Part shown: piece after piece, positions 1 to 32,000 of the stretch
Layout of the letters: every line of letters starts with the position of its first letter
How positions within the stretch are numbered: the stretch's first letter is position 1
Origin: Candidatus Iainarchaeum sp.
GTDB taxonomy: Archaea > Iainarchaeota > Iainarchaeia > Iainarchaeales > JACQJH01
NCBI GenBank assembly: GCA_016205145.1
Contig: JACQJH010000002.1
Coordinates: 120,001 to 152,000, forward strand
Length of the DNA stretch: 32,000 nucleotides
Reading direction: 5' to 3'
Notes under the pieces: generated by a model
Databases searched by the model: none
Told to the model about the DNA's origin: nothing
The model's input: only the letters and a program-made list of their open reading frames with translations
Position numbers and translations under genes: made by a program

Positions 1-2
1 TG

Positions 3-134
3 CCGGAAGTGTGGGAAGAACTGCCGGACCCGAAGGCTTTCCTTGAAAGCCTCTGCCTGAAAGCCGGCCTCGGCAGGAACGCATGGAAGGACAAAAACAC
101 GAAGTTTTGGGTTTTTTCAACGCAAGGCTTTTAG
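3..134 (+). CDS. 3' end of an upstream CDS (partial, product unknown)
   Basis: Frame 3 is open from the window edge to TAG at 132-134 (PEVWEELPDPKAFLESLCLKAGLGRNAWKDKNTKFWVFSTQGF*). The other + frames hit stops at 44-46 and 58-60. No family recognised. Confidence 0.3.
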   Translation, partial: PEVWEELPDPKAFLESLCLKAGLGRNAWKDKNTKFWVFSTQGF

Positions 135-184
135 CAAAAAAAAATCAAAATGCAAAAAAACCGCGCTAAATATGTTAATAAATC

Positions 185-241
185 TTCCACAATAAACGAA
201 TATTTCCAGTAAAAACAGGTTGTTTTTCCACAATAAACGAA
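185..241. repeat. Two exact 16-bp direct repeats TTCCACAATAAACGAA (185-200 and 226-241), period 41 bp
   Basis: Read directly from the sequence. The proximal copy contains the AATAAA box about 23 nt upstream of the ATG at 257. Confidence 0.9.
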
Positions 242-256
242 AAGGGGCGTTGTGTT

Positions 257-451
257 ATGAACTTGGACGGTTATCTCAAAAAGGGCAGGTCAAACACTGA
301 TTACAACAAGGCTCTGCCGCCGAAAACGTGCCTGAACTGCGGCACGCCGATAACGGAAGACGGCACTTTCCTGTCAAGGACAAGGTTCTGCAACATGGAC
401 TGCAAGGAAGAATACGTTTCAAAATCAACTTCAATGGACAGGCAATACTGA
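257..451 (+). CDS. Small Cys4 zinc-ribbon protein (FCS/TRASH-like)
   Basis: ATG ORF of 64 aa. Cys pattern C-x2-C-x16-C-x3-C (CLNCG...RFCNMDC) resembles FCS/TRASH-type metal-binding ribbons. Confidence 0.55.
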   Translation: MNLDGYLKKGRSNTDYNKALPPKTCLNCGTPITEDGTFLSRTRFCNMDCKEEYVSKSTSMDRQY

Positions 452-505
452 AACCAAAGCCGAAGGCAAAAAGGCCAATGCTTTCCGGCCAGGCGGCCTG
501 CAACA

Positions 506-530
506 CCGGCAGCGCATATTTTGCTGCCGG
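506..530. terminator. 8-bp stem hairpin between convergent genes
   Basis: CCGGCAGC (506-513), a 9-nt loop, then GCTGCCGG (523-530). It lies between the zinc-ribbon gene end (451) and the methyltransferase end (546). Confidence 0.3.
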
Positions 531-545
531 AAACCAAATCACACG

Positions 546-1196
546 TCAGCCATGCAAGGGCTTTCTGCATACAACGCCGGCGGGGTTCTCAAAGCGCTTG
601 CATTGCACAAAGCCGGTTTCCTGCAGGCGCTTCATGGTCGAAGCCGGAAGGTCCTTTCCGCTTTTTTCGCCGGTCTGGCCAGTGTAATGGAACAAAGTTC
701 CGCAGTTTTTGAGGACGCGGAACAGCCCGGCATAAAAAGGCCTGCCGTAAAGCTCCCCGGCAATCGAAATCGACGGAGGGTCGTGGAGAATTGCGTCAAA
801 ATGGCGGCCCGGAAAAGACTTTATGCCTTCAGCCGCGTCTTCCAGCCGGACAACGATTTTTTTGTCGGAAAAAAGTTTTGCGCTCGCAGGATTGTTCCTT
901 GCGACCTCCAAAACGTTTTGGTCGATTTCAAACGTGCAAACCTGATTGACGCCAGGCCTCGAAGCAATTTCAATCGCGGTATAGCCCAGGCCGCAGCAGG
1001 TGTCAAGAACATTCCCTTTCAGCTGGCCAAGCGCAAAAACCATGCGCTTTGTGGTTTCAGCCACGCTTGAATCCTTGAAGCAGTGCATGCGCACGCCGGA
1101 AATTTCAAGGCACGGCAAAGAATCGGTTTCAAAAAGCCTGTAAAACCGGTTCGTCTCGGGCGAAAAAAAAGAAAAAAGGGTTTTGTGCTTTGCCAT
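546..1196 (-). CDS. Class I SAM-dependent methyltransferase (archaeal COG2521-like)
   Basis: The ORF track gives 546..1484, but the upstream part overlaps the next gene. An internal ATG at 1196 (MAKHKTLFSFF...) has an AT-rich box at 1216-1223. Motifs: VLDTCCGLGYTAIE (SAM motif I), ILHDPPSIS (DPP motif IV) and LEISGVRMH. Confidence 0.75.
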   Translation of the reverse strand: MAKHKTLFSFFSPETNRFYRLFETDSLPCLEISGVRMHCFKDSSVAETTKRMVFALGQLKGNVLDTCCGLGYTAIEIASRPGVNQVCTFEIDQNVLEVARNNPASAKLFSDKKIVVRLEDAAEGIKSFPGRHFDAILHDPPSISIAGELYGRPFYAGLFRVLKNCGTLFHYTGQTGEKSGKDLPASTMKRLQETGFVQCKRFENPAGVVCRKPLHG

Positions 1197-1306
1197 AAAA
1201 CAGTTTTTTACTGCAATAAAAATAATATTTGGTCTGTGGCAAAAAAAAGCCCGGTAGCCATGCCGGAAAATCATTCCAAAAGCTTTTGGATGAAAATTTG
1301 CCAAAA

Positions 1307-2308
1307 CTAGGAATAATTTATAGAATAGCTGCCGCTGCCGCGCTCTTTTTTGACGCAAATGTGCTGTATGGAGCCGCCGGTCTGCCAGGTTATGCTCTCG
1401 GAAAAGCCGGCAACTCCCTCGTTGACCGAAAAAGCCGCATTCTTGCGGTCCTTGTTTGTTTTGCCATAATACATGAGGTCCCAAGTCGTGTCCTTTCCGC
1501 CCTGGTCGCGGACCGTGAAACTCACGTCAAGGTCCTTGCCTGGCGAGACAACAACCGAGGCACTGCTTCCAGTGGACAGCCTGAAACAGTCCACGGTGTC
1601 AAGATAATTCAACAACGCGCTGTAATCCTTGTTGCCCGGCGATATTTCCAATGCACCATCAGGGGTATCGCCTGCATCCGTGCCGCTGCCGGCATCGTTC
1701 TGCGGGGTTATTTCAAGCGCAATTGAATATTTTCCTGTGCCCTTCTTGCTTTCAACGCTGAAATATTTGGTGTAGCTTTTCTGGGCCGAGCTTTCCTGGC
1801 TCCAGAAGGATTCCGGCTTGCCGGCGATCGCCGCATCAATTTTGAAGTCCCTGCCAACATCGCTGCCGCCGTCATAATACAGGAAATCCCATGTCCTGTC
1901 CTTTCCGCCGGCATCATAAATCCTGAGCACGGCGTCAAGACTTGTGTCAGGTGCGACAGTTACCTGGAACCTGTCACCAGCGCCGACAGTAAAACTGTAA
2001 AAGTCAATGTCATCCGTGGCGGAAATAGCGTTATCGACATAAGCGCCGGCCTTGAGTTCAATTTGGCCATCCACAAACTTGTTGGGCGCATCACCCGCGC
2101 TTCCGCCATCGTTCTCCAAAACTGCGCTTGGCTGCGGCTCAACTGGCTGGGGCTTGGCGGCAGTAGTGCCAGTTCCAGTTGACGGAACAGAAGGCGTTGG
2201 GGTTTGTTCCGGCTGTGAAACGTTCGCTGCCTGTTCTTGCGGCTTGGCGCAACCCAGCAAAAAAAAGCTGAAAACGATGAGGATTGCCAGAAGATTCAGT
2301 TTCCCCAT
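1307..2308 (-). CDS. Secreted lipoprotein with two tandem PPC-like (pre-peptidase C-terminal) domains
   Basis: Signal peptide plus lipobox MGKLNLLAILIVFSFFLLGC, followed by a Pro/Thr/Gln-rich linker. Two repeats of about 120 aa share D-x-DFY/CF...GGKD(R/T)TWD(F/L)(L/M)YY...G(T/S)G(K/S)YSI. Alternative starts at 2326 and 2344. Confidence 0.7.
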   Translation of the reverse strand: MGKLNLLAILIVFSFFLLGCAKPQEQAANVSQPEQTPTPSVPSTGTGTTAAKPQPVEPQPSAVLENDGGSAGDAPNKFVDGQIELKAGAYVDNAISATDDIDFYSFTVGAGDRFQVTVAPDTSLDAVLRIYDAGGKDRTWDFLYYDGGSDVGRDFKIDAAIAGKPESFWSQESSAQKSYTKYFSVESKKGTGKYSIALEITPQNDAGSGTDAGDTPDGALEISPGNKDYSALLNYLDTVDCFRLSTGSSASVVVSPGKDLDVSFTVRDQGGKDTTWDLMYYGKTNKDRKNAAFSVNEGVAGFSESITWQTGGSIQHICVKKERGSGSYSINYS

Positions 2309-2549
2309 TTCCAAAACCGTTGGCATAATTGTCTCCGCCGCCATATTTATTCTTTTCGCCAAGACAAATTGCGGCACTGATAACAACCTCGGTTGGTTGC
2401 TTTTGCCAGGTTTTGAACCGGTGCATTCGGCGATGAGACGTCTTTGTGGAACCGATTTTTCACCAACCGAAAATATCAGCACCACCCACAGGCGGGAAAA
2501 CGAAAAGCTTTTATTGTGTTTAACATATTATTTACGTTGGTGAACGCAA

Positions 2550-2783
2550 ATGGTGAGTTTAACTTTGTCAATTCCGAATGACCTGAAAAGGCGGATGTCG
2601 GAGCACCCGCGGATAAAATGGTCCGAAGTTGTGAGGGCCGTCCTTGAACAGCAGATAAGCGAAATCGAGGAAACCGGGCGGCTTGCATCAAAAAGCAGGC
2701 TGACGGAAAAAGACGTTGAAGCGCTGGCGCTGGCTGCCGACGGGGGCATTGCAAAGCGGTGGAAAGATGCTGCTCGTCGTTGA
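2550..2783 (+). CDS. Ribbon-helix-helix type antitoxin (VapB-like)
   Basis: 77 aa. N-terminal beta-strand then helix pattern (VSLTLSIPNDLKRRMSE...). Overlaps the downstream PIN gene by 17 nt. Confidence 0.65.
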   Translation: MVSLTLSIPNDLKRRMSEHPRIKWSEVVRAVLEQQISEIEETGRLASKSRLTEKDVEALALAADGGIAKRWKDAARR

Positions 2784-3180
2784 CGCGAACATCCTTTTTT
2801 CAGCGTTCCTTAAAAAAGGCCTGACCCGACAGGTGCTGTTGGACAGACGGCTAAGCCTTTTTGCGCCTGAATTCCTTCTCGACGAATTCAAAAAATACTA
2901 TCCTGAACTGCTCAGGCGCTCGGGCCTGGAAAAGGAAAAAGCGCTCAGGCTTTCAACAATTTTGCTTTCAAGAATCGATTTTGTTGAAATGCAGGAACTC
3001 GAACCTTACCGCAAAGCCGCGGAACATCTGACAGCCGACGCAAAAGACGAGGCGTACATTGCGTGCGCCCTGGCGGCAAACGCCGAACTCTGGAGCCACG
3101 ACAGGCACCTCAGGCAGCCGAGAATAAAGTGCTTCAGCACGAAAGAGCTTGCGGAAAGGCTGGCGAAAAAAACGCGCTGA
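2767..3180 (+). CDS. PIN-domain ribonuclease toxin (VapC-like)
   Basis: ATG at 2767 gives MLLVVDANILFSAF... (first acidic PIN residue). Later DEAYIACALAANAELWSHDRHL supplies the C-terminal acidic residues. The longer track ORF (2716) would overlap the antitoxin by 68 nt. Confidence 0.75.
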   Translation: MLLVVDANILFSAFLKKGLTRQVLLDRRLSLFAPEFLLDEFKKYYPELLRRSGLEKEKALRLSTILLSRIDFVEMQELEPYRKAAEHLTADAKDEAYIACALAANAELWSHDRHLRQPRIKCFSTKELAERLAKKTR

Positions 3181-3210
3181 CCGCCAAATCTGGCCATGGA
3201 ACCGGACTGT

Positions 3211-3220
3211 TTTTTATAAG
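3211..3220 (+). promoter_or_regulatory. TATA-like box (TTTTTATAAG)
   Basis: Centred about 34 nt upstream of the ATG at 3250, implying a leader of about 8 nt. Confidence 0.4.
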
Positions 3221-3249
3221 TTTGAGACAAGTATTTTTGGGTTTGGAAA

Positions 3250-4623
3250 ATGGAAAACGTTTCAGTTGTCATACCGGCGCTCAACGAGGAGAAGACGATT
3301 GCAAACATCGTCAGGATTGCGAAAAAAACGCCGCACGTGAAGGAAGTCATAGTGGTTGACGACTGCTCATCGGACCAGACCGTGAAGGAAGCGAAAAAAG
3401 CCGGGGCAAAGGTCGTGCAAAGCAAAATCCTCGGAAAGGGCGCGTCAATGCGCGACGGCCTCAGGGCGGCAACGCAGCCGGTGGTGGCGTTTATCGACGC
3501 GGACCTGTCCAACGTCAAATCAGACATAGTCTGGAGATTGTGCGAGCCGGTGCTGGCGGGGGAAGCGGACTTCGTGAAATCGACTTTCGGCAGAAAAGCC
3601 GGCAGGGTTACGGAGCTTGTCGCGAAGCCGTTGCTTGAACTGTTCTTTCCGGAGGCGACGAATTTCACGCAGCCGCTGTCAGGAATGGTCGCGGGCAGGA
3701 AAAAATTGTTCGACAAAATGGAATTCGAAAACGATTACGGCGTCGATGCCGGCATACTGATCGATGCAGTCATGCTTTCGCCATCCATAGAAGAAGTCGA
3801 CATAGGCTTCATCGGCCACAAAATGAAGTCCTGGCGCGAACTTAAACCTATGTCGCTGGAAGTTTCAAGGGCAATCATTGCCAGGGCGACAAAGTACCGC
3901 AGGCTCAACCTGCTTTCGATGTCCGGCATGGGCAGGTTTTCAGGCGCCCTGGAGGAAACCCTGCAGGAAATGATTCCGTTAAAGCGCAGGCTCGCCGCTT
4001 TCGACATGGATGGCGTGCTCCTGGACGGAAGGTTCATTTTCGAGTTCGCTAAAAGGCACGGCTTCCTTGACAAAATAGAAAAAATTTCAAAAGAAAAGTC
4101 GGACACTTTTATCAAAACAAAAAAAATGGCGCTGCTCATGAAAGACTTCACGGTTCATCAGATAATCGAAACCGCGGACTCGATTCCGATCATGCCGAAC
4201 ACGAAAATAGCCATAAAGGAGCTGAAAAAAGACTGCATTATTGGCATCATAACGGACAGCTACAGCATCGCCGCGGAAACGTTAAGGAAAAAGCTGGAAC
4301 TGGATTTTGCCATCGGCAACGAACTTGAAATCGTGAACGGAAAGGCAACCGGCGAAGTAAGGGTGCCGTCAATTTTCCTTCCGCCGGAAAACGGCTGCAA
4401 AAAGCACGGCGTGTGCAAGTCAAACGCCCTCAAAAAAACCGCGGAAAAACACGGCATCCTCCAAAAAGACACTATTGCCGTGGGCGACAATACTGCTGAC
4501 ATTTGCATGATAAGGGAAGCCGGCATCGGCATTGCCTTCATGCCCAAGGACCGCGAACTCGCGAAAGCCGCCAGAATAGTCATCCGGAAGAAAAACCTGG
4601 CGGAAATGCTCAAATACTGCTGA
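3250..4623 (+). CDS. Fusion protein: GT81/GpgS-like glycosyltransferase (N) plus HAD-IB phosphatase, SerB-like (C)
   Basis: N-terminal half: VVIPALNEEKTI, VVDDCSSD, FIDADL, GRVTELVAKPLLELFFPE, QPLSGMVAGRK, YGVDAGILID. These closely recall glucosyl-3-phosphoglycerate synthase. C-terminal half has HAD motifs I DMDGVLL, II ITDS, III K (KSNALKK) and IV GDNTADICM. Confidence 0.8.
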   Translation: MENVSVVIPALNEEKTIANIVRIAKKTPHVKEVIVVDDCSSDQTVKEAKKAGAKVVQSKILGKGASMRDGLRAATQPVVAFIDADLSNVKSDIVWRLCEPVLAGEADFVKSTFGRKAGRVTELVAKPLLELFFPEATNFTQPLSGMVAGRKKLFDKMEFENDYGVDAGILIDAVMLSPSIEEVDIGFIGHKMKSWRELKPMSLEVSRAIIARATKYRRLNLLSMSGMGRFSGALEETLQEMIPLKRRLAAFDMDGVLLDGRFIFEFAKRHGFLDKIEKISKEKSDTFIKTKKMALLMKDFTVHQIIETADSIPIMPNTKIAIKELKKDCIIGIITDSYSIAAETLRKKLELDFAIGNELEIVNGKATGEVRVPSIFLPPENGCKKHGVCKSNALKKTAEKHGILQKDTIAVGDNTADICMIREAGIGIAFMPKDRELAKAARIVIRKKNLAEMLKYC

Positions 4624-4753
4624 TGCAAAAACCTGAAAAGGACCGGCAAATAGCAGGCCTAAAAATCATTCAAAAACGTTTGAATGAAAATTTCTCCGAA
4701 AAATAGAACCAAGCAGGATAACCTGTTAAAATGTTAAATTTGACCTGCCCCAG

Positions 4754-6205
4754 TCATTCATCAGCCCTTTTAATTACGCGGACCGTGCCTTTAGTGGCAT
4801 CAACATCCAGCAGATCGCCGTTCCGGAATTTCTGCGTCGCCTTGTAGGTTCCGACAATGCAGGGAATCCCAAACTCTCTTGCAATAATTGCCGCATGAGA
4901 AGTCATGCCGCCCTGGTCGGTCACTATTGCGCCAGCCTTTTCCATCAAAAAAACCATATTAGGCTGAGTCATCGTCGTAACCAGTATATCACCTTGCACA
5001 AAATCAGCAATATCGGCATACAACGCGTCAAGGCCACGGAAAATTATGACTTTTGCCCTCCCTTCAACATGGCCTGGGCTGGCTGGCGTCCCTTTCAATT
5101 CAGCCGCATCATTGCTATCCGCACCAAGAACATCCGCGGCCATCTTTTCTGCCATGGAACCTGAAAAAAACTCTTTTTTTGCATTATCCTGGAAAAAAAC
5201 AAACACGTTCTTTCTTGCCATTCGCTCAGGATCGGAAACAACTACGCCGGATTTAAGAAAATCCCTTGTCTCATCCAGCCGATAAGTTTTGAGGTATTCG
5301 CCAACCCCGATGCCAATCCGGGACGCAATTTCCTTAAACAGACCTAAAAACTTGTATTCTGCACCGTTTTTCCATTCCTTATATTCGAACCGTATTCTGC
5401 CCTGCTCCCTTAAAAACGCAATTAAGTCAAGCAAATCCGAATCATCAATCCGCGCCAGAAGTTTCTGCCGCTTAGCCTCGACCTTTTTTTTCGCAGCCAG
5501 TATTTCTTCAAGATATTTTTCGTGCGAAAGCTTGTTTCGTTTAGCTTCCGAAACCCTGTTTTTTATCGAGTCTATTATTATCTGTTCATCATATGTGCCA
5601 AAGAAGAGAAGAGAATAATTCAGCGCGTGGGTCCGCAGGTCTTCTTCTGGGACAACCTCATTCACGGCGAGTTTTCTAAGGTCAATTTCTTCCCGGTTCA
5701 AAAGGTCCAACTCGGTTGGAGTCAAAAGCAGGCCGTATATTTCCTCCAAATTCTCCCCCGCAAAATGCTTTGGAAGATATTCCCTGACGTGATGTTCAAG
5801 CAAAGAAAAGCTTCTTCCACCGGAAACCTGATAGTAAGCAAACATTCGCTTAAGCCGGTCAGAGTATCCGTCAAAAAACTTTAACAGCCCGGCATTTGAA
5901 AGCTCCCCGACATCGAATTCCTTATAACCGCTGAAAAAAATTTTGAACTCTTCTGCGCAGGAAGCTATCTTCCTTTGGAATTGCGCCCGGTATTTTGGGT
6001 CAAAAAATATTTTTCCTTCAAGCTTGATTCGTTCAAGTTCTTCTGACGGAATGTGACAGGTCTGCAGGCCGCCCTTATTGACATAAATGACTTTTTTCAG
6101 CATTCCGGGAACAGGCGCAAAATCAGTGAATCCCGAAAAAAATATGTCGTTCAATATGAGGGAGTGAATTTCACTGTAAACAAAAATCCAATCTTCCCCC
6201 GCCAT
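4754..6205 (-). CDS. PEP-utilising-enzyme mobile (swivel phosphohistidine) domain protein with uncharacterised N-terminal region
   Basis: The C-terminal ~90 aa read GTPASPGHVEGRAKVI...ILVTTMTQPNMVFLMEKAGAIVTDQGGMTSHAAIIAREFGIPCIVG (catalytic His motif). The N-terminal ~380 aa show no ATP-grasp or PEP/pyruvate TIM-barrel motifs. ATG at 6205 lies exactly 26 nt from the TATA centre; the track start at 6250 is GTG. Confidence 0.8.
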   Translation of the reverse strand: MAGEDWIFVYSEIHSLILNDIFFSGFTDFAPVPGMLKKVIYVNKGGLQTCHIPSEELERIKLEGKIFFDPKYRAQFQRKIASCAEEFKIFFSGYKEFDVGELSNAGLLKFFDGYSDRLKRMFAYYQVSGGRSFSLLEHHVREYLPKHFAGENLEEIYGLLLTPTELDLLNREEIDLRKLAVNEVVPEEDLRTHALNYSLLFFGTYDEQIIIDSIKNRVSEAKRNKLSHEKYLEEILAAKKKVEAKRQKLLARIDDSDLLDLIAFLREQGRIRFEYKEWKNGAEYKFLGLFKEIASRIGIGVGEYLKTYRLDETRDFLKSGVVVSDPERMARKNVFVFFQDNAKKEFFSGSMAEKMAADVLGADSNDAAELKGTPASPGHVEGRAKVIIFRGLDALYADIADFVQGDILVTTMTQPNMVFLMEKAGAIVTDQGGMTSHAAIIAREFGIPCIVGTYKATQKFRNGDLLDVDATKGTVRVIKRADE

Positions 6206-6226
6206 GCCAGAATTATCCCACAAATG

Positions 6227-6235
6227 AAATTTAAA
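6227..6235 (-). promoter_or_regulatory. TATA box (TTTAAATTT on the - strand)
   Basis: Centre at 6231, 26 nt upstream of the ATG at 6205, giving leaderless geometry. Confidence 0.55.
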
Positions 6236-6276
6236 CAGAACTAGAAACACACGGCAGCCGAAATTCTAAGATAAAG

Positions 6277-7029
6277 CTAGATTATCTTTTGAATGAAGAT
6301 TTCGCCGAAGAACTCGTCCTGCCATGCGAAGATTTTGCCCTTGTTCATGAGGAAAAGCATCGGCACGAAATGGCCGACTATTTCAAGGGCATCCCGCTTG
6401 TCTCCGAGCAGGCGCGAGAATAAAACTATGCCCTGGCTGTCGGCTGTTTCCACGATTTGGAGCCAGAGTTTTTCAACGCGCGCTTCAATGCTTTCGCCGG
6501 CGCTTGGAATCCTGAAAACCGGGATGTCTATAAGCCTTGCCTTGATGCGCTTTTCCTGCGTTTTCTGCAGAATGGACTCGATCGAGTTGACCAGGTCGTC
6601 AAGGGTTACCGCGCCTTCCCTGAACCTGCGCAAGCCGTGCAAATCCGGCAATTGGCCTTCGTCGAAAATGAACTGCTGTTTTGCCATTGCCCCTTCAACA
6701 TCGTCCTCGAATTCTTCCAGCGAACTGAGGCGCAGATATTTTGCCTTGTGTTTCAGCAGGATTGCGGAAGCAAGAATCGCGTTTGCCGGAACCCTCAAAT
6801 CCGCTTTGTCCATTGCATTGATTTTTATCAGATACTTGTGGGCAAGCTCGGCAACGTCGATGTTCCAGGGATCCATTTTTTCAGTGCGCACAAGGTCCAA
6901 AAGGATTGTTTTCCAGGCCGGCTGGTCAATCAGGTCGACCAAGTCGACGTTGGCATCATAGCCGAAGCTCGGACTTTCCTCTTCGTCAGCGAAGCCTAAG
7001 GCATCCGGCAAAGGCACTTCAGAAGGCAT
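6277..7029 (-). CDS. scpA: Segregation and condensation protein A (kleisin)
   Basis: 250 aa. The ScpA-like N-terminus reads LLDLVRTEKMDPWNIDVAELAHKYLIKINAM...VPANAILASAILLKHKA. The start may instead be GTG 7017, given TATA-like boxes at 7041-7050 and 7064-7074. Confidence 0.75.
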   Translation of the reverse strand: MPSEVPLPDALGFADEEESPSFGYDANVDLVDLIDQPAWKTILLDLVRTEKMDPWNIDVAELAHKYLIKINAMDKADLRVPANAILASAILLKHKAKYLRLSSLEEFEDDVEGAMAKQQFIFDEGQLPDLHGLRRFREGAVTLDDLVNSIESILQKTQEKRIKARLIDIPVFRIPSAGESIEARVEKLWLQIVETADSQGIVLFSRLLGDKRDALEIVGHFVPMLFLMNKGKIFAWQDEFFGEIFIQKII

Positions 7030-7081
7030 AAGATTTCAACTATTTAAAAGTAAGCGTTAGGTTGCTTAAAAAGGTTTTGGG

Positions 7082-7089
7082 AAAAAAAA
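7082..7089 (-). terminator. Oligo-T (T8) tract on the - strand, about 120 nt downstream of the cysS stop
   Basis: The + strand has A8 at 7082-7089. Oligo-T is the typical archaeal termination signal. It precedes the scpA promoter region. Confidence 0.4.
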
Positions 7090-7180
7090 GCGCACCAAAT
7101 GACAGTTTTGGCTTTGGAATGCTAATGCCGATGGAATCAGCTTCGCCAGCAGGCGCAGCTCCATGCGACTGAAAGGAGCA

Positions 7181-7212
7181 TAGCGCCCCGAACCAGCCGG
7201 ACGGAATCGGCT
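7181..7212. repeat. Intact copy of a 32-nt element TAGCGCCCCGAACCAGCCGGACGGAATCGGCT
   Basis: Matches 31129-31137 plus 31231-31253 with 1 mismatch; in that second copy a 93-nt insertion separates the two parts. Contains the hairpin AGCCG-N8-CGGCT. Overlaps the cysS stop codon by 2 nt. Confidence 0.8.
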
Positions 7213-8611
7213 ATTTGCGCTTCCATTTCGTGCCATCAGGCGTGTCCGACAGCAGATAGCCCCTTTTTTCGGCTTCAAGCCTGAGCCTGTCGGATTCCTT
7301 CCAGTTTTTGTCCTTGCGCGCCTTTTCGCGTTCAGCAATGAGCTTTCCGATTTCTTCCGGCAGCTTTTCTCCGGCGCGCTGGAACGAAAACACTCCAAGC
7401 ACGGCATCGATTTCTTTCAGGAACGACAGGATTGCGTGTGCGCCATTTTTGCCCAGTTTTCCTTCAGCCAAAAGCCTGTTTGCATTGCCTTCCAGCTCGA
7501 AAATTTTTGCCCACGCGTTCGGCAGGTTGAAGTCGTCGTCCATTGCCTCGGCAAAGCCTTTCCTTGCCTCGGCAACAAGCTTTTCAGCGCCGGCGTCCGA
7601 TTCGCCTTTTTGCATTGAAACTTCCTGCAGGCGCGCTATGAAATCGTTCAATCTTTCAAGCGTTTTCTTTTCCTGTTCCATCTGCTTTTCGTTGAAATCG
7701 ATTGGCGAGCGGTAATGCAGGCGGGAAACGAAAAAGCGGAAAACCTTCGGGTCGAATTTCTCCAGCAGTTCAGGAATGATTATGAAATTGCCAAGCGACT
7801 TTGACATTTTCTGGCCGCGCACGTTGAGGAAACCGGAGTGCAGCCAGTATCTGACAAAAGGCTTTTTTCCGCTGAAGGCTTCGCTCTGGCAGATTTCATT
7901 CTCGTGGTGCGGGAAAACAAGGTCGACTGCGCCGGCATGGATGTCCAAATGCTCGCCCAAAAGCTTCATTGACATTGCACTGCATTCGATGTGCCAGCCG
8001 GGCCGGCCCTTGCCCCACGGCGAATCCCAGAATGGTTCGCCGGGCTTGGCCTTTTTCCACAACGCGAAATCGTGCACCGCCTCTTTCTCGTACTTGTCGG
8101 TTTCAACGCGCGTGCCGGTTTTCGCCTCGCTCGTGTCAATGCCGCTCAGCCTGCCGTAATCCTGGAATTTTTCGACTTTGAAGTAAACGCCGTCAGTGGT
8201 TTCATAGGCAAAGCCGTTTTCTTCGAGCGTTTTCACCATGGCAATTATTTCCGGAATGTGTTCAGTCACGCGGGGATAATGCGTGGAGCGCTTTATGCCC
8301 AGGGCATCCATGTCCTTGTAGAACAAGGCGATGTTTTCATCGGCCAACCTGAAAATCGTGGTGTGAAGCTCGTTGGCTTTTTTTATCATGTCGTCGTGGA
8401 TGTCCGTAAAGTTTGTTACAAAATCGACCTTGAAGCCGCTGAATTCCAGGTACTTGCGTATGATGTCAAAGGCGACGTACGTGCGCGCGTGGCCTATGTG
8501 GCCGGGCCCGTAAACCGTTGGGCCGCACAGGTACATGCGGATCCTGCCCTTTTCAATGGGCTTGAATTCCTCTTTCAGCCTTGTCAGGGAATTGAAAACC
8601 GCCAAAGGCAT
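7211..8611 (-). CDS. cysS: Cysteine--tRNA ligase
   Basis: ATG at 8611 gives MPLAVFNSLTRLKEEFKPIEKGRIRMYLCGPTVYGPGHIGHARTY (HIGH motif). KMSKSLGNF is also present. About 466 aa. The track ORF extends to 8788 through the divergent promoter region. Confidence 0.92.
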   Translation of the reverse strand: MPLAVFNSLTRLKEEFKPIEKGRIRMYLCGPTVYGPGHIGHARTYVAFDIIRKYLEFSGFKVDFVTNFTDIHDDMIKKANELHTTIFRLADENIALFYKDMDALGIKRSTHYPRVTEHIPEIIAMVKTLEENGFAYETTDGVYFKVEKFQDYGRLSGIDTSEAKTGTRVETDKYEKEAVHDFALWKKAKPGEPFWDSPWGKGRPGWHIECSAMSMKLLGEHLDIHAGAVDLVFPHHENEICQSEAFSGKKPFVRYWLHSGFLNVRGQKMSKSLGNFIIIPELLEKFDPKVFRFFVSRLHYRSPIDFNEKQMEQEKKTLERLNDFIARLQEVSMQKGESDAGAEKLVAEARKGFAEAMDDDFNLPNAWAKIFELEGNANRLLAEGKLGKNGAHAILSFLKEIDAVLGVFSFQRAGEKLPEEIGKLIAEREKARKDKNWKESDRLRLEAEKRGYLLSDTPDGTKWKRK

Positions 8612-8691
8612 TTTTTCACAACCAATTGTTCCGGCGAAAAGGCTAAAAAAAGCCTGCCCGGGCTTTCCGCAAAAAAAAGCCTGCAAAAAGC

Positions 8692-8700
8692 TTATTAAAA
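8692..8700 (+). promoter_or_regulatory. TATA box (TTATTAAAA)
   Basis: Centre at 8696, 27-28 nt upstream of the cysE ATG at 8724, giving leaderless geometry. Confidence 0.5.
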
Positions 8701-8723
8701 CAAAACAGGCAAATGTTGTTTCC

Positions 8724-9311
8724 ATGGCAATCATTTCCACGCTCAAAGCCGATGTGAGGGCGGTAAAGGCAAACGATCCCGCCGCCAAAAGCTATTTTGA
8801 CGTCCTGATAAACCACGCGCCATTGCATGCAATCATGGTGCACAGGTTCAACCACGCGCTTTACAGGGCCGGAGTGCCGATCCTGCCAAGGTTTTTCGCG
8901 AACATCATCCGCGTCTGGAGCGGCGTCGAAATCCATCCGGGCGCAAGGATCGGCAGGGGCTTTTTCATCGACCACGGCTGGGGCACGGTCATAGGCGAAA
9001 CAGCGGAAATAGGCGACAACTGCATTCTCTTCCAGAACGTTACCCTGGGGGGAACGGGCAAGCATTCCGGCAAAAGGCATCCCTCGCTGGGAAACAACGT
9101 TTACATCGGAACGCAGGCAATCCTGCTGGGGCCGATCACCGTGGGAAACAACGTGAAAATCGGCGCGAACACTTTCATTGTCATGCGCGACGTGCCCGAC
9201 AACTGCACGGTTGTGGGCAATCCCGGAAAAATCATAAAGCTGAACGGAAAAAAAGCGGACCGGGAACTGCCGAAGACGGATGCGCCGGCGGACGAGTTCA
9301 GGCAAATCTAG
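8724..9311 (+). CDS. cysE: Serine O-acetyltransferase
   Basis: ATG at 8724 gives MAIISTLKADVRAVKANDPAAKS... Hexapeptide-repeat core: GVEIHPGARIGRGFFIDHGWGTVIGETAEIGDNCILFQNVTLGG...RHPSLGNNVYIGTQAILLGPITVGNNVKIGANTFI. Confidence 0.88.
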   Translation: MAIISTLKADVRAVKANDPAAKSYFDVLINHAPLHAIMVHRFNHALYRAGVPILPRFFANIIRVWSGVEIHPGARIGRGFFIDHGWGTVIGETAEIGDNCILFQNVTLGGTGKHSGKRHPSLGNNVYIGTQAILLGPITVGNNVKIGANTFIVMRDVPDNCTVVGNPGKIIKLNGKKADRELPKTDAPADEFRQI

Positions 9312-9389
9312 TAAAACCGCCGATCCAAAAAAAAGCAAAACTGCAAAGGGAAAAAACTGAACGCTTATTTCCCGCTTTTATCGCTTCGC

Positions 9390-10097
9390 TTATTTTATCG
9401 CTTCCCAGAGCACTGTTTCCTTTGCCTTCACGCTGACTCCGCCCTCGCCGATTTCAAACGGGTGCGGGCTCTTGTCATGGTCGGTTCCGCGCATTTTGCG
9501 CACGAAAATGCTGCGGTGCGGCGGCGTGAAATAAAGCATTACGACTCCGTCGACGACGAACTCCTCGACTCCGAAGGCGCTGAAGGAATTCTTTTCGCCT
9601 CGGGTTTCGGCAATCAGCAATGTTGTGCAGTCCAGTTCCTTGAGCTTGTCAACAAAATGGTACAAGAGGTTGCGCAGCACATCCTGCTTGAACCACATGC
9701 CCAAAGGGGTCGTTGAATCCACGACAAGCCTTTTAGCGTCGATTTCCTTGACGAGCGACGAAATTATGTCCAGTTCCTCGTCGATTTTTTCCTCCATGGA
9801 ATCATTGTCCTTTGCGTCAAGCTTCAACCGATAAATGCTCATCAGCTTTTCTTCCTGCATTTTTCGTATGTTCCAGTCAAAAGCGACCATGTTCCAGGTG
9901 ATGTTTTTCAGGTTGCTTTCAACCGTGACGAAGACGCCGGGCTCATTGTAGGATTCAGCGCCCCTGTAAACGTACTGCATGCCAAGAATGGTTTTGCCCG
10001 TCCCCGGCCCTCCGGAAACGAGAACAGAACTGCCCTCTGGAATGCCGCCGAGCAGAAGCTCATCCAAACCTTCAATGCCAGTCTTCACCCGTTTCAT
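9390..10097 (-). CDS. Single-domain KaiC/RadA-like (RecA-superfamily) ATPase
   Basis: MKRVKTGIEGLDELLLGGIPEGSSVLVSGGPGTGKT (Walker A) and LVVDS (Walker B). An alternative ATG at 10115 would add 6 aa. The AT-rich boxes at 10117-10140 favour 10097. Confidence 0.8.
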   Translation of the reverse strand: MKRVKTGIEGLDELLLGGIPEGSSVLVSGGPGTGKTILGMQYVYRGAESYNEPGVFVTVESNLKNITWNMVAFDWNIRKMQEEKLMSIYRLKLDAKDNDSMEEKIDEELDIISSLVKEIDAKRLVVDSTTPLGMWFKQDVLRNLLYHFVDKLKELDCTTLLIAETRGEKNSFSAFGVEEFVVDGVVMLYFTPPHRSIFVRKMRGTDHDKSPHPFEIGEGGVSVKAKETVLWEAIK

Positions 10098-10271
10098 GCG
10101 CTCACCAAAAACCATTTTTCATTATTTTCATTATTAATAAGCCGCCGCCATTTTTATTCTTTTGGGCAGATGGTTGGCCGGAAGCCAAAACAAATGCTGC
10201 CGGCTGAAAGCGGCAAACCGGCGGATGCAAATCAATAAAAAGCTCAAACCGCATTTATATTCTGGTTTTGG

Positions 10272-12017
10272 ATGGTTGACATTTCCTTGTTTGCCAGCCT
10301 TGGCATAATCCTTCTTGCCGGAACTGTTGTCGCCGCGGCGGCGAAGTTCCTGAGACAGCCGACAATAATCGCATACCTTGTCGCCGGCCTGGTCATCGGC
10401 CCCATCGGCTTAAGGATCATAGGCAATTCCTCGGAAATCGCGGTATTTTCGGAACTTGGCATGGCATTCCTGCTTTTCGCGGTCGGCATCGAATCCGATT
10501 TTTCAAAGCTTTTCAAGCTTAAATCTGTCGTGGTGTTCGGCGCCGTCGGGCAGGTGCTTGCCACAAGCCTGTTCGTTTTCAGTTCCATGACATTCCTTGG
10601 CCTGCCGTTCACGGAAAGCCTCTACATTGCACTCATACTTTCATTCAGCTCAACGGTCATAGTAGTCAAAATCCTGTCGGAAAAAAACCAGATCGACTCG
10701 CTGCATGGAAGGCTCATAATCGGCTTCGCCGTCGTGCAGGACATCATTGCAGTGCTCATACTGCCGGTCCTCAAGAACGTGGCCAACCTCTTTGCCGTGC
10801 AGACGTTCATCTGGTTTTTCGGAAGCATTGCCGCGCTGGCAGTGCTCGCAATCATAATGAACAGGTTCGTGCTGCCGAAAGCATTGCACATTTTCTCGGA
10901 ATCCGGCGAAATATTCTATCTCATAGTCCTGTCAACCGCATTCGCATTCGTTTCACTGGCGCATTTCCTCGACTTTTCCATTGCCGCGGGCGCGTTCATT
11001 GGCGGGCTGAGCCTTTCAAGCCTGGCATACAACGTGGAGGCGCTGGGCAGGATTTCCGGCATACGCGACTTCTTTTCAACCATTTTTTTCGTTTCGCTTG
11101 GCATGCAGATAACTCTTTCATTTGCGGGCACCCCCCTGATTTTTGTCGCACTGTTCCTGTTCGTGGTCTATTTCTTCAACCCGTTCGTTTACTTTGCCAT
11201 CGGAATGCTGTCCGGCTACGGTTCAAGGATAGCTTTCCTGATAGGCGCGTCTCTGGGGCAGGCGAGCGAATTCTCGTTCATAATCGCAAGCCAGGGCTTC
11301 AGTTTGGGACAGCTTTCTCCGGAGCTCTATTCCGTTTCCCTGCTTGCGATAACGCTTTCAATGGCTACAACGCCGTTCATCGTGGGCAGGACGCCGGCAA
11401 TCTATGACTTTGCAAAAAAGGCGTTTTCCACGCTGTTCCCACAGCTCTCGAAAATCAGGTTTGACGGGAAGCTGAAGGAACTTGAAAAGCTGCCGAAAGA
11501 AGAGGAATTCAGCGGCCACATCGTCATTTTCGGTTCCGGCACGTTCGGCTCGGAAATAGCCCCGGAGCTCAGCAAACATTACCGGACAATAATAATAGAC
11601 CACAACCCGAATGTTGTCGCGGAATCCATCCGCGCGGGAATGAATGCGATGTACGGCGACATAAACAACCGCGAAATCTGGAGAAAGGTCAAACTGAACA
11701 AGGCAAAAATCCTTGTGCTGGCGCTTCCGTTCAGCAGGGAATCCACTATACTGCTCAAAAGGGCAAAGCGCGAAAACCCGGAAATAAAGGTGTTCGCGCG
11801 CGCCCACTATTATGCGGATGCGCTCAGGCTGTACGAGGCCGGCGCGGACTTCGTGGTTCTGACGCCGATTGTCAGCGCAAACCAGATGCTCAAAAGCATT
11901 GCAAAATACCTTGACCCGGCCGAGGACAACCGCATAACCATGCTGGAAGACGAATTCGTCGACTACCTGAAGGAAAAGGTTGCTGCGGAAGACAAGGAAC
12001 GCGGGCTGATAAAATAA
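10272..12017 (+). CDS. Cation:proton antiporter (CPA2/Kef-type) with C-terminal RCK/TrkA-N domain
   Basis: 581 aa and polytopic. N-terminal AYLVAGLVIGPIGL. C-terminal Rossmann motif HIVIFGSGTFGSEIAPEL...IIIDHN. Confidence 0.85.
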   Translation: MVDISLFASLGIILLAGTVVAAAAKFLRQPTIIAYLVAGLVIGPIGLRIIGNSSEIAVFSELGMAFLLFAVGIESDFSKLFKLKSVVVFGAVGQVLATSLFVFSSMTFLGLPFTESLYIALILSFSSTVIVVKILSEKNQIDSLHGRLIIGFAVVQDIIAVLILPVLKNVANLFAVQTFIWFFGSIAALAVLAIIMNRFVLPKALHIFSESGEIFYLIVLSTAFAFVSLAHFLDFSIAAGAFIGGLSLSSLAYNVEALGRISGIRDFFSTIFFVSLGMQITLSFAGTPLIFVALFLFVVYFFNPFVYFAIGMLSGYGSRIAFLIGASLGQASEFSFIIASQGFSLGQLSPELYSVSLLAITLSMATTPFIVGRTPAIYDFAKKAFSTLFPQLSKIRFDGKLKELEKLPKEEEFSGHIVIFGSGTFGSEIAPELSKHYRTIIIDHNPNVVAESIRAGMNAMYGDINNREIWRKVKLNKAKILVLALPFSRESTILLKRAKRENPEIKVFARAHYYADALRLYEAGADFVVLTPIVSANQMLKSIAKYLDPAEDNRITMLEDEFVDYLKEKVAAEDKERGLIK

Positions 12018-12023
12018 AGCCGC

Positions 12024-12170
12024 CTATGCAGGGTGGGCGCGCACCCTTGCACGGAAAAAGGCAAAAAAGGCGATTATTGCCAGTGCCAGTATGCCGAAGG
12101 CAATGACGTTGGCGTTGGCTGCGCCGAAAAAGTTTACCGCCATTGACGACATTGAAGTCATTGAAACCAT
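12024..12170 (-). CDS. Small membrane protein, 48 aa (below the ORF-track length cutoff)
   Basis: ATG at 12170 is preceded by GGGGTGAT, an SD-like match to the 16S 3' end, 7 nt upstream. Product: MVSMTSMSSMAVNFFGAANANVIAFGILALAIIAFFAFFRARVRAHPA*, with one clear TM helix. Stop at 12024-12026. Confidence 0.4.
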   Translation of the reverse strand: MVSMTSMSSMAVNFFGAANANVIAFGILALAIIAFFAFFRARVRAHPA

Positions 12171-12501
12171 TTGAAATCACCCCGAAAATGCGGCCAAAAA
12201 AACAAGGCCGCCGCAAGGAAAATCCGTTTGAAGCAAACTAACAGCGCTTAAAAACTTAAAAAGGTATTGCCAGGCGACATAAAACTTTTTTGAAAAAAAC
12301 AGCCAGCCCGGCCAAAAATCGCTTAAACAAATGTTTAAAAAGCCTTGAGCGGTTTAGGTATTTCATGGCTGAAAGAAGGGATGGACAAATCCTGCCCCAA
12401 CGCGGGTTCTGAGAGCTTTTTCTTTCATTTAAACAGCCGTCAGCCAGCAGGTTTTTTATTTTCAGCCTCCGCAAAGGCCGTGCAATTGGAAGTGGTGAAA
12501 A

Positions 12502-14034
12502 TTGCCTGAAAGGATTGAAATTCTGGACACTACGCTCAGGGACGGCGAGCAGACAAGCGATGTTTCGTTTTCCGGCCAGGAAAAGCTTAGCATTGCCAAG
12601 ACGCTTTTGCTTGACGTGAAGGCCGACAGGATAGAGGTTGCAAGCGTCATTCTCTCGAAAGAGGAAAAGGAAAGCGTGAAGCGCATAGGCGACTGGGCCA
12701 TGAAAAACGGCTTGCAGGCAAGGGTCGAGGTTCTGGGTTTCGTGGATTTCGGCAAGACCGTGCAATGGCTTTCCGACTGCAACATCAAAGTGCTTAATCT
12801 GCTGGCGAAAGGCTCGAGAAGGCACTGTGAAACCCAGCTTGGGAAAACGCTTGAACAGCACGCGGAAGACGTCAGGCAGAACATCGCATTGGCAAAGGCG
12901 AAAGGCCTTACAGTGAACCTTTTTCTCGAAGACTGGAGCAATGGAATGCGCCATTCAAAGGACTTTGTCTTCGGCATGGTTGAAAGGCTGAAAGGCGCGG
13001 GAGTGAAAAGGTTTTTCCTGCCGGACACTTTGGGCAACCTTTCGCCGCCGGAAACAGCTGCTTTCGTGAAGGAAATGGTTGAAAGGTTTCCGTGGGCGGA
13101 ATTCGAATTCCATGCGCACAACGATTACGGCCTTGCGACCGCAAACTCTTTGGCTGCGTGCCAGGCGGGGGCCAAGGCAGTGCACGTTACAGTGAATGGC
13201 CTCGGCGAGAGGGCGGGAAACGCGCCGCTTGACGAGGTTGTCGTTGCATTGAAGGACAAAGGCGGTTTCTCCGTCGGCGTAGACGAAACCCAGATGTTCA
13301 ATGCAAGCAAGATAATCGAGGCGTTTTCCGGAAAGAGGGTTTCGCAGAACAAGCCCATAAGCGGGGACAATGTTTTCACGCAGACAGCCGGCATACACGC
13401 GGACGGCGACAAGAAGGGAAAGCTCTACGAAAACGAGCTGATGCCGCAGAGGTTCGGCAGGCAGCGCGAATATGCATTGGGAAAGCTTACAGGCAAAGCG
13501 AGCATTGAAATGAATCTCAGGCGGCTTGGCATGGAACTCAGCGAGGAGCAGGTCAAGGCAGTGAGGAACAAGGTTGTCGAGCTGGGCGAAAAAAAAGAAA
13601 AGGTAACGACAGCTGATTTGCCGTTCATTGTTTCCGACGCCATAGCCAACGGCTCGAACGCGAAAGCCGTGAGCATAGAAAAATGCGTTTCAAAATCCGG
13701 CCTTGGCGTCAGGCCGTCAGCGGAAGTCAGGCTCAAGGTTTTCGGCAGGAAGTTTGAGGAAAAAGGCGAAGGCAACGGCGGTTATGATGCGTTCATGAAC
13801 GCGCTGAAAAAGATTTCCAAAAAAGCCGGCTTCAGGCTGCCCGAACTGCTGGACTACGAAGTCAGGATTCCGCCGGGCGGAAAGACGGATGCAATCGTGG
13901 AAGCCACCATAACCTGGAAGTCGGGCAAGAGCAATGTTTTCAAGACAATCGGCGTCGATTCCGACCAGCTCATGGCGGCAGTGAAGGCGACGGAAAAAAT
14001 GCTTAACATGGCGGCCAAACGCCCAAAAAAATAG
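12502..14034 (+). CDS. 2-isopropylmalate synthase / (R)-citramalate synthase family
   Basis: TTG start at 12502 has GGTGA 5 nt upstream. Motifs: RIEILDTTLRDGEQ and HAHNDYGLATANSLAA...VHVTVNGLGERAGNAPLDEV. A C-terminal LeuA-dimer regulatory domain is present. The 510-aa length fits CimA-like enzymes. Confidence 0.88.
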   Translation: MPERIEILDTTLRDGEQTSDVSFSGQEKLSIAKTLLLDVKADRIEVASVILSKEEKESVKRIGDWAMKNGLQARVEVLGFVDFGKTVQWLSDCNIKVLNLLAKGSRRHCETQLGKTLEQHAEDVRQNIALAKAKGLTVNLFLEDWSNGMRHSKDFVFGMVERLKGAGVKRFFLPDTLGNLSPPETAAFVKEMVERFPWAEFEFHAHNDYGLATANSLAACQAGAKAVHVTVNGLGERAGNAPLDEVVVALKDKGGFSVGVDETQMFNASKIIEAFSGKRVSQNKPISGDNVFTQTAGIHADGDKKGKLYENELMPQRFGRQREYALGKLTGKASIEMNLRRLGMELSEEQVKAVRNKVVELGEKKEKVTTADLPFIVSDAIANGSNAKAVSIEKCVSKSGLGVRPSAEVRLKVFGRKFEEKGEGNGGYDAFMNALKKISKKAGFRLPELLDYEVRIPPGGKTDAIVEATITWKSGKSNVFKTIGVDSDQLMAAVKATEKMLNMAAKRPKK

Positions 14035-14053
14035 CCGCCGGAAGCGGAAAGGT

Positions 14054-15304
14054 TCAAAACTTCCGCATGACAAGCCCGCTCAAAGGCTTGGGCCAGAAAT
14101 AAGTGCTTTTGTGCGGCATCACTTCCCCGTTCAAAGCAATCATTTTCACGGATCCGACCCTGCCGAAGTTCATCAGGAACGCGAGCTGGAAATCACCGGA
14201 GTCCACCAAGGAAAGCGTTTCCTTCAAATCGCGCGAATACGATATTTTTCCATCAGGCCCGAAGTCGGCGCCGTCGATGCCGAGCAGCGGCTTTATGATG
14301 AGCGAATGCAGCACTGTAACGTCGAGGTTTTTCCAATCCGAAGAATGGCTTGCGTCCTCGCCGGAAAGCGATTCAAGCGCAAAAGGGTTTTTGAGGGAAA
14401 CCAGGAAAAAAGAGCCTTTTATGTATAAGACGAAGGCCTGGTTTTTGCCCTCCATTGCAGCGGAAGGATTTTTGCCGGAAATTTTTTCAACCGAAAAATT
14501 TTCCGACAGCTTTTCCACGAAACCCTCAAGCGCTTCCTCCGGTATTTTCCTGCACAGCCTGTGCGTCGAGAAAATCATAAGGCCCGGGTCGGACATTTCG
14601 GATAACAGCATCGGAAAATAGTCCTGCGGCAGAACCCCGCCATCCGCACGCGGCAAGGATTTGGCATAATTCAGCGCGGCAGTGTAACGGTGGTGGCCGT
14701 CGGCTATGAAAATCCGCCTGCCTTTGAACAATGTTTCAAGCGCTTCAATTGCGCCCAAGTCGGAAATTTTCCACAAAACGTTTTTCACGCCGTTCCGGTC
14801 GGTTGCTTCCGCCAGAGGAATTCCGTGCATGGATTTTTCGAGAATTGCCTTGAATTTGCCGCTTTCATCCTCGAACATCGACCAGATGAATTCCGTGTTG
14901 GCGTGGCAGGCATCCATGAGCCTTGTCCTGTCTTCCTTCGGGCCGGATGAGGTTTTCTCGTGCGCAAGGACGATTTTTTTTTCGAACGGCTCAAGTTTCA
15001 CAATGCCGATCAGACCGGGCCTTGAAAACTGTTTGCCGCCGAACTCAAAATCCTGGCGTAAAACGAAAAACGCGGATTTGTCATCCTCAACCAGAATGCC
15101 TTTTGCGATCCATTCGCCCAAAAGCTCCGCCGCTTCGCCATAGCTTTCCGGAAGCAGAATGCGCACGAAATTGTGCGGGCTTTTCGCAAGCAATGCCTTC
15201 TTTTCGGATTCGGAAATTATGTCATAAGGCGGGCATGCCACGGCCTGCGCGCTTTCCCTTGCAAAATCGTAATGCAGTGCCCTGAAAGGCAGTACTTCAG
15301 CCAA
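14054..15304 (-). CDS. DUF1015 family protein
   Basis: Motifs LPFRALHYD, CPPYDIIS and FIADGHHRYTAALNY. The track start at 15343 is GTG. TTG at 15304 gives (M)AEVLPFRALHY, typical of the family. GTG 15316/15313 are also possible. Confidence 0.8.
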   Translation of the reverse strand: MAEVLPFRALHYDFARESAQAVACPPYDIISESEKKALLAKSPHNFVRILLPESYGEAAELLGEWIAKGILVEDDKSAFFVLRQDFEFGGKQFSRPGLIGIVKLEPFEKKIVLAHEKTSSGPKEDRTRLMDACHANTEFIWSMFEDESGKFKAILEKSMHGIPLAEATDRNGVKNVLWKISDLGAIEALETLFKGRRIFIADGHHRYTAALNYAKSLPRADGGVLPQDYFPMLLSEMSDPGLMIFSTHRLCRKIPEEALEGFVEKLSENFSVEKISGKNPSAAMEGKNQAFVLYIKGSFFLVSLKNPFALESLSGEDASHSSDWKNLDVTVLHSLIIKPLLGIDGADFGPDGKISYSRDLKETLSLVDSGDFQLAFLMNFGRVGSVKMIALNGEVMPHKSTYFWPKPLSGLVMRKF

Positions 15305-15428
15305 AAAAAACACCACGAATTTTTCAGAACAGTAATTGGGCACGAAAACGGATTTAATACTAATCCCGGAACAGCCGATCGCCGCCCAGCCGGATTTATA
15401 AGGCCGCCTTGAAGCGCAAGCGTCACGC

Positions 15429-15436
15429 TTAAATAA
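15429..15436 (+). promoter_or_regulatory. TATA box (TTAAATAA)
   Basis: Centre at 15432.5, 27.5 nt upstream of the ATG at 15460, giving leaderless geometry. Confidence 0.55.
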
Positions 15437-15459
15437 AAAAACGGCGTTTATTCTGCCTG

Positions 15460-16323
15460 ATGACCGGCAAATCCATTGCAGAGGAATTGCTTGCCCTGCA
15501 GCAAAACGAGATTACCGAGAATTTAGTTTACCTCCGGCTTGCGGGCCGTGAAAAGAACGCTAAAAACAGGCGCATCCTGACGCAGATTGCCGCAGACGAG
15601 CTGAGGCACTACAATTTCTGGAAAAAGCACACGGGAAAGGAACTCAAGCCGAACATGTTTTTGGCGCGCGCTTACTCTCTTGTTTCCGGGGTTTTCGGCC
15701 TGACTTTCGGCCTCAAGCTAATGGAAAAAGGCGAGGAGCTTGCGCAAATCAATTATGCGAAAATCGCGAAAAGCATTCCGGAAGCGAAACGCATACTTGA
15801 AGACGAGGACAGGCATGAAATGGAACTGCTCGGCATGCTTGACGAGGAAAAGCTGGAATATGCGGGTTCAATGGTTCTGGGCCTGAACGATGCGCTGGTC
15901 GAACTGACCGGAGCGCTTGCAGGCCTGACGCTCGCATTGCAGAATTCAAAGCTGATTGCACTGGTGGGCCTTGTCACCGGAATCGCTGCAACGCTTTCAA
16001 TGGCGGCTTCGGAATACCTTTCCACGAAATCCGAGGAAACCCGCAGGAACCCGTTCAAGGCCGCGGTCTACACGGGCATTGCCTACATTTTCGCGGTGTT
16101 TTTCCTCATACTGCCGTACTTTGTTTTTTCGAACCCGCTTTTGTCGCTTGCGTGCACTCTTGCAGTGGCAATCGCAATCATTTTCATTTTCACGTTCTAC
16201 ATTTCAGTGGCAAAAGATTATTCGTTCAAAAAAAGGTTCATTGAAATGGCCGCAATAAGCCTCGGCGTTGCACTGGTGTCGTTTGCAATCGGGTTTGCAC
16301 TGAAATTGTTCCTCGGAATATAG
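15460..16323 (+). CDS. Ferritin-like (erythrin) domain fused to a VIT1/CCC1 iron/manganese transporter (MbfA-like)
   Basis: N-terminal ITENLVYLRLA...IAADELRHYNFW...EDEDRHEMELL carries di-iron ExxH motifs. C-terminal GSMVLGLNDALVELTGALAG is followed by several TM helices. Confidence 0.8.
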   Translation: MTGKSIAEELLALQQNEITENLVYLRLAGREKNAKNRRILTQIAADELRHYNFWKKHTGKELKPNMFLARAYSLVSGVFGLTFGLKLMEKGEELAQINYAKIAKSIPEAKRILEDEDRHEMELLGMLDEEKLEYAGSMVLGLNDALVELTGALAGLTLALQNSKLIALVGLVTGIAATLSMAASEYLSTKSEETRRNPFKAAVYTGIAYIFAVFFLILPYFVFSNPLLSLACTLAVAIAIIFIFTFYISVAKDYSFKKRFIEMAAISLGVALVSFAIGFALKLFLGI

Positions 16324-16376
16324 CTGCATAAAGACGATGAACCCATTCCGGCATCCGGGCAAAAAACCCCATTAGG

Positions 16377-16384
16377 TTTAAATA
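16377..16384 (+). promoter_or_regulatory. TATA box (TTTAAATA)
   Basis: The predicted TSS is about 16407. In-frame TTG codons sit at 16389, 16404 and 16416, so the carA start is ambiguous. Confidence 0.5.
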
Positions 16385-16388
16385 GTAT

Positions 16389-17540
16389 TTGCTGTTCGGT
16401 TATTTGCGGGTTTGGTTGGAACAAAAAATCGGCCCGAAAAGCGGATTTTACAAAGCAAAAAATTACGAAAACCATCCTGAGGCGAAACTTGTCCTCTCGG
16501 ATGGCACTGTTTTTTCAGGTTACAGCTTCGGCTCGGAAAAAAGCGTTGCCGGAGAGGTTGTCTTCAACACGGGCATGGTCGGCTATCCTGAATCCTTCAC
16601 CGACCCAAGCTACCTGGGCCAGATTCTAGTGCTGACGTATCCGATGGTCGGCAATTACGGCGTGCCGAAAAAAGAACAGGAAAACGGGTTTGACCGTCAA
16701 TTCGAGTCCGGCAGAATACAGATTTCCGGCCTGGTCGTAAGCGAATACTCGAAGAACGACCACCACTGGGATTCCTCGGAATCACTGCGCGAATGGCTTG
16801 TTGAAAACAATGTTCCTGCAATTTTTGGAATCGATACGCGCGAACTCACGAAAAAGCTGCGCGAAAAAGGCGTGATGCCCGGAAAAATAATCGTCGGAAA
16901 CAAGGATTTGGAATTTTTCGACCCGAACAGGGAAAATCTTGTGTCCCGCGCAGGCACCGACAGGCCGGTGGTTTACGGCAAGGGCGTGAAAAAGGTCCTG
17001 GCAATCGACTGCGGAATGAAAAACAACATCATCCGCTGTTTCCTCAGGCGCGGAGTGAAAATCATCCGCGTGCCTTGGAATTACGATTTTTTTGCGAACA
17101 AGGTTGACTTCGACGGCCTGTTCATTTCAAACGGCCCCGGCGACCCGAAAATGTGCGGGGCAACGATTGCAAACATAAAAGCGGCGCTTGAACGGGAGGT
17201 CCCGGCTTTCGGCATCTGCCTCGGCAACCAGCTCCTTGCACTTGCCGCAGGCGCCGACACCTACAAGCTGAAATACGGGCACAGGGGCCAGAACCAGCCG
17301 TGCCAGATGGTTGGAACCAAAAGGTGTTTCATCACTTCGCAGAACCACGGATTCGCGGTCAACGAAAAAACCCTGCCGAAAGCCTGGGAACCATGGTTCA
17401 GGAACGCGAACGATGCAACGAATGAAGGCATAAGGCACAAGTCAAAGCCGTTCATGTCGGTGCAGTTCCATCCGGAAGCGTTTCCAGGGCCGACTGACAC
17501 GGAATTCCTGTTCGACGAGTTTTTGGCGATGCTCAAATGA
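16389..17540 (+). CDS. carA: Carbamoyl-phosphate synthase small (glutaminase) subunit
   Basis: Motifs: LVLSDGTVFSGYSFG, VFNTGMVGYPESFTDPSYLGQILVLTYPMVGNYG, GICLGNQLLALAAG (catalytic Cys) and VQFHPEA. There is no in-frame ATG before the conserved core, so the start is a TTG at 16389, 16404 or 16416. Confidence 0.9.
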   Translation: MLFGYLRVWLEQKIGPKSGFYKAKNYENHPEAKLVLSDGTVFSGYSFGSEKSVAGEVVFNTGMVGYPESFTDPSYLGQILVLTYPMVGNYGVPKKEQENGFDRQFESGRIQISGLVVSEYSKNDHHWDSSESLREWLVENNVPAIFGIDTRELTKKLREKGVMPGKIIVGNKDLEFFDPNRENLVSRAGTDRPVVYGKGVKKVLAIDCGMKNNIIRCFLRRGVKIIRVPWNYDFFANKVDFDGLFISNGPGDPKMCGATIANIKAALEREVPAFGICLGNQLLALAAGADTYKLKYGHRGQNQPCQMVGTKRCFITSQNHGFAVNEKTLPKAWEPWFRNANDATNEGIRHKSKPFMSVQFHPEAFPGPTDTEFLFDEFLAMLK

Positions 17541-20500
17541 TCACCGGAGAAAGCGTGAAAAAAGTCCTCGTGCTCGGCTCCGGAGCATTGCGCATCGGCC
17601 AGGCCGGAGAATTCGACTACAGCGGAAGCCAATGCATAAAGGCGCTCAAGGAAGAGGGCATTGAAGCGATCGTGATTAACCCGAACATTGCGACTGTGCA
17701 GACTTCAAGGGATTTTGCGGACAAGGTTTATTTTCTTCCGATTACCCCGCATTTCGTGGAAAAGGTCATTGAAAAGGAAAAGCCTGATGCCATAATGCTT
17801 GCATTCGGCGGCCAGACGGCTTTGAACTGCGGCATAGCGCTTTCGGACGGCAGGGTGCTGGAAAAGCACGGGGTGAAAGTGCTCGGCACCCCTGTCGAGG
17901 CAATCCGCAAGACCGAGGACAGGGAACTGTTCAAAAAAGAGCTTGAGGGCATCGGCGTGAAAGTGCCGGAAAGCATTCCATGCACAAGCGAAAAAGAAGT
18001 GGAGAAAGCGGCGAAAAAAATCGGTTTTCCGGTCATACTGCGCGCCGCATTCACTTTGGGCGGCCAGGGCTCAGGCATGGCGTATGACCAAAAAAAGCTC
18101 GCAGAAATTTCAAAGGTCTCATTCTCATATTCGGACCAGGTCCTTGTAGAGGAATACCTTGCCGGGTGGAAGGAAATAGAATACGAGGTCGTAAGGGACA
18201 GGTTCGACAACTGCATAACAGTCTGCAACATGGAAAATTTCGACCCGCTTGGAATCCACACCGGCGAAAGCATTGTCGTTGCGCCCTCGCAGACCCTGAC
18301 AAACGCGGAATACCACAAGCTAAGGGAAATTTCCCTCAAAGTCATAAGGCATTTCGGCATTGTAGGCGAATGCAACATCCAGTTTGCGTTGGACCCCGGA
18401 TCCGAGGATTACCGCGTGATAGAGGTGAACGCGCGCCTGAGCAGGAGTTCCGCGCTTGCTTCTAAAGCGACGGGCTATCCGCTTGCGTTCATTGCCGCAA
18501 AGCTCGGCCTCGGCCATTGCCTGACGGAAATAAAAAATTCCATCACGAAAAAGACCATGGCGTGCTTCGAGCCCGCGCTCGACTACTGCGTTGTGAAAAT
18601 ACCGAGATGGGATTTGCAGAAATTTCCGCGCGTTTCAACCAACATCGGCTCGGAAATGAAATCAGTGGGAGAGGTCATGGCAATCGGCAGGAAATTCGAG
18701 GAAGCCCTGCAGAAAGCCGTGCGCATGCTTAACATCGGAATGTACGGCGTTGTCGGCAACAAGATGATTTTCGAAAGGGTTTCGCATTCCCTCAAAAACC
18801 CGACGGACAAGAGGCTGTTCGCCGTGATTTTCTCGCTCAGGCAGGGCTATTCCGTGGACAAAATCTATTCGCTGACCGGCATCGACAAATGGTTTTTGTT
18901 CAAGCTGGAAAACATTGTCGGCATGGAAGAGGAACTCCGCAAGTCGGGGCTTGAGGGCATTTCCGCGGAGGCAATGCTTAAGGCAAAACAGCTCGGCTTT
19001 TCCGACAAGCAGATTGCAATCATCACTGGAAAAGACGATGAGATTGTCGTGCGCAATGCGAGGAAAAAACTCTGCGTCCTTCCGGGCATAAAGCAGATTG
19101 ACACTCTCGCGGCGGAATTCCCCGCCGAAACCAACTACCTTTACTCGACTTACAACGGGAACGCTGATGACATAAAATTCGACAGCCGCAACTCGGTGAT
19201 AGTGCTGGGCTCCGGCGCCTACAGCATCGGCTCAAGCGTGGAGTTCGACTGGTGCTGCGTTTCAAGCATCCGGAACCTCAAAAAGCTCGGGTACTCGACA
19301 ACAATCATAAACTTCAACCCGGAAACGGTTAGCACAGACTACGACATCTGCGACAGGCTCTATTTTGAGGAATTGAGCCTTGAACGCGTCCTGGACATTT
19401 ACGAAAAAGAGAAACCGCTTGGCATAATCGTTTCCATGGGCGGCCAGATTCCCAACAATCTTGCGAAAAAACTGGCGGAAAACGGAGTCAACGTTTTGGG
19501 CACTCCGACTGAAAAAATCGACAACGCGGAAGACAGGCACAAGTTTTCGAGCCTGTGCGACGAACTCGGCATAGACCAGCCCGAATGGGAGGAACTGACG
19601 CGGGAGGAAGAGGCGCTTGCGTTTTCAAAAAAAGCCGGCTTTCCAGTGCTTGTTCGCCCCTCATATGTGCTGAGCGGCGCGGCAATGTCGGTTGCGTTCA
19701 ACGAGGCCGACCTCAAGGAATACCTGGAAAAGGCCACTTCACTGTCATCAGAATATCCTGTTGTAATAAGCAAGTTCATCCTCAATGCGCGGGAAATAGA
19801 GGTCGATGCGGTCGCAAAAAACGGCAGGCTGCTTGCAACCGCCATAACCGAGCACGTCGAAAACGCGGGCACCCACTCCGGCGATGCAACGATTGTCATG
19901 CCGCCGCAGAAAACCTACATTGAAACCATCAGGCAGGCAAAGCAGATCGCCCAAAGGATTGCCGAAGCCTTGCAGATAACCGGGCCATTCAATATCCAGT
20001 TCATAGCCAAAAACAACAAGGTGCGGGTAATAGAATGCAACCTGCGCGCCTCGCGCTCGTTTCCCTTCGTTTCAAAGGTGTCCGGCACGGACTTTGCGGG
20101 ATTGGCGGCAACAGCCATAATGAAAAGCAATGTCCTTCCATTACAGCAATCGCTTTTGGAACTGGACCATGTCGGAGTCAAGGCGGCACAGTTCTCCTTC
20201 TCGAGGCTGAAAGGCGCCGATCCCATTTCCGGAGTAGAAATGGCTTCGACCGGCGAAGTCGGCTGCCTGGGAAAGGATTTGGATGATGCCTTGCTGAAGG
20301 CAATGCTTTCAACCGGCCAGAAAATTCCCGAAAAAAGCATTCTTGTCAGCGTGAGCGGCGACGAAAACAGGTTCAAGCTCCTGGATTCGCTTAAAGCACT
20401 GCTCAAAAAGCGCGCGTACCGGGTTTACGCAACCGACAACACCGCGAAATTCCTCAAAAACGAGGGCATAGAATGCAAGATGCTGCACAAGGTGCAGGAA

Positions 20501-20743
20501 AAGAAAAAGCCCAACGTCAAAGACTACCTGTCGGAAAAAAAGATTGACATGGTAATAAACGTTCCGGACAACTCCAAAAAAATCGATTCGACTGGCGGAG
20601 CCTACCTGTTGAGGCGCGCAACCGTTGATTTCAACGTTCCGCTCATAACAAACCTGCAGATCGCAAAGCAGTTCATCGACGCAATCGCAAAAATGGACCT
20701 GGAAGACATTGAAATAAAAAGCTGGGACGAATACGTGAGATAA
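17537..20743 (+). CDS. carB: Carbamoyl-phosphate synthase large subunit
   Basis: 1068 aa with duplicated ATP-grasp halves (KVLVLGSGALRIGQAGEFDYSG and VIVLGSGAYSIGSSVEFDW) and a C-terminal MGS-like domain. ATGA overlap with the carA stop. Confidence 0.95.
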   Translation: MITGESVKKVLVLGSGALRIGQAGEFDYSGSQCIKALKEEGIEAIVINPNIATVQTSRDFADKVYFLPITPHFVEKVIEKEKPDAIMLAFGGQTALNCGIALSDGRVLEKHGVKVLGTPVEAIRKTEDRELFKKELEGIGVKVPESIPCTSEKEVEKAAKKIGFPVILRAAFTLGGQGSGMAYDQKKLAEISKVSFSYSDQVLVEEYLAGWKEIEYEVVRDRFDNCITVCNMENFDPLGIHTGESIVVAPSQTLTNAEYHKLREISLKVIRHFGIVGECNIQFALDPGSEDYRVIEVNARLSRSSALASKATGYPLAFIAAKLGLGHCLTEIKNSITKKTMACFEPALDYCVVKIPRWDLQKFPRVSTNIGSEMKSVGEVMAIGRKFEEALQKAVRMLNIGMYGVVGNKMIFERVSHSLKNPTDKRLFAVIFSLRQGYSVDKIYSLTGIDKWFLFKLENIVGMEEELRKSGLEGISAEAMLKAKQLGFSDKQIAIITGKDDEIVVRNARKKLCVLPGIKQIDTLAAEFPAETNYLYSTYNGNADDIKFDSRNSVIVLGSGAYSIGSSVEFDWCCVSSIRNLKKLGYSTTIINFNPETVSTDYDICDRLYFEELSLERVLDIYEKEKPLGIIVSMGGQIPNNLAKKLAENGVNVLGTPTEKIDNAEDRHKFSSLCDELGIDQPEWEELTREEEALAFSKKAGFPVLVRPSYVLSGAAMSVAFNEADLKEYLEKATSLSSEYPVVISKFILNAREIEVDAVAKNGRLLATAITEHVENAGTHSGDATIVMPPQKTYIETIRQAKQIAQRIAEALQITGPFNIQFIAKNNKVRVIECNLRASRSFPFVSKVSGTDFAGLAATAIMKSNVLPLQQSLLELDHVGVKAAQFSFSRLKGADPISGVEMASTGEVGCLGKDLDDALLKAMLSTGQKIPEKSILVSVSGDENRFKLLDSLKALLKKRAYRVYATDNTAKFLKNEGIECKMLHKVQEKKKPNVKDYLSEKKIDMVINVPDNSKKIDSTGGAYLLRRATVDFNVPLITNLQIAKQFIDAIAKMDLEDIEIKSWDEYVR

Positions 20744-20779
20744 AAAAAAGGAATACCTCGAAAAAGAAGATTGCGCGCT

Positions 20780-21202
20780 TTATTCTTCAACCACAAGTTT
20801 TCCGGTCATTTCCTTGTGCCCTTCGCCGCAGAAAACGTTGCAGTGGAACTCGAATGTTCCTGTCTTGCTTGCGACAAATTCAACAGTGACTGTTTCACCC
20901 GCAGGAATGGTCTTGTCCACGCCGAACTCCGGAATCGCGATGCCGTGCTCTACGTCCTTGCTGGTGATTTTCAGCCTGACAGTGTCGCCCTTTTTGACGG
21001 TTATAGTGCCGGGCACGAATTCAAACTGCTTTGCCACAACGTCAAATGATTTGACTTCCCCGGTTTTTGCCGTGGAACCGTTGCCGCTCGAAGCGGAACC
21101 GCCTGTTTGCTGGTTGGACTGCGATTGCTGGGCGCAGCCTAAAAGCAGTAAAACGGAAACAAGGAGGACCGGAACAAAAATTGCCCCGAAAGATTTCGCC
21201 AT
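20780..21202 (-). CDS. Cupredoxin lipoprotein with a CuA-type (COX subunit II-like) metal site
   Basis: Signal peptide plus lipobox VLLLLGC and a Gln/Ser/Gly linker. DVEHGIAIPEFGVDKTIPAG...FHCNVFCGEGHKEM contains H-x34-C-x3-C-x3-H-x2-M (His and first Cys 35 positions apart), the CuA ligand spacing of oxidase subunit II. The two N-terminal TM helices of COX II are absent. Confidence 0.75.
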   Translation of the reverse strand: MAKSFGAIFVPVLLVSVLLLLGCAQQSQSNQQTGGSASSGNGSTAKTGEVKSFDVVAKQFEFVPGTITVKKGDTVRLKITSKDVEHGIAIPEFGVDKTIPAGETVTVEFVASKTGTFEFHCNVFCGEGHKEMTGKLVVEE

Positions 21203-21223
21203 GAAACAAACTTATGATTATCC

Positions 21224-21233
21224 GCTTTTTAAG
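21224..21233 (-). promoter_or_regulatory. TATA box (CTTAAAAAGC on the - strand)
   Basis: Centre at 21228.5, 26.5 nt upstream of the ATG at 21202, so the cupredoxin gene has its own leaderless promoter. Confidence 0.5.
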
Positions 21234-21245
21234 ATTTTCCCCAAA

Positions 21246-22808
21246 TCAGAAAACCGAATGCCTTGCAACCGGCGCGGTGTTCGGATAATCTGAACGGTAA
21301 TGCGTTCCCCTGCTTTCCCTGCGCTTCAATGCGCATGACACGATGGCATTGCACGCAAAAGCCATGTTATGGAATTCAGCTTCCTTTTCGGTTTGCGCGC
21401 AGAAAAACCCTTTTTGCAAAGCCGCGATTTCCGAAAGCAGGCTCTTGAGGCCGGGTTCATTGCGCACGATTCCGCAGCCAAGCCACATCGCATTGCGCAA
21501 TTGCAAAATCTTTTCCGAAACCACGCTATTATCCGCATTTGCGGAAGCTTTTTTCGCTGGCACGTTTTTCTGCGCGCCAGGCTTTTTGGTTTTTTCCCTG
21601 CACGCCGAAACCGCTGCGCGCTTTCCGAAAACAATTGTTTCCATAAGGGAATTTGACGCAAGCCTGTTCGCGCCATGCAGGCCTGTGCACGAAGCTTCCC
21701 CGGCAACGAACAGGCCTTGAAGGTTTGTCCTGCCATCGACATCGCTTTTGATTCCGCCGATCGAATAATGCGCCGCCGGCTCTACTGGAATCATGCCTCC
21801 GGACAGGCGAAAGCCGCGTTCCTTTAAGCCTGCTGAAATGGACGGGAACTTTGCGGCAAAATCCGGAATTCCGGAAACGTCGAGAAAAACCTTTTCGCCT
21901 TTGGAAATTTGTTCAAAGATTTTTCTCGCCACCACGTCGCGCGGCGCAAGCTCCTTGCCCGGCAGGTTTTCCAGGAACCTTTCGCCTTTCGAGTTCACAA
22001 GCAAAGCGCCTTCCCCGCGCACGCGCTCGCTCACCAAAAACATGCCGTCGCCTGCACGGAACGCGGTCGGATGGAATTGCTCGAACTCCATGTCCTGAAG
22101 CCTTGCACCGGCCCTCCGCGCAATCGCGCACGCCTCGCCGGCGTTCTCGGAAAAATTCGTTGAATTGGAAAAAACCGACGAATACCCGCCGGAGGCAATG
22201 ATGATTGCATTTGCCAGCACAATTGTTTGTTTACCATTTTCAGACAAAAGCGCGCCGGAAACGCCTTTTTGCCCGAGCAGTTCAAGCAGGTGAAAGTTTT
22301 TGCGAACCTCAACATTCGGCCGTTCCTTCACAAGGCTCAAAAAAAACCGCGTAAGGCTTTTTCCGGTTGCGTCGCCGCCGATGTGCAAAACCCTGTTCTG
22401 TGAATGCGCCGCCTCCAAGCCGAGGGCGATTTCGCCTGAAAGGGATTTGTCGAATTCAAGGCCCATGCCGATAAGTTCCTCCATTGCGCCTTTGCCTTCT
22501 TTTGCGAGGATTTGCACGGCTTTTTTGTCGGACAGGCCATAGCCGACGCGGATTGTATCGGAAGCAAGCTTTTCAGGCGAATCGTTTTGAGAGAACGCGC
22601 ATGCAATTCCGCCCTGCGCCTTGAACGAACTGCTTTTTTCAGGCAGGGTCTTTGCCGCCACGATAATCTTTTCTTCCGGAGCAATCCTTGAAGCGTGAAA
22701 CGCTGCTGACAGGCCGGCCAGGCCGCTGCCCGCAATCAACAGGCCTGCTTTTTCTTTTTGCAGCCGCTTTGAGTCAAACGTGCAGGCAAACCTTTTCACG
22801 ATGGGCAT
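21246..22808 (-). CDS. nadB: L-aspartate oxidase
   Basis: FAD motif LIAGSGLAGLSAA. Other motifs: QGGIACA, FEQFHPTAF, RGEGALLVN and HYSIGGIKSDVDGRTNLQGLFVAGEASCTGLHGANRLASNSL. About 520 aa. ATG at 22808; the track start at 22817 is GTG. Confidence 0.85.
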   Translation of the reverse strand: MPIVKRFACTFDSKRLQKEKAGLLIAGSGLAGLSAAFHASRIAPEEKIIVAAKTLPEKSSSFKAQGGIACAFSQNDSPEKLASDTIRVGYGLSDKKAVQILAKEGKGAMEELIGMGLEFDKSLSGEIALGLEAAHSQNRVLHIGGDATGKSLTRFFLSLVKERPNVEVRKNFHLLELLGQKGVSGALLSENGKQTIVLANAIIIASGGYSSVFSNSTNFSENAGEACAIARRAGARLQDMEFEQFHPTAFRAGDGMFLVSERVRGEGALLVNSKGERFLENLPGKELAPRDVVARKIFEQISKGEKVFLDVSGIPDFAAKFPSISAGLKERGFRLSGGMIPVEPAAHYSIGGIKSDVDGRTNLQGLFVAGEASCTGLHGANRLASNSLMETIVFGKRAAVSACREKTKKPGAQKNVPAKKASANADNSVVSEKILQLRNAMWLGCGIVRNEPGLKSLLSEIAALQKGFFCAQTEKEAEFHNMAFACNAIVSCALKRRESRGTHYRSDYPNTAPVARHSVF

Positions 22809-22861
22809 AGAAAACACTGCATATTTCCAAAAAAATCAAGGAATTCACGATCAAAGCCTGT

Positions 22862-23935
22862 TCACAGTTCAATCAATTCCGCAGGCGCTTTGCTTAAGGC
22901 TTTGCAGCCGCGGCCGGACACGACAACGTCATCCTCTATCCTCACGCCGCCGCCATTCCAATAGTGTCCGGGTTCGACAGTCAAAACCATTGCATTCCGC
23001 AAAACGTCTTTCGAGTTGGCGAGAAAGCCGGAGGGCGAATCGTGCACTTCAATGCCGAGGCCGTGCCCCAGGCCGTGTTGCATGCCCTTTCCCAGATGTT
23101 CCTTCAAAAAGTTGTCGGCCTGCAGAAAGATGTCTTTTGCCTTGGCGCCTTCGCGTATCAGCTGTTGTGAAAGGGTTTTTGCCTCAAAAACCGTTTCATA
23201 AATCTCCTTGCCCTTCGTGTCTGCCCGGCCTGCAAAGAAAGTGCGCGAAAGGTCGGCGCAATAGTTCCTGTATTTGCCGCCGAAGTCAACCAGCAGGAAC
23301 CCGTTTCCGATTTTTTTCGCCTGCGGAACGTAATGCGGAACGGACGCGCCTTTTCCCGAGGCAACGATTGTGTTGAAGGCCAGGCCTTCGGCGCCGCCGG
23401 CGAAGAGTTCCGACTCGATTTTTTCCGCGAGCTGTTTTTCGGTCATGCCGGGCCTGAAAAAATCCGGGATTGCGTCCGCGGCTTTTTCCGAGATTTTCAC
23501 GGCTTTCGCCACAAGCCTGATTTCGTGCGCGGTTTTTGTCTCGCGCACTTTTTCAAGCTGTTCCGAAACATCCACGAATTTTTTTCCTTTCAGGCCGCGC
23601 TTCAGCATGCCAAGATAGTTCACGCTGACCGTGTCGGCATTGAATCCGATTTTTTTCGCGGGCGCGGCTTTTTTCAGCACGGAGAAGAATTTTTCCCGGC
23701 CCTCTATTTTTTTGACTGTGATTCCATGCGCCTTCCGCAGCTGCCCGAAATCAAGGACGTTTGTGAAGACTGCCGGCCTGGAACCGGAATTCAAAACCAT
23801 GAAGGCGCTTTCCGCCATGTTTTCCGGCAGGCCGGAAAAATACGTGAAATTGGGGTCCTTTGAATTGGAGCCGCGCCTCAGGAAAACCGCTTTTGCGCCG
23901 GAAATGCGGAAAAGCTCTGCGATTTTTTCCTTCAA
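22862..23935 (-). CDS. M24B family Xaa-Pro peptidase (creatinase-N plus pita-bread domain)
   Basis: Motifs: HGLGHGLGIEVHDSP, VLTVEPGHY and VRIEDDVVV. The TTG start at 23935 directly abuts the upstream gene's TGA (23936-23938). Confidence 0.85.
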   Translation of the reverse strand: MKEKIAELFRISGAKAVFLRRGSNSKDPNFTYFSGLPENMAESAFMVLNSGSRPAVFTNVLDFGQLRKAHGITVKKIEGREKFFSVLKKAAPAKKIGFNADTVSVNYLGMLKRGLKGKKFVDVSEQLEKVRETKTAHEIRLVAKAVKISEKAADAIPDFFRPGMTEKQLAEKIESELFAGGAEGLAFNTIVASGKGASVPHYVPQAKKIGNGFLLVDFGGKYRNYCADLSRTFFAGRADTKGKEIYETVFEAKTLSQQLIREGAKAKDIFLQADNFLKEHLGKGMQHGLGHGLGIEVHDSPSGFLANSKDVLRNAMVLTVEPGHYWNGGGVRIEDDVVVSGRGCKALSKAPAELIEL

Positions 23936-25687
23936 TCAGACCACAAACTTCCCGTTTCTGAGAATGAACCGCTTTCTGCCTTCTTTGTCGACGCCGAAAA
24001 TGTCCATCTTCTGGCGGGGCGCGTTTATGACGATGTCGCAATGGTAGACAGTTTCGCGTTTCGGCTCAAAACCTGAGCCGAGGGCTATGTGCATCATGTT
24101 TGCCATCTTTTCCATTTCGATGAGGTAACGGCCGTGCCCGGCTTTCGGGTTCGTGTTGATTGCGAATTCGCCGACGCGGTCAAAGTTCTGCCGCATGGAC
24201 TTGACAACTTCCGCGGGAAGGCTCTTGTGCTTCGCTTTTTCCCCCAAAACCTTCAAGGCGTCCTTTTTGCGCTTTTCAAATTTTTGCAGCAGAACCCTGT
24301 CGCCTTTCAGCATCGCATAGCGGCCGTTTTTGACCTGAACCACGAGCGGATTGCTTTTCGGGATCCTGTAACTCTGGTCTATGTTGATTATTTCGTCGCC
24401 GACGAATGTTCCATCCATTTTGTACGGCGTGAAAAATGTTTCCCCGCCGGGAAAGTTCGCAAATTCGCCTGCCCTGACTCCAAAACGCCGGAAGGCTTCC
24501 TTGAAAATTTTCGACGTCACGTCGGAATCCGATTCCCAGATTATGACATTGGCTTTCCTCACGGAATCCATGTCGACTACAAGGTCTGTTTTAACGCCGT
24601 TAATTTCCCTGCCCCGCACGAAAATCTTCGAAGATGCGTCAAGCACGGATTTTATGAAAAGATTTTTTTTGTGCATCTGCGCATAGCTTATGTTGCAGGT
24701 GCGGATGAAATTGTCGATCGGCAGGGTTTCGGTTATGGCATAGCGCGTCTTCGGCATTCTCGTGTCATGCCTTGTCTGCACGTTCCACCATGGCTTCAGG
24801 AACATCTGGCCGGGCGCACTCCAGCGGCTTTTCCGGTTCGGCGTCGGATACCCGACATACGTGCCGAAAAAATGCTTGCCGGGATAGCCCTTGCCGTGGA
24901 TTCCGAAGCTCGCATCGGATGGCTTGAGCCTTTGCGAGCCGATGAATTGGGATAGCCGCCTGAATTTCCTGAAAACCGGTTCGCCGATGTTTTTCGAGTA
25001 TTCGCAGCCGGCAAGGGTTGTCTTCAAGTCCGCGCACGCCACAAGCGGTTCAAGCTGGGTTTTCCTGTTCGTGCCGGCAGCAAGGCCCGGCTTTGCGCCC
25101 AAAGCCTTCGCTTTCAATGCCATTGCGTGCGCCATAGCAAAATTGTCAAGGTAATCCTCCAGCGGCAGTTCAAGCCTTTTCGCGGAAGGAATGCATTCGA
25201 AGCCGATTGAAAATTTTTCACCTTTTTTCAATGCAAAACCGCTTTGCAGTATGCGGCCGCAGGTTTCCAGCAGTTCCCTGCCCCGGTATTCTTTGAACCA
25301 GCCCGGCTTGAACGCGATTTTTTTGCCGTTCCACGAAAAACCGTTTTTTTCCGCGCACAGGATTATTTCCGGCCTGCGGAAAATTGCGGAAAAACCCTTC
25401 ACTTTCGCCTTCTTGTCCACTTCCGCAATGAATTCGCGCAATTCTTTTGCGCCGCCGGCTTTTTCGCCAGCCTTCGCCTTTTCAAACAGTCCCCAGGTTT
25501 TTTCCATGACGGGCATTGACTCGGATTTGCCGTCCGAAACCCACATTTCAAAATCGGCTTCTGCGTTGTCCGCGGCCCTGCTAAGCGGGGCGCACGAAAA
25601 AAAGGCATCGGAATCTTTTATGTCTGACAGCAGGACAAGCACGCTTTTGCCCTTCAAAAGCGGCAAAGCACCGGAATAATGCGCCAC
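23936..25687 (-). CDS. M29 (aminopeptidase T/PepS-like) metallopeptidase with an unusually long N-terminal region
   Basis: The C-terminal ~220 aa carry M29-like motifs: FANFPGGETFFTP, RVGEFAINTNP, LIEMEKMANMMHIALGSGF and VYHCDIVI. Total length is 583 aa, against about 360-410 as I recall for the family. GTG start at 25687. Confidence 0.6.
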   Translation of the reverse strand: MAHYSGALPLLKGKSVLVLLSDIKDSDAFFSCAPLSRAADNAEADFEMWVSDGKSESMPVMEKTWGLFEKAKAGEKAGGAKELREFIAEVDKKAKVKGFSAIFRRPEIILCAEKNGFSWNGKKIAFKPGWFKEYRGRELLETCGRILQSGFALKKGEKFSIGFECIPSAKRLELPLEDYLDNFAMAHAMALKAKALGAKPGLAAGTNRKTQLEPLVACADLKTTLAGCEYSKNIGEPVFRKFRRLSQFIGSQRLKPSDASFGIHGKGYPGKHFFGTYVGYPTPNRKSRWSAPGQMFLKPWWNVQTRHDTRMPKTRYAITETLPIDNFIRTCNISYAQMHKKNLFIKSVLDASSKIFVRGREINGVKTDLVVDMDSVRKANVIIWESDSDVTSKIFKEAFRRFGVRAGEFANFPGGETFFTPYKMDGTFVGDEIINIDQSYRIPKSNPLVVQVKNGRYAMLKGDRVLLQKFEKRKKDALKVLGEKAKHKSLPAEVVKSMRQNFDRVGEFAINTNPKAGHGRYLIEMEKMANMMHIALGSGFEPKRETVYHCDIVINAPRQKMDIFGVDKEGRKRFILRNGKFVV

Positions 25688-25726
25688 GGCCTCCGAAAAA
25701 GCCCTGCTGCCATACTTGATGGAAAA

Positions 25727-25903
25727 TCACTTCCCCAGAATGTCAATCTTGACTATCAGCATGCCGGTCTTCTCGTTCTCGAAAATGCGCGCATGCTCGG
25801 GCAGGTCGACGCTTTCCTCGGGCTTTTTCGAAAAATAGTAGAGGTTGCCGCGCCTGTGCAGGTAATAGGTTATGCCCTTGCTGTTGACGTGCGCGTATCC
25901 CAT
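25727..25903 (-). CDS. Small conserved-looking hypothetical protein (58 aa)
   Basis: ATG at 25903: MGYAHVNSKGITYYLHRRGNLYYFSKKPEESVDLPEHARIFENEKTGMLIVKIDILGK. First gene of the peptidase operon. The longer forms (TTG 25972 or 26050) add a TM helix but overlap the divergent DHH gene. Confidence 0.45.
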   Translation of the reverse strand: MGYAHVNSKGITYYLHRRGNLYYFSKKPEESVDLPEHARIFENEKTGMLIVKIDILGK

Positions 25904-25933
25904 TCCAGCACCGTAAGCTAATAAAGTAATAAC

Positions 25934-25945
25934 AATTAAAACACT
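25934..25945. promoter_or_regulatory. AT-rich TATA-like box shared by divergent genes
   Basis: CAATTAAAACAC. The centre is about 26 nt upstream of the DHH ATG (25965) and about 35 nt from the - strand ATG at 25903. Confidence 0.4.
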
Positions 25946-25964
25946 AATCCCGCAAATAAGGTTT

Positions 25965-27056
25965 ATGGACAAAGCTGCCCTCTTGTCTGGATTCTCTGAT
26001 TTTCTGGACAGCCTGGCCGGAACCGACAGAATGGCAATTTTCCACCACAACGACCCGGATGGCGTCTGCTCGGGCCTGATTGTCTTCCTGGCACTGCAAA
26101 GGCTTCCGGTAAAGCCCGAAATAGTGCTTGTAAAGCCGATTGGCTATGAGGCCTGCAAAAACACCAGCCTTGCACAAACCCTCGGGAAAAAAAAAGCGGA
26201 CAAGGCGATAATGGTCGACGTGTGCGTGGACCAGTTTCCGGATTGCCCGAAAGAAATGGAAAAAAACCTGAAACGTTTTCTCATAATAGACCACCACAAG
26301 AAATATTGCGACCTCAACTCGGAAAAAACTGTTTTCATAAAAGCGGTCGACATGGAAAAAAAATTAGACCCGAGCAGGTACATAAACGCAAAGCTCACGT
26401 TCGACCTGTTCTCCAAAAAGGCAAACCTGGAAGACCTGGCGTGGATTGCGTGCGTGGGCATTCTCGGCGACATGGGTTATGAGACATGGAAGGGCTTTTT
26501 CAAAAAAACGCAGGAAAGCAACAAAATCTCGCTTGCTGAACTGAAGCGCCTTGAAAACCTCATACAGGCGGTCGCAATAGTGAAAAGCTCCGAGCTACCC
26601 GGCCTTTTCAGGGAATTCGCCGTAAACGCAAAAACCCCGAAAAGGGTTTTCAAAAGCAGGTTCATCAAATTCGAAAAAATCCTGAAAAAGGAAATCGAAA
26701 CCGGGTACAAGCACGCGGTCAAAGGCATGGAAAGCTTCCCGGAACTCGGACTCGAATTCTACAAAGTCGAATCAAAAAACAAAATCAAATCATACGTGGT
26801 GAACATGATAAGCCGGGAAAAGCCGGACACCACCATCATCCTGGCCCAGTGCAGCAACGGCAGGTGTTATTTCTCGGCGAGAAGGCAGGATTTCAAAATC
26901 AAAATGAACGAGCTTGCGGAAACAGCGGTGAAGGGCATTCCGAACGCTTCCGGCGGAGGCCACGTTCCAGCCGCGGCCGGAAGCTTTCCATCGGAATTCA
27001 AGGAACAGTTCAAGGAAAACGTGAAAAGGATTCTTGCCGAAAAAATGAAGAAATGA
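25965..27056 (+). CDS. DHH/DHHA1 family phosphoesterase (RecJ/NrnA-like)
   Basis: Motifs: IFHHNDPDGVCSG (DHH motifs I-II), IIDHH (motif III) and GGGHVPAAAG (DHHA1 GGGH motif). 363 aa. Confidence 0.85.
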   Translation: MDKAALLSGFSDFLDSLAGTDRMAIFHHNDPDGVCSGLIVFLALQRLPVKPEIVLVKPIGYEACKNTSLAQTLGKKKADKAIMVDVCVDQFPDCPKEMEKNLKRFLIIDHHKKYCDLNSEKTVFIKAVDMEKKLDPSRYINAKLTFDLFSKKANLEDLAWIACVGILGDMGYETWKGFFKKTQESNKISLAELKRLENLIQAVAIVKSSELPGLFREFAVNAKTPKRVFKSRFIKFEKILKKEIETGYKHAVKGMESFPELGLEFYKVESKNKIKSYVVNMISREKPDTTIILAQCSNGRCYFSARRQDFKIKMNELAETAVKGIPNASGGGHVPAAAGSFPSEFKEQFKENVKRILAEKMKK

Positions 27057-27075
27057 CGGCCTGTTTTGCCGCCAT

Positions 27076-28374
27076 TCACCTGTAAGCGATTTCACCGTGC
27101 GTCGCGCTGTCCAAACCCTCTTCCTCGGCCTTGGGCGAAACCCGCAGGGAATGCACTGCGTCAATGGCTTTCAGCAGGACAAACGAGCCGATGAAGGAAA
27201 ATGCGGCGACTGAAACAACCGCGATTACCTGCGCAACCAAAAGTTTCGGGTTGCCGTAAAACAGGCCGTTCGCGCCCGCGGAATTCACTGCAACGCTCGC
27301 AAACAATCCTGTCGCGATTGCGCCCCACACTCCGCCGACGCCGTGGCACGCAAACACGTCCAGGGAATCGTCAAAGTAATTCCTGCTCGCGCGCCAGTTC
27401 GCGACAAAATTGCACAGCAGGCCTGCAACCAGGCCGATAAGGATTGACGCGAGCGGCGTGACAAAACCTGAAGCGGGAGTGATTGCGACAAGGCCGCAGA
27501 CCGCGCCGATTGCAATGCCGGTCGCCGAAACCTTGCCTTTGGAAACCCGGTCGACAACCATCCACGCAAAGGCGGCTGAAGCCGCGGCAAGATTTGTCGT
27601 GACCAGAGCCGTTACCGCCAGGCCGTTTGCGGCAAGCGCGCTTCCGCCGTTGAAACCGAACCATCCGAACCACAGCAATGCTGCACCAAGAATCACGAAT
27701 GGAATGTTATTGGGATGGAATGATTTCCTGCCGAAATCCCTGCGCTTTCCCACGACCAATGCTGCGGCAAGCGCGGAAAAGCCCGCGGCAATGTGGACGA
27801 CTGTCCCGCCTGCAAAGTCCAGTGCGCCCAGGGCGCGCAGCCATCCGCCGACGCCCCACACCCAGTGCGCAATGGGCGCATAAACAAGGATTGCCCAAAG
27901 AACCGTGAAAACCAAAAGAGAGGAAAACCTTATGCGCTCGGCGAACGCCCCGATGATAAGCGCGGGCGTGATTGCCGCAAACTTCAGCTGGAAAAAGAAA
28001 AACAACAGCAAAGGGATTGTCGCAGCATAGGCTGCAAAGGGCGCTTCGCCCACGCCGTTCAGGCCAATCCATTCAAGCGAGCCGATGAAGCCGTTGCCGC
28101 TGCCGAAGGCAAGCGAAAAACCCACAAGCGCCCAGACAATGCCCATCACGGCAAAAATCGCCATGCTCTGCGTGAGGACCGACAAAAGGTTTTTTGCGCG
28201 CACAAGGCCGCCGTAAAAAAAGCCCAATGCGGGCGTCATGAGCATCACAAGCACGGCGCTGGCCGCAACCCACGCGACGTCACCGGAATCGATGCCCGCA
28301 GGAGCCTGTGCAAACGCGGCGGGTGCAAGCAATGAAAAAAACAGGAACAAAGGCAGGACTCTTTTAATTTCCAT
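27076..28374 (-). CDS. amt: Ammonium transporter (Amt family)
   Basis: ATG at 28374 gives the signal peptide MEIKRVLPLFLFFSLLAPAAFAQ. Amt signatures: DFAGGTVVHIAAGFSALAAALVVGKR and FACHGVGGVWGAIATGLFA. About 11 TM helices. Confidence 0.92.
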   Translation of the reverse strand: MEIKRVLPLFLFFSLLAPAAFAQAPAGIDSGDVAWVAASAVLVMLMTPALGFFYGGLVRAKNLLSVLTQSMAIFAVMGIVWALVGFSLAFGSGNGFIGSLEWIGLNGVGEAPFAAYAATIPLLLFFFFQLKFAAITPALIIGAFAERIRFSSLLVFTVLWAILVYAPIAHWVWGVGGWLRALGALDFAGGTVVHIAAGFSALAAALVVGKRRDFGRKSFHPNNIPFVILGAALLWFGWFGFNGGSALAANGLAVTALVTTNLAAASAAFAWMVVDRVSKGKVSATGIAIGAVCGLVAITPASGFVTPLASILIGLVAGLLCNFVANWRASRNYFDDSLDVFACHGVGGVWGAIATGLFASVAVNSAGANGLFYGNPKLLVAQVIAVVSVAAFSFIGSFVLLKAIDAVHSLRVSPKAEEEGLDSATHGEIAYR

Positions 28375-28467
28375 CACAACCGAACCCCCGCCGCAGCCAG
28401 CCCCAGAAAAGGCCGGCAAAAAAGGCGATAACACTGAAATGCGCGCCCGCCTATTTAAATATTGGGT

Positions 28468-28545
28468 TCAAAAAAATTGAAAAAATCTAAAAAAAACAGC
28501 AAAACAAAACCCAAAACTAAAAAATTTTCATAAAAATGAATGAAA
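28468..28545 (-). terminator. About 80-nt A-rich (+ strand) / T-rich (- strand) tract
   Basis: ttcaaaaaaattgaaaaaatctaaaaaaaacagcaaaacaaaacccaaaactaaaaaattttcataaaaatg. On the - strand this gives several oligo-T runs directly after the HExxH gene stop (28559) and before the amt TATA box (28454-28461). Confidence 0.4.
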
Positions 28546-28558
28546 GCCGAAATGAATC

Positions 28559-28987
28559 TTACACCCTGTTTTCCGCGCACAGGCCCTGCCAGTTCCCGTC
28601 CAGCCATTTCTTCTGCTTTTTCAGGATTTCGCCGAAGCCGCGCAACGCCATCTCCCTGTCCACGACCCCCCCTTTGTGCGGATGCCGGTATTTGCGCTGC
28701 TTGTTCGAGCCGAAACCGTCGAAGTAATGTATGAGCTCATGCAGCAGCGTTGCGTCCAGAACGAATTCCGGCACGCTTGGATGGCAGATAAGCGGATTGA
28801 TTTCAATCAGCGAGCCGAACTCCGCGTCTTTCCGCAAGGGCTTTATGTGCCCGAGCTTGGTGCGCCATTTCTTCCCGAAGCGCACGACCAGGAGGTTTGA
28901 AACCGTTTCATGCGAAAAATTTTCGCGGATAAGATGCGCGGCCCTGCGCGCAAGAACGGAATCGTCAACTGCAAACGCCGGCATCAT
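28559..28987 (-). CDS. HExxH zinc metallopeptidase-like protein (SprT/DUF45-like)
   Basis: 142 aa. VVRFGKKWRTKLGHI...SLIEINPLICHPSVPEFVLDATLLHELIHYF has the layout of SprT/YgjP-type minimal metallopeptidases. Starts with ATGATG at 28987. Confidence 0.55.
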   Translation of the reverse strand: MMPAFAVDDSVLARRAAHLIRENFSHETVSNLLVVRFGKKWRTKLGHIKPLRKDAEFGSLIEINPLICHPSVPEFVLDATLLHELIHYFDGFGSNKQRKYRHPHKGGVVDREMALRGFGEILKKQKKWLDGNWQGLCAENRV

Positions 28988-29007
28988 GGTTTAAATAAAT
29001 GAAAAAG

Positions 29008-29015
29008 TATTTAAG
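29008..29015. promoter_or_regulatory. Single TATA-like box (TATTTAAG) positioned for both divergent genes
   Basis: Centre at 29011.5, which is 24.5 nt from the - strand ATG (28987) and 29.5 nt from the + strand ATG (29041). A second box, TTTAAATA, lies at 28991-28998. Confidence 0.45.
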
Positions 29016-29040
29016 TTATGCAAGGAAAAAAGGCGGCAGA

Positions 29041-29697
29041 ATGGCTCAAACAGGCGACAACAACAAGCTTGCCTTGCTTTTGGGGCGGGCGCAAAGCGGG
29101 AACATGGGCGCGCAGGATGAATTTTTCAGGCGGGCGCGGCCGCAAATATTCGAGTATTTTAGAAAAACGTTTCCGGAACTTACCGTGGACGCAATAGAGG
29201 ACCTGACACAAGACACAATTGTCCGGGCATTCCGTGCATCCGGCAGATTCGAATTCCGCGGCAACGGGGACCCCGGAGTATTTGCATGGCTGTACAGGAT
29301 CGCCACGAATGTGGGGATAAACCGATACAGGCGGGCGCAGAGAACCCCCGAAATGGCGCCAATGGATGAGCACATGGACCGGGTCACAGGGCAGGCGGAT
29401 CCGGCGCCAACTCCGGACAAAATATTGGAAGATAGGCAATTGCCCGAAGATTTGCGGGATACCCTCGCCGCACTTCCCGACGCATTCCGTCAGGCAGTGG
29501 TTCTTGTGGACTTACACGGGTTAACATATGAAAAAGCGGCACAGCTATTGCGTGTTCCAGTCGGAACAGTCAGAAGCCGCCTGTCTCGCGGAAGGAACCT
29601 GCTAAGGGATTCGCTGCCGCACAGGAACCCGGAACGCCATAAGCCATTGCCGCCGCATGAAACCCCCAAACAGCCGAGAAGAAGCCATGGAAGATAA
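29041..29697 (+). CDS. ECF-type sigma-70 family protein (regions 2 and 4)
   Basis: MAQTGDNNK... Region 2: IEDLTQDTIVRAFR...FAWLYRIATNVGINRYRR. Region 4: LPDAFRQAVVLVDLHGLTYEKAAQLLRVPVGTVRSRLSRGRNLL. Pro/Arg/His-rich C-terminal tail. The track start at 28999 lies inside the promoter boxes. Confidence 0.85.
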   Translation: MAQTGDNNKLALLLGRAQSGNMGAQDEFFRRARPQIFEYFRKTFPELTVDAIEDLTQDTIVRAFRASGRFEFRGNGDPGVFAWLYRIATNVGINRYRRAQRTPEMAPMDEHMDRVTGQADPAPTPDKILEDRQLPEDLRDTLAALPDAFRQAVVLVDLHGLTYEKAAQLLRVPVGTVRSRLSRGRNLLRDSLPHRNPERHKPLPPHETPKQPRRSHGR

Positions 29698-29766
29698 TGC
29701 AGCCAAAACGCAGCAAGAAATGTTTTACGCAAACGGGCCGTACGGGCGCAAGAAAAGAGCCGTCAC

Positions 29767-30525
29767 TTGAAAAGCCTGAACTTTCGCCCGCGGCAACTTA
29801 AAATATGGGAACTGACATTTAATGCTTTGGCTGAGTGCATGCGAAAAGACGACCCTGCAAAACTCCTGAATTCAACGCAATGGCGCGATCTCGCAGTAAA
29901 GGCGCGGCTGGGAAACAGAGAAGCTTTGGATGCGCTGTGGGGTTTTGCGTCCGCCTATATTCATGCGGGACTGAGGGAAAACGGCATAAGTTTGAACTCA
30001 CTGCCTGAAAACGAGCGACAGCAGCTTGCAAGACTTTGCAGAAATGAAGTCGTCACGAGGCTGGGCAAGGGAACTTTTTCTTCGGCGAGAAACGATCTTG
30101 ACCTTGGCGGAATGATTCAACTCGCTGCGAAAGCGGCGTCTGACAAATTCGTCAGGCCCGAAACCGGCAAGCGTCCGCCGGAGGCAACGCCCGGAGAAAC
30201 CCCCAAGCGCCGAAAACAAAGCCCGAAAGAACAAAGGGCCCTGCAGTGCCTCCAAATCCTGGCCCAAGAGAAAGGCATAGACTTCCTAAGCCCCGAAAGC
30301 ATAGCAGTAGCCAACGCAATACCCCATGACCGGCGGACCCGTGAACAGAGGCTGTTAGTCAGGATAGCCGCGGACCATATCACAAGAGAAATCTTTACAG
30401 GCCGCAGCTGGGAAGAAATTGCGGCGCAGGCCGCCGAAAGCGCTCAGCATCCCCGGCAGGAAGGGCACAGGCCCGCCCGCGAGGAACACGGCGAGCCGCG
30501 CAAGCCGCCGAAAAGAAGGCCCTGA
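29767..30525 (+). CDS. Hypothetical protein, possibly a degenerate sigma-like or sigma-partner protein
   Basis: TTG start at 29767; an ATG alternative lies at 29839. LGNREALDALWGFASAYIHAGL recalls the start of sigma region 2. SPKEQRALQCL...GRSWEEIAAQ weakly recalls region 4. Basic Pro/Arg-rich tail HPRQEGHRPAREEHGEPRKPPKRRP. Confidence 0.5.
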   Translation: MKSLNFRPRQLKIWELTFNALAECMRKDDPAKLLNSTQWRDLAVKARLGNREALDALWGFASAYIHAGLRENGISLNSLPENERQQLARLCRNEVVTRLGKGTFSSARNDLDLGGMIQLAAKAASDKFVRPETGKRPPEATPGETPKRRKQSPKEQRALQCLQILAQEKGIDFLSPESIAVANAIPHDRRTREQRLLVRIAADHITREIFTGRSWEEIAAQAAESAQHPRQEGHRPAREEHGEPRKPPKRRP

Positions 30526-30593
30526 AAACGCCAACGGAACGACAAAAACAGTTTTAAGCACTACACAACGGACTTTTAGCGGGGGAAAAGTTT

Positions 30594-31088
30594 TTGGCTG
30601 AAGGAAAAGAAACACGGGAAAGCGGGCGGGGCGCAAAGCAGGCGCACTCGCATTCCGACAGGATGTCCTGGGACGATTATTTCATGGCAATCGCGGAACT
30701 CGCGTCAAAGCGCGCGACCTGCCCGCGCAGGAGCGTCGGCGCGGTTCTCGTAAAGAACAAGCGCATAATCGCGACCGGCTACAACGGCTCTCCGCCGGGC
30801 CAGCCGCACTGCATCGACGTCGGCTGCCTGATGGTGGACGGGCACTGCATCCGAACAATCCATGCCGAGGAAAACGCGATTGTTTTCTGCGCACGCGCAG
30901 GCATTCCTGTGGAGGGGGCAACGCTTTACATCACCTCATCGCCATGCCAGCACTGCGCAAAAGTCATAATCGCCTCCGGCATAACGGAAGTCGTTTACGG
31001 CGACGAGTACTGGGCATCCGAGCACGCAAAGCAGTTCCTTGCAGGCTCCGGCATAAAGCTGCGGAAATCCGAACTCAAAAACGCCTAA
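30594..31088 (+). CDS. dCMP (deoxycytidylate) deaminase
   Basis: Motifs: SWDDYFMAIAELASKRATCPRRSVGAVLV, ATGYNGSP, HAEENAI and SPCQHCAKVI (zinc ligands H/C/C). TTG 30594 has GGGGGA upstream. An alternative ATG at 30663 gives MSWDDYFM... Confidence 0.88.
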   Translation: MAEGKETRESGRGAKQAHSHSDRMSWDDYFMAIAELASKRATCPRRSVGAVLVKNKRIIATGYNGSPPGQPHCIDVGCLMVDGHCIRTIHAEENAIVFCARAGIPVEGATLYITSSPCQHCAKVIIASGITEVVYGDEYWASEHAKQFLAGSGIKLRKSELKNA

Positions 31089-31152
31089 AATTTTATTCTG
31101 CTTACTCGGCTGTTCACAACGCAGGGGCTAGCGCCCCTTGCAAACCCCTTGC

Positions 31153-31176
31153 GTGGTATTGCTTGCGCAATACCAC
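31153..31176. repeat. Perfect hairpin/palindrome B: GTGGTATTGC-TTGC-GCAATACCAC
   Basis: 10-bp stem and 4-nt loop, read directly. Confidence 0.9.
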
Positions 31177-31197
31177 TTATGCACAAACAGCCTACTC

Positions 31198-31222
31198 GGC
31201 GTATTGCGATTAGCAATACGCC
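31198..31222. repeat. Perfect hairpin/palindrome C: GGCGTATTGC-GATTA-GCAATACGCC
   Basis: 10-bp stem and 5-nt loop. Shares the core GTATTGC/GCAATAC with hairpin B. The outer stem differs by two compensated base pairs. Confidence 0.9.
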
Positions 31223-31268
31223 TTAGTTCCGAACCAGCCGGACGGAAACGGCTCGGCGAGGAAAAAGC

Positions 31269-31276
31269 ATTTAAAG
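31269..31276 (+). promoter_or_regulatory. TATA box (ATTTAAAG)
   Basis: The predicted TSS is about 31299. ATG codons lie at 31295 and 31304. Confidence 0.45.
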
Positions 31277-31294
31277 TGGTAAACCAAAGGTATA

Positions 31295-31831
31295 ATGGAT
31301 TCCATGAAACCACAAACCGCATTCGCCATGGTTTTGCTTTCGGTTTTCCTGTCCGGCTGCGCGCAGGCTCCCGGGCAACAGCAAAATTCCGGCAACGGCG
31401 GATCGCAGGCAAACATCGAAGTGCCCGCCGGCATCGCGCCGCTCGCCGACGACAATTCCCTGCAGCAGTTCACGAACAACCGGCTGCCTGCGCAAATTCT
31501 GGGCGGCTTGGAAATAGCGCCGCTCGAATGCTCTTCCTCGTTCATTCCCGGAATAGGCAATTCACTGGTGTGCACCGCCGCATTCACCAACAATTCGGAT
31601 GAAATCAAGAAGTTTGCCGCAACCATTGCAGTGAAGGATTCTTCTGGCGGCTGCATAATGAAATGCGATGAAGGTTTCGAACTCAACAAGGCATTCATTG
31701 AAATCGCGCCGGATGACACGCAGGAAACCGACTTCACGTGCACGCTCAAGAGCTTTGAAAACCTGAAACCGGAGCTTGTCCTGACACAGGGCGATTACGC
31801 GGCCGAGGGCATCCAAAGGTGCGGGCAATGA
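31295..31831 (+). CDS. Cys-rich secreted lipoprotein (unknown function)
   Basis: Signal peptide plus lipobox (MDS)MKPQTAFAMVLLSVFLSGC and a Gln/Gly/Asn linker. The mature part has 6 Cys. The start is 31295 or 31304; TATA spacing favours 31304. Confidence 0.7.
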   Translation: MDSMKPQTAFAMVLLSVFLSGCAQAPGQQQNSGNGGSQANIEVPAGIAPLADDNSLQQFTNNRLPAQILGGLEIAPLECSSSFIPGIGNSLVCTAAFTNNSDEIKKFAATIAVKDSSGGCIMKCDEGFELNKAFIEIAPDDTQETDFTCTLKSFENLKPELVLTQGDYAAEGIQRCGQ

Positions 31832-32000
31832 ACTGGACGGCGAAAAAAATCCAGATTCTCAGCCTTGCCATGGCAATCCTTTTCCTGATTTTCGTCGGAA
31901 CCGCATTCTACAACCTGCACGAGGGCTTTACTCTGATCGACTCGTTCTACCTTGCGGTTTCAACGCTTTCAACAGTCGGCTTCGGGGACGTGCACCCGGT
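31828..32000 (+). CDS. Potassium channel (pore-loop, TVGFGD selectivity filter), 5' part only
   Basis: MNWTAKKIQILSLAMAILFLIFVGTAFYNLHEGFTLIDSFYLAVSTLSTVGFGDVHP... ATGA overlap with the lipoprotein stop. Runs off the window. Confidence 0.8.
   Translation, partial: MNWTAKKIQILSLAMAILFLIFVGTAFYNLHEGFTLIDSFYLAVSTLSTVGFGDVHP

Follow-up and report, generated by a model that had tools for sequence, protein, structure and literature searches.

In the 32,000-nucleotide stretch of Candidatus Iainarchaeum sp. DNA analysed here (the window), a gene for a complete ECF-type sigma factor and a second gene co-inherited with it lie between a HExxH metallopeptidase gene and a dCMP/cytidine deaminase gene (Table 1), two archaeal genes that are direct neighbours in a relative devoid of the pair. 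In archaea, transcription is initiated by TBP and TFB and not by sigma factors. The reading we favour, to which we give a probability of roughly one half, is that sigma and partner form a two-gene module that was inserted at this site, is driven by host promoters, is kept by selection and acts as a pair of interacting DNA-binding regulators. The insertion between the resident peptidase and deaminase genes would have taken place in one shallow lineage of the Iainarchaeota (Diapherotrites), and the module would combine an ECF-type sigma of bacterial ancestry with a co-inherited and fast-evolving partner, itself probably derived from a sigma factor.

Table 1. Features of the sigma locus and of its flanks (positions within the window).
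Feature	Position	Strand	Remarks
SprT/YgjP-like HExxH metallopeptidase, 142 aa	28559..28987	-	Left flank of the insertion
Divergent spacer, 53 bp	28988..29040		Two TATA-like boxes
TATA-like box TTTAAATA	28990-28997	+	Predicted sigma mRNA leader of ~20 nt
TATA-like box TATTTAAG	29008-29015		Reads CTTAAATA on the - strand; peptidase ATG ~23 nt away
ECF-type sigma-70 family protein, 218 aa	29041..29697	+	Pfam and NCBIfam matches above cut-off; sigma2, 34-aa linker, sigma4, 26-aa basic Pro-rich tail
28-nt repeat, copy 1	29659..29686	+	Sigma tail; codes for a basic ETPKxxRR-type motif
Sigma-partner spacer, 141 bp	29698..29838		Two TATA-like boxes, TTAAAATA (29798-29805) and ATTTAATG (29817-29824)
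Partner protein, 228 aa	29839..30525	+	ORF reaches up to TTG 29767 (252 aa); two helical domains, disordered basic linker, basic Pro-rich tail
28-nt repeat, copy 2	30196-30223		Partner linker
28-nt repeat, copy 3	30493-30520		Partner tail
Spacer upstream of the deaminase	30526..30593		Right-hand junction; TATA-like TTTTAAGC at 30552-30559
dCMP/cytidine deaminase, 164 aa from TTG 30594	30594..31088	+	Right flank of the insertion

Judged by its profile matches, the first protein of the cassette is a true ECF-type sigma. Indeed, the initial annotation had described a complete two-domain ECF sigma, and the profile search that it proposed matched both regions above the Pfam cut-offs, with 49.3 bits for Sigma70_r4_2 (cut-off 25.7), 37.5 bits for Sigma70_r4 (24.1) and 33.9 bits for Sigma70_r2 (24.0), the latter over residues 30-102, which correspond to sigma2 (regions 2.1-2.4). 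The NCBIfam model TIGR02937 (sigma70-ECF) reached 76.3 bits for a cut-off of 42.9. Neither Sigma70_r3 nor Sigma70_r1 of Pfam matched at E up to 0.1, and the protein is small, as are ECF sigmas. The peptides quoted earlier for regions 2 and 4 are found in the translation; DLTQDTIVRAFR and AWLYRIATN of sigma2 align with bacterial ECFs, and in sigma4, the domain whose helix-turn-helix reads the -35 element, all aligned sequences share GTVRSR and RGR. The protein is identical to an NCBI entry of Candidatus Diapherotrites archaeon named "sigma-70 family RNA polymerase sigma factor", and its next homologues are 41-49% identical, those with names being bacterial.

The surrounding genome is archaeal, as had been proposed from the gene content of the window. 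All window proteins looked up at NCBI belong to Candidatus Diapherotrites archaeon, on a contig of 637,306 bp, and 37/37 representative genomes that bear the peptidase gene are archaeal and share the neighbourhood. The comparison of synteny with relatives, also suggested by the initial annotation, defines the insertion site. In the cassette-free relative (L011), the genes are ordered FAD-M24-594aa-DHH-peptidase<>deaminase, which is the order of the window minus sigma and partner, and the spacer between the last two measures 42 bp. The deaminase of the window (Pfam dCMP_cyt_deam_1, 105 bits; 141 aa from ATG 30663 in the NCBI annotation) is 51% identical to the deaminase that directly adjoins the peptidase gene there. 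Two further contigs (L012 and L013) carry, with the same peptidase and deaminase genes on either side, a second type of cassette in which a homologue of the partner, P0211, abuts a 206-aa sigma, with the gene order swapped. Positions 30542-30691, covering the right junction and the deaminase start, are 74% identical to their L012 counterpart. The known spread thus far comprises two cassette types and three populations.

Composition adds little, and had rightly been called weak evidence: sigma and partner have 56-57% GC vs about 51% for most genes of the window, and the tetranucleotide z-score of the cassette (about 2-2.4) is similar to that of two other window regions. A 19-nt match between the 5' ends of the sigma gene (29082-29100) and of the deaminase gene (30624-30642) was considered as a target duplication and rejected as only marginally unusual (26 vs 17.5 +/- 2.4, with 0.6% of genomic controls reaching 26); being one of many repeat pairs examined, it was given no weight. 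Similarly, the dCMP-type deaminase encoded close to the nearest bacterial sigma (L056) is an unrelated TadA-like enzyme, and its position was put down to coincidence. The amt gene beside the locus likewise has the look of an insertion when other lineages are compared.

The spacer between peptidase and sigma genes has the appearance of a divergent promoter region that was already there when the cassette landed in it. Archaeal TATA/BRE promoters carry their TATA-like octamer about 23-30 nt ahead of the start of transcription, and suitably spaced boxes precede both genes here. The initial annotation had seen here one bidirectional TATA box; measured from its centre, TATTTAAG indeed lies at the distances that it gave (sigma ATG, 29.5 nt; peptidase ATG, 24.5 nt), but the second box, TTTAAATA, had been overlooked. 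With two opposed TATA-like boxes, in the same crossed arrangement as in the L011 spacer, a single bidirectional box is not required, and the assignment of each box to a gene is a tentative prediction (Table 1). Of the exact TTTAAATA 8-mer, the window holds 5 copies vs 0.56 expected (about 9-fold; 0/100 shuffles reach 5), all of them intergenic. Moreover, the spacer differs at 1/53 positions between the window and a strain of 90% overall DNA identity. These motifs support the view that the sigma gene now sits behind archaeal TATA-like boxes. The sigma-partner spacer may likewise act as a promoter for the partner; in L012, a comparable stretch (aacTTAAAATAt...catttaat) was recognized by eye ahead of the partner gene. 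On the contrary, no ECF-type promoter of the generic pattern GAAC-N15-18-CGT, the only one tried, was found upstream of the cassette; this pattern is not enriched in the window (21 matches vs 14.8 +/- 3.9 expected), where a scan for sigma-70 promoters and terminators gave nothing above chance and Rfam recognized no RNA family.

The second gene of the cassette had been described as a 252-aa "sigma-like partner". The open reading frame is confirmed, but translation most likely begins at ATG 29839, because this is the NCBI start and the only homologue aligns from there. This homologue, P0211 (36-38% identity, E 3e-23), is the sole relative among 1.84 billion representative proteins; a metagenome scan with the partner alignment recovered only the already known locus, and no record of the phage collection matched. 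The protein is devoid of Pfam, NCBIfam or PADLOC domains, including zf-HC2, RskA and transmembrane anti-sigma domains, and it has no BLAST similarity to the zf-HC2 anti-sigma encoded next to P0003, the nearest bacterial homologue of the sigma. A single-sequence AF2 model of the 252-aa frame (pLDDT 47) was of no use, and a model built from the two-sequence alignment reached a pLDDT of 71. With the latter, 7 of the best 23 Foldseek matches in the PDB and 9 of the best 11 in a viral library were sigma factors or RNA-polymerase subunits; the best matches in two libraries were sigma factors (best E 0.08, probability 0.98). By hhalign, the N-terminal domain aligned with region 2 of sigma factors at E 3e-4 to 9e-4 (probability 23-42%) and at no better than E 0.015 when a 121-sequence sigma profile was used, and the C-terminal domain gave no sigma match; none of these fold and profile results is significant on its own. 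BLASTP matches between partner and sigma were confined to the low-complexity linker and tails, and a profile search against PDB sequences yielded nothing but chance matches to MutL. The qualification of "sigma-like" is therefore plausible by fold and profile, for a gene that travels with the sigma, each match being weak when taken singly; the partner is probably a very divergent member of the sigma family.

The two cassette types have diverged much more than their surroundings, with proteins about 36% identical between the two lineages vs 86-88% for the flanking gene, and with a dN of 0.59-0.65 vs 0.09 in the flank, where dS is about 0.97. The two archaeal sigmas are reciprocal best BLAST hits, form a cherry in 334/500 neighbour-joining (NJ) bootstraps and have a common insertion of 4-5 residues before the AWL motif, all of which argues for a common origin. 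Between lineages, sigma4 is 54% identical (30/56 residues, including the GTVRSRLxRGR helix) and sigma2 30%. This ratio equals that of bacterial ECF pairs of equal divergence, and an erosion of sigma2 with retention of sigma4 was rejected, since 30% vs 54% is typical of such pairs. Both genes have stayed intact over about one silent change per site in the flank and so appear to be under selection, although a cassette dN of about 0.6 for a flank dS of about 1 would also be compatible with weak constraint.

Silent sites differ at 32/45 positions in the partner, 19/36 in the sigma and 20/42 in the flank. Since the partner exceeds the flank, exchange of cassettes may have taken the place of evolution in situ. 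In another reading, sigma and partner would be a conflict or mobile module, a fast-turnover pair that is traded at a hotspot or whose target lies in another organism, such as RNA polymerase in a neighbouring bacterium or in a virus, and not a housekeeping regulator. We consider this possible, if unlikely. It accounts for the strong discordance between cassette and flank, for the gene order permuted at the same site and for partner silent sites near saturation (0.74 expected at saturation). It also agrees with the apparent insertion of the neighbouring amt gene and with the repeated basic Pro-rich motifs of both proteins. The tails that bear these motifs, reported by the initial annotation, are real by composition, and a family of 28-nt repeats (D1; 3 copies, 71% identity, two with an exact GAAACCCCCAA core) has one copy in each tail and one in the partner linker. 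However, the silent-site divergence of the sigma matches that of the flank and fits vertical descent, and no integrase, transposase or above-chance flanking repeat was found at the locus, where PADLOC gave no meaningful match. In addition, scans of viral contigs recovered no relative of the partner, and only sigma relatives of 22-29% identity.

Alternatively, the cassette could be passenger DNA, a horizontally acquired fragment that has no function in the archaeon and drifts to loss. Very fast amino-acid divergence, a very narrow distribution and the failure to find a bacterial-type promoter or an anti-sigma at the cassette would be expected of such a fragment. We nevertheless hold it to be rather improbable, as both reading frames are intact in both lineages, the linkage of partner and sigma has survived a rearrangement, and sigma2 and sigma4 are conserved in the same way as in functional bacterial ECF pairs.

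Under our preferred reading of a selected regulator pair, landing in a divergent archaeal promoter region would have enabled TBP/TFB-type TATA boxes to drive the cassette. Sigma and partner would bind each other, the partner taking an anti-sigma or co-sigma role as known in bacteria, and the pair would act as a sequence-specific regulator that binds DNA through the well-conserved helix-turn-helix of sigma4. A bolder version, which we regard as improbable, brings in RNA polymerase itself. The clamp coiled-coil and flap/wall of the archaeal polymerase are structurally conserved with the docking sites of sigma2 and sigma4 in bacteria. A sigma/partner heterodimer could dock on these surfaces or compete there with TFE or Spt4/5; alternatively, the pair could be delivered to a bacterial neighbour and redirect its polymerase. 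The conservation of sigma2 at the level of working bacterial ECF pairs is compatible with docking as well as with delivery. If docking occurred, a bacterial-style layer of promoter selection would be added onto TBP/TFB-dependent transcription.

The initial annotation had included the peptidase in the cassette, in which peptidase, sigma and partner would have been acquired together and the peptidase would control the sigma by regulated proteolysis. The 142-aa HExxH protein is indeed encoded divergently from the sigma where it had been placed, directly across the spacer (its NCBI version, MBI4053157.1, begins one codon later), and it carries HELIH, the HExxH motif being nearly invariant across the family. 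Comparative evidence, however, largely refutes a three-gene cassette and makes this scenario very improbable. The family (70 proteins, 45-92% identity) is archaeal wherever a source is named and is conserved in Iainarchaeota and Micrarchaeota at 50-59% identity. In the 37 archaeal species-representative genomes that have the gene, sigma and partner are absent within 6 kb, and its neighbours are those of this window, namely DHH/RecJ-like, Na/H exchanger, CysRS, KaiC-like and ScpA genes. The peptidase also diverges about 7-fold slower than the cassette between lineages. Being present in these genomes without the sigma, and paired with the deaminase in L011, the peptidase is a resident, lineage-wide gene and the acquired unit consists of two genes; the idea of a horizontally acquired bacterial module holds for the sigma and has to be narrowed to sigma and partner. 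As the peptidase of L011 already stands divergent from the deaminase, a protease dedicated to the sigma has no comparative support. With SprT and YgjP (DUF45) zinc metallopeptidases, the protein has in common the HExxH motif and sub-threshold profile matches; it differs in staying below the Pfam cut-off (SprT-like 18.4 bits vs 25.6) and in having no related solved structure in a profile search against the PDB. Among 14 family members, 9 matched SprT-like and 8 YgjP-like (DUF45), all sub-threshold with E of 1e-4 or weaker.

Finally, a bacterial contig misjoined or misbinned here would explain the bacterial names of the closest sigma homologues and the mildly deviant composition, but we give it practically no credence, this artefact being refuted at the scale of the locus by two independent Logan per-run assemblies (L001, L002) that match the window at 100% identity from amt through peptidase, sigma and partner to deaminase, both junctions included, by the same amt-peptidase-spacer-sigma junction in a third population (L052 and L053, the strain with 90% identical DNA), by the second cassette type, which ENA and JGI contigs show flanked by the same two archaeal genes, and by archaeal orthologues of both flanking genes in conserved synteny.

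The locus narrows the question of the role of a complete sigma in an archaeal cell. It provides a dated, site-defined acquisition, allows two diverged forms of one module to be compared and offers a candidate binding partner unique to this module, so that direct tests of binding and of DNA targets are feasible. It would also be a worked example of a foreign gene made expressible by landing in a divergent promoter of the host.

Among known systems, bacterial pairs of ECF sigma and anti-sigma (RpoE-RseA, SigE/SigH-type with zf-HC2) have the same sigma2-sigma4 layout, and the sigma described here has the DLxQDTxLRAFR, AWLYRI and GTVRSRLSRGR motifs as well as an adjacent, co-inherited second gene. 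In bacteria, ECF sigmas bind the polymerase core and direct initiation at specific promoters. An adjacent cognate anti-sigma is common in ECF sigmas, not universal. Here, by contrast with those pairs, the second gene has no anti-sigma domain, no GAAC/CGT autoregulatory promoter is present and the host is archaeal. Other systems associate a sigma with a second, degenerate sigma-related protein: the sigma-like domain of PhyR is a sigma mimic, SigO-RsoA of Bacillus subtilis is a two-subunit sigma, and phages have split sigmas of the gp33/gp34 or gp55/gp33 type. By analogy, they would fit the sigma-like matches of the partner. However, neither the receiver domain of PhyR nor a NepR-like small protein is seen here, and, unlike in split sigmas, the sigma is complete. 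In archaea, MiST2 (2009) listed no ECF sigma in 69 genomes. Genes of the sigma-70 family (fam00359) have since been reported in DPANN archaea, with particular prevalence in Woesearchaeota; the archaeal genes around them served to exclude mis-binning, a canonical anti-sigma was not found and no partner was named (Castelle et al., 2021, Front Microbiol, PMC8204110). The novelty assumed by the initial annotation is thus reduced, and what is new is the exact insertion site and the candidate partner protein. Both cases concern a bacterial sigma-70-type gene within a DPANN genome, with no canonical anti-sigma, whereas the present one has an Iainarchaeota/Diapherotrites host, an insertion point defined by synteny and a co-inherited partner.

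The initial annotation had recognized a complete two-domain ECF sigma in this stretch, which was borne out by profile searches and alignment. The protein passed the curated Pfam thresholds of Sigma70_r2 (33.9 bits, cut-off 24), Sigma70_r4_2 (49.3 bits, cut-off 25.7) and Sigma70_r4 (37.5 bits, cut-off 24.1) with no Pfam match to region 3, and the NCBIfam model TIGR02937 for sigma70-ECF scored 76.3 bits (cut-off 42.9). Aligned with bacterial ECF sigmas, it retains the region 2 motifs DLTQDTIVRAFR and AWLYRIATN, as well as the region 4 helix GTVRSRLSRGR. The 252-aa protein described after the sigma is also a real reading frame, although its most likely start lies further downstream and shortens the product; we call it the partner, and both genes together the cassette.

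Genes called within positions 28559-31088 of the window
Feature	Position	Strand	Remark
142-aa HExxH protein	28559-28987	minus	
218-aa sigma	29041-29697	plus	
Second ORF (partner)	29767-30525	plus	ATG 29839 most likely start, giving 228 aa
dCMP/cytidine deaminase	30594-31088		

For the locus itself, a bacterial origin of the contig and a chimeric join are ruled out by identical independent assemblies, an archaeal HExxH family and conserved neighbors. An NCBI protein on a 637,306-bp contig matches the sigma at 100% identity. Of eight further window proteins that were queried, six have NCBI counterparts assigned to that contig and organism, either with the exact sequence or through a cluster member whose annotated start differs; for CysRS and the KaiC-like protein, the protein collection searched lacked the exact translation. 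Two Logan assemblies of different sequencing runs (L001, spanning 27977-31143, and L002, spanning 28583-30953) are 100% identical to the window, with both cassette junctions inside each, and contigs from other samples with 90% identical DNA (L052 and L053) contain amt (the ammonium transporter gene) and the HExxH gene, followed by the same spacer and 13 codons from the start of the sigma. The HExxH family counts 70 proteins (45-92% identity), whose named members all come from Diapherotrites, Iainarchaeum, Micrarchaeota or "archaeon" MAGs. Scanning one genome per GTDB species for this family gave 37 loci, every one an archaeal record, where the neighbors (DHH/RecJ-like, Na/H exchanger, CysRS, KaiC-like ATPase and ScpA) are the window's own genes.

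Among relatives with long contigs, the closest is L011 (peptidase 56% identical to that of the window), which presents the order FAD-flavoprotein, M24 peptidase, 594-aa hypothetical protein, DHH, HExxH gene and deaminase, the last two being divergent and separated by 42 bp. The window exhibits this order with two additions, amt between DHH and the HExxH gene, and sigma plus partner between the HExxH gene and the deaminase. The proposed check of synteny in related genomes recovered the window's gene order in L011, without the cassette. In none of the 37 species genomes does a sigma or a homologue of the partner lie closer than 6 kb to the HExxH gene, which is therefore a resident gene bordering the insertion by chance, outside the transferred cassette. 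Its assignment to the cassette in the initial annotation did not hold: L011 pairs it with the deaminase, and no comparative link between its product and the sigma was found in L011 and the 37 genomes. Weak profile matches and a nearly invariant HExxH point to a small SprT/YgjP-type metallopeptidase.

amt (27076-28434, minus strand) looks like a second insertion, because the DHH/RecJ-like and HExxH genes are separated by just one 55-aa ORF in L011 and, in 19 of the 37 loci, the first recognised gene to follow the HExxH gene is DHH. Its GC content is raised (58%; tetranucleotide z-score of about 2.1), and a palindromic TATTTAAATA lies upstream (28452-28461). A 19-nt near-repeat at the 5' ends of the sigma and deaminase genes (GGGGCGGGCGCAAAGCGGG / GGGCGGGGCGCAAAGCAGG, 29082-29100 and 30624-30642), only marginally above chance and spaced by 1542 nt, about the cassette size, could be the trace of a target duplication.

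The 53-bp spacer between the HExxH and sigma genes reads ggTTTAAATAaatgaaaaagTATTTAAGttatgcaaggaaaaaaggcggcaga. The box at 29008-29015, taken initially for a single bidirectional TATA box, does lie about 25-30 nt from both ATGs, but the exact octamer TTTAAATA is also present at 28990-28997 on the plus strand. The former reads CTTAAATA on the minus strand and fits a leaderless peptidase mRNA; the latter is a candidate that would start the sigma mRNA near 29020. The frequency of this octamer in the window exceeds expectation about 9-fold (5 observed vs. 0.56 expected, 0/100 shuffles), and it occurs between genes only, upstream of ScpA, carA and amt and in this spacer. As the 42-bp spacer of L011 harbors the same crossed pair of A/T boxes, the cassette seems to have landed in an already existing divergent promoter region. 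A TTAAAATA box (29798-29805) lies upstream of the partner gene, with a similar stretch before the partner in a second cassette type (contig L012). Scans of the window for sigma-70-type promoters, ECF-type GAAC/CGT promoters and intrinsic terminators yielded none that stands out.

The 228-aa partner has no family match in Pfam or NCBIfam, and a word-indexed homologue search returned nothing besides itself. A full HMMER pass over 1.84 billion representatives gave a single relative, P0211 (256 aa, E 2.9e-23; 38% identity in this search, 36% in a MAFFT alignment), carried by 1.9-kb contigs of two further data sets (L012 in ENA, L013/L014 in JGI). On these contigs the P0211 gene is bracketed by the same two genes, HExxH (a fragment) and deaminase (its start), and is directly followed by a 206-aa sigma gene, with the P0211 stop codon abutting the sigma start codon. 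Both cassette types therefore conserve the pairing of partner and sigma and share one insertion site, with a permuted gene order (partner-sigma in L012 vs. sigma-partner in the window). That these two genes form a conflict-type or mobile module, one of the two main rival readings, is unlikely.

An AlphaFold2 model of the partner, built from a two-sequence alignment (mean pLDDT 71), has the layout of an ECF sigma, with two helical domains joined by a disordered basic linker (C-terminal domain pLDDT 86-89). Foldseek gave no significant match; sigma factors represent 7 of the 23 top PDB matches, none significant, including the sigma2 domain of M. tuberculosis SigC (TM 0.61 on target), and 9 of the 11 top matches in a viral structure library are sigma factors or RNA-polymerase subunits (best match E 0.08, probability 0.98). 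In hhalign, the N-terminal domain is colinear with sigma region 1.2-2.2 (E 3e-4 to 9e-4, only 0.015 with a larger sigma profile), and the C-terminal domain was not detected against sigma profiles. On balance, the partner is more probably than not a divergent sigma-family protein, a putative affiliation. It contains no known anti-sigma domain, in contrast to the zf-HC2 anti-sigma gene that follows the nearest bacterial homologue of the sigma. This homologue, P0003, lies in a 66% GC contig (L056, 2816-6949) near the zf-HC2 anti-sigma, a phage-type integrase and a deaminase; the latter was considered as a relative of the window deaminase and rejected, being TadA-like and unrelated.

Named close homologues of the sigma are bacterial (37-43% identity; Armatimonadota/Fervidibacter, Abditibacteriales, Binatia and Myxococcota), and the best unnamed matches reach 41-49%. 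The archaeal sigmas of the window and L012 share only 36% identity, yet each is the other's best hit (125 bits), 334/500 neighbour-joining bootstraps unite them as a cherry, and both carry a shared insertion of 4-5 residues in the loop that precedes the AWL motif. Given also the same partner and site, a single acquisition before the two lineages split is the simplest history.

The cassette and its flank evolved at discordant rates: between window and L012 the HExxH protein is 86-88% identical (dN 0.09, dS 0.97), whereas dN reaches 0.59 for the sigma and 0.65 for the partner. At four-fold degenerate positions under identical amino acids (saturation about 0.74), 20/42 differ in the flank, 19/36 in the sigma and 32/45 in the partner. 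From these counts the sigma looks as old as the flank, with a fast-evolving protein; the nearly saturated silent sites of the partner may reflect cassette exchange or gene conversion, kept as an alternative. Identity between the archaeal sigmas is 54% in sigma4 and 30% in sigma2, close to the means of bacterial ECF pairs of similar divergence (53 and 33%, n = 5,203), so that selective decay of the polymerase-binding domain was rejected. Both ORFs are intact in both lineages, and functionless passenger DNA, the other main rival reading, is an even less probable account of them. The tails of both proteins and the linker of the partner are encoded in part by a 28-nt repeat, which specifies a basic ETPKxxRR-type motif. 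The sigma gene ends with ...GGAAGATAATGC in both lineages, its TAA stop overlapping the ATG of a short ORF (29695-29801, 34 aa, in the window; 1783-1818, 11 aa, in L012) whose peptides are not conserved and which is probably not a gene.

Elsewhere in the window, an RHH_12 antitoxin and PIN-domain toxin pair (about 2560-3180, plus strand; also at 3781-4396 of contig L003) immediately precedes a gene (3250-4623) for a glycosyltransferase-2 fused to a HAD phosphatase. The strongest compositional outlier (4754-6250, minus strand; GC 44%, tetranucleotide z up to 2.6) encodes a 498-aa protein whose sole domain is a C-terminal PEP-utilising mobile domain. A 583-aa protein without family match (23936-25687, minus strand) adjoins the M24 peptidase gene, a position kept in L011 (7971-9755), and a 178-aa protein (31295-31831, plus strand) carries a bacterial-style lipoprotein signal (…VFLSGCAQ…) and a weak Tubby_C-like match.

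The initial observation is confirmed and its interpretation was partly right. The identity of the sigma, the archaeal host, the insertion and the co-inheritance of the partner are solid. The best-supported reading, with a probability of about 0.5, is that the archaeon has domesticated a sigma/sigma-like module of two genes, which archaeal promoters drive and whose mechanism we infer: both proteins probably bind each other and DNA.

No ECF sigma was listed in 69 archaeal genomes by MiST2 in 2009. Sigma-70 genes (family fam00359) were later reported in DPANN archaea, particularly Woesearchaeota, with mis-binning excluded, no anti-sigma found and the mechanism left open (Castelle et al., 2021; PMC8204110); a sigma in a DPANN archaeon was therefore already known. 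The present locus adds to that report an Iainarchaeota/Diapherotrites case with its exact insertion site, a co-inherited partner, a permuted second version of the cassette and the discordance of rates.
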